DNA of 61,021 nucleotides, counting the filler. It is 5 parts of 5 records of this genome, joined end to end, with 100 filler letters (N's around TTAATTAATTAA, not from the genome) between each part and the next. Parts side by side here need not be neighbours in the genome. Positions count along the whole stretch, not along the records: positions 24,091 to 34,710 come from DRR378314_287; 4 more parts are not named here. One strand, 5' to 3'. This document shows, in pieces, positions 1-61,021 of the stretch. Below the pieces are notes generated by a model. That model ran no database searches and was not told the origin of the DNA. It saw only the letters and a program-made list of their open reading frames with translations. Made by a program: the position numbers and the translations under genes. Numbering within the stretch: the first letter of the stretch is position 1; every line of letters starts with the position of its first letter.

Positions 1-1
1 G

Positions 2-955
2 GAGGCGCGCTCAGCCGCAGCGCCAGCGCGTCGGCATCGCGGCACTAAAGTACGCCGTCAGCGAGTCAAAGCGGCTTGGCTGTTCTTGGCTCCCATGCTG
101 ATCGCATTAACATTGGTGGCTGGCTGGCCGTTAATGCGAACATTTTTTCTAAGCTTTACCGATGCCTCACTGTCGGACCTGGGTGCGGCTAATCTAATCG
201 GGTTTGAAAACTATCTGGTTTACGACAATGGCCGCTGGTTCGGGGTGCTTGCTGACCCAGTCTGGTGGCAATCTGTTTGGAATACGGTTTATTTTTCGGT
301 GGTATCTGTCTCTTTAGAAGTCATTTTCGGTGTCATTGTGGCGCTGATTCTAAATGCGGAGTTTAAAGGTCGGACGATTGTTCGCGCGGCAGTGCTGATT
401 CCGTGGGCAATCCCTACTATCGTTTCCGCGCAAATGTGGGCATGGATGCTCAACGATCAGTTCGGCATCATCAACCACCTGCTAATGACGGTTGGGATTA
501 TCGATAATCCTATCGCCTGGACGGCTAGCGCGACTTACTCAATGTGGGCCGTCATCATGGTTGATGTCTGGAAAACAATTCCGTTTGTTGCTCTGTTGGT
601 GTTAGCCGCCCTACAGATGTTGCCAAAAGACTGCTACGAAGCCGCAGAAGTAGACGGCATTCATCCCGTGCGTGTGTTCTTCAAAGTTACCTTGCCGCTG
701 ATTACGCCTGCCTTGATGGTGGCGGTGATTTTCCGCCTTCTAGACGCCCTGCGAGTGTTCGACGTGATCTACGTACTGACGTCTAACTCGACCAGCACGA
801 TGTCGATGTCAGTCTATGCGCGTCAGCAGTTGGTTGAGTTCCAGGATGTTGGTTACGGCAGTGCTGCCTCTACCCTGTTGTTCTTGATTATTGCCCTGGC
901 CACCGTTGCTTACCTCTATTTAGGCCGTAACAAAATACAACTAGGAGGTGACTGA
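2..955 (+). CDS. Carbohydrate ABC transporter permease (MalF/ThuF-like), 5'-truncated at window edge
   Basis: Frame is open from nt 2 (EARSAAAPARRHRGTKVRRQRVKAAWLFLAPML...). Multiple TM segments and EAA loop YEAAEVDG. Stop overlaps next ATG (TGATG). Confidence 0.93.
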   Translation, partial: EARSAAAPARRHRGTKVRRQRVKAAWLFLAPMLIALTLVAGWPLMRTFFLSFTDASLSDLGAANLIGFENYLVYDNGRWFGVLADPVWWQSVWNTVYFSVVSVSLEVIFGVIVALILNAEFKGRTIVRAAVLIPWAIPTIVSAQMWAWMLNDQFGIINHLLMTVGIIDNPIAWTASATYSMWAVIMVDVWKTIPFVALLVLAALQMLPKDCYEAAEVDGIHPVRVFFKVTLPLITPALMVAVIFRLLDALRVFDVIYVLTSNSTSTMSMSVYARQQLVEFQDVGYGSAASTLLFLIIALATVAYLYLGRNKIQLGGD

Positions 956-1797
956 TGAACCAACGTCAGTTAGCCAAAATTGCCAAGCGCGTCGGCTTTT
1001 GGGCCTTAATTGCGCTGATTATGGTATACGCCGTTTTCCCATTTTATTACGCGGTCATTACCTCACTTAAACCTTCCAGCGAGCTTTTCCGGGTTGAACT
1101 TTGGCCCTCCAATTGGAACCTGGATAACTATGCGCAGATTTTTAGCCAGTCGAGCTTTATCCGTGCGATTTTTAACTCGGTAGTCGTAGCATTTAGCGTT
1201 GTTTTCATCGCGCTGCTACTGGGTATCACCGCCTCTTATGCGCTGGGCCGAGTTCGCTTCCGTGGTCGCTCGACCGTCATGCTGGTCATTCTTGGGGTTT
1301 CCATGTTTCCTCAGGTCGCGGTGCTCTCAGGCTTGTTTGAGGTGATTCGCGCACTAAATCTCTACAACAATCCCGCGGGCCTCATTCTGAGCTACACCAT
1401 TTTCACGCTGCCCTTCACCGTCTGGGTACTTACCACCTTCATGAAAGAACTGCCCATGGAGTTGGAAGAAGCCGCCATTATGGATGGCGCTACGCCCTGG
1501 ATTACGATTACTAAAGTCTTTCTACCGCTAATGTGGCCCGCCATGGCAACCACTGGCCTGCTCGCCTTTATTGCTGCGTGGAATGAGTTCCTGTTTGCCT
1601 TAACCTTCACACTCACTGATGCACAGCGCACCGTGCCTGTTGCCATTGCCCTGCTGTCAGGTGGTAGCGCCTACGAGCTGCCTTGGGGGCCAATTATGGC
1701 CGCGTCGGTCGTCGTCACCGTGCCCCTGGTTATCTTGGTCATCATTTTCCAACGTCGCATTGTTTCAGGCTTAACTGCGGGCGCAGTTAAAGGCTAA
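955..1797 (+). CDS. Carbohydrate ABC transporter permease (MalG/ThuG-like)
   Basis: EAA motif LEEAAIMDGA, AWNEFLFAL, C-terminal QRRIVSGLTAGAVKG. RBS GGAGG upstream. Confidence 0.95.
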   Translation: MNQRQLAKIAKRVGFWALIALIMVYAVFPFYYAVITSLKPSSELFRVELWPSNWNLDNYAQIFSQSSFIRAIFNSVVVAFSVVFIALLLGITASYALGRVRFRGRSTVMLVILGVSMFPQVAVLSGLFEVIRALNLYNNPAGLILSYTIFTLPFTVWVLTTFMKELPMELEEAAIMDGATPWITITKVFLPLMWPAMATTGLLAFIAAWNEFLFALTFTLTDAQRTVPVAIALLSGGSAYELPWGPIMAASVVVTVPLVILVIIFQRRIVSGLTAGAVKG

Positions 1798-1834
1798 GCG
1801 TGGGTGTTATTTACGTTTTATTAAGGATTTATTC

Positions 1835-3451
1835 ATGCAAGACAACCTGACCTGGTGGCGCGGCGGCGTTATCTATCAAATTTACCCGCGCAGCTTCCTA
1901 GACAGCCGTGGCGACGGCATTGGTGACTTGAAAGGCATTACCGAAAAGCTCGATTACGTCGCTTCTTTGAATGTTGACGGTGTCTGGCTGTCGCCTTTCT
2001 TTACGTCTCCCATGCTCGATTTCGGCTATGACGTCAGCGACTACCGTGACGTTGATCCAATGTTTGGCACCCTGGATGATTTCAAGGCGTTGCTCGACAA
2101 GGCCCATTCACTTGGGCTGAAAGTGATGATTGATCAAGTCATCAGCCATACCTCTGAACAGCACGCTTGGTTTAAAGAGAGCCGCCAGAATCGTACCAAC
2201 CCCAAAGCCGATTGGTTTGTATGGGCAGACCCTAAGCCCGATGGCACACCCCCTAATAACTGGCTATCTATTTTTGGCGGCCCTGCCTGGACCTTTGATT
2301 CACGCCGTCAGCAGTATTATCTACACAACTTTTTGACCAGCCAGCCGGATGTCAACTTCCACAACCCGGAAGCCCGTCAGGCACAGCTGGACAACATGCG
2401 CTTCTGGCTGGATCTTGGCGTTGATGGTTTCCGCCTTGATACCGTCAACTTCTACTTCCACGACGCTGAGCTGCGTGACAACCCACCGGTGCCCAAAGGT
2501 GAATCCAAAACCCTGGGCGCCCCAGAGGCTAACCCCTACACGTGGCAGCGCCATGTCTACGATATTAGCCGCCCTGAAAACGTAGATTTCTTAAAAGACT
2601 TACGCGCCTTGATGGATGAGTATCCCGGCACTACGACCGTGGGCGAAATAGGCGATGACAACCCACTTGAGCGCATGGCTGAGTACACCGCAGGCGGTGA
2701 CAAACTACACATGGCTTACACCTTTGACTTGCTCAATAAGCCACGCTCTGCCAGCTATATTCGCCATGTTATTGAGCGCTTTCAGCGCTTAGCGGGCGAT
2801 GCCTGGCCCTGCTGGGCAACATCCAACCATGATGTTGAACGCAGCGCATCACGCTGGGGTGCTGAAGAAGATCCCATTGTTTATCCTAAAGTGATGCTCG
2901 CCATGCTGTTTTCCCTACGCGGCAGCGTCTGCCTTTATCAAGGGGAAGAGTTAGGGCTGCCAGAAGCCGACGTGCCCTTCGAGCGCATTCAAGACCCTTA
3001 CGGCAAAGTGCTCTGGCCAGAGTTTAAAGGCCGAGACGGGTGCCGCACGCCGATGCCATGGACCGATGGCACCCAGGCAGGTTTCTCGGCCATTGAGCCA
3101 TGGCTCCCCGTAGAAAAACGCCACCTGCCATTGGCGGTTAGCCGACAGCACACGAACCCTGACTCAACGCTTAACGGCGTGCGCCGGATGTTGGCTTTCC
3201 GCCAAACGCACTCAGCGCTGTTTGACGGTGATTTACAGCTGATTGAGGTTGGCGAGGAGTTACTGGGCTTTATTCGTCAAAATGACCAAGACAAAGTGCT
3301 GTGTGTCTTTAACCTGACGGGGAATGAGCTGCAAACAGCACTCCCCTTAGACGTCATCGGTGACCTGGAAGGACACGGCTTCACTACGGCACGTCAAGAT
3401 AATGTGCTGACGCTGCCCGCCTATCAAGCCGCCTTTATGCACGTTGCTTAG
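1835..3451 (+). CDS. aglA: GH13 alpha-glucosidase
   Basis: YQIYPRSF, GFRLDTVN (nucleophile), GEIGD (acid/base), SNHD, GRDGCRTPMPW. 538 aa; by recollection very close to Halomonas sp. H11 alpha-glucosidase. Confidence 0.95.
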   Translation: MQDNLTWWRGGVIYQIYPRSFLDSRGDGIGDLKGITEKLDYVASLNVDGVWLSPFFTSPMLDFGYDVSDYRDVDPMFGTLDDFKALLDKAHSLGLKVMIDQVISHTSEQHAWFKESRQNRTNPKADWFVWADPKPDGTPPNNWLSIFGGPAWTFDSRRQQYYLHNFLTSQPDVNFHNPEARQAQLDNMRFWLDLGVDGFRLDTVNFYFHDAELRDNPPVPKGESKTLGAPEANPYTWQRHVYDISRPENVDFLKDLRALMDEYPGTTTVGEIGDDNPLERMAEYTAGGDKLHMAYTFDLLNKPRSASYIRHVIERFQRLAGDAWPCWATSNHDVERSASRWGAEEDPIVYPKVMLAMLFSLRGSVCLYQGEELGLPEADVPFERIQDPYGKVLWPEFKGRDGCRTPMPWTDGTQAGFSAIEPWLPVEKRHLPLAVSRQHTNPDSTLNGVRRMLAFRQTHSALFDGDLQLIEVGEELLGFIRQNDQDKVLCVFNLTGNELQTALPLDVIGDLEGHGFTTARQDNVLTLPAYQAAFMHVA

Positions 3452-3543
3452 TCAAATCAATGGCAATACTCAATAACAACATTCAATAACGATAGTCGGC
3501 CCGATACGAGGAATGCAGCATTGAGGCCGACAAGGAGCTAACC

Positions 3544-4650
3544 ATGGCAAGTGTTACGCTTGAAAAGATCAACAAAGTATTTGGTCGCGATCACATTATT
3601 AAAGACGTTGACCTGACCATTGGCGATGGTGAATTTGTCGTCTTTGTTGGCCCATCCGGCTGTGGCAAATCCACGCTGCTGCGCCTTATCGCGGGTCTTG
3701 AGTCGATCACCGACGGTGACTTAAACATTGGTGACACGCTGGTCAATGACCTTCCCCCACGAGAACGTGGTGTGGGCATGGTGTTTCAGTCGTATGCTCT
3801 TTACCCGCATATGACCGTTTATGACAACATGGCCTTTGGCTTGAAGCTTGCCAAAACGGACAAAGAGACGGTCCATGAACGGGTAATGAGTACCGCTAAA
3901 ATTTTGCAGCTTGAAGACCTGTTACACCGCAAGCCGAAAGCACTGTCGGGCGGTCAGCGCCAGCGTGTTGCAATGGGCCGTGCGATGGCTCGGGAACCTC
4001 GCATTCTGCTTTTTGATGAGCCGCTTTCTAACCTGGATGCGTCGCTGCGAGTACAAATGCGCAACGAGATCGCTAGGCTGCACAATCGCCTGGGCTCTAC
4101 GATGATTTATGTGACCCACGACCAAGTCGAAGCAATGACCCTGGCAGATAAAATCGTGGTGCTAAAAAGCGGCCATATCGAGCAAGTAGGCAGCCCACAT
4201 GAACTTTATCAACGCCCAGCCACCAAGTTTGTCGCCGGTTTTATCGGTTCACCGACGATGAATTTTATGCCCGCGGAGCTTGCCAGCGGTTCAACAGATG
4301 GTTGCCGGGTGACTGCAAAAGGCTTGGGAGAAGTCGCACTTCCCCAAGCCGCAGATAGCTATCGCACAGGCAGCTCGCTTACCTTAGGCATACGCCCCGA
4401 GCACCTACGTTTAGAGGCACCCAAGGGCGATAATTGCTTTGAAATTTTCAATGTCGAGTACCTGGGTAATGAGGTCTATGTCTACCTAGAACCCAAAGAG
4501 GGCGATACACTGCTTATCCACCGCAGCGAAGCCCCAAGCCAGTGGGAAGAAGGCCAAAAAGTATCCCTGGTGCCTGACATCGAGCATGTGCATCTATTTG
4601 ATGAAAGTGGTGCGGCGTTGATGCTTTCTGAGACACGCTCTGCGGCTTAA
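3544..4650 (+). CDS. malK: Sugar ABC transporter ATP-binding protein (MalK family)
   Basis: Walker A GPSGCGKS, signature LSGGQRQR, Walker B LLFDEP, YVTHDQVEAMT, C-terminal TOBE region (LGIRPEHL). Confidence 0.95.
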   Translation: MASVTLEKINKVFGRDHIIKDVDLTIGDGEFVVFVGPSGCGKSTLLRLIAGLESITDGDLNIGDTLVNDLPPRERGVGMVFQSYALYPHMTVYDNMAFGLKLAKTDKETVHERVMSTAKILQLEDLLHRKPKALSGGQRQRVAMGRAMAREPRILLFDEPLSNLDASLRVQMRNEIARLHNRLGSTMIYVTHDQVEAMTLADKIVVLKSGHIEQVGSPHELYQRPATKFVAGFIGSPTMNFMPAELASGSTDGCRVTAKGLGEVALPQAADSYRTGSSLTLGIRPEHLRLEAPKGDNCFEIFNVEYLGNEVYVYLEPKEGDTLLIHRSEAPSQWEEGQKVSLVPDIEHVHLFDESGAALMLSETRSAA

Positions 4651-4820
4651 CGAACGCTATCGACTGCGCTGTTGCTGAGCGAACAACGGCCTTTGATGCC
4701 ACTACCTCTATAGCAACGGTAGTGGAAACAACGTCAAGGCCGTATTTTTGTGCGTCAGATTCAATTCATTAGCCTGCGATGTAAAATAACGCCCAAATAA
4801 TTAAACAGGATAGGAAACCC

Positions 4821-5870
4821 GTGACTGCCCATCGTCGAATGACTCTCAAGGATCTTGCCACAGAACTCGGCGTTTCCACCGCGACAATATCAAACGCCTT
4901 CAACCGCCCCGACCAGCTTTCGCCTCTGCTACGCGATCGTATTTTAAGCGAGGCCAAACGCCTGGGGTATAACGGTCCAGATGCCAAGGCCCGTAGTCTG
5001 CGCACTGGGCGCTCTAGCATTGTTGCGGTTATTCTTGCCGAAAGCCTGACCTACAGCCTCAATGATGCTGTCGCCAGTGAATTTTTATCCGGTGTCGCTG
5101 AAGTACTCGATGCTCATGGTCATACCATGCTGCTACTGCCTGGCCGGGGTCATGCCTCCCAGCCGCCAGGGTCTGCAAACATTGCCGATGGCTTTATCGT
5201 TTACGGCCTGATGCCTAATAACAAGCTGCTAAGCGAGCTGCCTGCGCAGCGGCCACTGGTGTCTGTGGATTTCGACATTGATGGCAGTCCGACTGTGCAT
5301 ATCGATGACCAAGACGCGAGCTACCACCTTGCCCAGCACGCGTTAAAAACGCGGCCACAGCGGCCTGCGGTGGTTAATCTTCGTCTGACAAAAGAGTATT
5401 GCAACGGCCGAATAAGCAATCAGCACACCCTACTTCCAGACAGCAGCACCATCAGCCGTGCGCGCCTGGCCGGATTTCATGCTGCACTCACCGAACATGG
5501 CTTTGATACTAAACAGATCCCACTATGGAATATCGAAGAGAACGTGTTTGATGTGTGCTCACCAGTGATCACAGAAATCCTCGACCTGCCTGCCACGCAG
5601 CGCCCGGATCTGCTGCTATGCATGTCAGACCGCATTGCACTTACCGCGCTGACGCTGGCCGAACAGCGTGGCATTCACGTACCGGGGGAGCTAAGAATTA
5701 CCGGCTTTGATGGCATTGCTGAAGGGCAATATAGAGCACCGCGTTTAACGACCGTGCGCCAGGACAGTGCGGGCAAGGGCCGCGTGGCGGCAAAAATGAT
5801 TCTAGGACGGATACCCAAAACCCAGCAGCTACTCAAAACAGAGTTGCTGCTGGGCGACACTTGCCCATAA
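4821..5870 (+). CDS. LacI-family transcriptional regulator (likely for the alpha-glucoside operon)
   Basis: HTH TLKDLATELGVSTATISNAFN, hinge ARSLRTGRS, C-terminal ITGFDG...LTTVRQ. GTG start. Confidence 0.92.
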   Translation: MTAHRRMTLKDLATELGVSTATISNAFNRPDQLSPLLRDRILSEAKRLGYNGPDAKARSLRTGRSSIVAVILAESLTYSLNDAVASEFLSGVAEVLDAHGHTMLLLPGRGHASQPPGSANIADGFIVYGLMPNNKLLSELPAQRPLVSVDFDIDGSPTVHIDDQDASYHLAQHALKTRPQRPAVVNLRLTKEYCNGRISNQHTLLPDSSTISRARLAGFHAALTEHGFDTKQIPLWNIEENVFDVCSPVITEILDLPATQRPDLLLCMSDRIALTALTLAEQRGIHVPGELRITGFDGIAEGQYRAPRLTTVRQDSAGKGRVAAKMILGRIPKTQQLLKTELLLGDTCP

Positions 5871-5884
5871 GGGTCAGTCAGGTG

Positions 5885-6889
5885 TTATTTGGCCGTTTTC
5901 TGCATGGCAAGGGCGGTATCTAGCATACGGTTGGAGAAGCCCCACTCGTTGTCGTACCACGCCATAATTTTCACCAGGCGGCCATTCACACGGGTGTGAT
6001 TAGCATCAAAAGTAGATGAATGCGCATCATGATTGAAATCAATAGACACCAGCGGCTGTGCATTAACCGCTAGCACAGACGAGTTCGCCGCTGCTTTTTC
6101 AACAATGGCGTTGATCTCTTCTTTGCTGGTATCGCGGCTTGCCGTAAATGTTAAATCTACCAGGGAAACGTTGATCACCGGCACGCGTACGGCTAACCCA
6201 TCAAACTTACCTGCCAGTTCCGGCAAGACCAAACCAACGGCCGCTGCAGCGCCTGTTTTGGTCGGAATCATCGAATGCGTCGCACTACGCGCGCGGTAAG
6301 GGTCGGAGTGATAAACATCCGATAGGTTCTGATCGTTGGTGTAGGCATGAACCGTGGTCATCAAGCCATTTTCAATGCCTACAGCATCGTTTAACGCTTT
6401 GGCGACAGGCGCCAAGCAGTTAGTCGTGCACGACGCATTGGAGACCACCGTGTGTTCAGCCGTCAAAATATCGTCATTAACGCCATATACGATAGTAGCG
6501 TCAGCATCGGGGCTGGGTGCAGAGATCAACACACGCTTAGCACCCGCTTCTATATGCTTGGCAGCGGCTTCTCGCTTAGTGAACAAGCCTGTGCACTCCA
6601 TGACGAGATCAATGTTCATGGATGCCCAAGGAAGCTGGCTAGGATCACGCTCAGAAGAGATCGCGATACGATCGCCATCCACACGAATACTTTCGGCATC
6701 ATGCTCAACGGCAAAAGGAAAGTGGCCGTGAACCGTATCGTGACGCAGCAGGTGCGAGTTTAGGGAAGGATCACCCAAATCATTAATCGCAACCACTCGG
6801 ACACGATCCCGATAGCCATTTTCGTACAGCGCACGTAGTACGTTACGACCAATCCGTCCAAATCCGTTAATAGCAACTCTTATTGTCAT
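5885..6889 (-). CDS. gap: Type I glyceraldehyde-3-phosphate dehydrogenase
   Basis: INGFGRIGR, catalytic [19 protein letters not shown]. Confidence 0.96.
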
Positions 6890-6930
6890 GATGGCACCTC
6901 AATCAAGCAGTGGTAGTCGATGGCGTATCC

Positions 6931-7038
6931 AGTAAAAAAATTACTAAAAATACGTATTTATTCACCTTCAGGTCAATTTTTACCTATCCAAACTGCCCTT
7001 AAAGGCTAATAACATCCCAATATGTAGTAAAATTACTA
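6931..7038. promoter_or_regulatory. Two HexR-like operator sites in the divergent gap/pyk intergenic region
   Basis: AGTAAAAAAATTACT (6931-6945) and TGTAGTAAAATTACT (7023-7037) fit the GTA-N7-TAC HexR-type palindrome; a similar site precedes pgi. Confidence 0.6.
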
Positions 7039-7100
7039 TATAAAGGCTATCGTAGTCCAATAATTAATCACCGCCAAGATGGTCAATAGGAGTAACTTTT

Positions 7101-8567
7101 ATGACTCGCTCAACATCTCCCACTCCCCTTCGCCGCACCAAGATTGTCGCGACGCTTGGCCCGGCAAGCGATCGCCCTGGCGTGCTGGAAGCCATGCTAA
7201 AAGCGGGCGTTGATGTCGTGCGGCTAAATTTCTCCCATGGCGCTGCAGACGACCATCGCCGCCGCTTAAAAGAGGTACGCGAGATCGCCCAGCGACTAAA
7301 TCGCAGCGTTGCCGCCCTGGGTGACCTGCAAGGGCCAAAAATCCGTATATCGCGCTTTGCCGAAGGTGCCGTTCACTTGGACATTGGCCAGGCCTTTGTG
7401 CTCGACATGGCGCTAGATGCCAACAGCGGCACGGCCGAGCGCGTCGGCTGTGATTACAAGTCGCTGATTGACGATGTCGCCCCTGGTGACCGGCTACTGC
7501 TGGATGATGGCCGTGTCGTGCTGGACGTCACCTCGATTATTGGTCAAGAAGTCCACACACGCGTTCACGTAGGTGGCAAGCTTTCCAATAACAAAGGCAT
7601 CAACAAGCAAGGCGGCGGACTATCCGCCCCGGCGCTTACCGAAAAAGATAAAGAAGACCTAAAAACCGCGATCGATATCGGGGTGGATTACCTGGCGGTA
7701 TCGTTCCCACGCAGCGCTGCTGATATGCAAGAAGCGCGTGACCTGCTCGGCGAAGCAGGCAAGGAAATAGGTCTGGTTGCCAAGCTTGAGCGCGCCGAAG
7801 CGGTTGCCGATGATGAGACACTGGATGGCATTATCGAAGCCTCTGAAGCCGTGATGGTCGCCCGAGGCGACTTAGGCGTAGAAATTGGCGATGCCGCACT
7901 GATCGGCACTCAAAAACGCATCATCAAGCATGCTCGCACGCTTAACCGCGCGGTCATTACCGCCACACAAATGATGGAGTCGATGATTGAGTCGCCACTG
8001 CCCACCCGCGCGGAAGTATTCGACGTGGCTAACGCGGTACTTGATGCCACCGACGCCGTCATGCTTTCTGCGGAAACCGCCGCGGGTGACTACCCGGTAG
8101 AAACTATTCAAGCGATGGATCGGGTATGCCTCGGCGCTGAGCGCGAACGTATTGCTCAGTCATCAGGCCACCGCATTCATGAAGGCTTCGAGCGCATTGA
8201 TGAAACCATTGCCCTCTCTGCCATGTATGCCGCTAACCACCTCACCGGGGTACGCGCCATAGCCTGTATGACCTCGACAGGTTATACGCCACTGATTGCC
8301 TCACGCATTCGCTCTGGTCTGCCGATTGTGGGACTTGCACATAGCCCGATTGCCCAACGGCGCATGGCGCTTTATCGCGGCGTCGTGTCGATCCCCTTCG
8401 ACACCACCCATATGGACCCTAAAGAGCTCAACCAAGAAGCCGTCAAGCTACTGCAAGCGCATGGTTTGGCACACCCTGGCGATCATGTCATTCTTACCCG
8501 CGGCGACCACATGAACGCCCACGGCGGCACTAACACCATGAAAGTGCTGGCCGTTGAAGAAGCGTAA
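7101..8567 (+). CDS. pyk: Pyruvate kinase (PykA-like)
   Basis: [56 protein letters not shown]. Confidence 0.97.
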
Positions 8568-8616
8568 ATCTAACTGTGACCTGAAATAGCCGGAATGTTA
8601 ACTGGAGAGCCATGCC

Positions 8617-9093
8617 ATGAGCGATGCACGTCCACCCCGCCAAGCCGTTCGTACGCTGCAACCGCGTAAACGCATTGCGCTAATTGCCCACGACGGCAAA
8701 AAAACCGAAATGCTGGAGTGGGCAACACGCTGGCAGGAAACGCTCAGCCAGCACACTCTCATTGGTACGGGGACGACCGCTGGGCGGCTCAAAAATGCGC
8801 TTGGCCTAGAGGTCGAGGGGTTGATGAGCGGGCCGCTGGGCGGTGATCAGCAAATTGGTGCGCGGATTGCCGAACAACAGCTAGACGTGCTGATTTTCTT
8901 CTGGGATCCGTTTGCCCCTCAGCCCCACGATCCTGATGTCAAAGCGCTGCTGCGTTTAGCCGCGCTATGGAACGTGCCGGTGGCATGCAATGCGGCGAGC
9001 GCCGACTTTTTACTGTCGTCGCCCTATCTCAGTGAACGCTACGATATGTCTATTCCGGATGCACAGGCCTGGGCTCAAGCCCGCACGGTATAG
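8617..9093 (+). CDS. mgsA: Methylglyoxal synthase
   Basis: IALIAHDGKK, GTGTT, SGPLGGDQQIG, FFWDP...HDPDVKALLR. Confidence 0.96.
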   Translation: MSDARPPRQAVRTLQPRKRIALIAHDGKKTEMLEWATRWQETLSQHTLIGTGTTAGRLKNALGLEVEGLMSGPLGGDQQIGARIAEQQLDVLIFFWDPFAPQPHDPDVKALLRLAALWNVPVACNAASADFLLSSPYLSERYDMSIPDAQAWAQARTV

Positions 9094-9149
9094 CTCTTAA
9101 CAACTTTAGTACTGAATAACTAAAGCTCTGAACAACTCAAGCTCTGAAC
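9092..9149. repeat. Imperfect 16-bp tandem repeat (about 3.6 copies) between convergent mgsA and cra
   Basis: agctcttaacaacttt / agtactgaataactaa / agctctgaacaactca / agctctgaac. Confidence 0.75.
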
Positions 9150-9162
9150 GAATCAATGGGGC

Positions 9163-10140
9163 TCATCGGGTACGCAGGTGGCGCGCCACAACCTGCTGCC
9201 CACACTGATAGTCACCGTTCATGGCATTCAGGGCACAGCGCAGGGTGAGTTCAGCAATGCGATCATAATCTTGCAAGGCTGAATTCACCGGTTGCGGCAG
9301 AAAGTCCAATAAGCGGTGGTCGCCAAAGGTGGCTAACCGCATATTCTCTGGCAGCCCACCGCGCTCCAGAAACACGTCAAACACCCCTTCCATCAGCACA
9401 TAAGACGCGGTGATCAACGCATCAGCGCCCCCCTTCTCATCCAGCAGTTGAGCGGCAAGACGGGCGCCTTCGCTACGCTCGTAGTGCGTACCGCTAAGTA
9501 AAACCGGTTCGATAGAGGTGTCTTGTAGTGCTGACTGAAAACCCACCCTCCGCTCGCGACTGATCGACAAGCTAGGCATCGCTTCTAACCACGCCACCCG
9601 CCGCGTGCTACCCGTAATGACCGAGCGCGTTAGCGCATATGCCGCGTCTTGATCGTTACTGACGACACTGGCAAAACGCGTCGGCGCAAGCCCACGGTCC
9701 ATTCCCACAACGCACCAACCTTCATCTACCAACTCAGAATAGAAAGTGTCCTCTTCGGCAAGGCAGCTGGCGGTAATAAGCACCTCACAACGCTGCGCGC
9801 GAAGCGCCAATGCCAAGGCACGCTCGCTATCGGCACAGTCATCTGAACTAGCCACCAACAGCTGATAGCCCTTCTCTCTCGCGCCACGCTCTAAGCGTTT
9901 CGCGAGCCGCGCATAGCTGATATTTTCAAGGTCCGGCACGATCAATCCAATCAGCCGACTTGCCCCACGACGCAGCGCCGCTGCCTGCGGGTCAATGTGA
10001 TAGCGATGCTGCCGCACGACCGCCATTACTTTCTCAATGGTGGCATTACTAATACGCCGTTGCTCGGCCTGGCCATTAATTACATAGCTCGCCGTGGTGC
10101 GCGATACGCCCGCAAGCCGGGCAATGTCGGCAAGTGTCAT
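9163..10140 (-). CDS. cra: Catabolite repressor/activator Cra (FruR), LacI family
   Basis: MTLADIARLAGVSRTTASYVING, LIVPDLENISYARLAK, ATFGDHRLLDFLP. Divergent from fruBKA. Confidence 0.93.
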   Translation of the reverse strand: MTLADIARLAGVSRTTASYVINGQAEQRRISNATIEKVMAVVRQHRYHIDPQAAALRRGASRLIGLIVPDLENISYARLAKRLERGAREKGYQLLVASSDDCADSERALALALRAQRCEVLITASCLAEEDTFYSELVDEGWCVVGMDRGLAPTRFASVVSNDQDAAYALTRSVITGSTRRVAWLEAMPSLSISRERRVGFQSALQDTSIEPVLLSGTHYERSEGARLAAQLLDEKGGADALITASYVLMEGVFDVFLERGGLPENMRLATFGDHRLLDFLPQPVNSALQDYDRIAELTLRCALNAMNGDYQCGQQVVARHLRTR

Positions 10141-10228
10141 GCAATTCTCCCTCTGGTTGCCGGTGTAGTTTATCAGCCGTTTCTCCCCACCCAGACTAAA
10201 GTCTAGAAAGACAACCCTTGTGTCTTTC

Positions 10229-10244
10229 AGTGAATCGATTCAGC
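10229..10244. promoter_or_regulatory. Cra/FruR operator upstream of fruB
   Basis: Perfect palindrome TGAATCGATTCA (10231-10242) matching the Cra consensus TGAAwCGwTTCA, between cra and fruB. Confidence 0.8.
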
Positions 10245-10366
10245 ATAGCCAACTAACCACAGATGACACGATTCATCCAGCGAAGCTCAACGCTCTACGA
10301 CCAACGTTTAAGCATGATCACGCTGCAGACATCACCCTTGGCTGACAGCGTTTACAGGAGAACCCT

Positions 10367-13234
10367 ATGTTAACTCTCGGCCCAGATGACATCTTGCTCG
10401 ACCGCCATGCGGACGACTGGCAAGCTGCACTCGACATCGCCGCTAAGGCGCTAACGGATGCGGGCTTAGTTGAGGCCGAGTACCGTGATGGCCTCCATGC
10501 GCGCGAAGCGCAGTCGTCAACATATCTTGGTAACGCGATTGCCATTCCACACGGCACGCCGGAAAGCCGTCAGCACGTAAAACATACCGGCGTGAGAGTG
10601 CTGCAGTTCCCCAAAGGCGTTCAGTGGCATGACGGCCAGACGGTCTATGTTTTGGTGACGATAGCCGCGCAAAATGACGAACATTTAGACATCCTGCGTC
10701 AATTAACCCACGTCTTAGACCGCGAAGGCGTCGCCAACCAGCTCGCCAGCGCCAGCTCGGCTGTCGAGGTAGCGCGTTTACTTTCCAAGCCGGCGCTTGA
10801 GCCACGCCTGGATGCCGATACGCTGTGCATTAACTTCCCTGCTCGCGACCCTCAAGAGCTTGCCTTGGCCGCTGCCGCACGGCTTCGCCAAAGTGGCTGC
10901 GTTGATAACGCTTTTATTAGTGCCATCGCCAGTGCCTCCCCCCAATGGCTGGGCAAAGGATTTTGGTTGGCAAGCCACACCCAAGGGGTGACACAACCCG
11001 CACTAGGCGTTGCCACGCCAGCCGATCCTAAACTTGAGCATAGCGGCCACCCTGTCCACGCACTGTTCTGTTTAGCGGCCAGCGGCGATGCACACCGCCC
11101 ACTGCTGGAACAGCTATTAGCCGTGCTGGAGAACGGCGAGAGCGACAGCGTGGTAGGCAAAAGCAGCGCACAGCTACTGGCCACGCTGGCGGGTGAAACC
11201 GCCAACACTCAGACTCGTCGCGTGCGCGTCTTGAACCCCCATGGTCTGCACGCCCGCCCAGCAAAACAGCTGGTACAGGTCGCCCGCGCGCAATCAATGC
11301 CGATTAATGTACGCCTTGAAGAAGGTAGTGCTTCCACGGTTTCAGCCGCCAGCCTAACCAAAGTGATCGGCTTGGGAGCACGGCGTGGTCAGTGGCTTAT
11401 CCTTTCTGCCGAAGGTGAGCAGGCAAGAGCTGCACTGGACGCCGTTTCCGCTGCGATCGAAGAGGGCTTGGGCGAGAAAGTAACGCCGTTCGACGGCGGC
11501 TTTGATGCCAAGTCGGTGACTAACACGAGCAAGCCCGTTGAGCCGTTAGTCGTTGATGCGCCCCACACCGGCGTTGCCGCCTCGCCGGGCTTAGCCATTG
11601 CGCCGGTGTTTGTGATTCGCCCGATGCAGTTCGACTATGCTGAACACGCCAACGACCCCGAACATGAAATTAGTCGCCTGGAAGTGGCACTCAAAGAAGG
11701 CGCTGCTCAACTACAGGCACTGGTGCACAACGCCCCTGGCGGCGAAGTGGCCGATATTCTCTCGATGCACGAAGAGATGCTCGACGACCCCGAGCTGCAT
11801 CACGCTGCGATTGATGCGATTCGTGAAGGTCGTTCAGCAGAAGCCGGTTGGTGGAATGCCATTGAAACCGCCGCCCACGCTCAGGAAATGCTCGCCGACC
11901 GCCTGCTGGCCGAGCGCGCCGCTGATCTGCGCGACGTAGGCCGCCGCGTGCTGGGGGTATTGTGCGATGTCCAACTGCCCGAGCCGCCTGACCACCCGTA
12001 TATTCTGGTGATGGATGACATCGGCCCTTCCGACGTTGCTCGCCTGGATACCTCACGCGTACGCGGCCTGCTGACCGTACGCGGCGGCGCCACCGCGCAC
12101 AGTGCAATTCTGGCTCGTGCGCTGGGTATTCCAGCCATTGTGGGTGCTGGTGAAGCCGTGATGGTACTGCATAACGGCGGCATGATGATTCTTGACGGTG
12201 AGCGTGGGCGGGTTACCTCCCAGCCTTCCGAAGAGCGCCTGCAGCGCGCGGAACAACAGCTTCTCGACCAGCAACAGCGCGAAGCCGATGCCTGGGAGCT
12301 GCGTTTTGAGCAAGCCCAAACCCGCGATGGGCATCGGGTGGAAGTGGCAGCCAATCTTGGTAACACCGCCCACGCCGCCGATGCGGTTGAACGCGGTGCT
12401 GAAGGCGTTGGCCTGCTGCGCACCGAGTTCCTGTTTATGGCCTACTCAAGCGCACCGGACCTAACCACCCAAATTGCCGAGTACCGCGAAGCCACCGATG
12501 CCTTGGATGGCCGTCCGTTGGTCGCGCGTACTTTGGATGTGGGTGGCGACAAGCCGCTGCCCTACTGGCCGGTTCCCCAGGAAGACAATCCTTTCCTTGG
12601 CCTACGCGGCATTCGCTTAGCGCTGACCGAGCCGGAAGTGCTGGAAACACAAATCCGCGCGCTACTGATGGCAGCTGTCGGCCGTCCGCTACGCATCATG
12701 CTGCCGATGGTTAAGGATGTCGCTGAATTCCGCGCCGCCAAAGTCATCTATGACCGCCTGCTTAGCGAAATCCCACCACAGCAGCGCGCCACTGATGTGC
12801 AACTGGGCGTGATGATCGAAGTACCCTCCAGCGCACTGCTAGCACCTACGCTGGCGGCCGAGGTGGACTTCTTCTCCGTTGGTACTAACGATTTAACTCA
12901 GTACACCCTGGCCATCGACCGCGGCCACCCAGAGCTTTCTGCCCAAGCCGATGGCCTGCACCCCGCCGTGCTGCGTTTGATTCAAATGACCGTCGATGCC
13001 GCCCATACCCACGGTAAATGGATCGGCGTATGCGGCGAGCTTGCCTCGGACGCCATGGCCGTGCCGGTGCTGGTAGGGTTAGGCGTTGATGAGCTTTCCG
13101 TCAGTGCGCGACAAATTCCGCTAGTCAAAGCTCGCCTGCGTGAATTTGATCTTGCCGATGCAAAAGCCACTGCCCAATTAGCACTGAGTAAAGCCACCAG
13201 CGATGAGGTGCGTGACGCCCTGGAGGCCCGCTAA
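10367..13234 (+). CDS. fruB: Fructose PTS multiphosphoryl-transfer protein EIIA-(EIIA-like)-HPr-EI
   Basis: EIIA IAIPHG, HPr GLHARPA, EI GGATAHSAILAR, GVGLLRTEFLF, FFSVGTNDLTQY, GVCGELA. Confidence 0.95.
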   Translation: MLTLGPDDILLDRHADDWQAALDIAAKALTDAGLVEAEYRDGLHAREAQSSTYLGNAIAIPHGTPESRQHVKHTGVRVLQFPKGVQWHDGQTVYVLVTIAAQNDEHLDILRQLTHVLDREGVANQLASASSAVEVARLLSKPALEPRLDADTLCINFPARDPQELALAAAARLRQSGCVDNAFISAIASASPQWLGKGFWLASHTQGVTQPALGVATPADPKLEHSGHPVHALFCLAASGDAHRPLLEQLLAVLENGESDSVVGKSSAQLLATLAGETANTQTRRVRVLNPHGLHARPAKQLVQVARAQSMPINVRLEEGSASTVSAASLTKVIGLGARRGQWLILSAEGEQARAALDAVSAAIEEGLGEKVTPFDGGFDAKSVTNTSKPVEPLVVDAPHTGVAASPGLAIAPVFVIRPMQFDYAEHANDPEHEISRLEVALKEGAAQLQALVHNAPGGEVADILSMHEEMLDDPELHHAAIDAIREGRSAEAGWWNAIETAAHAQEMLADRLLAERAADLRDVGRRVLGVLCDVQLPEPPDHPYILVMDDIGPSDVARLDTSRVRGLLTVRGGATAHSAILARALGIPAIVGAGEAVMVLHNGGMMILDGERGRVTSQPSEERLQRAEQQLLDQQQREADAWELRFEQAQTRDGHRVEVAANLGNTAHAADAVERGAEGVGLLRTEFLFMAYSSAPDLTTQIAEYREATDALDGRPLVARTLDVGGDKPLPYWPVPQEDNPFLGLRGIRLALTEPEVLETQIRALLMAAVGRPLRIMLPMVKDVAEFRAAKVIYDRLLSEIPPQQRATDVQLGVMIEVPSSALLAPTLAAEVDFFSVGTNDLTQYTLAIDRGHPELSAQADGLHPAVLRLIQMTVDAAHTHGKWIGVCGELASDAMAVPVLVGLGVDELSVSARQIPLVKARLREFDLADAKATAQLALSKATSDEVRDALEAR

Positions 13235-14205
13235 TGGCTCAGGTAGTGTGCATTACACTCAACCCCGCGCTGGATTTAGCGTTCAACCTTGAAACGCTGA
13301 CACTCGGTCATGTAAACCGCCCTCACAGCGCCCAGTTAGAAGCCGCGGGCAAAGGCGTTAACGTAGCACGCGTGCTGGCCAGCTTAGGCCATCAAGTGAT
13401 TGTTAGCGGCTTTCTCGGCCAGGATAACGACGCGCCGTTCAGCTTGGCATTCCCCCACTACGGCGTGGAAGATGCCTTTGTACGAGTACCTGGTAGCACA
13501 CGCATTAACGCCAAGCTGGCGGAACAGAGTGGCCGCGTCACTGATATTAACGGCCCCGGCATGCCGATTGAGGCTGACCATCTAGATGCCTTACGAACTA
13601 CCCTAGACGATTTGTTTCAGCGCCTCGCTCCGCCCCAAGCGGTCGTCGTTGCCGGTAGCCTTCCACCGGGTATTGATCAGTCGCTGTTTGCTGAACTACT
13701 AACCACCCTAAAAAGCTATGGCGTACCACTTTGGATAGACACCAGTGGCCCGGCACTGCTAACTGCCATTGCCGCTCAGCCTGCTGCTGTAAAACCTAAC
13801 GAAACGGAACTCGCCGACTGGGCTGGCAGCGCGCTAAATTCAAATCAACAGCGCCAGGTCGCCGCCGAGCGACTGCACGCCAGCGGCATAGAGCACGCAC
13901 TGATTTCCGCAGGCTCAGAGGGCGTTTTATGGGTTAGCTCACAGGGCACTTGGCAGTCCACGCCGCCTAGCGTAAACGCCACCAATACTGTTTGTGCGGG
14001 CGATACCTTTGTGGCTGGCATGCTTCATGGGCTGCTCAGCGACTTCGCCCCACCAGACACCCTTCGCTTCGCAACGGCACTCTCTGCCGAAGCGGTTCGC
14101 CACGTCGGCGTAGGCACCCCCCACGCCGACGACTTTGACTTACTCCAACAACAGACTTTGGTACGGCGTCTTGACGACACCATCACCGAGGGAGCCACGC
14201 GATGA
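13234..14205 (+). CDS. fruK: 1-phosphofructokinase (PfkB family)
   Basis: TLNPALD, AAGKGVNVA, VKPNETEL, NTVCAGDTFVAG. Overlaps both neighbours. Confidence 0.95.
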   Translation: MAQVVCITLNPALDLAFNLETLTLGHVNRPHSAQLEAAGKGVNVARVLASLGHQVIVSGFLGQDNDAPFSLAFPHYGVEDAFVRVPGSTRINAKLAEQSGRVTDINGPGMPIEADHLDALRTTLDDLFQRLAPPQAVVVAGSLPPGIDQSLFAELLTTLKSYGVPLWIDTSGPALLTAIAAQPAAVKPNETELADWAGSALNSNQQRQVAAERLHASGIEHALISAGSEGVLWVSSQGTWQSTPPSVNATNTVCAGDTFVAGMLHGLLSDFAPPDTLRFATALSAEAVRHVGVGTPHADDFDLLQQQTLVRRLDDTITEGATR

Positions 14206-15938
14206 ACCTGATTCTAATTACCGCCTGCCCCAGCGGCATGGCGACCACCTTTTTGGCCGCCAAGCGCCTTGAGCAAGCAGCCACGCGGATGGGCTGGAGC
14301 GCCCATGTGGAAATGCACGGCGAAATTGCGCCGCTGCAGGCTGCCACCGCCGAGCAAATTGCTAATGCCGATTTAATTGTGGTGGCCGCCGATCACGTTC
14401 CTGCCCCAGAACGTTTTGAAGGCAAGCGGCTTTTCCAGGCGCCGATTGCCAGCGCCCTGCCCGACCCCAGCGCCTTTTTAACTCAAGCCAAGCGTGAAGC
14501 ACCGATTTACACTGCTCCTGCAACCTCTACAGCCGCCGCGACTCCAGCGAGCAACACGGGTGGCAAGAAGATTGTCGCTGTTACCGCTTGCCCCACCGGT
14601 GTTGCTCATACCTTTATGGCCGCTGAAGCACTAGCCGAAGCAGGCAAAGCCATGGGACATGCCATTCGTGTGGAAACCCAAGGTTCAGTAGGCGCTCAAG
14701 ATCATTTAACCGAACAAGAGATCGCCGACGCCGACGTGGTCGTACTGGCCTGCGATATCGACGTTGACCCAGCGCGGTTTGCAGACAAGCGTATCTACCG
14801 CACCTCAACCGGCAATGCACTAAAAAAGCCACGTCCCACGCTGGAAGCCGCCCTTGTTGATGCTAGCGTAGAAAACGCCAATAGCGGTTCGGGCAACGCC
14901 AATAAGAGCGTTAAAGAGAAAGGCGTTTATAAGCACCTACTCACTGGCGTGTCGTTCATGCTGCCTATGGTGGTAGCGGGCGGCTTGCTGATTGCGCTCT
15001 CGTTTGTGTTCGGCATTGAAGCCTTTGAGCAGGAAGGCACGCTGGCCGCTGCGCTCATGCAAATTGGCGGCGGCACCGCCTTCGCGCTAATGATTCCTGT
15101 ACTGGCGGGTTACATTGCCTACTCCATCGCCGACCGCCCCGGTATTGCTCCAGGTATGATTGGCGGTATGTTGGCGGCCGACATTGGCTCCGGGTTTATC
15201 GGCGGCATTTTGGCAGGTTTCCTGGCAGGCTACGTGGCCCTAGCGGTTACCCGCTACGTTAAGCTGCCCTCCAGCGTTGAATCGCTCAAGCCTATTCTGA
15301 TCATCCCACTGGTGGCCAGTCTGGTCACCGGCCTGACGATGATCTATGTGATTGGCGAGCCTGTCGCTGCATTGCTGAATGCGCTGACCAGCTTCCTGGC
15401 CTCTATGGGTTCTACTAACGCGGTGCTGCTGGGCATTCTATTGGGCGCAATGATGTGCTTCGATTTGGGCGGCCCCGTCAATAAAGCAGCCTATACCTTC
15501 GGCGTGGGCTTGTTGGCTTCAGAAACCTATGGCCCAATGGCAGCCATTATGGCGGCAGGCATGGTGCCAGCGATTGGCATGGGCATTGCCAGTTTCGTAG
15601 CGCGCAATAAATTTTCTGAACCAGAGCGCGAAGCAGGCAAAGCTTCATTTGTACTCGGCTTTTGCTTTATTAGTGAAGGGGCCATTCCCTTTGCGGCGAA
15701 AGACCCGTTGCGGGTTATCCCCGCATGCATGGTGGGCGGTGCGATCACCGGTGCGCTTTCCATGCTGGTAGGCGCGAAACTAATGGCACCTCACGGGGGT
15801 ATCTTTGTCCTGCTGATTCCCAACGCCATCACTCCTGCACTACTCTACCTTGGCGCGATTATCATCGGCTCGCTGGTAACCGGTTTAGGCTATGCCTTTA
15901 TCAAACGCGGCGCCGCTCATGTCGCCGTTACCAGCTAA
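14202..15938 (+). CDS. fruA: PTS fructose-specific EIIB-EIIB-EIIC
   Basis: Two EIIB domains (TACPSGMATT; TACPTGVAHTFMAAEAL). EIIC motifs HLLTGVSFMLP, DLGGPVNKAAY, FISEGAIPFAA. Confidence 0.96.
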   Translation: MNLILITACPSGMATTFLAAKRLEQAATRMGWSAHVEMHGEIAPLQAATAEQIANADLIVVAADHVPAPERFEGKRLFQAPIASALPDPSAFLTQAKREAPIYTAPATSTAAATPASNTGGKKIVAVTACPTGVAHTFMAAEALAEAGKAMGHAIRVETQGSVGAQDHLTEQEIADADVVVLACDIDVDPARFADKRIYRTSTGNALKKPRPTLEAALVDASVENANSGSGNANKSVKEKGVYKHLLTGVSFMLPMVVAGGLLIALSFVFGIEAFEQEGTLAAALMQIGGGTAFALMIPVLAGYIAYSIADRPGIAPGMIGGMLAADIGSGFIGGILAGFLAGYVALAVTRYVKLPSSVESLKPILIIPLVASLVTGLTMIYVIGEPVAALLNALTSFLASMGSTNAVLLGILLGAMMCFDLGGPVNKAAYTFGVGLLASETYGPMAAIMAAGMVPAIGMGIASFVARNKFSEPEREAGKASFVLGFCFISEGAIPFAAKDPLRVIPACMVGGAITGALSMLVGAKLMAPHGGIFVLLIPNAITPALLYLGAIIIGSLVTGLGYAFIKRGAAHVAVTS

Positions 15939-15952
15939 ACGCTTGAACGTCA

Positions 15953-15989
15953 GTGCTGGGCAGGCGGCCACCTGCTCAGCGCCTCTTTT
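15953..15989 (+). terminator. Putative intrinsic terminator of fruBKA
   Basis: Hairpin gtgctgggcagg-cggcca-cctgctcagcgc followed by ctctttt. Confidence 0.5.
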
Positions 15990-16084
15990 GCTACGCATCT
16001 CCCTCCTCAGCCCCACACCAACAACGGTTTATTACTAATTTTTTAACCACCAATCGCTTAATAGTTGCTTAAATTGGGGTTTTA

Positions 16085-16099
16085 TGTAGTATTTTTACC
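16085..16099. promoter_or_regulatory. HexR-like operator upstream of pgi
   Basis: TGTAGTATTTTTACC, similar to the site upstream of pyk. Confidence 0.55.
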
Positions 16100-16187
16100 T
16101 AAATAGACCCATAAATAGTACAAGGCACGAGCCAGCAACATAGCGCTCGTCACTTAATAATGATCTAAAACAACAGGACCGCCTTCT

Positions 16188-17852
16188 ATGTTTCAACTCA
16201 CCCGTAGCGTTACTTGGCAGGCACTTGAACGCCTGCGCGACAAAACCGCCAACGACCGCATTCGTGATTACTTCACCAATGACCCGCAGCGCTTTGAAAA
16301 AATGAGCCTACGGGTGGGCGGCCTGTTCCTGGATTACTCCAAACATCACGTCTCTGATGAGGTACTCACCAAACTGCTTGAGTTGGCCGACCACTCTGCC
16401 CTGGTTCAACGCCGAGCGCAGATGTTCTCTGGCGATATTATCAATGTCACCGAAAATCGCCCGGTACTCCACACCGCACTGCGCAATTTAAGCGATGAAC
16501 CGGTGCATGTAGACGGCAACGACGTGATGCCGGAAATCAATCGCACCCGGGAACAAATCAAGCAGTTCTCAGAAGCGGTTAGAAGCGGTGAGTGGAAAGG
16601 CTATAACGGTCAACGCATCAAAGACGTGGTCAATATTGGCATTGGCGGTTCAGACCTTGGCCCCAACATGGCCGTACGCGCGCTACTCAAATACCGCCAC
16701 CCGGAACTGCACTTCCACTTCGTCTCCAACGTCGATGGCACCCATATTCAGAAGGTGCTTTCACGACTAGACCCGGCGACCACGCTGTTTATCGTTTCCA
16801 CCAAAACCTTCTCTACCCAGGAAACCCTGCTTAACGCCAAAACCGCACGGCGCTGGTTCGTGGAAAATGCCGGTGAAGATGCCGACGTAGGCGCCCACTT
16901 TATTGCCGCTTCTACTAACCGCAAAGCGGCAATGGAGTTCGGCATTCGTGAGGAGAACGTGTTCGAGTTTTGGGCCTGGGTGGGCGGCCGCTACTCCATG
17001 TGGTCATCTATCGGGCTGCCGATTGCGCTTTCGGTTGGTTTTGAAGGCTTTATCGAGCTGCTGGAAGGCGCTCATGAGATGGACCGCCACTTTATCGAAG
17101 CGCCCTTCGCGCAGAATATGCCAGTACTGATGGCGCTGATTGGTATCTGGTACATCAACTTTATTGGCGCCGAAACCCAGGCCATCGTGCCCTACGATCA
17201 AGCCTTGAACCAACTGCCTTCGTTCCTGCAGCAGTTGGATATGGAGTCTAACGGCAAGTCAGTCGATATTTTCGGCCATCCGGTTAACTACAAAACCGGC
17301 CCAATTGTCTGGGGGCAAACAGGCTCCAACGGTCAGCACGCTTTCTTCCAGCTACTGCACCAGGGCACCCGCTACGTGCCAATCGATTTTATTGCCTCAC
17401 TGAAACCCGAACCCGGCGTGGAAGATCATCACTTCGCCTTGCTGACCAATATGCTCGCCCAGGCCAACGCCTTTATGGAAGGCAGCCAAGGGGACAGCAA
17501 AGAGCTTAGCCAGCACGACCCCTACAGCTGCCCCGGCAACCGCCCTTCCAGCACGCTACTACTGGACGAGCTAACACCAAAAAACCTAGGCGCGCTGATT
17601 GCCCTCTACGAGCACAAAGTGTTTGTGCAGGGCGTTATCTGGAATATCAACTCGTTTGATCAGTGGGGCGTGCAGCTTGGCAAACGCATTGCCGGTGAAA
17701 TCAGTGAGCGCATCGACACCAACGCCGCCGACTTCGACACCTCAACACAAGGTCTGCTGAAGCTGGTACGCGCCCACTTTCCCGGCGACAGCAGCGCAAA
17801 GCAAAGTGCGCCAGCCAGCGCTGATAAAAAGCCTGCTAGGAAGAAGCGTTAA
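16188..17852 (+). CDS. pgi: Glucose-6-phosphate isomerase
   Basis: NIGIGGSDLGP, STKTFSTQET, WVGGRYSMWS, MESNGK, INSFDQWGVQLGK. Confidence 0.97.
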   Translation: MFQLTRSVTWQALERLRDKTANDRIRDYFTNDPQRFEKMSLRVGGLFLDYSKHHVSDEVLTKLLELADHSALVQRRAQMFSGDIINVTENRPVLHTALRNLSDEPVHVDGNDVMPEINRTREQIKQFSEAVRSGEWKGYNGQRIKDVVNIGIGGSDLGPNMAVRALLKYRHPELHFHFVSNVDGTHIQKVLSRLDPATTLFIVSTKTFSTQETLLNAKTARRWFVENAGEDADVGAHFIAASTNRKAAMEFGIREENVFEFWAWVGGRYSMWSSIGLPIALSVGFEGFIELLEGAHEMDRHFIEAPFAQNMPVLMALIGIWYINFIGAETQAIVPYDQALNQLPSFLQQLDMESNGKSVDIFGHPVNYKTGPIVWGQTGSNGQHAFFQLLHQGTRYVPIDFIASLKPEPGVEDHHFALLTNMLAQANAFMEGSQGDSKELSQHDPYSCPGNRPSSTLLLDELTPKNLGALIALYEHKVFVQGVIWNINSFDQWGVQLGKRIAGEISERIDTNAADFDTSTQGLLKLVRAHFPGDSSAKQSAPASADKKPARKKR

Positions 17853-17881
17853 GCGGTGAGTTGGGTAAACGTTAGATAAAC

Positions 17882-17913
17882 AAACGCCTTGGCTTTTCAG
17901 CCAAGGCGTTTTT
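17882..17913 (+). terminator. Intrinsic (possibly bidirectional) terminator after pgi
   Basis: aaacgccttggct-tttc-agccaaggcgttt-tt. Confidence 0.85.
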
Positions 17914-17978
17914 GGTTTGATCTTTGATGCCAGTATCGACACCGGTTGAAGGCGATCAGAAGGATCGAGCCACCTAAA

Positions 17979-18374
17979 TTAATCCGGCGCAAATTGCTCG
18001 AAGACCTGCTGTCCGGTCATTTTCTCAGTCTGGTTGTTAAGCTCGTAATAGTCGGGCTTCTCATCAATAAATATTTCGCTGGTGAGTTGGAATGACTGAT
18101 CCTGGAACAGGCCTGCTGGGAGAATATACTCATTGCTGGGTAGCAGATGATAGAACAGATGCGTCCCGCAGGTTGCACAGAAGCCCCGCTCCGCCCAATC
18201 AGATGAGCGGTAAGCGGTAGGCTCAGCACCAGAGAACTCTACCGGACCACCGCAATGCACGGCGAACATAGGCCCACCCGACCAACGCCGACATAGTGAG
18301 CAATGACAAACACTGACCTGCTCGTGGTTAGGCGCAGTCACTTCGATGGAACCGCAAAGACATGTGCCCTTCAT
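17979..18374 (-). CDS. GFA/CENP-V family Zn-binding protein
   Basis: GTCLCGSI, CHCSLCRR, RGFCATCGTHLFY. RBS AAGGAG. Confidence 0.9.
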   Translation of the reverse strand: MKGTCLCGSIEVTAPNHEQVSVCHCSLCRRWSGGPMFAVHCGGPVEFSGAEPTAYRSSDWAERGFCATCGTHLFYHLLPSNEYILPAGLFQDQSFQLTSEIFIDEKPDYYELNNQTEKMTGQQVFEQFAPD

Positions 18375-18431
18375 CGCAAACTCCTTTATCGTTAGCCCCC
18401 ATGGCAGCTGCTCTTGCGATGCCGGCGAGAG

Positions 18432-18797
18432 CTAGGCCGCGGTAGGCTCATTGAACAATATTCTGTTGGAAAACGGATCGACCACTTCAAACACCCTATC
18501 GCCCCACGGAGCTGTGGTTATTTCCGGGCGGCTAAACTTGTAACCACGGGATAGAGTCTCGCGGTACAGACCTTCAAGATCATCAGTATTCACAAATATT
18601 TTAGCGCCAGGGGAGCAGTCCCCAGAATGTTCGCTAAGGTGAAAAACCAGATCGCTTCGGGATACCTGCATATAGACAGGAAAGTCTGCTTCGAAGCGAT
18701 GCTCCCAATCAAGCGACATCCCCAAAAACTCAAGATAGAACGCCTTGGCTTTAGATTCATCAAAAATTCGTATAATCGGAATGGCTTGAAAATGCAT
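18432..18797 (-). CDS. Glyoxalase/bleomycin-resistance (VOC) superfamily protein
   Basis: IPIIRIFDESKAKAFY, FHLSEHSGD, PWG...VVDPFSNRILF. Confidence 0.88.
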   Translation of the reverse strand: MHFQAIPIIRIFDESKAKAFYLEFLGMSLDWEHRFEADFPVYMQVSRSDLVFHLSEHSGDCSPGAKIFVNTDDLEGLYRETLSRGYKFSRPEITTAPWGDRVFEVVDPFSNRILFNEPTAA

Positions 18798-18845
18798 TTA
18801 TGCTCCCCTTACAAACAGCGCTTTAACTAACCTTAAGCGTTCGAT

Positions 18846-19529
18846 TTAAACAGGCGCAGAGCTGCTCTCTATGCCATAGGTATGGCGTATATACTTAACG
18901 GCTTCAGCCATGCCACTAAGCACCGCTGTTGCTGAATGAAAATTTTGCTGTTGAGACATTTCCGTGGGTAGTGCCAAGCAGCTTATGCCAGCTCGAAAGG
19001 CGGCTTCAAGACCATGTTGTGTATCTTCAATGGCGAGACACTCATCAGCAGCAACGCCAAGCCGTTGCAGAGCCAGGAGATAGCATTCAGGTGCGGGCTT
19101 ACTGTCTCGGACATCATCGCTAGAAACAATCGTAGAGAACTTCTCTTCAAACCCATTGGCTTGCAGCGTTTTTTGAACACCATTTGCACTAGCGCCTGTC
19201 ACCACTGCCAGCTTCAAACCCGCACTGTGGAAGTAAGCAATAGCCTCTCGTACGCCAGGCATTAGCGGGAATGCCTGGCTAGCAAGGTAGTCCTGCGTCG
19301 CGGCGTTCTTCGCTTCTATAAGTTGATCAGGGGACGCATCAATCCCAAACCTCTGCACCATATCCAGGGCATTGGCGCGCGTTGGCAGGCCTGCATAGTG
19401 GGTTCTGTACTGCAGCTCAGACAATTCCAAGCCATATTGACTCAGAATGTGTACCCACATTTGAAAATGGATGTGTTCAGAACTGACGATCGTCCCATCG
19501 TGATCTAGCAAAATTGCGCGAAGTGCCAC
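18846..19529 (-). CDS. HAD-family phosphatase (beta-PGM/CbbY-like)
   Basis: Motif I DHDGT, KPAPECY, AIEDTQHG. Start placed at GTG 19529 after AGGAGG rather than at the ORF-track start 19580. Confidence 0.88.
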   Translation of the reverse strand: MALRAILLDHDGTIVSSEHIHFQMWVHILSQYGLELSELQYRTHYAGLPTRANALDMVQRFGIDASPDQLIEAKNAATQDYLASQAFPLMPGVREAIAYFHSAGLKLAVVTGASANGVQKTLQANGFEEKFSTIVSSDDVRDSKPAPECYLLALQRLGVAADECLAIEDTQHGLEAAFRAGISCLALPTEMSQQQNFHSATAVLSGMAEAVKYIRHTYGIESSSAPV

Positions 19530-19643
19530 AAGACCTCCTAGAAATAGAGCGTTTAAAACCCAAGGCAAAGCTACTATCACATGAGCTGCAAGAGAGCGTT
19601 TACGAGTAAGTTACTTACTCACGGCCTTGAAAAAACCAAAACA

Positions 19644-20222
19644 CTAAGGCTCTAACCTTGCCCTCAACAACTCTTTAGCAATTGCTTTGGCTTTTACGGC
19701 AGCTGTTAAATCCCCCATCACGTGGGCCTGAACAGTCGCCCCTTCTTTTAAAGTAGCTACCGCTTCCGACAACGTAGTCACCGTCTTTTCATCAACGAAT
19801 ATTTGTGACATATACCGGTTTATTAAGCCAAGCATGGCTCTTTTATGGCTAGCGCACTTTTGATGTACGGGATGATTTAAGTCACTGAATTCAGCACTGA
19901 CATTGATGAAATAACAGCCATGGAAAGGATAAATTAGCGTTTCTCTCTCATTAAACCAATCATCCAACGCATCGAACAAAGCAAAAATTGCGCTTTGTCC
20001 ATCAGGTGCACCCTGGGTGCGCCCTTCAATCCAGGAAAAAAATTGCCGATCACGATAGTCAACCGTTGCAGCGATCAGGGCTTCTTTGCTGGAAAAATGA
20101 TGGTACAGCGTTTTTTTTGCCACGCCTGATTCAGCGATGATCCGGTTAATACCAATGGCATGCACCCCGTGGCGGTAAAACAGCCCAAAGGCGACCGAAA
20201 CTAACTGCTCTCTTCTGTCCAC
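19644..20222 (-). CDS. TetR/AcrR-family transcriptional regulator
   Basis: HTH IIAESGVAKKTLYHHFSSKEAL, GCYFIN motif. Confidence 0.93.
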   Translation of the reverse strand: MDRREQLVSVAFGLFYRHGVHAIGINRIIAESGVAKKTLYHHFSSKEALIAATVDYRDRQFFSWIEGRTQGAPDGQSAIFALFDALDDWFNERETLIYPFHGCYFINVSAEFSDLNHPVHQKCASHKRAMLGLINRYMSQIFVDEKTVTTLSEAVATLKEGATVQAHVMGDLTAAVKAKAIAKELLRARLEP

Positions 20223-20259
20223 AGCACAACCTCACCTTCATTTTACGAGCAGCATAATA

Positions 20260-20316
20260 TTGACGCGCAGAGACCGATCTGTCTACCATAGTCAAAAAAG
20301 GAGACAGATCGGTCTC
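20260..20316. promoter_or_regulatory. Paired TetR operators overlapping the putative HPP-gene promoter
   Basis: GAGACCGATCTGTCT (20270-20284) and its reverse complement AGACAGATCGGTCTC (20302-20316), each an imperfect palindrome. TTGACG (-35) at 20260 and TACCAT (-10-like) at 20284. Confidence 0.75.
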
Positions 20317-20350
20317 CATTGCCTCAACTCTTTCGCCCGAGGATGCATTT

Positions 20351-20833
20351 ATGAGAATTTCCCTGTATTTACCTGCTCAACAGAAAGCAGCCCTGCTCGC
20401 TGGCATTGGAGCGACTGGATGCATCACGGCACTCAGCTTTCTAAGTTCACACAGTGACGCGTTATGGCTAATGGCCCCCTTTGGCGCCACCATGGTGATA
20501 CTGTTTGGTTTACCCGCCAGCCCATTAGCCCAACCACGCAATGTGATTGCGGGTCACTTAATAACAGCGGCGTTAGGACTGATGGTGGCTCATTTCTTTG
20601 GCGTGCATGAATGGACGCTGGGCTTGGCAGTCGGTTTATCGATAGTCGCTATGATGCTTACCCACACCATCCACCCGCCTGCAGGTGCTAACCCCCTACT
20701 TATTATGCTAGCGGGAGAGCACTGGCATTTTTTGATCACTCCCGTAGCGTCTGGAGCCCTTTTAATTGTGGGATTCGGATACGTGTATCACCGGTTTGTT
20801 TCAGGGCAACCGTACCCCAAGCAATGGTTTTAG
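20351..20833 (+). CDS. HPP-family membrane protein
   Basis: MAPFGATMVILFGLPASPLAQPRNVIAGH and THTIHPPAGANPL. Confidence 0.92.
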   Translation: MRISLYLPAQQKAALLAGIGATGCITALSFLSSHSDALWLMAPFGATMVILFGLPASPLAQPRNVIAGHLITAALGLMVAHFFGVHEWTLGLAVGLSIVAMMLTHTIHPPAGANPLLIMLAGEHWHFLITPVASGALLIVGFGYVYHRFVSGQPYPKQWF

Positions 20834-20911
20834 TTGAGAAGATGTTAACAGCACAAAACCAATGTCCAGGCCATGCAAGCTCGGATTCGACATAACAGCA
20901 TCTGAGGCATA

Positions 20912-20954
20912 AAAAAATACCCCTTGGCACTTTCGAACCAAGGGGTACCGGTTA
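20912..20954 (-). repeat. 43-bp direct repeat copy 1 (terminator hairpin for minus-strand rpn)
   Basis: aaaaaataccccttggcactttcgaaccaaggggtaccggtta; 41/43 identical to 22192-22234. Confidence 0.85.
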
Positions 20955-21032
20955 CGTCAGCAACATCGCCTCGTTTTTCAGTTCGACGCACAGGCCTACT
21001 ACCCGGTCGATGGCTTACAGGCTGTAAGAATG

Positions 21033-21263
21033 CTAGCGCTTGAACATATCATCCAGGCGATTGGCGAACAGTACATCGCGCATCCAGCCTTTCAGTTGGT
21101 CGTGATCAGCTTTCACAAGCTGTGCTTCTACCCAGTCAGGCACGTCACCAAACTTTAAGGTGAGCAATGTGCGCATAGTTTCACATGCTTCAGCTAAACG
21201 CCCTTCTTGCCGCCCTTCCAGGCGTTCTTTCTTGACCAAGTTCTCTAAGTTCTCTGCCAACAT
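21033..21263 (-). CDS. Putative internally translated small Rpn product (RpnS-type antitoxin, 76 aa)
   Basis: In-frame ATG at 21263 preceded by GGAGG (21276-21272) with an 8-nt spacer (ATGGAGGACAAAGATATG). Encodes MLAENLENLVKKERLEGRQEG...MFKR. Confidence 0.65.
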   Translation of the reverse strand: MLAENLENLVKKERLEGRQEGRLAEACETMRTLLTLKFGDVPDWVEAQLVKADHDQLKGWMRDVLFANRLDDMFKR

Positions 21264-22007
21264 ATCTTTGTCCTCCATCAGACTGTCGAGCCGATCCAGG
21301 TTGACCTCGGCGCCCAGCCGGTACAAATGCCGCTTGAGCCAGCGGGTGATAATCCGGTCGATGCGTTCCTTATTGGGGTCAGCCTGAATGATGGCGACGA
21401 CCCGGTCCACAGCGTTCTGTAACGCTTCCCAGCTTTCTCCGGCGTTTTCCACACCGAATACACCGCTAAGCGGTGTCTGGCGTAAGCCTAATTCTTCGTT
21501 AGTATAGCGCCCTTCATCGACCAGAAAATAGCGCAGGCGCGGTTGATAGACCTGCAGAAAACTCGGCGGTTCCGGCTGTACCATCTCGTAAATATCCAAC
21601 GGAGCTGTCCAGGGCTTGGAGCCATTGTACAGCACCACCGGAAATACCGGTGGAAGGCCCTGGCTGGGCGTAATGACCTTCTGTTTGAGTAGTTCACTGT
21701 AAAAGCAGGCGACGTAGTGCATCAGCCGAATCGGCATGCTGCGATCAACCGCTGACTGGAACTCTAGGAGGATGTACAAAAATACCTCCTGCGTCATGCC
21801 CTTCCAGGTGACTTCCACCGACCACACCACGTCTTCGATCTTCTCTTCGAACAGCGGTGAGATGTAATGACCACTGTGCTTCTTGAGCGTCGTGAAGTTC
21901 ATTAACCCGGCAATTTCAGGCGGGGCAAAGCCTTCGATCAGTTGCTCAACGAACTCGGGGTGGCTAAATAGCTCTTTATAGCCCGTATCATGGTGATGAG
22001 TCGCCAT
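21033..22007 (-). CDS. Rpn/YhgA-like PD-(D/E)XK nuclease (Transposase_31) with DUF4351-like C-terminus
   Basis: HDTGYKELFSHP, IEDVVWSV, YILLEFQS, MPIRLMHY, PVVLYNG..PW, EGRQEG motif, LKFGDVPDWV...W. Confidence 0.9.
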   Translation of the reverse strand: MATHHHDTGYKELFSHPEFVEQLIEGFAPPEIAGLMNFTTLKKHSGHYISPLFEEKIEDVVWSVEVTWKGMTQEVFLYILLEFQSAVDRSMPIRLMHYVACFYSELLKQKVITPSQGLPPVFPVVLYNGSKPWTAPLDIYEMVQPEPPSFLQVYQPRLRYFLVDEGRYTNEELGLRQTPLSGVFGVENAGESWEALQNAVDRVVAIIQADPNKERIDRIITRWLKRHLYRLGAEVNLDRLDSLMEDKDMLAENLENLVKKERLEGRQEGRLAEACETMRTLLTLKFGDVPDWVEAQLVKADHDQLKGWMRDVLFANRLDDMFKR

Positions 22008-22191
22008 AACGCGTCCCTGTTAATCGTAATAACGTCAGAATACCATGGAGAGCGATAGTCGACGTACCGCATGATTGATATGTGGTGATTCAATAAAATC
22101 AGAAATCAATGCGATATTTGCCGCAAAAGCTGATCCGCTTTTACAGTTTGATAGTGCCTATTGATTGAACACAGCGCGTACCTGCTCACCT

Positions 22192-22234
22192 AAAAAATAC
22201 CCCTTGGCACTTTCGAGCCAAGGGGTATCGGTTA
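22192..22234 (-). repeat. 43-bp direct repeat copy 2 (terminator hairpin for the minus-strand porin gene)
   Basis: aaaaaataccccttggcactttcgagccaaggggtatcggtta, 21 nt beyond the porin stop codon. Confidence 0.85.
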
Positions 22235-22255
22235 AGCCAGTAGCAGTGGTTGGCT

Positions 22256-23122
22256 TTAGAAGTGCCACTCCAGATTAAAGGTCATGGCATCGGTATCGAC
22301 ACCCGGCTGGCTGTGGTTTCCGAATTTGTTGCGCCAATACTCATAACCGACGCCCATCCATAGTGAGTTTTCCGCGCCCCAGGCAACTTGCCCGACGTCT
22401 AGCATCACCGAGGTGCGCATTAACTGCTCAGGCTCGGTCACTTCCCCAAAGTAATCGTCTCCTTTTTCGCTGTTGTAGTTATAGAACCCTTGGAATTTTA
22501 GCGGTAACGCCGCCGCTTCAAACGGCAGCCCCCAGGCCAAGTTAATTTGGTAATAGGGATCAAACGAAATGCTGTTCTGATTTTCTGGCAGTCCACAAGG
22601 TGGCAAGCCGCAGTGGTTCCACTCACGGCTATAGAACAGGCTTAGATCCACAAAGCCTCTCGGCACATCAAATTTAAACGTTGGCCCCACCACTAATTGG
22701 CGTTTACGTGGTGCAAAGCCAGTATTTTTGGTGTTTAGGTCAAACCCAAGCGTCAGCGCCATGTCTTTGACGGGCCCGAAAGCGATGGGCTCATTGAATA
22801 CGCCGCCCCCATGGAGTTGATGACGGTATGTCAGATAAGCTTCCGTCGCCCCTGAATCACTGTTACTGGCCGGGTCTTGGCTGCTGGACTGAAGCACGTC
22901 CAGATTTAAAAAGTTTTGGCCCAGTGAGTAACCACTAACATGGGTGAACTGGAGAATGTGCTTCTCTATGTTCTCTGGGTTATTCGGCTCAGTAAACTGC
23001 GTTCCATAGCGATACCCCACGAACGTATCGCTCCATGTCGCTGCCTGGGCACCTGCCGAGATAGTGCCAAGAGAAGCGCCTATCGCCAGATACGTTGCCA
23101 CTGCTCGATTGCTCTTCAACAT
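22256..23122 (-). CDS. Outer-membrane beta-barrel, Tsx-like nucleoside/purine channel
   Basis: Signal peptide (MLKSNRAVATYLAIGASLGTISAGAQA), amphipathic strands, GVGYEYWRNKFG, C-terminal Phe (LEWHF). Divergent from uraD. Start moved to ATG 23122. Confidence 0.75.
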   Translation of the reverse strand: MLKSNRAVATYLAIGASLGTISAGAQAATWSDTFVGYRYGTQFTEPNNPENIEKHILQFTHVSGYSLGQNFLNLDVLQSSSQDPASNSDSGATEAYLTYRHQLHGGGVFNEPIAFGPVKDMALTLGFDLNTKNTGFAPRKRQLVVGPTFKFDVPRGFVDLSLFYSREWNHCGLPPCGLPENQNSISFDPYYQINLAWGLPFEAAALPLKFQGFYNYNSEKGDDYFGEVTEPEQLMRTSVMLDVGQVAWGAENSLWMGVGYEYWRNKFGNHSQPGVDTDAMTFNLEWHF

Positions 23123-23300
23123 GCAAAACCCTTTGTTGTTTGATTTTGTTTTTAGACATCTTTCTAAGAGCCCCACTATCAAGGCCCTTCTATAAAGACC
23201 TTTCTATAAGGACCTTCCTAACGCCGTTATGCCCGCTTTTTGCGGGTGCGATAGCGATTTTTTTGCGGAAACGGCACTTCTTAGAGTACATTTAGCAATA

Positions 23301-23318
23301 TTTATTGTATACAATAAA
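23301..23318. promoter_or_regulatory. GntR-type operator palindrome between the porin gene and uraD
   Basis: Perfect 18-bp palindrome TTTATTGTATACAATAAA. Confidence 0.7.
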
Positions 23319-23348
23319 ACAGATAAACAAATACAAATGGAGGACACA

Positions 23349-23882
23349 ATGTCGCGTATTTTAGAAGCAGCTCGCCCCAGCCGCCTTGGTTTAGACGCCT
23401 TTCTTGAGCACTACGGGGACGTTTTTGAACATTCACCCTGGGTAGCCGAAAGCGCCTGGAAACAGGGATTTACCGACCAACACGATGACCCGGATGTGCT
23501 AGCTGACTGCATGGGAAATGTGCTTAAGGGTGCTGATATTGATCAGCAAATTGCAGTCATCCGCGCTCACCCAGACCTTGCCGGAAAAGCAGCTCTCGCG
23601 GGCGAACTAACCCAGGATTCCACTCGCGAACAGGCTGGTGCGGGGCTAGATCAATGCTCAGCCGAAGAGTTTGAACGCTTTCAACGCCTGAATCAGGCCT
23701 ATCAAGATAAGTTCGGTTTCCCCTTTGTGATTGCTGTTAAAGGGCTTGATCGACACGCAATCCTTTACGCGTTCGAAAAGCGCCTTGAAAACGACGCCGC
23801 TACCGAGCGTCAAACCGCTATTGAGCAAATCATCCAGATAGCGCGCTTTCGCCTGCACATGCGTGCGGCCGAGGCAGCGTAA
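23349..23882 (+). CDS. uraD: OHCU decarboxylase (urate catabolism)
   Basis: FEHSPWVAE, AHPDLAGK, STREQAGAGL, LNQAYQDKFGFPFVIAVKG, IARFRL. RBS GGAGG before ATG 23349. Confidence 0.93.
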   Translation: MSRILEAARPSRLGLDAFLEHYGDVFEHSPWVAESAWKQGFTDQHDDPDVLADCMGNVLKGADIDQQIAVIRAHPDLAGKAALAGELTQDSTREQAGAGLDQCSAEEFERFQRLNQAYQDKFGFPFVIAVKGLDRHAILYAFEKRLENDAATERQTAIEQIIQIARFRLHMRAAEAA

Positions 23883-23990
23883 TTCTCACGCGCTTAGCGC
23901 TTCTATTTTCCTTTCAGCCTGACCTGTGGTGCTCGGCCCTTCAGGCTGTGAGGCTTACCTTTTATCGTCATTCGGAGAGACCTCTATGAG

Positions 23991-24090
23991 NNNNNNNNNN
24001 NNNNNNNNNNNNNNNNNNNNNNNNNNNNNNNNNNTTAATTAATTAANNNNNNNNNNNNNNNNNNNNNNNNNNNNNNNNNNNNNNNNNNNN
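23991..24090. other. Artificial contig linker
   Basis: N44-TTAATTAATTAA-N44 (stops in all six frames). Confidence 0.99.
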
Positions 24091-24131
24091 TTTTGTTTGT
24101 TTGTTTTTGTTTGTTTGTTTTTCTTTGTTTT
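24091..24131. repeat. (TTTG)n microsatellite at contig edge
   Basis: ttttgtttgtttgtttttgtttgtttgttt... Confidence 0.85.
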
Positions 24132-24181
24132 GATATCGCGTGCGATGATGCTGCTCGCCGTGCTGAAATGGATGTGTACAG

Positions 24182-25238
24182 GATGTATACTGTGCATACC
24201 TGCCGACACGGGAGCAGTATGAGCAGCATCTCCAAGAAGCAGGTACGCCGTCAAAATGAACAACCGCTCCATCGTCATGCTGGCCGGCAGCGGCAGGAGC
24301 AATCGGTTGGAGTGCACCGGGAATCGCCAGTGAGCTATGCGACGTCGCTCCCTGCAACAGGTCTTCGGCTCGGCGACGGGATCGGCGCGCAGTATGGGCA
24401 GAGGCCGCGCCAAACTGCTTACCAACCTGCATTGGATTCCTCTCGCGGACGCGTCATGCGGCAGGCTTTACGATCACGTCCTTTGCAGATATGTCGGAGC
24501 CGTGGACAGCGTTTGTCGCTGAGCGGCACGATTCGTATGTCGGGAACTGCGACCGCCATCGCCGGTACGTTTGCCCAAGACGCTGGCATGCAAGGTCGCT
24601 CGATGCAGCGTGCATCGCCCAAGAAGTTCATTGCGGGTGCTTGTATCGTGTTCTTTTGATCTCTGTGACACAACTGGAACTCATGCCTTGGAAATGACGT
24701 ACGCCACCCTGCAGAGTCGTGGGTGACGCGGTGTACAAGTCGCAGGAGCACTTCTTCCGCACAGTGCGCGAGCTCTTCGAAGGCGGGCATGTCGGTACGC
24801 GAGCGCGGGCGGCCATATTCACGTAGTCAAAGCGCGGCGCTGGTAGTGAATAGGCATCATTCTTGCGTATTGTCGCCCAACGTCTCTTGCTTGAGCGTAT
24901 TGTCGCGCAACGTCTCTTGCTACAGCGCATTGTACGCGCGTGTGCAAGTTCGCAGTGTCCCAAGGGTAGCAATCGGCTGCTACGAGCAGCATATCATCGC
25001 CGCTTGTGGCAGCGGCGGTTGAGCGGTCGACACCCAGGCACAACGTTCGTGTCTCGTTCCTGGAAAGAAAGCGATGCGGACAAATGCAGTTCTTCAAAGG
25101 ACACGAATATTGCAGCGGCGACGCGCCAACGCACTTACGCTCCGATGCCGCGGCGGTTCTGTCAACCCCTTGCCCCCCCAACCAACCAAATCTCTCGTTA
25201 CAGGCGGCGCTCGCATTCTCGTACAACGCAAGGCATAG
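24182..25238 (+). CDS. 3' exons of a spliced class I SAM-dependent methyltransferase (sarcosine/dimethylglycine- or phosphoethanolamine-MTase-like); 5' part off-contig
   Basis: Exons 24182-24242, 24465-24564, 24715-24794, 25204-25238 with GT..AG introns and matching phases give DVYCAYLPTREQYEQHLQEAGFTITSFADMSEPWTAFVAERHDSYVGNCDRHRRVVGDAVYKSQEHFFRTVRELFEGGHVGGARILVQRKA*. Confidence 0.75.
24865..24933. repeat. 30-bp tandem repeat (about 2.3 copies) inside a methyltransferase intron
   Basis: gcgtattgtcgcccaacgtctcttgcttga / gcgtattgtcgcgcaacgtctcttgctaca / gcgcattgt. Confidence 0.8.
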
Positions 25239-26079
25239 CGTTCCTCGATCTCTATCCAGCGTACCCTAACCGAAAGGAGGAAATGCTTGATAATGCGTAG
25301 ATGGTAGAGAACTACTGACATCATGGACGACATGTACCCGGGATACGCGTGCAAATCGCACGGCGTGCGCCGAAACGGCGCCTCGCGCACGTGCGAGCGC
25401 GGTGGCTGGCAACCCCGCGCTTCTCGTTTCTCGTTTCTCTAGGTCGCTCCTCCCCGCGCTGCAGCGGCAAGGAAGCTCCGCAGCATCCTAGCAACCGAGT
25501 AGAATCCTATTTTCCTTAACCCGCCCATACTGTTGCACCCGGAGCAACCACGTCGGTTCAAGCTACAGGAGAACAAAGCGCTGCGCATAGGCTTGCCGTA
25601 TGCATTGTTCGGAGGCGCCACGCATTAACGGGATGCTCTGCCATGCGCCGGCGGCGTGTGAGAGTACGTTTGTTTGCGATTTGGTTTTTTTGTAGTTTTT
25701 TCGTTGTGTTTTCGTATGTTCCTCCCTTCTATGCCACAGTGGGATGCTGTATGGAGAGGGAGCCGTTTGCTGCGTGCGCGGTACTGTTCTGCGCTGCGCT
25801 ACAGAGGCTGTTGCGGATCGTTGCCACGGCTAGCGGATAGCGAGGCGGCGACAATGACAAAATGCATGATGCAAAGCGCGTTCCGCACGTGGCGCGCGCA
25901 CGCCCCTTCCCATGTATAAAGCACATTTCATATTCTCAACCGCTCATATACTCCATGTCTCGCGACAAATGCCCATCACCACCACAAGCACAGCCGAAGG
26001 CATCGCAGCAGCAGCGCGCACAAGCTGACAGTCCATCGCGACAGAAGCGAGCAACTGCACGCGGCCTCCGCCACCTCAA

Positions 26080-26964
26080 CTACCCCGACTTGGCCTTTTG
26101 CGGGCGCAAGCGACTCGCAAAGCGATGCACCCCGTGCGCAGCTGGCGTCGCGATTGTTCCAAATACATAAGTCACGGCCATTCGATAGTATGGCCCAAAC
26201 GCCTCGAGTGCCTTGACGGGCGGGTCGCCCGGGTGAACAGTCATGTTGATGTTGATTCCGAACGCGTGCGAAAACGGGCACAGCACAAACAAGTGGTACA
26301 CGGCCGCGCCCCACCACGTCAAAAACACCCACGACCAGTCATGGTACAGTGGACGGAATTCAGCCACAATGTCAAAAATCGGAATGCTCAGCATCAGAGC
26401 ATGCTGGATCCAGTACGACCAGATCTCCAGAGCACTGTCGTAGTCGCGGAGATCCACAAAAATAAGCGCCAACCACGCGCCCCACGTCAGGTTCGCATAC
26501 ACGTTGAACAGGTCGTTTGCGAGCTTGTCGGACAATGGGCGCAACCACAGCACCAGGAGCAGCGTCGTGAGCACGTGGCACGGCTGCAGCAAATACGCCA
26601 CACGGAATAGGCGCCACTGGAAATTCGCATCGACGAACTTGTACACAACAATAAACGAAAACGACACGGCCAAGGCAGCATGCAGCGCATTGCGGACGGC
26701 AACGAGCGCAGGATTCGCCGGCCCACGCAGAGGGTGCGCGCGCGTTCGTCGCCCGCGGCGCAGCGCTTTGCGACCCACCACAACCCACACCAGGTACAAG
26801 CACATCGCCTCCAGCAAGAATATACGCGGTGATACATACCACGACGTCAAGTGATAGAAAGCGGGAGGCGGGCTGAACTGGGCAGCAAACGAAGCCGGGC
26901 CCACGGGCACAGCAGCCTTGAAAGCGGCGTCGAACGCATCGAGAACACCGGCAGCAAGCTCCAT
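26080..26964 (-). CDS. TMEM164-family multipass membrane protein (intronless)
   Basis: YLLQPCHV, GAWLALIFVD, YWIQHALML, YHLFVL, NINMTVHP, FGPYYR resemble TMEM164 motifs. First ATG at 26964. Confidence 0.8.
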   Translation of the reverse strand: MELAAGVLDAFDAAFKAAVPVGPASFAAQFSPPPAFYHLTSWYVSPRIFLLEAMCLYLVWVVVGRKALRRGRRTRAHPLRGPANPALVAVRNALHAALAVSFSFIVVYKFVDANFQWRLFRVAYLLQPCHVLTTLLLVLWLRPLSDKLANDLFNVYANLTWGAWLALIFVDLRDYDSALEIWSYWIQHALMLSIPIFDIVAEFRPLYHDWSWVFLTWWGAAVYHLFVLCPFSHAFGININMTVHPGDPPVKALEAFGPYYRMAVTYVFGTIATPAAHGVHRFASRLRPQKAKSG

Positions 26965-29295
26965 CGTGCAGTACAACAGCGGGCGCCTCTCTGCTGACCC
27001 CCACTTCCACCAAACGAGCGGTGCGCTTTATCAGAGACGATAAAAAACGCTTGCGTTATACAATTTGCCCCCCTAATGCACTTCTGTACACGAAAACCAC
27101 AAGAGGGGTTGAACTGCAGAGGCGACGCAAACCGCCACGCGTCCGACGTATGCACGAAAGCTCACGAAATTCTCCTCGCTGGGAGATCCGTGCGGCAGCC
27201 CGAGAATGCTGCCACTACCCGGAAGCCCTGCACAACGAGCAGAGACCGGTAAATAGCCAACACACGTCCACAGGTCACGCGAAACCGGTTAGTATACCCA
27301 GGCAATGCGCCATGCGAAGGTGCGGATTGCAACACACACCGCTCGTAGCGGAAAACAGCCGGCAACGTTACGCCGCTGCGAGTTACCCCCCAGCGGACTG
27401 CCGCAACCGTGCAACAGGAGGCGTCAGGAACTGCACAACAGTACGCGCTTCTGCCGCGTCAAAAAGCACCGTAACTCATCATGTGCACTACATATGGACA
27501 ACTCTGCGACAAAATAGCAGTGCAAATGCTACACATTTCGGCCGGCGGGGTACGGGAGCTCACGGCGGCGTGGCGGCGCGGCGGACGACGCTCTACCCGT
27601 CTGTCTGCGCACAGCGAGCTCTCCAGTACACCCCTCGCTGCACGCCGCGGGCGGCGTCCCGCAAGAACTCGTGCGGGAAGACAAAACTGCGTACGCAGGA
27701 GGCATGCGCGCCTCCATCGCAAGCTGTAGAGCATCTCCTTAAACCTTTCTATATGAGAGAGAAATCGCGGTGATACGAGGGCGATCGCGCATGGAGAAGA
27801 CGTACAACGTGCGGGGAAGCAGGCCAGTACGGCAGAAGAGGAGAGCTAGCGGCTGTGCATACCGCAGGTGCACGACAAACTCGGCGGCACAGAAAGCCGA
27901 ACCGCGGCCACACGCCTCGACCCGCCCCAGCAAACACGGCACTGCTACGCAGAGTGCACTCGGAATGCCACAAAGAAAGAGCGAGACGCATGGCATATCG
28001 TCTGGACTTTGTGCGCACCCTTCCATAGTTTGCCTTCTCCGTGCACCCGCACGCCTTGATAAAAGTGCAGAGGTGGGGGGATAAACTTTGCAGGAGCGTC
28101 GGCAATGCGGGCGCCGCGCCGCCGCTGCGTCGAGGGCGTCCGGCGGCGCACGCGACCCGGTCTCCTCCACACACGCACCTGATGAATGCAGTTCCAATCA
28201 ATCAACGCGTGCAGACCACCGCAGCAGCCGTTGACACGATATTTAGAAGTGAAGGGGGAGGGGAAGAGGGAACACTGCGCACAAGCAAGCGGCGAGGCCC
28301 ACGGCGCGCGCAAGCAAGCGCAACGCGCACGCGAGTGAGCGGCAGGTTCGCGCGGAAGTGAAGCAGCCCGAGACAAGCAGTAACGCGCGCCGCCGGGAAG
28401 TGGTCCCTCCTTTTTCCCAGTATCGTGGGCAACCAGGTGGTGCAGATAGGGGGCTGCATACTGCAACCTTCAAGTGTTCATCAAGCCGACCATGACGCAA
28501 ACCCCCTGGTCACAGCCGTGCGCGCAAAGGGTGTACTCATGCCCCATGGGGAAGGAAAGCAAAGTGAGCTTTGTTGACCGGACCTGCACGCCTCACACTT
28601 CGCAAGCCCCGGACAACCGCGCAGGCCTGGTCAAGGTACTTAGGGCTAACGGAGAACAGCGCTCAAACATCGTGCAAATCAAGGTCTCTTATGCAGATAA
28701 TTTACAAAGTGATAAAATTTCACCGGCCGTTGAGCCATCCGCCCGAGAAGCGGTGCAACGTTTGCAAGGAGTCATCGCGGCGGACAGACAACGGTTCTCT
28801 CTGCTTGAGCTGCAACGCTCGGCTGCGCCCAGGAACAAGGATTGCCGTTCGCAGCTTATCTCCCGTGCAGCTCCGCCGGGTGCCGCGATTGTGCTGTGCT
28901 TGCTCGTACTTATAAGGTCGCACATTCCTCGTTTTTCGATTGACCGCATCGTGTTGGATCTGGAGCGCGCCAGGTCCGCGCACACGCGTGCGTGCAGACA
29001 AACGGCATTGGTGCCGCGCCCAAGAGAGAACTGCGCGCGTTGCGCTCGGGCCGAGCGTTCGCCAAAGCGCACCCGCAGCACACCAGCTTGGTTTGGTTTT
29101 TGGTCCGCCGCGTACTAGCCGTCGCGCGCCGCTCTTCTGTACTCTCTCCTATATCTACTCTGCCTTTTATCCGTCAGTGTCTCTTGTACTATTATCGCTA
29201 GAGCCTCGCGGGGAAAAGGCGTGTGCTGCTCAGCGTGACGACGCGAAGCGTCCTGGAAAAGCTCTCGTGCGCAGCGCGCATCTCCGCCTTGTGCC

Positions 29296-32200
29296 ATGCG
29301 CCGCGGCGCGCGGGCGCGCGGCAGCTCGACGCGCGGCAGCCGCGGCCGCAGCGACGGTGCCGCTGCTGAACAGCGTCGTTTGCCAGCGCGTGCCTCCGTT
29401 CAGCAGCCGTCGGAAGACGTCGTACGAGAACGAGCGGCGGAGCACGCCGTTGTCGAATGGCCGAGACGGGCGTCCCTGGACGATGCAGACGTCGAGGTGG
29501 AGACAGCCCGGCCTTCGCGCACCTCGCTGCTTGTCAACGTCGCGGGAGAAGGGAGAGCCTCGCCGCTGGTCGCCGCAGAGGGCGCGCCGCCACCGTCGCT
29601 CCGCGACCGCTTGCAGCGGCAATCCAGTCGCCCCATGACGCCGCGCGCGCGTCCGGGATCGAGTGCACGTGCAGGTACTGGACGAAGTGATACAGCGTCG
29701 CTGTTTGCTCGCATTGAAAACGGCGACGCAGAAGCAGCCGCCGAGGTCGACGTCAACCTCCGGGACCACGGCGGTTGGACGCCGCTGCACCGCGCAGCCA
29801 TCAGCGGCCAAGCCGAGCTCGTCGGCGTCCTGCTCGAGCGCGGAGCAGATCCGCAAGCGCGAAACAACGTCGGCCTAACTCCACGCGATGTAGCCAGTGG
29901 CGACGAAGCTCGCGCGGCGATTGCCAAGGCTGCTGCCGAACAGCGCCAGCGCGCGCGTGAGAACAGTCCACGCGGAGCGCGCGCCGCCGGCGCAGCGCGA
30001 CGTCAGCGAACGGGCACCGGCGACACTCGCCCGTTGACAAAGAAAAAGAGCGCCGGTGACCGGAGCCTACGCGCTATCGACTCGGCCAAGGCAGTCGGGA
30101 CGTCGAGTGCGCGCAGTGGCGAGCAGACTTCATCGCTGCGCAAGGCAAGAAGCCGCTACGGATCCGCGTCGTCGGTCTCCTCGGCGAGGCAGAGCCTGGC
30201 GACAGACTCGGCCTCCAAGGATGGCGACGGCGACAGCGTGTCGTCGCAGACATCGCCGCTTCCCTTGGTTGACGGTGGGACTTTTGAATCGGGTGTGGAG
30301 CCCATCGCTGCAAAGCGTCCGCAGGCGCGGCGCCCGTCGCAGGGATCGCTCGGCGGGCGTGGGTCCGAGCCGGCTTCGCAGGCGCTTCTGCGCGGGCCAA
30401 GCCTGCCCGACATGCCAAAGATCCGGGCGCTTCAGAAGCACAACGATCCAGAAGAAGATCGCCTGTCGCGAATGATTCTTTCAGCTTCTAAGCTTGGAGA
30501 TATGAAGAAGATCCACGAGTTGCTGCGGCAGCACAAGGACTTTGTCATCGGTCGCGTGCAGGAGTCGCTCGACGAAGACGCCGCCGCCAGGAGGACGCCG
30601 CCGCCGTCGCGGAGCGCACCGCGGGGCACCGATAGCGAGACCGCCGGAACCGATCGGTCTAGTACGCCAACCCCGTTTCCCCACGAAGCGGATCTCATTC
30701 GTGGCGACAGCATAGACGACGAGCACACTCGTGTCGCCCACCACGCAGAAGGAGCTCGTACGCCTTCGCCCGAGCCAAGCAGCAGCACGGCGCGCGCTGC
30801 ACGCCACGCGCGCGCAACACCCCCGCTCCCCTCTCTTCGCATCGGAGATCCCAGCGACGGAACAACGCCGCCTATGCACTCAGCGCCAGCAGGAGACTCG
30901 CGCAGCAAGGGATTCCGTAGCCACCCGCGGCGCGCTGTCTCGCTGGACGACAATACGCCCGGGCTCGCCGTCCCTGTCCGCATCGCCCGAGCGGGGTCGG
31001 ACACCGCGTCCGTGTGCAGCGCTGACACGTCGTTCTCGCGCCTGTCGCAAGATACCTCGCTCTTTGAAGACGGCGACGAGCTTCTCGAGCAATTCATCAC
31101 TGCGGCGAAAAAGGGCGACTTGGAAAAAGTCATCGTCTGCCTCGACGACGAAATCGACATCAACGGTCAGGACCGGATGGGCAACACGGCGCTGCACCGC
31201 GCCGCGTACTGGGAGAGGCTCGACGTCGCGCGCCTGCTCATCGAGCGAGGCGCCGATCTCTCCGTCGCCAACCGCCGCGGTCAGCGACCGGTGGACGTCG
31301 CGCGCACCGAGCAGATGCGACAGGTCATCGAAGGCGACCGGTACCAGTCGCCTCAGCTCCGCAGGCAGCAGTCGGGTCGCGACGCGATCCAGAAAGAGCG
31401 CTCCATGCGCCTCATGCGCAAGAGCGGTGAAGGGGAGCTCAATTCGCGCTCGACAGCCTCCATGTATTCGTACGTGCGCGAGGTAAACGACGACGGCGAG
31501 CGCCTGGTCGAAGCCGCAAAGCGCGGCCGCATTCGCGAGGTTCGCGTTCTTGTCGACGAAAGGGACGTTCACGTCGACGCGCGAGACAAGTTCGGCTGGA
31601 CGGCGCTGCATCGCGCTGTGTTCTGGGACCGAAAGGACGTGATTCACTTCTTGGTGGAGCGCGGGGCGGATACTTCGCTGAAAAACAACAAGGGAAAGAC
31701 TGCCATCGACTTGGCGCCGTCGGAAGAAGTCCGCAAAATTCTCTTAGGATCGCGCTACAAGTCGCGGACTGAACGACGGCGCGAGGCCAAGAAAAAGGTG
31801 CGTGTACACTGAGCGCAAGGGCGCGGGGGAGGTTGGCGTGCTGCGCCCCAAGAACGGGGTCCTCGCCACCACCCGTATGCCCCCCGTTCTCTGCGCGATT
31901 GATTGTGGCAGCACTTGATCAAGAAACTATGTAGGCTTGGCCTTGCACTGCAAGCACAGATAGGCAAGAACAGGGGAAAAGCAGAACAACATGCGCTCCA
32001 GCGTCCATCCGCGTGCCGCCGACACGCTGCAGCTCGGCACAGCCTACCACCCTCCCCCCCCCCCGCCCGGAAAAGCTACAGAGAGCGCACGGGTTACTCG
32101 GATCCCTCGCTGCTGCCCTGCCTACGTGCGCTCCAGAGAAGTGCTCACGTCGCGAGCGTCACCGCATGCACTCCTGCAAATTCTCCCTCGTGCTCAGATT

Positions 32201-34640
32201 GCAATGGAGCGCAAAATCTCCCTCATCAATGCCTCGGAGGATGGACTTGCAAACTCGCGCGCCGAGCGCGCCGATTTCCAAGTGTCGACGCAGGCGGAGC
32301 ACACGCGCGATCCCTCCGTGCGTTTTGTACACGCTTGCAAGCGCGGCGATCACGAAACCGTCCGGCGCATGATTGCAGAAGGAGTGGACATCGACGCGCG
32401 GGATGAGCTGGGGTGGACGGGGCTGCATCGCGCCGTGTTCTGGGACCGCAAGGAGATCGTCGCCGCCCTGGTGCACGCCGGCGCCGACGTGTCGCTTACC
32501 AACCCCAAGGGCAAGACCGTGCTCGACTTGGCGCCGTCGGAGGAAATGCGACGAATTTTGCAAGGGGAAAGCTACGTGTCCGCTCGCGAGCGCGAGCTAG
32601 GTCGCGCCAAGGTCAGCGAGCAGGTCGTCAACCCGCGGCTTGACCTCGTGCGCCTGGGCCTCGGGCCCGGAGGGGCGGGCGGCCGCAACGCGCCCGGCGC
32701 ACTCGACGCGCTCCTGTCGCCGCGCGGAGGCGCGCGAGAGAGCGCCGGCCGCCGCGTGAGCCGCCGCCTCTCGCTTCGAGGCGATACCAGCACGGCGCCC
32801 ACCGCAGCCACGGCAAACGCGGCCAAAGACATTTTCAACCGCAAAATGGAACTCGCGAAGTACATCGAAGAAGAGGGCGGCGGGCTCGGCGAGTACGACG
32901 AGGACCTCGGCTTGGACGCCATCCGCCTCGATTCTGACGACGACGACGGCGCGGACGGCGATGGTGACGGCCGTCGCCGCGGCGACGCGCACCGCGGAGG
33001 CTCTGCGGGGCGCGACGATGGCGATCCGGAAGATCGCGGAGCCGCACGGCGCACGTTTATTCGCGACCTGTTGCGCAAGTTCAAGCAAGCTGCAACGCAG
33101 CACTTGACCACGGAAGAAAAGTACAAATGGGCCGCCATGTATGTGCGCGACGCCATGTACGGGCGCGATGCAAAGACGGACAACTTTGGAAAACGGCAAC
33201 TGCAAGTCTACCGCTTCCTGACGCATCCGTACTACTACTTTGCATACCTAGTGGTCGTTCTGCTCCACATCTCCATGGTATTCCTCGAGCCGGTCTCCAG
33301 CTCCGAAGTCCACAAGCTCGGCGACAATGTCTCGGTGTGGCTCACATCGTGGAAGGTCGCGTACGCCATCTCATGGGCGTGCCTCGCTGTGTACACGGCA
33401 GACGTAGGGCTGTCGCTCTACGAATCGGGGCGGAATGCGTTCTTTGCCAAGTCGACAAAGCTGTGGAAGTTCGTCATCGTGCTCTCCATGATTGTCGACG
33501 CAATCGTCTACGCTGCGGCTGGATATGTGCAAGTCACGCGCGTGCTGCGCGCCTTTCTGCTTGTGCTGCACATCAAGCAGACGCGACGGTCGCTTAACAC
33601 GCTGCTGCACGTCACGCCGAAACTGGGCGAGGCAATCCTTGTGCTTTCCACATTCGTCGTGCTGTACGCGGTGATCGGCGTATCCATATTCGCGTCAGAC
33701 GGCGGGAGCCGGTACGACCGCAGTACCCCGTCCAACGCTGTCGAGTTCTTCATGTTCGAGTTCAACAACTTCCAAAACGCCTTTTTCGCCCTGTACGTGC
33801 TGCTGACAGGATCCAACTATCCCAATGTCATGTATCCGTCGTACCACGAGAATCGCGTCGTTGGCGTGGTCTACTTTGTGTCGTTCCACATTCTCGGCCT
33901 CTACGTGTTCCTCAACCTCGTCATTCCGCTCGTGTACAAGGCGTACAAGCAGTCGCGCAAGGCCAGCATCTTGCAAGAGGCCGCCAAGGAGCGCCGCGCG
34001 CTCGCCGCCGCGTTTGCCGTTCTGGACGAAGTCAATCCCGATCACCACGGCGAGCTATTCTTCGACGAGTGCGCTGCACTGTTCCGCCAGCTGCGGCGTG
34101 GCATGGACGAGAAACAGGCTAGAAAGATGTTTGAAAGCCTCGACGTGGACGAGTCGAACACGGTAGACATCATCGAGTTCTTCGCCATCATCGATGCCCT
34201 CAAGCTGCAAATTGACCGCGACGAAATCGTGCAGGAACCATGGTCCTTGCTTATGACTGCATCGTCTCTGATGCAAAGAGGACATCACTTTCGAAGCGAA
34301 TACGTTCGGATGCGCGCAAAACTCACATCCATGGTTTTCTCCACCTGGTTTATGTACACCATGCTCGCTGCCGTCGTCGCGCACACGACGGTACTCGCGC
34401 TCTACGGGACCGTCTCGACCTCGGAGGAATCGCACCTTGTCATTGCAGACGGCGCGTTTGTCGGCGTATTTACGCTTGAAGTCGTCCTGAAAATCATCGC
34501 CTTAGGCTGGAAGCCGTACATGTCTATTGGATGGAACCGCTTCGATCTCTTTGTCACGCTGGCATCGCTCGGAAATCTGCTGCTGCGCGAGGGCCTCGAC
34601 AACGATGGCTGGGTGGCGCTCCTGCTCGGAGCGATCAAAG
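29296..34640 (+). CDS. Ankyrin-repeat / two-pore channel (TPC) fusion protein, spliced, 3'-truncated
   Basis: Exon 29296-31797 (AAG|gtgcgt) joins exon 32198-34640 (ctcag|ATT) in phase 0. Four ankyrin modules (e.g. GWTPLHRAA, GWTALHRAVFW), then TPC domain I (S4 QVTRVLRAFLLV; pore LYVLLTGSNYPNVMYPSY), two EF-hands and the start of domain II (WNRFDLFVT). Next donor G|gtacgt at 34641. Confidence 0.82.
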
Positions 34641-34710
34641 GTACGTCGCACCCGGTCACTTCCCGCCCCCGGCTCGGGTTCTGCATTCTTGCTACTACAC
34701 AGAAGACAAC

Positions 34711-34810
34711 NNNNNNNNNNNNNNNNNNNNNNNNNNNNNNNNNNNNNNNNNNNNTTAATTAATTAANNNNNNNNNNNNNNNNNNNNNNNNNNNNNNNNNN
34801 NNNNNNNNNN
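34711..34810. other. Artificial contig linker
   Basis: N44-TTAATTAATTAA-N44. Confidence 0.99.
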
Positions 34811-37800
34811 GACGACGAGCGCGATGTGCGCCGCGCGCGCAGCACTGCCGGAATCACGTCGTCGTCGATGGAGTCGCGCAGCCGGCTGCGCTGCGCCGAG
34901 GCGCTCTCGAGCTCGCGCGCGGCCTCGGCAACCGCGTGGTCCTCCTCGCGGAACGAGCGCGGCGCGCGCGTCGCGGCGACGCCGGCGGACGTGCTCGAGC
35001 GCCGCCGCTGCCGCCGGCTGCCGGGCGCGCCGCCGCCCGCGCCCTGCGACCCGCCGAGCAGCGCGCCCGCGTCGCCGCCGCCCGGCGCGGCCTCGACGAG
35101 GCGCGTCGCCCACGTGTGCGACGGCAGCGCGCGCTCGAGCCGCGCCGCCGCCGCCGCCGTGCTGTCGAGCAGCGCGTTTGCAGCGCGCGTCAACGTCGCA
35201 GCGACGCGCGCCACGCGAGCGCACGCAAGCGACGGCAGCGTCGTGGGCGTGGCGCGGGTGCGCGGAAAGTGCGCGCGCACGGTGCAGCGGAATCCGAAGC
35301 GCGGCGGCTCGCCCGGCTGCGCCTCGGCGTGGAACAGGAATACGGCGTGGTCGGACGGGATGATCACGCGGCGCGGCCACGCGCCGCGCGGTCCGCGCAG
35401 GCTCGGTCCGAAGCGGCCGGAAGCCTCGGGGTGCACGTAGAGGTCGAGCGTGTCGTTGAACCCGCTGTCGCAGTCGGCATCGAATTCCGCGGTGAGGAAC
35501 AGCGCGCCCGGAAACGCGACGACTTCTTTCGTCGACGCGTCTTCCGCGTACGGGTGCGCGGACTCCACAACGCGCTCGTACCGGCGCTGCGCGTACGCAT
35601 CGCCGCGCGACGCGATGCGCGCACGCGCCGATGCGGCGTCCCGGGCGCGGAATCGCGCGTACACTTCGCGCAGCGACACGATCGCACCGCGCGCAAAGCT
35701 CGTGTCGCGCACCGCCTCGTACGCGATGTCGAGCGCGCCGTCGAGCAGTCTGGCGAGCGGGGCGCGCGCGCGCTCGCAGCTCAGCGCCGCCTCGCTCAGC
35801 CGCGCGCTCCCGAGCCACGCGCGCAGCAGCAGCGACACGCACGTAGCGCGCATCGACGACCCGCACGACCAGATCCGCGCCAACAGCGTCTCCAACACGG
35901 TGTGCGCAGGGAACGAGGTGGCAACGGCGGCGACTGCGGCTTCGCCTTCCTCGCTCGCAGCGGACGCGCGGCCGCCGGTGCTCGGGCGCTCGCGCTCCTG
36001 CGCCGCAGCTTCGGCCGACGAGCACCACAGCGCCTCGGCCAACGCCGTGCGCTCGGTTTCGCTCATATTTGCGCACACAGCGCCAACCGACAGGAACTCG
36101 TGCCCATCGTCATCTACCACGGCCGCTGCGGCCACGCCTGTCCCGACGGCAGCGGGAGCGGCGTGCTGCGCCTCGGAGCCGTCGCCGCCGCCGCCGCCGC
36201 CCACCTCGACGCCGCCCGCGGCGAGAAAGAGCGCGAGCGCGGTCGGCAAGGTGTCTTCGGCGGGTTTCGCGAGCGAGATGTACGCAGAGAGCACGTGCGC
36301 GGGGCCGAACGAGACCGCCGCGTCCCGCATCGCGGCCTCGAGCATCGCGGCGTCGTCGACCAAGTGGAGCAGCGACGCGACGACGGCGGCCGTCGCCTCG
36401 TGCGCGAGGCGCGCGGCGTCGGCGGTGTGGCGCGCCGCCGCGACGAGCTCCGCGCGCTGGGCGCGCCACCGCTGGCTCACCGCGGCGATCGCAGCGGCGA
36501 CCTGGACGCTGTCCGGCAGGCCAGCGCGAACGCTGACGTGGACCACGCGGAGCAGCCCGACGATACATAGCAGTCGCTCCAGCGGACGATCGCGCGCGGG
36601 CGCCTCGTTCCTGTCGTCTGCGCTGCAAGAGTCCATGATGCGCAGGAGGAGGTCGACGGCTTTGAGGACGGTCGGCGCGCTCGCGTCCGCGCAGAACGGC
36701 GCAACGCGCGCGCGCGCCGGCACGTTCGTCGCGAGATCACCGAGGAAGCTCAGCACGCACGCATTGAACTCGCGCGTTCTCCAGCGCGTCGCGTGCTCCT
36801 CGTGCACGCGCGCGCAAATCGCGCGGAGCGGTACACGCGTCACCACGTCACTTGTGACTGTGACGCTGCGCTGCCGCTTCGGCGCGAACGCGGCGATCTC
36901 CGCGGTTCCCGCGAGATAGCTCCATAGACACTCGCGCATCGGGTCAAAGCACATTGCCAGGCCCACAGGAGCTCGTCCGAGGTCGCGCGGAGGCAGCATA
37001 CTCCCCGTGGAGAGATTCCACGACGCAACGAGGTACCGCGCACCGGAGAATCCCGCAGCAGACGGCTCATCGTCGGCGGCGTACGGGATAATCGCGTGCA
37101 GGAACGAGCCGTTGGTGTAAAACGACGCGAGCTCAAAATCGCTCGTGATGGCATTGTACAGCTCTTCCATGTCTTTGTTACTCGCATCGGGTCGCAGTGG
37201 GATTCGCGCGATGCGTCGCAGCTCGTTGGACGTGTCGAACACTGTCGCGATGAGCTTGTGCTTTTCGTCGCCGGAGGCGGATTTCTGCGCGCTCTCGTCT
37301 TCGCTGGACACAAACGGCGCAACGCACCAAATATCAACAGCCGTACTGCCGCTTGCGCACGTTTTGATCCCGCTCAGCTCATCAATATCGTCTTCGTCAT
37401 CTTCGTCCTCGTCGCACTGGCACGAATCCGTGCTGGAGAGTGGGGCGATTTCCATCGGAGATCCTATTGCAAGCGACTCTGTGTCGACAGCAGCAACAAC
37501 AAAGCTGCGACCGCGCGGAATGCGCACGTAGAGCTTCCCAGCCGCAGCAAACAACGACAACTGTTCGCTGCAGTCGAGATCTTGCAGCTCCAGCGGGGCG
37601 CTCATGTTGCGCTCATACACGAACCCGCGCAACGTGCCGCCGTGACCTGTGCCAATACGCGCGAGACCGGCAAACTGGTCGTAGATGTACAGGAAATTTC
37701 CCAAAACTGCCACGGCAGACTCAAACGTTCCCTCTGCGAGAAACGCGTGATTGGGCCCAAACGGCAGCGCGTGGGCGGTTGTCGACGGGTGCAAATTCCA

Positions 37801-39348
37801 TTGTACGGACCAGAGTCCTACGAGTGTGCTCCCATCGGGGTCCGGAAGCGGCTCGCGTAGCGAAAATTGGAGCAATTGAGAGGCTGTGGCACCAACATCG
37901 AGCTCAAGATCGAACTGCTCGCAGATTCGCACGCAGTCGAGGATGTCACTTACGCGCTCTGATAAGATGCAGCAGCGCACAAACGCCGAGAGGGCAAGGC
38001 GGCGCTCTTCCACGCCGAGCGCTTGTTCCTGAAAGGCTTGCTCGCAAACCTTTCGAAAGCTCGGCACAGCGACCTCGCTGCTGCCCTGTCCAAGCGGAAC
38101 GCGGTAGAGTTCGTTTGTAACTGCGCTAAGAACCGCGCGTGCCGCTGTGGGATTACTGAGACCCATGGAGTGCACGAGCGTCAGCGCCAGGGAGGAGAAC
38201 ATCGCCTCCGACATTGTCCGAGGCTGTATGGGGTGAACCAGGTACCGAGCGCGCGAACTCGAGAACAGTCCTCCTGCTCCATCTGCACCATCTGCGGCTT
38301 CGTCAGGTCCGCCGCGCTGCACAGCGGCGACGCAGATCCGAAGATATCAGGTAAGAAAGGGGACAAGAATACGTACAAAATGGGAGCGTGGGCGTACGCA
38401 CTAGCAAGGAAGGAAGCGAAGCCCAGAAGGGTCAGACTCGCGGAAGACGGGAGACACCCGTGTGCCGCCAGCGCCGTGCACTCACAATCTTGCCCTGCAG
38501 CGCCGCGTTGCCCCGCCCTTTCCCCCGGGGGCCCATTTGTGAAGCGCACAACGTACGAGATGGTCTTCTATCGCACGAATTCGCTCTTTCAGCGCCTCTG
38601 TCGTGGTGCGCGCGCGCAGAGCAAGCAGGCGCTCCATAGGAAGCGGCGTCCCGTCCGTCGCGCACGTGTGCAGCCGCTGCTTCAGACACTTCCCAGCTTG
38701 CCGGAAGAAAGCCTCCTCGGAGCCGGGGACAGTGCCGACGAAGAGCAGCGCATCATCATCTGTCAACGAATCATCAAACTCTTCCCTACAAGGCACATCA
38801 ATTACGAACACAGTGCATAGAGAGAAAAAGGGGCGCAGTTGATGGAGCGTTAGCGCGTATCTCTGCCTTGGCCAACTGCATGTGATGGCGACGAGTGCTG
38901 AGCGCGGGCCGGAAACAGTGACCTTGGGCGCTACGCACGGAAACGCGCAGCGCGGGGCCCGCGTGGCAGCAGGAAACCACCACAATGATACACGCTGCAC
39001 TTTACCATACGCTCTCTTAGTCGTCTGATCACCTCTTTCTCCGCGCGGCGGGGCGCATAAGGGAGCGGCATGGCATTTGTAGCGCCTGCGGTTCTGCACG
39101 GAAGTGGCGCGGCGGAGGAGCGCTCTCGAGTCCAGCCGGCGACGGCAAGCAGAGCCGATGCACAGCGCCGCACGTCTGCCGCCAACGACCGGTTGCATCG
39201 CGGACAGCAGAACCGCTCGCGAAGGATGACAAGCGGTAGGCGTTTTTTCTTTTGAAACACACCATTCAGCAGTGAGTTTATCTTCGATCGCTTTCGTTGC
39301 GGTGCGGTCCAGGAGCGCGTCAAACTCGTCGTGGGTGGAGTGCACCAT
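34811..39348 (-). CDS. Giant HECTD4/MYCBP2-like protein (probable E3 ubiquitin ligase), N-terminal part, 3'-truncated
   Basis: Exons 39348-39263, 38785-38557 and 38316-<34811 join in phase with GT..AG ends. Motif LYIYDQFAGLARIGTGHGGTLRGFVY and a CUB-like VESAHPY...FPGALFLTAEFDADC domain, as recalled from HECTD4/MYCBP2/ZZEF1. No HECT or RING domain is visible in the window. Confidence 0.68.
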
Positions 39349-40806
39349 GCTGACTCGCGATGAGCAGCTCCGCTCGGCCTGTAGCGGAACGCAGCACAGA
39401 GCAACGCAAATGCGCCCTCATTCCGGGGGATGAGTAGGACAGCAACCGGATAGAATTGCACGATGTTGGTCTATTCTACGCATGAATGATACAATGGACG
39501 GGCGCACGCCCATTTCTTTTTTATATCGCGCGTACACTTATAACGGCAAGGCAAGGGCCCAGTCAGCAGCCCCAGCGCCCGAGAGACCGCCCGCCGCGGA
39601 ACCAGCGCGTGGGACGAGTCCCACAGCCGTCCACGCTAGAATCCCGTTTGCGCACGACCAGCACTGACTTCGATATCGATTGTGCGGTTAATATTGGCAG
39701 TCTACCCAAATATTGAGATAAAATTGGAGGACGAGGCCATCGACTGTTCAGGAGCGCCTGGCACTCGTGGTTTGCCCGCGCGCCACGCGCTGGGGCCGAG
39801 GTTTGCGGCGGGTTGTCCCGCGCCTCACACACAGCCCGCCGCGCAGAGACAGAGGCGCTGCGACGAACCTACACTGTTTTCGCGCCTTCTCTATCCTCTT
39901 CTCTGGCAAGAAAGTACTAGTTCTCTGTGATATACTGCACAATTTTCGCGCAGGCAATACGCTCCGCAGCGCTTCGCCTTGCAGCACGCGCAGGCGGCTG
40001 CGTGACGCTGTGCTCGGGGCGGCGCAGTGCGGACCGCGCTGCCCGTGCGCGTGTGGGACCCAGCGAGACACACCGCGCGGGGAGCCAGTATATTTACTGG
40101 TTAACAAACTAGGTTCAACACGCCTCCCGCCCACGTGGCTCGAGTGCATGCAAAGCCAACCTGGCTCCCGCTTGCGCAGCACTACTGCTCACGCGTGCTC
40201 GAGTGACTCCCGACGCAGAAACAGAGTGGTAAATGTAATTATGAAGAGAGGTTTGCAAGGACCGCGTATGCGGTTTGGGGGTAAGAACCAACGTGGGGAG
40301 GACGAGAAAGTAGGATTCTGCTCGGGTGCGTCTGCGCTTTTCGTTCGTACTCCATACTCTCGCAGAGAAAGCACGTTCGGCGCCTTCTCTCCGTTATTTT
40401 TTTTTGTAAACTTTCCTATTTCGCAATGCGTCGTGCATCTTTCGCTCATGTTTCGTTTCTTGGCTTCAATTATGCTAATATCTTGCCGATATGAGGGACG
40501 CAACCGTGTTCGGCGCCCATTTGCACCAGGAACAGTGTGGAAAAGAGAACTGACAAGCACGATCACGTCGTTTCGGTTTACATCTTAGGGCTAAAAATAG
40601 AGGCGGTACTCGTCCGACGCCTCCTTCGGCGTTCAGCACGAGCGTCAAAAGAAAGCATGGACTTTTTCCCTTCGGTGCTCGCTGTGGTTGCGGGACGCGG
40701 CGTCGCAGCTCGCGAAGTATACGCTCTTCATCGGATTCAAGCTCTCAATCGGTTTTATTGTCGCTGCGCTCTGTGGCAAAAGTGAAAGCCGCACTGCCGG
40801 AGCCTC

Positions 40807-41475
40807 ATGCTGCCGTCGCGTGACGCCAGTCCTTCTCCCTCTGCCTCCTCCTCTTCCTCGCTGCTGTCGTCGTTTGGCGGCCTCTTGCGCTCCTATGTCG
40901 GCTACGCCACCAATAGTGCTGAGCATGCGGACAGTGTACTTGAAGAGCGCAGAGCTTGCCTGGCAGTGGCGCGCGACGATGTGAGAGTGGCAGTGGAGAG
41001 TGTGGGTGCGTGGCGGGACGCTGCGTCTCGCGCGCGCGCGGGCGCCTCGGGTGCTGACGCGCGGAGCCTGCGCGCGCGCGCCGCCTCACACGCAGCAGGG
41101 GCGGAGCCGCCACTATCGCGCGACTATTCGTCGAACAATTTGACGAGTACACAAACATATGGTGACGAACTGGTGGGGCGAGCTTCGGCAGGGCTTGATG
41201 CAGCGGCGACAGTCGCACGAGCGGTTCACGAGCCCACGCTTGGCCTGTGGTACATCAAGAACCACCTGCGGCACAGCGGGCGCGAGCTTGTTCGCACGTA
41301 CACCTCGTTTGCAGAGACATCCGAGAAACTGACACAGACGTCCAAAGATGTCGAGGATATGGTGCGTGCGCTCCGCGAGCTTGCCGACGTATCGGCGTGC
41401 GCTCGAGTCACCGAGCAGCTGCGGTCGGTGACGCTGGAACTCGAAGGTGCCGACGAGAGCGCCGAGGCGAGCTAG
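40807..41475 (+). CDS. BORCS8/MEF2BNB-like protein with an N-terminal extension
   Basis: C-terminal HEPTLGLWYIKNHLRHSGRELV...DVEDMVRALREL resembles the BORCS8 pattern NEPSxxLxxxQEHxRxSxPxL. Intronless 222-aa ORF. Confidence 0.55.
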   Translation: MLPSRDASPSPSASSSSSLLSSFGGLLRSYVGYATNSAEHADSVLEERRACLAVARDDVRVAVESVGAWRDAASRARAGASGADARSLRARAASHAAGAEPPLSRDYSSNNLTSTQTYGDELVGRASAGLDAAATVARAVHEPTLGLWYIKNHLRHSGRELVRTYTSFAETSEKLTQTSKDVEDMVRALRELADVSACARVTEQLRSVTLELEGADESAEAS

Positions 41476-41762
41476 CTCGCGATTCCAGCGGAACCACGAA
41501 CTGTAACTGTCGGGCGAGGCCCGCGATGCAACATGTAGTTTCTTTCCGAAAGAAGGCGGTGGTGTACGAATAAAGCGATACTTTTTCTGTTGCTACGTCC
41601 GGTCGGTGGACGACAGAGCACCTGCGAGCAGCTGCACACGGCGCGCGACTGCGCAGTGTCGCACTTTCTTCGCAGAGCAATGTTCCGCTGCTCGCACTCG
41701 GGGCCCGCAGCGAACACCTCATCCGTCATTGCTGTCGATATCGCATCCGTACGTGCCCGGCG

Positions 41763-43008
41763 CTACGGATCAGGATGCCACGGGAGGTCCACTGCGTGAG
41801 CGATCGGCAACGTACACGCTGAGCACAGTGCCGATCGCGCCACGGCGAGCTCGTACGCAAGACGCGCGATATTCGTGTTGAACGCCGCCACGAACGCTCG
41901 ACACGACCCCAGCGCATCCACGAGGCTAATAATATCGATCGTAGTGATGCGGGCGCTGATCGACTGTCGGCGCAACAGTCCCACGACATTGGTGTTCGCT
42001 GCGCTTTTCTTCCCGACGATTTTCACCGGGATACGCGCTCGTTGCTGAAACTCCTGAAGTACGTTCGGATCGTCTGAAGCAGCGATTGCGAACGAAATCT
42101 CAGGGTCTCTCTGCAGGAATCGTTCCACACGACGCATATACTCTTGTAGATTGAAGAAAGGCGCTTCTGAAAAATGATCACCGCGCCGAATATGAACCGC
42201 AACACATCGCTGTTGCACAAGGGAGTCGCGAGAATGAGCATGTTCTGCAAGCACACGAGAGGGAAACGAATCGACATGATTTTCACGCGCTTTCGTAGTG
42301 GGGAAAGGAGGAACGAAAAAGGAATAGCCGAGAATGATCTTCGAGTCACGGAAGCGGAGAGAAGCAGAGACGGAGAAAGGCAGAGAGACCAAGAAACTGT
42401 CGCACTGACTAACGGAGCGACGGAGAAAACTATGGTGCTGCAAAGCACAAAACGATGTTCATGCAGTTTTTGGCACTATGCAGCGTTCGAGTTCGTATTC
42501 TGAGGAGTACTCTGCTCGCAAGGAGCTGCGCAATGGGGCGAGAGGGGAAGTGAGCGAATCGGCGTTGCAGCAAGACCGCTGTCGCTGTCTCGCCGCCCGA
42601 CGGAACGGAATTTCTCGCCTTTTTTTGCGCTTTTCTCCCATTTCCTGAACAGAGTTCATGAAATGTGTCACTTCTTCGTAGAAGGACAACAGATCTGTTT
42701 GCAGATTTCACGAGCAAATCCGACCGGAAATCTTCGACATCAACCCTGTTCTAGCAACGAGTCATTCATTCACAGCGTATGATCTGTTGTACTCGAGTCC
42801 TTACCATGGCGATTGCGTAGCAGTTCTGGTCGTATTCGTCGCCAAAGCGCATGAACTAGCGCCGATCTCCACAGCAGAACTCCTCCTTGATCATCACGCG
42901 CATCGAATGAAGGAAATTCCCACCTTCTCGCCCGATTCTGCACCAAGTATGAAGCTATTGACCCGCATGTAGTCTTTTCCGAACATCCAAGTTCCCACGA
43001 AGTAGTTG
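41763..43008 (-). CDS. Alpha-1,6-fucosyltransferase-like (GT23/FUT8-like), last two exons; further exons upstream unresolved
   Basis: Exons 43008-42805 and 42244-41763 join in phase 1. Motifs VAVHIRRGD, IAASDDP, DALGSCRAFVAAFNTNIARLAYEL, AVDLPW. Confidence 0.78.
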
Positions 43009-44061
43009 CTGACGGGAAATAGTCGCAAATGAAACAACAAAAAAGGAAAAAGAAAGGGGCAACGAGAGGAAGAAGATGGAGAGAAAAACGCGATGAACAA
43101 CGATGCGACAAAATAAGAATCGGTACTTACCGACGTTGATTTTTCTCAGACCGTATTGCTTTTTCGCGCATAGGAGTGTTTGGAACGCGAATTGCTCTTA
43201 TGGAACGGTATTAGGCAGCAAAATACAAACGTTTGCGTGAATTGCGCACATTCTCTGTTGCAAAACATTCCGCGTGTTGATGCTCAGGAGGAAAGAATAG
43301 TGATTGTGTTGCTCTAGTCGACAGGAACCAGCGACTCTCTCTGTCATCTTAGATTCTCGGAGAATAATCTCCATTTGCTCATATCTGGGTCGTTTTGACG
43401 TCAAGATCTTTCTAAACGTACGAATTTCAAAAGCACATCGTAGAGAAAATCCGCATTCTTTCCATCCAAACTGGATCGTAGAGGAGTCAAACGAGACCAC
43501 TCAACAGTATCGTGTGAGTGCAAAAGACTCAGGAGCAGCGGGAAGAAGCGTGGGAACTCCTTGAAGAGAGCACACGGTAGTGCAGCTTGATTTCACGCTA
43601 CGTATGTCTTTGTTCTCTTGTAAGAGTATCGAGAGGGTGAGAGAAATTCATATTCCCGATGTCTCTACGTCCTTCTGTCGCCTTGATCGTGGCCAGGAGA
43701 CGACAAGGACTTCACATTCGGAAGAAGAACGAGAATCCCTCGTTTCACATCGCAAACTAGTGCACGGAAAGTGCGTCTTGGAATTCTTTGATCGCCTTTC
43801 TCTCGTAAATATTTTACAAATTATGCTTCATGGGGGTCGCAATTTCCTTGCTTTTCATGAGCGCAACGATACGTCAAAATACTTTGACTACTCCCTCGAT
43901 TCTCCAACTGCCACACAATGGGGTTGACCGGAGTTTTCCGCGATCTGATCTCTACATACCTGCCATGTATCTTCAACAGCGAACTGAAACGAAAAAATTA
44001 CAAATATTGATAAAGAAAAAAGATATTAGGAGTTAGTATATATATAGTGTGTGTGTATGGG

Positions 44062-44161
44062 NNNNNNNNNNNNNNNNNNNNNNNNNNNNNNNNNNNNNNN
44101 NNNNNTTAATTAATTAANNNNNNNNNNNNNNNNNNNNNNNNNNNNNNNNNNNNNNNNNNNN
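44062..44161. other. Artificial contig linker
   Basis: N44-TTAATTAATTAA-N44, flanked by (TA)/(TG) and (TATT)n microsatellites. Confidence 0.99.
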
Positions 44162-44215
44162 TATTTATTTATTTATTTATTTATTTATTGTAAATCACGT
44201 TCTCTTTTTGAGCAG

Positions 44216-47200
44216 GATTAGGACGTTTGAGCGAAGGTGAATCGGTCTCTGTTCCGCTCGATGAAAATTCTCCAAATCTTCCCGAATCCGCCTCTGAAAC
44301 CGATATTCGTGAACTCTCTTCCAGCGCCCCAAATCACCGCGGAAGCGGCGAAGCGGCTTCGTTTCCGCGCCGCGTGCTCCGCGCTGTCGCGAGTCTCGTG
44401 CGATTCCCGTCTTCTTCGAGTATCGGCGGAACGAGTAGCAATGTGGCGACGGACGACGCGTCGTTGGAGAGATTTGCGCACGGAAGAGATACCTCGCAGA
44501 CTCCCGTGAAGAAGGTGCGGGGCAGCGAAACGCGCTGCTCTGGCGCTTGCACGCGATGAAAGTAGCCGGTTCGTGCGTGTTTGCGTCGAAACGAGCAGCG
44601 GAGTACGCGGATTCTCCTTCTCCAATCCGATCGCGCGACACGAGAATGCGCGCACCTGCCCTCTGTGCTCCTTATGCTGCGATCGCGTACCGAAACGAGA
44701 GGCCTTTTCACGTGTATCCCCCTTTTCGCACCAATACGCGTTCCGAACAATTTCGTCTCGTTCGCGCGTGCAGACGCGCTCTGCGCGGCTGAAGAACCTC
44801 ATCCGCTCGGGCATTCCGTCGGAGTATCGCGGACATTTGTGGGGAATGTTCGTCGGTGCTGCGGAGCGGCTTGCGCGCGAACCCGGTGAATACCGGCGCA
44901 CGCTCGAAACGCAGGCGCGGCTCGGCGGCGCGTGGGTGAACGAGGTTCGTTCGCGCGGACGCGCGAGCGATCGACGCCAGTCCCGATGCGCGATACCTGC
45001 CCGCCTTGTGGCTTGGTTGGAAGAGGAGACGATTCTCACCGTGAATCTTTCGCAGTCCTACATGGCAATCTGAACTTTTTTGTTATGGGAAAGAGGATCG
45101 CTCGCATCGCGACCTTGTCAGCTATAGAGACCCGTAGAAACCTTCTCTCTCTCTCTCCCATTCTCATCACGTGAGTGTCTCTCTCCTCTTTCCTTCTCTC
45201 TTTCTTTGTGGATGTATGTGCCCTTTTCATGTGTATCTTGTCTTCGTTGGCGCTCGTGTTACATCGTTGCGTTACTGTGTGTGTGTGTTAGACGAGACTG
45301 TGTGCAACCTCTTCGCGCTCTCACCACACTTCCCGCTACCTTCCGATTATCCTCGTGTGGTACTTCTTTCCTGTGCACGCGTGGCGCGATCAGGTTACAA
45401 AGGATGTCGATCGAACGCATACACGACACCGGTTGTACGCGTCGAGCCGTGGACGCGATAAACTCAAGCGAATCCTGTTAGCTCTGGGATGGAAGAGACC
45501 AGATATTGGATATTGTCAGGTGTGATGGCGAAGTACCACATTGGAATCGCGATACGCGCAAACCCTGTCCCATCGTACCATCAAGCGTGTTTGTGCACAA
45601 GCGGTTTTAGAAACATGGTTAGGCTGGTACGAAGCGCGAAATGTGAGCGGAGGAGGAATGCGGAAGCGCGTTGTGTCTGTGCACGACGCGCGGCCGCAGC
45701 ACCGCGATTTCGCTCGAATATCCCGTGGACAGTAACAAACGAGAATCGGTCCGAATACTTACCTGAATATCCTCAGAATCGGAACTCGTGCTTTCTTTGT
45801 AGTCATGCAATACGCCAGGCGTTTCGCGCTTGTCTATTTGTCGCGTTTCTACTGGGTGTTTGCGGAGTTTCTGTCTCGACTGTGTTTCTCGCCGATTCGT
45901 TTCCTCCTCATTCACTCGACGAGCAGTCCAACTCACTTTTTCCACTTTTGATCTCTCATCGTTTCCGTGTGTTCCCCTCTCCGTGTCCAGGCGATTAATT
46001 TTGTCGCGAGTGTATTATTGGTCACTATGCGCGACGAAGAGCTCGCGTTTTGGTTCCTAGTGTCGATGTTGGAGCACTTGATTCCGCCACATTACTACAC
46101 AAGTGGAATGGAAGGGTTCGTTCCCCATAAAGAGAGTCACGTCGCGTACAAACACACAAAAGAGAGAGAAATGCGACGATTCATCGCTTGTGCGTACCCA
46201 GGAATTGAGTAGGAAAGCATTGCGCTCGTTGTTGCGTCACGAAGCGCTTGTATTGCTCGGGAGATGATCGATTCCAGTTTGTATTTAGGACGGTTTCGAG
46301 TTTGTTTCTCGAGGTATCTTCGACGCTTCTGGTAATTGTGTTGCTGAATCATCGTTTGCTCGTTTTTTACACTGTTTCAGATCACAACGATTTGTGCTCT
46401 GACGAATAATTCGTTTCACATTCGCAGCTACTTGTGTACTGATATTGTAGGTACTCTATATATAAGTAGTATTTCGCATGATCGAGTACCTGTATCTCTA
46501 TGGAACGTGTTTCTTACTACTCCTCATGAAACGGTTCGTCTCCCCTGACGCGATTGAACTGCAGATTGATCATTGATTTAGGTGTTTTTCGTGAGCTAAT
46601 TCGCACGAAACTTCCGCGTCTCGATGCGCATTTCCAACAACACAATATCGAGGTCTTCCAATTCGCGACGGAATGGTTCCTCTGTCTCTTTGTCAATACT
46701 CTTCCGTTTGAAACGACGATGCGCGTTTGGGATTTGCTATACTTTCACGGATCAAAAGTACGTTGCAACGATGGAGGTGTGAGTGTTGTTGATGTTGTTT
46801 TCGCAGTAAAATTTTGTTTGTGCGTATTCTCGACATGAATACTTGATCCTTGATGCGCCGCTGCAAGATCGCTGGTTTTGCCGCGCAAATGTGCTGTCTT
46901 GCTCTATAGTGCAAACGCTGATATTATAACTGGATCGTTTGAAGATAAAACATCTGTTGTTGTCGAGTTTGTATGCAGGCACCTCGATGATGTTTTTTTT
47001 TGAGGTGGTAGAGCTTCGTGGAAGAGCTTCCGCGCCGATATATTGCATTGTTCTGCAGTTGCGACTGTGCGAAATCGAGAAAGGAAGCTCTTGAAGATGA
47101 GGGTTTTTGCACAAAATGGCGTTTTGCTCCAGTGATTCCTTATCCCGCTAGTCGAAGCACTTGGTCCGCAAACGCTCTTCCATTCTTTCCGGAATCACAT

Positions 47201-47736
47201 GGGCGTTTGTGACGCGAGCGCGCTCGTTTCCTCCCTGATTTTCTCGGTCATCCTGTGTATTCAGGTACTGTTTCGATGTGGATTGGCAATTTTGAAGATT
47301 CGCGAAGAATATATTTTGTCTCTCGATACGTTTGAGAAGCTCATTATGTGCCTGCAGAATGTAGGACAGGTACGTCTCTCGGTCGAGATCTGTGATATAC
47401 CGGATGATCTTGTAGCGTCTACGTGATGATAGTGGTGGAGATTGTCTTCGTACGCTGAAGATGCTTTTTTTTCGCTGCGCCGTTGGTTTTGTACGTTGAT
47501 TTTCGTCGAGTGCTTTGTGTGTGCGTGTGTGTGCAAACTCTACGATGTTGTTCCGTTTGTTGATAGTGCTGCGCGTGACGGTGCGTGACGTGTGTCCGTG
47601 TGTCCAGGAATTATACGACTGTGACACATTTGTGTCCGTCATGCATGAAAAATCGTGGATTGGCTCGTTCCCGTCTTCCAAGGTCGAAGCGCTGCGTTCT
47701 GAACAGCGCGACAAGCTCGAGAAGGCTCGAGAGTGA
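44216..47736 (+). CDS. TBC-domain Rab GTPase-activating protein (spliced, 5'-truncated)
   Basis: Exons 44216-44514, 44774-44944, 45394-45519, 45991-46115, 46565-46757, 47265-47369 and 47608-47736, all phase-consistent. Motifs LIRSGIPSEYRGHLW, KDVDRT (Arg finger), GYCQAINF (Gln finger), EWFLCLF, RVWDLL. Confidence 0.9.
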
Positions 47737-50665
47737 TGTGACCGTGCGTGTGCGGGTGATTTGCACCGGATGATGAGGAAGATGCTTGTGGGCAAGGCGA
47801 ACGGCGTATTTCCGCGCTCCAAAGGCTTACAAATCGGGGAAAGGCATTGCGCCGCGTTCGCGCCGGCCTTGTGCGCGACGAAGAATACAATGTTGCGCTT
47901 ATTTATGTATCACATCCTATACAAACACCAACCCGTGATCGGTAGAGGGTTCAGCGATACGTCCGCGCGCTGCAGGGCGAAAACGCAACGTATTGGGGAC
48001 GAACTCGCTTCGCTGACCGGGTGTGAGCGCTCCCGCTGCGCAGCGCAGCCCCGCCGGCGTTCCTCGACGCGTCTAACCCTAGTGGTAGTTCCTCTTTCTT
48101 ACCCTAGTTTGTCAACCTATTTCCCGTCACCTGCGGTGCACAGAAACGCTTAGACGCTGCTGGGACCGCAGCCGCGAATGCGGCGAGGGCTTTTCGAGAG
48201 AGGGAGCCAGCGGTAGTGCTCTGTGCAGTGCCTCTTACTCACTCACTCGCCCTTTACCCCTCCTGGTGAATTCTTTTTGATTCCCCACTGTTCAAAGTAT
48301 GTTGATTAGTGTACTTCTCCGAGTCTCGTTGTGCTGACAATGCTCTGCTCTGGCGCGCCCAGCTCAGACGTTGAGCGTCAGCCCGAGATTGCTGCACGGT
48401 TTGTGTAGAGTGCTATCTATCATTGCTTTCGGTCAATATCTTGTCAACGTATTGCCAGCGCTTGCGCGGAAGAGCTCGATATACAATAGCACTTCATGGG
48501 AGCCGGGCTGGGACGAGCTCGGCTCGTGTATGGGACTTCTGCGACAGCTTTCTGCCGTTGGCGGTCCCTTTCGTGTCGAGCAAGTCGGCTCCATATCAGC
48601 GAGGGAGTGCCTTTTTTCATACTGCTCTAGCTACTGCACAATAAGATACGATCTGTTTTGCATGTCTCTGGTAGATAAATCTCCATGAGAAGGGCTCTCG
48701 GGCGCCTACGGCGCGCGCCACTGCCGGCTCGTTCGTGCGGGCGAACCGCTGTGGGACGCTCAGCCCCAGCGATACCCGTGAGCGCGTGCGGCGACACCGC
48801 CGCACATTGCCACGGCGTAAAACGTTCATCAGCACCGCCGTTTCCTCTCGCTGTCGAAGAAAGCCGCCTGCTAAGTTGTGTTCGCGTAGATGATTACGAG
48901 ATGAGCTGTCTCGTACCACTTGTTGTACGGCTCCTACTTCGCTGCGGCTGCTAGTCGCTGCCCTGGCTGTGCGACTTGCTGGAGGCAGTCGCGGCGGCGC
49001 GTCGCTGGTCCGGGCGCGCCGCCGCAGAGCAGCCAGCGGAGCTCGCCTTGCTCCCCGGGACACCCTCGCCCCCTTTTTCTTCCGCTGGGCAGCCAAGCCT
49101 CGTACACGGATAGAACACTGTGCGCATATGTTTCGTAGTCGAGTATATGCGACGCGTCCCGCCGCCGATTGAGTTCAGGCGTAGCAGGAGGAGGCTTTAT
49201 GCCGCGGCGGTCGTTCTAGGGCGCCTGCACGGGGGGCTTCTCTGTCTGGCGCCGCGCCCCAGCGTACTGCGCAGAACGCTTCGCCGGTGCGCCCTGGCGC
49301 TGTAGCACCGCGCCGCCCTCGCGATGCCTTGCACTGTGCACAGCGGCAGAGCGCGGCGCGATCGGTCGTTGGGAGATGAACGCGGTGCGACCAAGCTCAT
49401 ATATGTGCGATGCTTCCTGATGTGGCGTGCGTAGTGCTGCCGCCTTTTATTTATTTATTTTCATTCTGCGTTTTCCCTGCGCTCCTGCGTGCCTTGTGCC
49501 GCATACATTGGCGCATCAACAGGGGGACACGGAGCTACGGCTAACTTATCAGCTTTTGTTGCACCGCGCGGCTTCCTCCCCCTACTTGCCTCCCCTTCCA
49601 GACGATAAATTCAGATGCAGCCGCATAGAAGCGGATCCGTTGTTCACGACGCAGCGGCTCAGCTGGCATCGCCTCGGAAGAGGCAGCAGAAAAAAGGTAC
49701 GAGCTACGCGCTCTCGTCGCTGTGCGCAGGTCGCTGCGCGCGCGCCTGCTCCGCGACCAGGTCCACAGGCCAACACAGCCGAACGCGCCGCTCAGGCAAA
49801 CGACGGAGCGAGCGCGAGAGGGGGAGGCTGCTGCCGGCATCCGTGCCCAAGTATGCCCGCTTCATTAGCAGCAATATTGGCCTCCTTTGCAGCTTGGCTG
49901 TGGTGACTTGAATAGGTACTCGGAACGATTTTTTTTTTGGCGAGGAAGCAGCTCGCCTGTGTTGCGCGCCAGTCCGTGGGCAGCTGCGGCGTTTGCGAAC
50001 GGGCGCTGGCGCTGGGAGGAGGGGCTGGAACGCCGCGCGTCCCTTGAGCCGGGGTGGTGGGGCGGCGCCGTCGCCACCGTCCTCCCGCTCGCTGGCCTGC
50101 GCTACGACGGCCAGGAAGTGTTCGCTGGGGCTCTCTGTCTTACGACGCTCTTGGTTCCTTCGTCTGGTAATCCCGCTGTCCGTTCTCCTGCCCATCTTCC
50201 TGTCGTAGCTGGCTTTCCGGCGGCGAAAATTGGAAACGAGTCGTCGCTGCCCAAGAGAGACCCTTACGCGCAAGTCGTCGCGGCAAACGCTGGTACGTCT
50301 CGCAACAACTTGCCACCGCACTCCCTCCACACACACACACCCTGTCGTATGCATTGTTGCATGTTAAGCGTGGACGCGTGGATTCACGCGGTAGGCAGCT
50401 GTGGCGTTGTGCGCCGTCGGCCTCAGTTCGGCGTTGTTCGAGGAGGAGCTGGTGCTGAAGGTCGTGCGCGCTGCCGGACGGGACCGAGCGCGACGCGTGC
50501 TCCGATACCACCCGATACCCCCTTGGGGCGCGCTGCCCTGTCCCGTCTGCTGCTGTTCCACACACACAAAAAAAAATTATAATAATGAACATGATTAGAA
50601 TACAGATGCGTTGTGTATATTCACTGACAATGTGTTGTTGCTGGTTGATGCTTGCGCGGTTCCAG

Positions 50666-51432
50666 ATCTTGTACGAAGTGTTGCGAACCAGCTGAGCTCG
50701 AATGTCGGGCGCGAGCGCGAGCGCAGGCTGCTCGCCATGGCGCTTGCCGCGTGGCGCGCCCGTCGCGACGAGAAGAGGCGCCTGGCCGCACTCGGTGCGC
50801 GCGCCGTAGCGCGCCTGCGCTCGTCGCGGCTCCGCGCCGCGTATCGCCGCTGGCTCGATCGCACGAGCATGTCGATTGCGATGACGCAGCAGACGACGCT
50901 TGTGGCGCGCCAGCTGCGCAAGCTGCTAGCGCACGACGCCCTGGTCGCGTGGCGCGACCAAACGCGAGCGGACTTGCAGCGCGCTCGAATCGCCAAGCGC
51001 GTTGTGGCTGCTATGCGGCACAGGATCGAAGCGCAAGTCATGCGCACGCTCAAAGATCGTGCGGAAGCGAGGCGCTGGCGAGAGCACATTCTCTTCCGCG
51101 TTGCGCGCGCGCTGTCCATGTCGCTTCGCGCGCGCGCGCTGCGCACGTGGCGCGCGCGCTTTCTCGAGCATCGCGCCCAGCAAGCCGCCATGCGGCGAGT
51201 CGTCCACCGCTGGCAGAATGGGCTGATGGCGCGCGGGTTCTCGCGCTGGCTCCAATGGACGGACAGCCGCACATCGTCGCGCCGTGCATTACGCGCCGTG
51301 CTGCTCCGGTGGCGGTCGCTCCGCATGGCGCGCGCGTTCCAAGCGTGGGCCGGCCTGGCGCGCGCAGCGCAGTGCCGCGAGCAGCTCCTCACTCGCTACG
51401 TGGCGCGCTGGCGCGAGGGCACGCTCGCGCGC
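50666..51432 (+). CDS. Sfi1-like Trp/Arg repeat protein (putative centrin-binding), partial exon
   Basis: Acceptor ttccag|at at 50666. Periodic repeats such as ARALRTWR, RWQNGLMARGFSRW, RWRSLRMARAFQAW. A phase-compatible donor at 50293 suggests an upstream exon. Runs off the contig. Confidence 0.6.
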
Positions 51433-51532
51433 NNNNNNNNNNNNNNNNNNNNNNNNNNNNNNNNNNNNNNNNNNNNTTAATTAATTAANNNNNNNNNNNN
51501 NNNNNNNNNNNNNNNNNNNNNNNNNNNNNNNN
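51433..51532. other. Artificial contig linker
   Basis: N44-TTAATTAATTAA-N44. Confidence 0.99.
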
Positions 51533-51574
51533 GTTCATCCATGAACGCTTGACGAAGGCCATTCATGGCCTTCG
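51533..51574. repeat. Double-hairpin intergenic repeat at contig edge
   Basis: gttcat-cc-atgaac and cgaaggccat-tc-atggccttcg share a CAT(C/T)CATG core. The contig breaks here, as expected for a multicopy element. Confidence 0.55.
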
Positions 51575-51662
51575 ACACTCTGGCATAGAGCCCCTTAACA
51601 CTCGTAACGCTTACATGCGCCCCAACAGCCGTTTATCAGCCTTTAGCCCTTAAACGTCAGCG

Positions 51663-52514
51663 CTACACCGCAAATGGGTATTTAATAGGCTCGTGGCACT
51701 CGTAGCCGCTGACGGTGAAATCATCTTTGCTGACCCAGGTTTCAATATCTTCAAGAGACTTAATTTCGGGGTTAATGTGCAACTTAGGCGATGGAAAAGG
51801 CTCTCGCTTCAGCTGTACATCACGCATGAGTTCCAACTGGTTCTCATAAATGTGAGCGTTCACTATCTTGTGGTAGGCCTTGCCCGGCTTGTGACCAGTA
51901 ATTTGTGCCACCAAAGCTAAAAGAGCAAAGCACTGAATTTGGTTAAAGTTGAGTCCCAGGGGCACGTCACAGCTGCGTTGGTAAGAGGTTAGGTAAAGCG
52001 TGTCGCCTAACAGCGAGAAGTTGTGGGTATGCATGCACGGACGCAAACAACCCAGTTCAAATTCACCAGGGTTATAGAAAGTAACAATTTCCCCACGGTC
52101 ATCAATGCCTTTCGACAGGTTATTAATGACCTTTTTCAGCTGGTCTAAGTGGCTGCCATCCGGCTTTTGCCATGAGCGCCCCTGCACACCGTAAACGCGG
52201 CCCATGTCGTCTTCGCCTTTGCGATTCGGATTATTCAGCCATGCCTGGTTTTCGTTGGCATTGGCGTCCCAGGTTTTGCAGCCAATATCGCGGAATTGAG
52301 CGGTGCTATCGTAGCCACGTAAATAGCCTAAAAGTTCAGCAATAGCCGACTTGTAATAGCTTTTCCTGGTAGTAATTAGCGGGAATTGGTTGTTGGCAAC
52401 GTCGTACTCTAAGTCGGCGTTTATAACCGTTAGACAATTAATGCCTGTACGTTCATTTTTAACCCAGACCCCTTCGTCGACAATGCGTTGACACAGTTGT
52501 AAGTATTGCTTCAT
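51663..52514 (-). CDS. thyA: Thymidylate synthase (283-aa Vibrio/Haemophilus-like type)
   Basis: [25 protein letters not shown] (catalytic Cys), [21 protein letters not shown]. Confidence 0.96.
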
Positions 52515-52628
52515 TTTTTAAATAAATTGTGTTGTGCGTAATGTTTTATATCGTACCTGATGCAATGGCATCAGGCTACTGTGTGCGCTAGAATAAAAGC
52601 ATTCAACAATGGCCGGGAGCCTGAATCT

Positions 52629-53651
52629 ATGACGTTAAAAGTCACTCTGTGCGATGATTCCAAAATGGCGCGTAAGCAGCTACTACGCACGCTGCCAGAT
52701 GACTGGGATGCTGAGGTTCACCAGGCGGAACACGGCGAGCAGGCGCTGACGTGCGTGCGCGAAGGTCGCGCCGAAGTACTGTTTCTGGACTTAAACATGC
52801 CGGTAAAAGACGGCTACGAAACTCTGCAGGCTATAAAAGAAGAGCAACTAGAGACTCTGGTTATTGTCGTGTCCGGTGACATTCAGCCCGAAGCTCAAAA
52901 GCGTGTGCAGGCGCTGGGGGCTATGGCTTTTGTGAAAAAGCCCATGAAGCCAGAAGACATACAAACTCTGTTGCAGCAATTTGGTTTGTACCAACCGGCC
53001 GCGGGTCAGCTTAAACTGGCCGATGAAACACCACAGGCTCCGGCGAATCCGCTGGATGTTTACCGGGAAGTATCGAACGTTGCCATGGGGCAAGCGGGTG
53101 ATCACTTAGCCCGGGTACTGGATACTTTTATTGAGTTGCCTGTACCTAATGTCAATTTTATCGCCCCTTCCGAGCTGCACATGGCCATAGAGTCTATCGA
53201 CACCAACAAGCAGGTGGCCGCGGTAAGTCAGGGGTTTTCCGGCAGCGGTATTCTTGGCGAAGCGCTAACGCTGTTTAATGACGCCTCTATTGACGATATT
53301 GGCAAGTTGTTGGGCGCTAAGCTTGGTGAAAGCGGCTCAATTAAGCAACAACGCATAGAGTCATTAATGGATGTCGCCTCCATTTTGTCCTCGGCGTGTT
53401 TAAACGGCTTAGGCCAGCAACTGCATGTGGAATTTGCAGCTTCGCAGCCGGTGCTGTTAGGCGAACATCAGTCAATGCGGGAATTGATTAAACACGGCGA
53501 ACATCGCTGGCAGAAAATTCTGGCAATAGAAATTGGTTATCAGTTACCGGAGCACAAGCTGGCCTTCGATTTACTGCTGTTATTCCCTGCCGACGCGGTG
53601 AAAATTCTTGACCAGCAGCTGGCTCATTGGCTTCAGGGAGACGACGAATGA
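52629..53651 (+). CDS. Response regulator with a CheC-like phosphatase domain
   Basis: REC domain: CDDS, FLDLNMP, VVSGD, KKP. CheC-like: YREVSNVAMGQA, IELPVPNV, VSQGFSG. RBS GGGAG before ATG 52629. Confidence 0.88.
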   Translation: MTLKVTLCDDSKMARKQLLRTLPDDWDAEVHQAEHGEQALTCVREGRAEVLFLDLNMPVKDGYETLQAIKEEQLETLVIVVSGDIQPEAQKRVQALGAMAFVKKPMKPEDIQTLLQQFGLYQPAAGQLKLADETPQAPANPLDVYREVSNVAMGQAGDHLARVLDTFIELPVPNVNFIAPSELHMAIESIDTNKQVAAVSQGFSGSGILGEALTLFNDASIDDIGKLLGAKLGESGSIKQQRIESLMDVASILSSACLNGLGQQLHVEFAASQPVLLGEHQSMRELIKHGEHRWQKILAIEIGYQLPEHKLAFDLLLLFPADAVKILDQQLAHWLQGDDE

Positions 53652-54067
53652 TAGACGATATGGACGAACTGCACAGTAAACTGAGCATTCTGGGCGCCAT
53701 TGATGTCGGTATTGTGGTTATTGATAACGACAACAACATTCAGATGTGGAACGAGTTTATGCAGAACCACAGTGGCCTGCGGCCTAGTGAAGTACGCGAT
53801 AAAAACTTATTTCGCTGCTGTCCGGGTATCGAAGAGGCCTGGTTTCAGCGTAAAATTGACCGGGTGCGGCAGTTAAATTCGCGGGTGTTTATTACCTGGC
53901 AACAGCGTCCTTACGTCTTTCGTTTTCGCCACAGCCGGCCAATAAGCGGGCAGAGTGAATGGATGTACCAGAATGTCACCTTAATTCCGCTGAAGAACCC
54001 GCGTGGTGAAGTGCACCAGGTGGGCATTATTATTTATGATGTGAGTGAACAACCCAGCCATGAGTGA
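53648..54067 (+). CDS. Stand-alone PAS-domain protein
   Basis: IDVGIVVID, WNEFMQNHSG, MYQNVTLIPL, IIIYDVS then stop. ATGA overlap with the upstream regulator. Confidence 0.82.
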   Translation: MIDDMDELHSKLSILGAIDVGIVVIDNDNNIQMWNEFMQNHSGLRPSEVRDKNLFRCCPGIEEAWFQRKIDRVRQLNSRVFITWQQRPYVFRFRHSRPISGQSEWMYQNVTLIPLKNPRGEVHQVGIIIYDVSEQPSHE

Positions 54068-54851
54068 AGAAGTACCGGATCAACGTTTTGGCGGCGTAAG
54101 CCGTGTATACGGACAAGCGTCGTTAACGCAGTTTCAGCAGTTACATATTGTGGTCGCCGGGCTTGGCGGCGTTGGCTCATGGGCGGTGGAAGCTCTGGCG
54201 CGTACAGGTATTGGTAAGCTAACGCTAATCGACCTGGACGATGTGTGTGTCACTAACATTAACCGACAGCTACCGGCAACGGATAACACCATAGGCCAGC
54301 TTAAGAGCGAAGTACTGGCGCAGCGGGTGAAAAGCATTAACCCCAACTGCGAAGTGCGGGTAATTGACGACTATTTGCTGCCGGAAAACTTTGAAGAGTA
54401 CTTAACCGGCGCCGATGCCGTGCTCGATGCCATAGACAGCGTTAATACTAAGTCTGCTTTGGTGGCCTGGTGCAAGCGTCGCAAGTTACGCATAGTGGTG
54501 TGCGGCGGAGCAGGTGGGCAGATAGACCCTGGTATGATCCGCGTCGGTGACCTTGCCAAAGCCAAACAAGACCCGTTGTTGGCTAAGGTACGCTCACAAC
54601 TGCGCCGCGACTACGGCTTTTCCAAGAACCCCAAACGTAAATGGGGCGTTGACTGTGTCTATTCCGAAGAGCAGTTGCGCTATCCAATAATTTCCGGTGA
54701 ACACGAAGGCGAAGTCACGCTGCAAAAACCGGGCTCCGGCACCATGCGCATGGACTGCAGCTCCGGCTTTGGCGCCGCCATGGTCGTCACCTGCAGCTTC
54801 GCCATGCAAGCAACTGCTACATTATTGAAGCGATTGACATCCAAAAAATAA
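54060..54851 (+). CDS. tcdA: tRNA cyclic N6-threonylcarbamoyladenosine synthase (ThiF family)
   Basis: GLGGVGSWAVEALARTG, DLDDVCVTNINRQ, GGAGGQIDP, QDPLLAKVR, CVYSEE, MDCSSGFG. Confidence 0.94.
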   Translation: MSEEVPDQRFGGVSRVYGQASLTQFQQLHIVVAGLGGVGSWAVEALARTGIGKLTLIDLDDVCVTNINRQLPATDNTIGQLKSEVLAQRVKSINPNCEVRVIDDYLLPENFEEYLTGADAVLDAIDSVNTKSALVAWCKRRKLRIVVCGGAGGQIDPGMIRVGDLAKAKQDPLLAKVRSQLRRDYGFSKNPKRKWGVDCVYSEEQLRYPIISGEHEGEVTLQKPGSGTMRMDCSSGFGAAMVVTCSFAMQATATLLKRLTSKK

Positions 54852-54896
54852 ATTTTTGCGTGATATAGGTTGCAAAAATAGATTTTTTTGTCTATT

Positions 54897-54916
54897 TTGA
54901 GTGTAATATCACTCAA
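54897..54916. promoter_or_regulatory. Inverted repeat enclosing a -10-like hexamer upstream of the hipA-like gene (candidate operator)
   Basis: TTGAGTG-TAATAT-CACTCAA, 12 nt before ATG 54929. Confidence 0.55.
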
Positions 54917-54928
54917 TTTAGGCTTGTC

Positions 54929-56275
54929 ATGAATAGTCTTACGATCCAGGCTTACCTGCAAAGCCAGTGGCAGGACATAGCCGAGTTAACTTTTACTGAA
55001 CGAACCGGGCAGAATGAACCCGACGTACAAGTGCAGTATAAAACGGACTACGCTATTGAGCACCTGGAGCAGGATGACCATCATGCTGTTTCCTTAAACC
55101 ATCCAGTTCAGCTTTACTTTGATGATGACGATCAACCCGGTTGGCTTCGCTTTCTTGACGATATTATCCCAAGTGGTGCGGCACGACGGTTTTGGGTGGA
55201 TCAGCTTGAAATATCTAATTCGCCACTAAGCGAACAAAATCTGATATTACTGGAAAAAGCAGCGATTGCCCCTGTTGGACATTTGAGAATAAAGCAAGCC
55301 GTCGAAAACCAGAAAGAAGCTATGAATCCTCCCCAATTTACTATCAGCGACGTTGTAGAAAGAAACGCGAGCTTTCTAGAATATGCTCAACAGCGAGGAG
55401 CTATTGCCGGGGGAGCCACCGGGGCGGGTGGAGAAGCGCCAAAATTATTACTGCGATGCAACAATAATGACGAGGTTTGGATAGATACATTTCAAGACGG
55501 AACCAATACTCAGGACGCATTTTATCTGGTGAAATTTCCTCGGGGTCAACGAAAGCAAATTGACTGCGATATCCTGCGCGCGGAATATCACTTTTATTGC
55601 GAGCTCGAGGAAATAGGAGTTAGCACCATAGCAACCGAACAGATGAGGCTTGAAGAAGGAGATAACTTTCCGTCACTTTGGCTTCCGCGTTTCGACGTTG
55701 AAGTTGTTAATGGCGTCGTTACTCGTAAGGCTATGGAGTCTGTCTACTCAATATTAAAGCGAGCGCCCGGTGTACGTCTTCGTCATGCCGATGTAATACG
55801 TGAGTTAGTCAGCAAAATTGAAAACTCATACATGGTGAAAGAGCAGGGAGCTTATTTTAATGTAGAGGCGTTCGTAACCGAATGGGTACGGCGGGATCTA
55901 TTGAATATCGCTTTTGGTAACTCGGATAATCACGGTCGCAACACGGCATTTTTCAGAGATGAAAGCGGTATAAAGCTCACTCCAATTTATGATTTTGCTC
56001 CAATGCGAGCAGACCCCGAAGGTGTACCAAGATCGACCGTTTGGGGAGAGCCAATGGAAAGCGGCGGCGAATATAATTTTAGCGCGATTTGTGAAGAGCT
56101 TTCAGACTTGATTAAACCGGAGCAATTGCTCGATGGTTTGCATAAAACCGCTGAGCAACTTATTGGTTTGGAAGGTAGGTTAAGAAAGCGGGGCGTTCCA
56201 GGAAGTATTATGACCATGCCCAAAGTAGGACTGGCAAATATTCCAGAAAAACTGAAACGCTGGGGGCTGCTATGA
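54929..56275 (+). CDS. HipA-family Ser/Thr kinase toxin
   Basis: N-terminal FLDDIIPSG (HipA_N-like), P-loop GATGAGGEAPKLLL, YLVKFP, LWLPRFD, catalytic GNSDNHGRN, LTPIYDFAPM. Confidence 0.9.
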   Translation: MNSLTIQAYLQSQWQDIAELTFTERTGQNEPDVQVQYKTDYAIEHLEQDDHHAVSLNHPVQLYFDDDDQPGWLRFLDDIIPSGAARRFWVDQLEISNSPLSEQNLILLEKAAIAPVGHLRIKQAVENQKEAMNPPQFTISDVVERNASFLEYAQQRGAIAGGATGAGGEAPKLLLRCNNNDEVWIDTFQDGTNTQDAFYLVKFPRGQRKQIDCDILRAEYHFYCELEEIGVSTIATEQMRLEEGDNFPSLWLPRFDVEVVNGVVTRKAMESVYSILKRAPGVRLRHADVIRELVSKIENSYMVKEQGAYFNVEAFVTEWVRRDLLNIAFGNSDNHGRNTAFFRDESGIKLTPIYDFAPMRADPEGVPRSTVWGEPMESGGEYNFSAICEELSDLIKPEQLLDGLHKTAEQLIGLEGRLRKRGVPGSIMTMPKVGLANIPEKLKRWGLL

Positions 56276-56580
56276 GCAAGAATAACCGGCTTAGCGGCGA
56301 AGAGCGAGAAGCTCTTATTGAGCGCATTGCGCTACAGCTATTACAGGGTGAAATAAGCCAGGGACAAGCGTTGCAGGAGTTCAGGAAAAAAATTACTGCA
56401 ATGAATCAAAGCGACTATGCCGAGCTCACGAAAACTTCCCGAAAGACCGTTTCGGAAGTGGAAAATGACTTGGGTAATTATTCTAGTGATGTAATTAATA
56501 GACTGTTTAAGCCTTTTGGACTAAAAGTTGGCCTGGTTCCGGCATCCGCTCGGTTAAAGCGCCGTACATTGAAGGTGTAG
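56272..56580 (+). CDS. XRE-family HTH protein (putative antitoxin)
   Basis: MNQSDYAELTKTSRKTVSEVEND...INRLFKPFGL. ATGA overlap with the hipA-like stop. Confidence 0.85.
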   Translation: MSKNNRLSGEEREALIERIALQLLQGEISQGQALQEFRKKITAMNQSDYAELTKTSRKTVSEVENDLGNYSSDVINRLFKPFGLKVGLVPASARLKRRTLKV

Positions 56581-56736
56581 CCTGACGGCCTGAGGTGTAG
56601 CCTGACGTTTACGTCAGGAACGATGTTGAACACGCGGCGTTATTGCCTATTTATTTGAGCGGTGTTTTAACTGGGGCATCTCACCTGACATAAATGTCAG
56701 GCTACAGGGTGCACGTAGCCTGATGTTTACATCAGG
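56574..56736. repeat. Cluster of GTAG-type REP hairpins
   Basis: Partial gtagcctgacg (56577), gtagcctgacgtttacgtcagg (56597-56618), inverted cctgacataaatgtcaggctac (56684-56705), gtagcctgatgtttacatcagg (56715-56736). Confidence 0.85.
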
Positions 56737-57103
56737 TGCGGTGTTGAACAACCCGCAGCTTCAAGATTTTGGCTACCTGGTACAGGCCGTTGCTGCGCGA
56801 GGGGCTTAGGGCGTTGTCCAGGCCTTCGGCGCGGTAAAAGGCGTCAATATCAAAGGCCGCTATTTCCGCTACCGGGCATCCGTCCAGCCGTTGTTGCAAA
56901 AGCGCCAGTAAGCCGCGCACTATGCGTGACTCGGAGTCAAAACGAATCACTACTGCCTCCACATCAGAGGTATCCAGCCACAGCCACACCTTCGCCTCGC
57001 AGCCACCCACCAGATGATCGTCATCACGACATTCCGCCGGGTATTCTGGTAGACTTTTAGCTTGTTGAACTAAGTGACGAAAAAGCTGTTCCCAGCTGGC
57101 CAT
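56732..57103 (-). CDS. csdE: SufE/CsdE-family sulfur acceptor
   Basis: VGGCEAKVWL (acceptor Cys), FDSESRIVRGL, LSPSRSNGL. Confidence 0.85.
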   Translation of the reverse strand: MASWEQLFRHLVQQAKSLPEYPAECRDDDHLVGGCEAKVWLWLDTSDVEAVVIRFDSESRIVRGLLALLQQRLDGCPVAEIAAFDIDAFYRAEGLDNALSPSRSNGLYQVAKILKLRVVQHRT

Positions 57104-57227
57104 GTAAACTCTCCCTTACGGCAATAGAGTTTTATTCTCCCATAACTTGTGAGATCGACGCCAGTCTAGGATAATGGCAACATAATAAATACCAACATTC
57201 AGAACATTCCAGAAAAAGGAAGACAAC

Positions 57228-57977
57228 ATGAAGATACTTGTCGCGGTTAAGCGCGTCATTGACTACAACGTCAAGGTGCGTGTTAAACCAGATCAGTCCG
57301 ATGTCGATTTGGCAAACGTCAAAATGGCACTTAACCCATTCTGTGAAATTGCGGTAGAAGAAGCCGTACGCTTGAAAGAAGCGGGCACTGCAGACGAAGT
57401 GGTTGTTGTTTCTATTGGCCCTAAAGCCGTGCAGGAACAGCTTCGCACCGCTTTAGCATTAGGTGCTGACCGTGCCATTCAGGTTGAAACCGACGACATG
57501 CCAGACTCTTTATCTGCCGCCAAAATCTTAAAAGGCGTAGTAGAGAAAGAAGGCCCCGACATGGTTATTCTGGGCAAACAGTCTATCGACTCAGACAACA
57601 ACCAGACCGGCCAGATGCTGGGCGCTTTAACCGGTATGCCACAGGGCACCTTCGCGTCTAAAGTGGAAGTGGGCGACGGTTTTGTTAATGTCACTCGTGA
57701 AATCGACGGCGGCCTGCAAACCGTTAAGCTGACTTTGCCAGCGGTTGTCACCACCGACCTGCGCCTGAACGAGCCGCGTTATGCGTCGTTGCCAAACATT
57801 ATGAAAGCCAAGCGTAAGCCGCTGGAAACCACAACTCCGGACGAACTGGGTGTGGAAGTTAAGCGCACTATTAAGCTACTGAAAGTTGAAACGCCTGCAG
57901 AACGTAGTGCCGGCGTGAAAGTAGCTGACGTAGATGAGCTGGTCGACAAATTGAAAAACGAGGCGAAAGTATTATGA
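57228..57977 (+). CDS. etfB: Electron transfer flavoprotein beta subunit
   Basis: [54 protein letters not shown]. Confidence 0.97.
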
Positions 57978-58903
57978 GCATCTTAGTGGTAGCAGAACAC
58001 GACAATAACGCGGTTGATCCATCAACCCTGAAAACGTTAGCCGCTGCACAGAAAATCGGTGGCGACATCGAGGTACTGGTTGCCGGCAAAGGGTGCTCAA
58101 CCGTTGCTGAAAACGTAGCAAAAGCCGACGGCGTGAAAAAAGTCATGCTGGCAGACAATGAAGCTTACGAGCATCAGTTGGCGGAAAACATTAGCGAACT
58201 GGTAGCCGACTTAGGTAAAAACTACAGCCACATTCTGGCTCCGGCCACAACTACCGGCAAAAACTTCATGCCGCGCGTTGCTGCATTATTAGACGTAGCG
58301 CAGGTGTCTGACATTATCTCGGTAGAAAGCGACGACACCTTTAAGCGTCCTATCTATGCGGGTAACGCCATCGCCACCGTGCAGTCAGAAGACAAAATCA
58401 AAGTCATTACCGTTCGTGCAACAGCGTTCGACGCAGTCGCAGAAGAAGGTGGTAGCGGCGAAGTTGAAAACATCGACTCTGTTTTTAACAACGACAAATC
58501 TGAATTTGTTGAAGAGCAACTGGCCGAATCAGAGCGTCCTGACCTGACTTCAGCAGAAATTGTTATTTCTGGTGGTCGTGGTATGCAAAACGGCGAAAAC
58601 TTCCATCTGCTCGAAGACGTCGCCGACAAACTGGGCGCCGCAGTAGGCGCATCTCGTGCCGCAGTGGACGCAGGTTTTGTACCAAACGACATGCAGGTTG
58701 GGCAAACCGGTAAAATTGTTGCACCGCAGCTTTATATTGCGGTAGGCATTAGTGGTGCTATCCAGCATCTGGCCGGTATGAAAGACTCTAAAGTCATTGT
58801 TGCCATCAACAAAGACGAAGAAGCACCTATCTTTCAGGTCGCAGACTACGGGTTAGTTGCCGACTTATTCGACGTACTACCGGAATTAAACAGCAAAATC
58901 TAA
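57974..58903 (+). CDS. etfA: Electron transfer flavoprotein alpha subunit
   Basis: [43 protein letters not shown]. Confidence 0.97.
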
Positions 58904-58923
58904 CGCCTATAGAGCTGTTAAAA

Positions 58924-58964
58924 TCGCTACTGACGCGCAGTTTTAGCCGTCAGTAGCGACATTT
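58924..58964 (+). terminator. Hairpin downstream of etfA
   Basis: tcgctactgacg-N12-cgtcagtagcga. Confidence 0.55.
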
Positions 58965-59084
58965 CCCCGCACTTTTTCTAACAACTTGTTATATTTTCGT
59001 GTTCATATACTTGCATATTTTTAACTCATCGGACATGATTCAGACATAACCGCCAAACAAGTTAAAAAGATTAGGTGGCTCACA

Positions 59085-60929
59085 ATGAAAAGAAGAACAA
59101 CTATGCTAAAAAAACTTCCTCTGGCTACGGCCATTGCACTGAGCTTTGCAGCATCAGGCCAGGCAGCTGACTTTGAAGTCGGCGATTATGAAATTAAATT
59201 CGATTCTATTCTGTCTTACGGCGCAGCGTGGCGCATGGAAGATCAGGCAAACCATCTGATTCATCCGGGTAACATGGCTGGCGGAACGGCAGGTTCTAGT
59301 GTCGGCGACGACGGTAACCTTAACTTCGATAAAGGTGACTTAGTCTCGTCGGTATTCAAAGGCGTACACGATTTAAGCATTGATGGCGGCAGTCATGGTG
59401 CCTTTATTCGTTTCAACTATTGGTACGACTATGTGGTTTCAGAAGAAAATATGCCGCATGGTCACGCGGGTAACAATTATTATCCTGATACCAAATTAAA
59501 TGACGATATCTTTGACGATTACTCACAAGGTAAAGGTGTCGAACTATTGGATGCCTTCGTTTACGCTAACTTCGATTTAGGCAACATGCCAACCAGCGTA
59601 CGTTTAGGTCGTCAGGTATTAAGCTGGGGTGAAAGCTCTTTTATTTTTAACGGCATTAACGACATTAACCCGTTAGACGTTAACGCGGCACGTCGCCCTG
59701 GTGCAGAAATTAAAGAAGCTTTGCTGCCAGTCGGTATGTTCAGCACCAGTATTGGTTTAACCAATTCACTCAACTTAGAAGCTTTTTATCAGTACGAATG
59801 GGATAACACCAAACTCGATGGTTGTGGTACGTATTTCTCAAGCGTTGATATTATCGGTGGTTCAGGCTGTGGCAAAGTTACGCTTAACCCGCAATTAGTT
59901 CCGGGTGACCCTAATAGTTACCTAAGTGACTTTGAATCGGTACAGGCAGGTGCTTATATTGGCAGTAATCCAACCCTGGAAGCTTCTGACAGCGGTCAGT
60001 GGGGTGCAAACCTGCGTTATTATTCGTTAGATCTTGGCGCTGAATTTGGCGTTTATTATCTTAACCTGCATAACAACACGCCTATTATTTCGGCTTATAA
60101 CTGGACAGTCGACCCACGTCCATTCCAGGAAGCGGCAGGCGTAGCTGGGCAACAACCTGGTTACACTTGGTCAACGCCTAACGGTTATCCGGTTGATGGC
60201 CCCCGTTTGGTTTTGGAATACCCTGAAGACACTGAAGTCTATGGCTTGAGCTTTAGTACTAACTTAGGCCTATGGTCAGTTTCCGGTGAGTACAGCTACC
60301 GTGATGGTGTGCCAGTTCAAATTAATACTACCGAGATTTTGACAGCGGGTTTGCGTCCTAATGTACCTAGTACTTTTGCTGATCGTGTGGCTAATACTGA
60401 GCTTGGAGGTCTGGCAAATGGTTATGACCGTTTAGATGTCAGTCAAACGCAAGTCAGTTTTGTGCGTTTCGTTGACCGTCTGTGGGGTTCTGACCGCATG
60501 ACCTTTGTCGGTGAAGTGGCTATGAACAATGTTCATGACATGCCGGGCTTAAACGAACAGCGTTATGGCCGTTTACCATTATATGGTAAGTGCCTGACAT
60601 CTGAAGACACGGGTGCTCCAGCCGATATGAATTGCGAAGGTTTCGCGACATCTACCTCATGGGGTTACCGGACCCGCTTCCAGTTTGAATATTCAAACGT
60701 TTGGCAGGGCTGGGGTTTAAACCCAACTATTCAGTTTAACCATGACGTAAATGGCTACTCAACTAACAGTAACTTTATTGAAGGTCGTAAGTCATTAGGC
60801 TTGAATTTGATGGCTGATTACCTATCAACTTACAAAGTTAGTCTAGGCTACACTATGTATTCAGACGAAGAACTTGATCCGTTAGCTGATCGCGATTATG
60901 CGTCAGTCAGCTTCTCATACGCGTTCTAA
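59085..60929 (+). CDS. DUF1302-family outer-membrane protein
   Basis: Signal peptide, DDGNLNFDKGD, LLDAFVY, RLGRQVLSWGES, PGAEIKE, C-terminal DRDYASVSFSYAF. Alternative start at 59103. Confidence 0.9.
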   Translation: MKRRTTMLKKLPLATAIALSFAASGQAADFEVGDYEIKFDSILSYGAAWRMEDQANHLIHPGNMAGGTAGSSVGDDGNLNFDKGDLVSSVFKGVHDLSIDGGSHGAFIRFNYWYDYVVSEENMPHGHAGNNYYPDTKLNDDIFDDYSQGKGVELLDAFVYANFDLGNMPTSVRLGRQVLSWGESSFIFNGINDINPLDVNAARRPGAEIKEALLPVGMFSTSIGLTNSLNLEAFYQYEWDNTKLDGCGTYFSSVDIIGGSGCGKVTLNPQLVPGDPNSYLSDFESVQAGAYIGSNPTLEASDSGQWGANLRYYSLDLGAEFGVYYLNLHNNTPIISAYNWTVDPRPFQEAAGVAGQQPGYTWSTPNGYPVDGPRLVLEYPEDTEVYGLSFSTNLGLWSVSGEYSYRDGVPVQINTTEILTAGLRPNVPSTFADRVANTELGGLANGYDRLDVSQTQVSFVRFVDRLWGSDRMTFVGEVAMNNVHDMPGLNEQRYGRLPLYGKCLTSEDTGAPADMNCEGFATSTSWGYRTRFQFEYSNVWQGWGLNPTIQFNHDVNGYSTNSNFIEGRKSLGLNLMADYLSTYKVSLGYTMYSDEELDPLADRDYASVSFSYAF

Positions 60930-60957
60930 TACATTGATTGATACCGTGAATCACGAT

Positions 60958-60987
60958 AAAACCGTCTCTACTGAGGCGGTTTTTTTA
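60958..60987 (+). terminator. Intrinsic terminator after the DUF1302 gene
   Basis: aaaaccgtctc-tact-gaggcggtttttt. Confidence 0.8.
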
Positions 60988-60991
60988 TTAT

Positions 60992-61013
60992 GTAGCCTGA
61001 CATTTATGTCAGG
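60992..61013 (+). repeat. GTAG-type REP hairpin, same family as 56574-56736
   Basis: gtagcctgacatttatgtcagg. Confidence 0.85.
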
Positions 61014-61021
61014 AACAATAT

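Follow-up and report, generated by a model that had tools for sequence, protein, structure and literature searches.

A transcribed gene for a probable two-pore-type channel with dispersed ankyrin modules in its N-terminus

Two-pore channels (TPCs), with two tandem Shaker-like six-transmembrane domains in one polypeptide, form dimers with a pseudo-tetrameric pore, lie in organellar membranes, and are gated by voltage, Ca2+, PI(3,5)P2, or NAADP. Most descriptions portray them as compact, some 700–850 residues long and under the control of lipids, NAADP, Ca2+, and voltage. Their signature is a domain I pore loop with conserved Asn and Pro residues and a filter without acidic residues. In TRPA1, NOMPC/TRPN, TRPV, and TRPC, cytosolic N-terminal ankyrin repeats precede one six-transmembrane (6-TM) cation channel domain. 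The plant Shaker-type channels AKT1 and SKOR join a voltage-gated-type 6-TM channel to partner-binding ankyrin repeats; they have a single 6-TM domain with a K+ pore, and the repeats lie C-terminal to a cyclic-nucleotide-binding-like domain. Plant TPC1 is described as co-activated by Ca2+ at its linker EF-hands and gated by voltage via domain II (PMC12839299), and diatom TPC1s are described with two EF-hands (PMC11085791). The TPC of Toxoplasma gondii (TgTPC) is reported as a protein of 1,502 residues with two channel domains and an extended N-terminus, in a clade apart from the animal and plant TPCs (PMC8490419).

We analyzed a window of 61,021 nucleotides (five genome parts joined end to end, filler included). 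Two open reading frames on its plus strand, the strand of all features below, lie at 29296–31797 and 32198–34640 and belong to a single gene, since they are bridged by a contig of the public run X1, whose contigs are presumed to represent RNA. ORF1 encodes 838 residues from the ATG at 29296 to the stop codon at 31810–31812, as originally predicted, and ORF2, open from 31964 onwards, reaches the contig end at 34710 after about 915 codons without a stop, a length that the predicted 923 residues approximate. Coding exon 1 (29296–31797, 834 codons) opens at the first in-frame ATG past a stop codon that ends at 29238 and closes with the donor AAG|GTGCGT at 31797/31798. Coding exon 2 (32198–34640, 814 codons plus one base), delimited by the ORF and X1 contigs, follows the acceptor TGCTCAG|ATT at 32197/32198. 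These consensus splice sites enclose a phase-0 GT..AG intron (intron 1, 31798–32197), whose predicted length of 400 nt is exactly what an 864-nt X1 contig skips, linking 31795 to 32196 (cut at +2) with flanks of 367 nt (left) and 497 nt (right); the splice support is this one contig of one run. All five of the contig's joints have GT..AG or CT..AC ends. X1 contigs cover exon 1 at 29418–30305, 30596–31295, and 31429–31795 with no internal joint, and exon 2 at 32196–32692 and 33286–34640. Joined up to 34639, the product has 834 + 814 = 1,648 residues as a minimum, in agreement with the original prediction of one protein of at least this size. On one spliced RNA, a single unbroken reading frame holds all four ankyrin modules and the channel.

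The N-terminus before S1 comprises 1,174 residues and is free of hydrophobic segments, with Kyte-Doolittle values no higher than 0.79. Pfam detected ankyrin families in ORF1 (Ank_2, E = 7.7e-29, three stretches) and ORF2 (Ank_4, E = 3.9e-9, residues 45–91), and a module profile found four modules of ~85–95 residues each, the number that had been predicted. Module 1 (29689–29934, ORF1 residues 132–213) matches Pfam Ank/Ank_5 at 151–200 and the module profile with an i-E of 6.7e-35; module 2 (31051–31335, ORF1 residues 586–680) matches Ank_2 at 601–657 (i-E 1.3e-41); module 3 (31483–31746, ORF1 residues 730–817) matches Ank_4 at 738–787 (i-E 5.1e-47); and module 4 (32303–32572, ORF2 residues 36–125) matches Ank_4/Ank_2/Ank at 45–102 (i-E 2e-48). 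The modules account for ~355 residues, about 30% of the N-terminus, and the rest is low-complexity linker rich in Arg, Ala, Ser, Gly, and Asp, so that the earlier term "ankyrin-rich" was overstated. Since the modules are kept apart by linkers of 143 to 372 residues, they form no contiguous TRP-like ankyrin array.

The channel part starts with the pre-S1 cytosolic helix motif AAMYVRDAM (33131–33157; helix 6–22 of the predicted model), which aligns with the AA....DA...R motif of two-domain relatives. It is followed by 6-TM domain I with S1–S6 (33224–33961), which is identified by Pfam Ion_trans, hydrophobic segments, alignment A1, and the domain trees; Ion_trans matches ORF2 at residues 343–588 (E = 9.4e-43) and in a second stretch. 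The S4 helix of domain I, QVTRVLRAFLLV (33530–33565), and its pore motif LLTGSNYPNVM (33800–33832) are both read directly from the letters, and together with AAMYVRDAM they make up the three motifs that had been named beforehand. In the pore loop, LLTGSNYPNVMYPSY, alignment A1 (25 rows) shows P243 in every row and N241 in nearly all, and the T-G-S-N filter has no acidic residue, the same pattern as in the TPC signature. The loop, of the form T-x-S-N-x-P-x-V-M-x-P-x-Y, aligns with that of the relatives.

Domains I and II are linked by a segment with an EF-hand-like pair (34016–34189), a weak match to Pfam EF-hand_7 at residues 607–664 (E = 0.0032; 18.2 bits, cut-off 30). The first loop (34022–34069) has a 3-residue insertion and is non-canonical, and the second, DVDESNTVDIIE (34142–34177), follows the canonical 12-residue pattern. 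The pair aligns with the above-cut-off EF-hand pairs of P0088, P0090, and other relatives, and helix-loop-helix elements are seen here in the predicted model. For the EF-hands of the original prediction, this pair is a candidate by its position and second loop, with a profile score below the cut-off and a non-canonical first loop.

Domain II begins at 34322 and is followed through S1, S2, and S3 to 34640 by the second Ion_trans stretch and hydrophobic segments at 709–770. It includes an NRFDLF motif (34535–34585) and aligns to domain II of the relatives. 34640|GT is a second donor, since a 1,685-nt X1 contig extends past 34640 with a loose end of 330 nt; this donor, GTACGT, marks the start of intron 2 (34641–34710). 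The mRNA past 34640 encodes a basic, S4-like K-x-x-R-x-x-R stretch, and no continuation of the transcript beyond this position was found in the window. The gene runs off the contig end at 34710, where the assembly boundary N44-TTAATTAATTAA-N44 follows (34711–34810). Domain I is complete and is followed by the EF-hand-like pair and by S1–S3 and the start of S4 of domain II. Since S5–S6, the filter, and the C-terminus of domain II lie beyond the contig end, the predicted start of a second 6-TM domain is observed as S1–S3, and we infer rather than see that the domains number exactly two.

By sequence, tree, and predicted fold, the channel part groups with the two-domain channels, as the original prediction of a TPC-like channel had it. 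In a search against solved structures, Arabidopsis TPC1 matched with an E of 1.2e-29 in a single colinear stretch (query 109–489 against 141–505), and further single colinear stretches led to TPC3 (7–503), mouse TPC1 (7–498), and human TPC2 (54–492). The top nine matches of an exhaustive HMMER search are all two-unit proteins. In a FastTree phylogeny of 193 domain rows, domain I of the query falls with 54 first domains of two-domain channels (support 100), and one of the rows nearest to it, the two-domain protein P0140, matches solved TPC3 over its full length (2.3e-90). IQ-TREE with 67 rows gives a clade of the query and 23 two-domain first domains (SH-aLRT 99), and this support-99 branch sets it apart from every 4d_D1 to 4d_D4 row of the four-domain channels. 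The AlphaFold model of the channel part has a mean pLDDT of 82.7, and all 18 Foldseek matches listed through rank 19 are TPC chains (TMq 0.49–0.60), followed by Cav and Nav chains (TMq 0.33–0.39). The best fold match is Arabidopsis TPC1 (7fhn_A, E = 2.2e-14), and identity to the solved TPCs in the fold alignment is only about 20%. Since the closest of the best 150 relatives of 4,213 is only 29–31% identical, the placement is at the level of the TPC family, compatible both with a TPC proper and with a protist "TPC-related" protein.

Since the available sequence stops past S3 of domain II, the gene might instead be the front of a four-domain Cav/Nav-type or other multi-domain channel with domains III and IV past the contig end, and the two-pore reading would then be an effect of truncation. 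T-type Cav chains reach the highest summed scores in the solved-structure search, above those of the TPCs, and some four-domain relatives also have an EF-hand pair, at 411–469 in P0204, ahead of its best Ion_trans match (550–788). However, the Cav scores are assembled from many separate domain-wise stretches, whereas the TPC alignment runs colinearly through domain I, linker, and domain II. With domain I separated from all four domain classes in both trees and with TPC chains and two-unit proteins leading the fold and sequence matches, we consider a four-domain channel improbable. A TRP-type channel with an ankyrin N-terminus and one 6-TM domain, misread as a TPC, is scarcely credible. It would account for the TRPA/TRPN/TRPV/TRPC layout of N-terminal ankyrin and 6-TM domain, and the nearest named atlas clusters of whole ORF2 are ankyrin/TRP, at only 0.83–0.84, below the 0.9 line above which the atlas counts a match as more than a lead. 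Yet the same chain contains two successive Ion_trans units, its ankyrin modules are dispersed, and no TRP chain occurs among the 60 sequence matches listed from solved structures or among the fold matches listed. The channel part alone, moreover, scores 0.94–0.96 to Ion_trans/EF-hand clusters of the atlas, which include "Two pore calcium channel protein 1A". By its solved-structure matches, its fold matches, and the phylogeny proposed beforehand as a check, the channel domain is neither TRP-like nor four-domain-like, so that the original prediction stands on this point.

Another question is whether the two parts are made together. Since the whole gene is spanned by no single X1 contig (fragments of 700–1,685 nt), shorter isoforms starting downstream may occur, and the ankyrin part and the channel might even be mostly separate proteins, with an internal promoter or start and a fused mRNA that is minor or read-through; an in-frame ATG lies two codons past the acceptor, at 32204. 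We regard this as unlikely, because in the joining X1 contig module 3 continues into module 4 without a change of frame, the 58% identity of these two modules fits one repeated array, and the 400 nt between the ORFs carry consensus splice sites. Module 4 and the channel lie in one uninterrupted exon and ORF, and therefore at least one ankyrin module is fused to the channel in any case. The best explanation, which we consider very probable as a whole, is one spliced and transcribed gene of a GC-rich eukaryote for a two-pore-type channel with an ankyrin-module N-terminus, of which the locus holds the 5′ three quarters or so.

The two-pore-type channel encoded here has the same order of parts as plant and stramenopile TPC1 (Arabidopsis TPC1 5E1J, 5DQQ, and 7FHN; diatom TPC1), namely the pre-S1 helix, 6-TM domain I, an EF-hand pair (here EF-hand-like) in the cytosolic linker, and 6-TM domain II (here its start), and the basic S4 of domain II seen in the transcript is a further likeness. 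It differs from them in the insertion in the first EF loop and in the N-terminus of ~1,174 residues with its four ankyrin modules; for the solved TPC1 chains, the entire length without GFP tag is 675–741 residues. TRP channels, whose channel domain is of the same superfamily, have a single 6-TM domain per subunit and their ankyrin repeats in one uninterrupted stack; the query has two domains in tandem and four short modules set apart from each other. AKT1 and SKOR resemble the query in general layout only, as fusions of a 6-TM channel with ankyrin repeats. TgTPC, compared by its description only, is likewise a protist TPC with an extended N-terminus but is described without EF-hands and with an extended linker, and the word "ankyrin" does not occur in the main text of that paper (PMC8490419).

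A total of 4,213 relatives matched with E ≤ 0.001, and the best 150 were listed. Five of the nearest (P0089, P0096, P0116, P0145, and P0094; E = 1e-46 to 5e-30) have two Ion_trans units, mostly an EF-hand linker, and 640–1,300 residues before domain I, where cNMP-binding, DEP, or Cache/PDC domains are found without a match to the ankyrin profile. In three relatives, domain I is preceded by over 1,000 residues that include cNMP-binding, DEP, or Cache domains, and TgTPC is likewise described with an extended N-terminus (PMC8490419), so that a long N-terminus is not unique to the query. The module profile detected ankyrin modules in none of the best 150 of the 4,213 relatives, Pfam found ankyrin domains in none of the 43 relatives scanned, and a literature search retrieved no combination of ankyrin with a two-domain channel, in line with the expectation of an unusual, possibly undescribed architecture. 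The ankyrin fusion is a real, expressed variant that is new within a known channel family.

In our working model, the full protein would have two 6-TM domains and dimerize to form a pseudo-tetrameric pore that conducts cations. Opening would be driven by membrane voltage through S4 of domain II and by cytosolic Ca2+ at the second EF-hand, perhaps in a vacuolar or endolysosomal-type membrane; the endolysosomal location and the tethering, mechanical, or ligand gating proposed at the outset are speculative. The N-terminus would be cytosolic, with its four small ankyrin modules strung on disordered linkers, and its most likely role is that of a multivalent scaffold for protein binding, by which the channel would be positioned or regulated; a spring of the TRP kind seems less likely. 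A bolder view, which we hold only tentatively and consider rather unlikely, is that the gene represents a lineage-specific TPC class of which no member had been seen before. In this class, a string of four minimal ankyrin domains on flexible linkers would tether a channel gated by Ca2+ and voltage, in an organellar or possibly the surface membrane, to partners in the cytoskeleton or in signalling, and would couple partner binding or mechanical load to gating. Such a design would have converged on that of TRP channels from a TPC core, and ankyrin would be one of several N-terminal sensors that protist TPC-like channels acquired independently, beside cNMP-binding, DEP, and Cache domains.

At present, the finding is an annotated architecture from a poorly sampled lineage without a close homologue (31% identity at most among the best 150 of 4,213 relatives), and it has no bearing on a long-standing open question. 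With its dispersed ankyrin modules, this TPC-family channel suggests a modular design of protist TPCs, in which different cytosolic sensors or tethers have been grafted onto the channel platform; the cNMP-binding, DEP, or Cache fusions of relatives reinforce this view. If the ankyrin string controls the location or gating of the channel, it would make a natural comparison with TRP channels and provide new access to the coupling of organellar cation channels with the cytoskeleton or with signalling complexes.

On the second contig of the window, four ankyrin modules share one spliced reading frame with a two-pore channel (TPC)-type domain I, with an EF-hand-like pair and with the beginning of domain II. 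From the ATG at 29296, ORF1 runs for 838 codons to a stop, and ORF2 is without a stop from 31964 to the contig end. The predicted intron between exon 1 (29296‒31797) and exon 2 (32198‒34640) has the donor AAG/GTGCGT at 31797/31798 and the acceptor TGCTCAG/ATT at 32197/32198, in phase 0. X1, a public sequencing run, contains 74% of the words sampled from the gene; it is the sole run found for the gene, and its RNA nature is a guess (labelled 'RNA?'). An 864-nt X1 contig skips exactly 31798‒32197, with flanks of 367 nt and 497 nt, and together with the splice-site letters it bears out the original prediction that the two ORFs are joined through a 400-nt phase-0 intron. The five joints in X1 contigs on the second contig are all GT..AG, or CT..AC for the minus-strand neighbor, and X1 is cDNA-like in that these five intron-like skips are the pattern expected from cDNA. 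The channel gene is real and transcribed.

The match of a 1,685-nt X1 contig ends at 34640, and the contig extends another 330 nt, which makes 34640/GTACGT a second donor. Read in frame, the first 30 nt beyond 34640 encode a K-x-x-R-x-x-R stretch, the pattern expected of an S4 in domain II. These 30 nt matched none of the window's other contigs, and tblastn with 40 second domains of relatives matched only 33000‒34600, so the rest of the gene is absent elsewhere in the window. An assembly chimera was ruled out, since X1 contigs are colinear over the ankyrin-channel ORF at ≥99% identity in 11 of 12 records. Seven single-base differences between X1 and the window lie within the gene (30975, 31512, 31515, 33232, 33643, 34147 and 34353) and may reflect strain or allelic variation, or be errors.

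The window is divided by four N44-TTAATTAATTAA-N44 linkers (23991‒24090, 34711‒34810, 44062‒44161 and 51433‒51532) into contigs 1‒23990, 24091‒34710, 34811‒44061, 44162‒51432 and 51533‒61021, and features across these joins are not readable as one molecule. The second contig (59‒64% G+C), off whose end the channel gene runs, carries spliced eukaryotic genes with spliceosomal introns, as seen in the X1 contig alignment. A TMEM164-family gene (25904‒27226 and 28178‒28370, minus strand; Pfam E 5.4e-15) is arranged head-to-head with the channel gene, whose ATG lies about 925 bp away, and the 951-nt intron of the TMEM164-family gene (27227‒28177, CT..AC on the plus strand) is joined in an X1 contig. 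Another spliced gene, at 24180‒25880 on the plus strand, shows three GT..AG joints in X1 (24238/24461, 24563/24714 and 24793/25203), and a loose X1 end before 24180 suggests that this gene starts beyond the contig start. The bins of this contig lacking X1 cover are 24799‒25152 and 27277‒27984. Contigs 1‒23990 and 51533‒61021 look bacterial, with dense ORFs of bacterial-type families: alpha-amylase, MalK-type ABC ATPase, pyruvate kinase, fused PTS EIIA-HPr-EI, PTS fructose-type EIIB'BC, PGI, response regulator, HipA and DUF1302. The assembly is therefore a mixture of eukaryotic and bacterial sequence. On the third contig, the ORF scan found a frame that stays open for at least 1,178 codons and runs into the contig start (34811‒38346, minus strand), for which no Pfam family appeared at E ≤ 1e-5, and Rfam gave no match over the whole window.

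In ORF2, Pfam detected Ion_trans at E 9.4e-43 plus a second stretch, and the hydrophobic or S4-type segments comprise six for domain I, followed by S1‒S3 of domain II. The EF-hand pair between the domains is weak (E 0.0032, 18.2 bits against a cut-off of 30); its second loop, DVDESNTVDIIE, matches the canonical 12-residue pattern, and three extra residues are inserted in its first loop compared with the aligned relatives. The domain content originally proposed is retained for the ankyrin modules, the six-transmembrane domain I and the start of a second domain, but the EF-hands are recovered only below the Pfam cut-off. The 515-residue channel part was modeled with AlphaFold2 from the 25-row alignment A1 of this part and its relatives; the model had a mean pLDDT of 82.7 and a pTM of 0.67. 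The 18 Foldseek matches listed, which extend to rank 19, are without exception TPC chains (E 2.2e-14 to 1.5e-07, TMq 0.49‒0.60), and Cav, Nav and bacterial Nav chains come after them.

Among solved structures, the channel part gives a single colinear alignment with each of AtTPC1 (E 1.2e-29), TPC3, mouse TPC1 and human TPC2, and Cav T-type chains outscore TPCs only through the sum of many domain-wise pieces. HMMER, run exhaustively against 1.84 billion representatives, returned 4,213 hits at E ≤ 0.001; among the best 150 of these, the closest relative has at most 31% identity, and a rough count of Ion_trans units gave 68 proteins with two, 38 with four, 27 with three, 10 with one and 7 with five. 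The nine best hits all have two Ion_trans-like units. Domain trees were restricted to proteins with exactly two or four detected units of at least 150 residues each, the others being dropped, which left 62 two-unit and 17 four-unit proteins (193 rows). In the FastTree of these rows, a set with support 100 unites domain I of the query with 54 first domains from two-domain proteins, and among the rows nearest to the query is the two-domain hit P0140, which matches solved TPC3 over its full length at 2.3e-90. In the 67-row IQ-TREE, domain I lies in a clade of SH-aLRT 99 with 23 first domains of two-domain proteins, and the four-domain channel domains are all on the other side. Three relatives labeled 'two-domain' (P0016, P0064 and P0101) group with the four-domain rows in this tree; they are four-domain Cav channels in which the unit count missed domains, and the Pfam scan found four Ion_trans stretches in P0101. 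The trees, the colinear TPC match and the Foldseek ranking therefore place the channel domain with neither TRP nor four-domain channels, the two groupings named in the original prediction as contrary to a TPC.

Ankyrin families were detected by Pfam in both ORFs, and a profile built from the modules delimits all four that had been predicted, at residues 132‒213, 586‒680 and 730‒817 of ORF1 and residues 36‒125 of ORF2. Modules 3 and 4 share 58% identity, and the other pairs share 35‒40%. Together the modules span about 355 residues of the 1,174-residue stretch ahead of S1, the remainder being rich in R/A/S/G/D, and no hydrophobic segment was found in ORF1.

The module profile recovered 9 of 9 ankyrin-bearing control proteins and matched none of the 150 listed relatives (best 150 of 4,213); a Pfam scan of 43 relatives (23 + 20) likewise detected no ankyrin. 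Word-indexed searches yielded, among longer proteins, 83 hits that were ankyrin proteins or Cav channels, none combining Ank with Ion_trans; only 2 hits to the channel part at near lengths; and, with A1 over proteins of 2,280‒5,000 aa, 8 hits, none with Ank. No close relative and no named TPC was among the hits of these searches. A metagenome scan with the channel part gave 63 pattern matches, none confirmed, and an atlas search with the whole ORF2 reached scores of just 0.83‒0.84, to ankyrin and TRP clusters, which are leads only. No ankyrin-TPC fusion was found in a literature search of open-access papers, which a database-only annotation would escape, and the word 'ankyrin' occurs 0 times in the main texts of PMC8490419, PMC11085791 and PMC12839299. 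TgTPC is described as a 1,502-aa protein whose N-terminus and linker are extended and whose EF-hands are reported absent (PMC8490419), diatom TPC1s are reported with two EF-hands and TPCL without them (PMC11085791), and a 2026 review assigns protists TPC1‒3 plus 'TPC-related' genes (PMC12839299).

The original prediction of an unusual architecture holds for the ankyrin modules, in the relatives listed and the literature searched, but not for the long N-terminus as such, since long domain-bearing N-termini are common among the relatives. Ahead of domain I, P0089 has 1,299 residues with a cNMP-binding domain, P0116 has 1,026 with DEP and cNMP-binding domains, and P0094 has 1,254 with Cache/PDC; Pfam also detected N-terminal cNMP-binding domains in P0096, P0145, P0156 and P0185, and C2 or U-box domains in four-domain relatives. 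These seven proteins form a separate observation, as TPC-like two-domain channels with cNMP-binding, DEP or Cache/PDC domains in N-termini that reach up to 1,300 residues before domain I; the literature search turned up no paper describing these architectures.

The predicted protein is a TPC core with an accessory ankyrin domain not previously seen on such a core in a limited survey (best 150 of 4,213 hits). It is a predicted variant of a known channel family, with domain II in hand to S1‒S3 and the start of S4. From what is known of the family, it would form a dimeric cation channel of the endomembrane, and its opening may depend on voltage, through the S4 of domain II, and on cytosolic Ca2+, through the second EF-hand. 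According to the same 2026 review, plant TPC1 is voltage-gated through domain II, with Ca2+ acting at the linker EF-hands (PMC12839299). Judged by its anatomy, the N-terminus would be cytosolic, and with its four minimal ankyrin domains spaced by long, flexible linkers it looks like a multivalent binding scaffold and unlike the rigid or spring-like array of a TRP channel.
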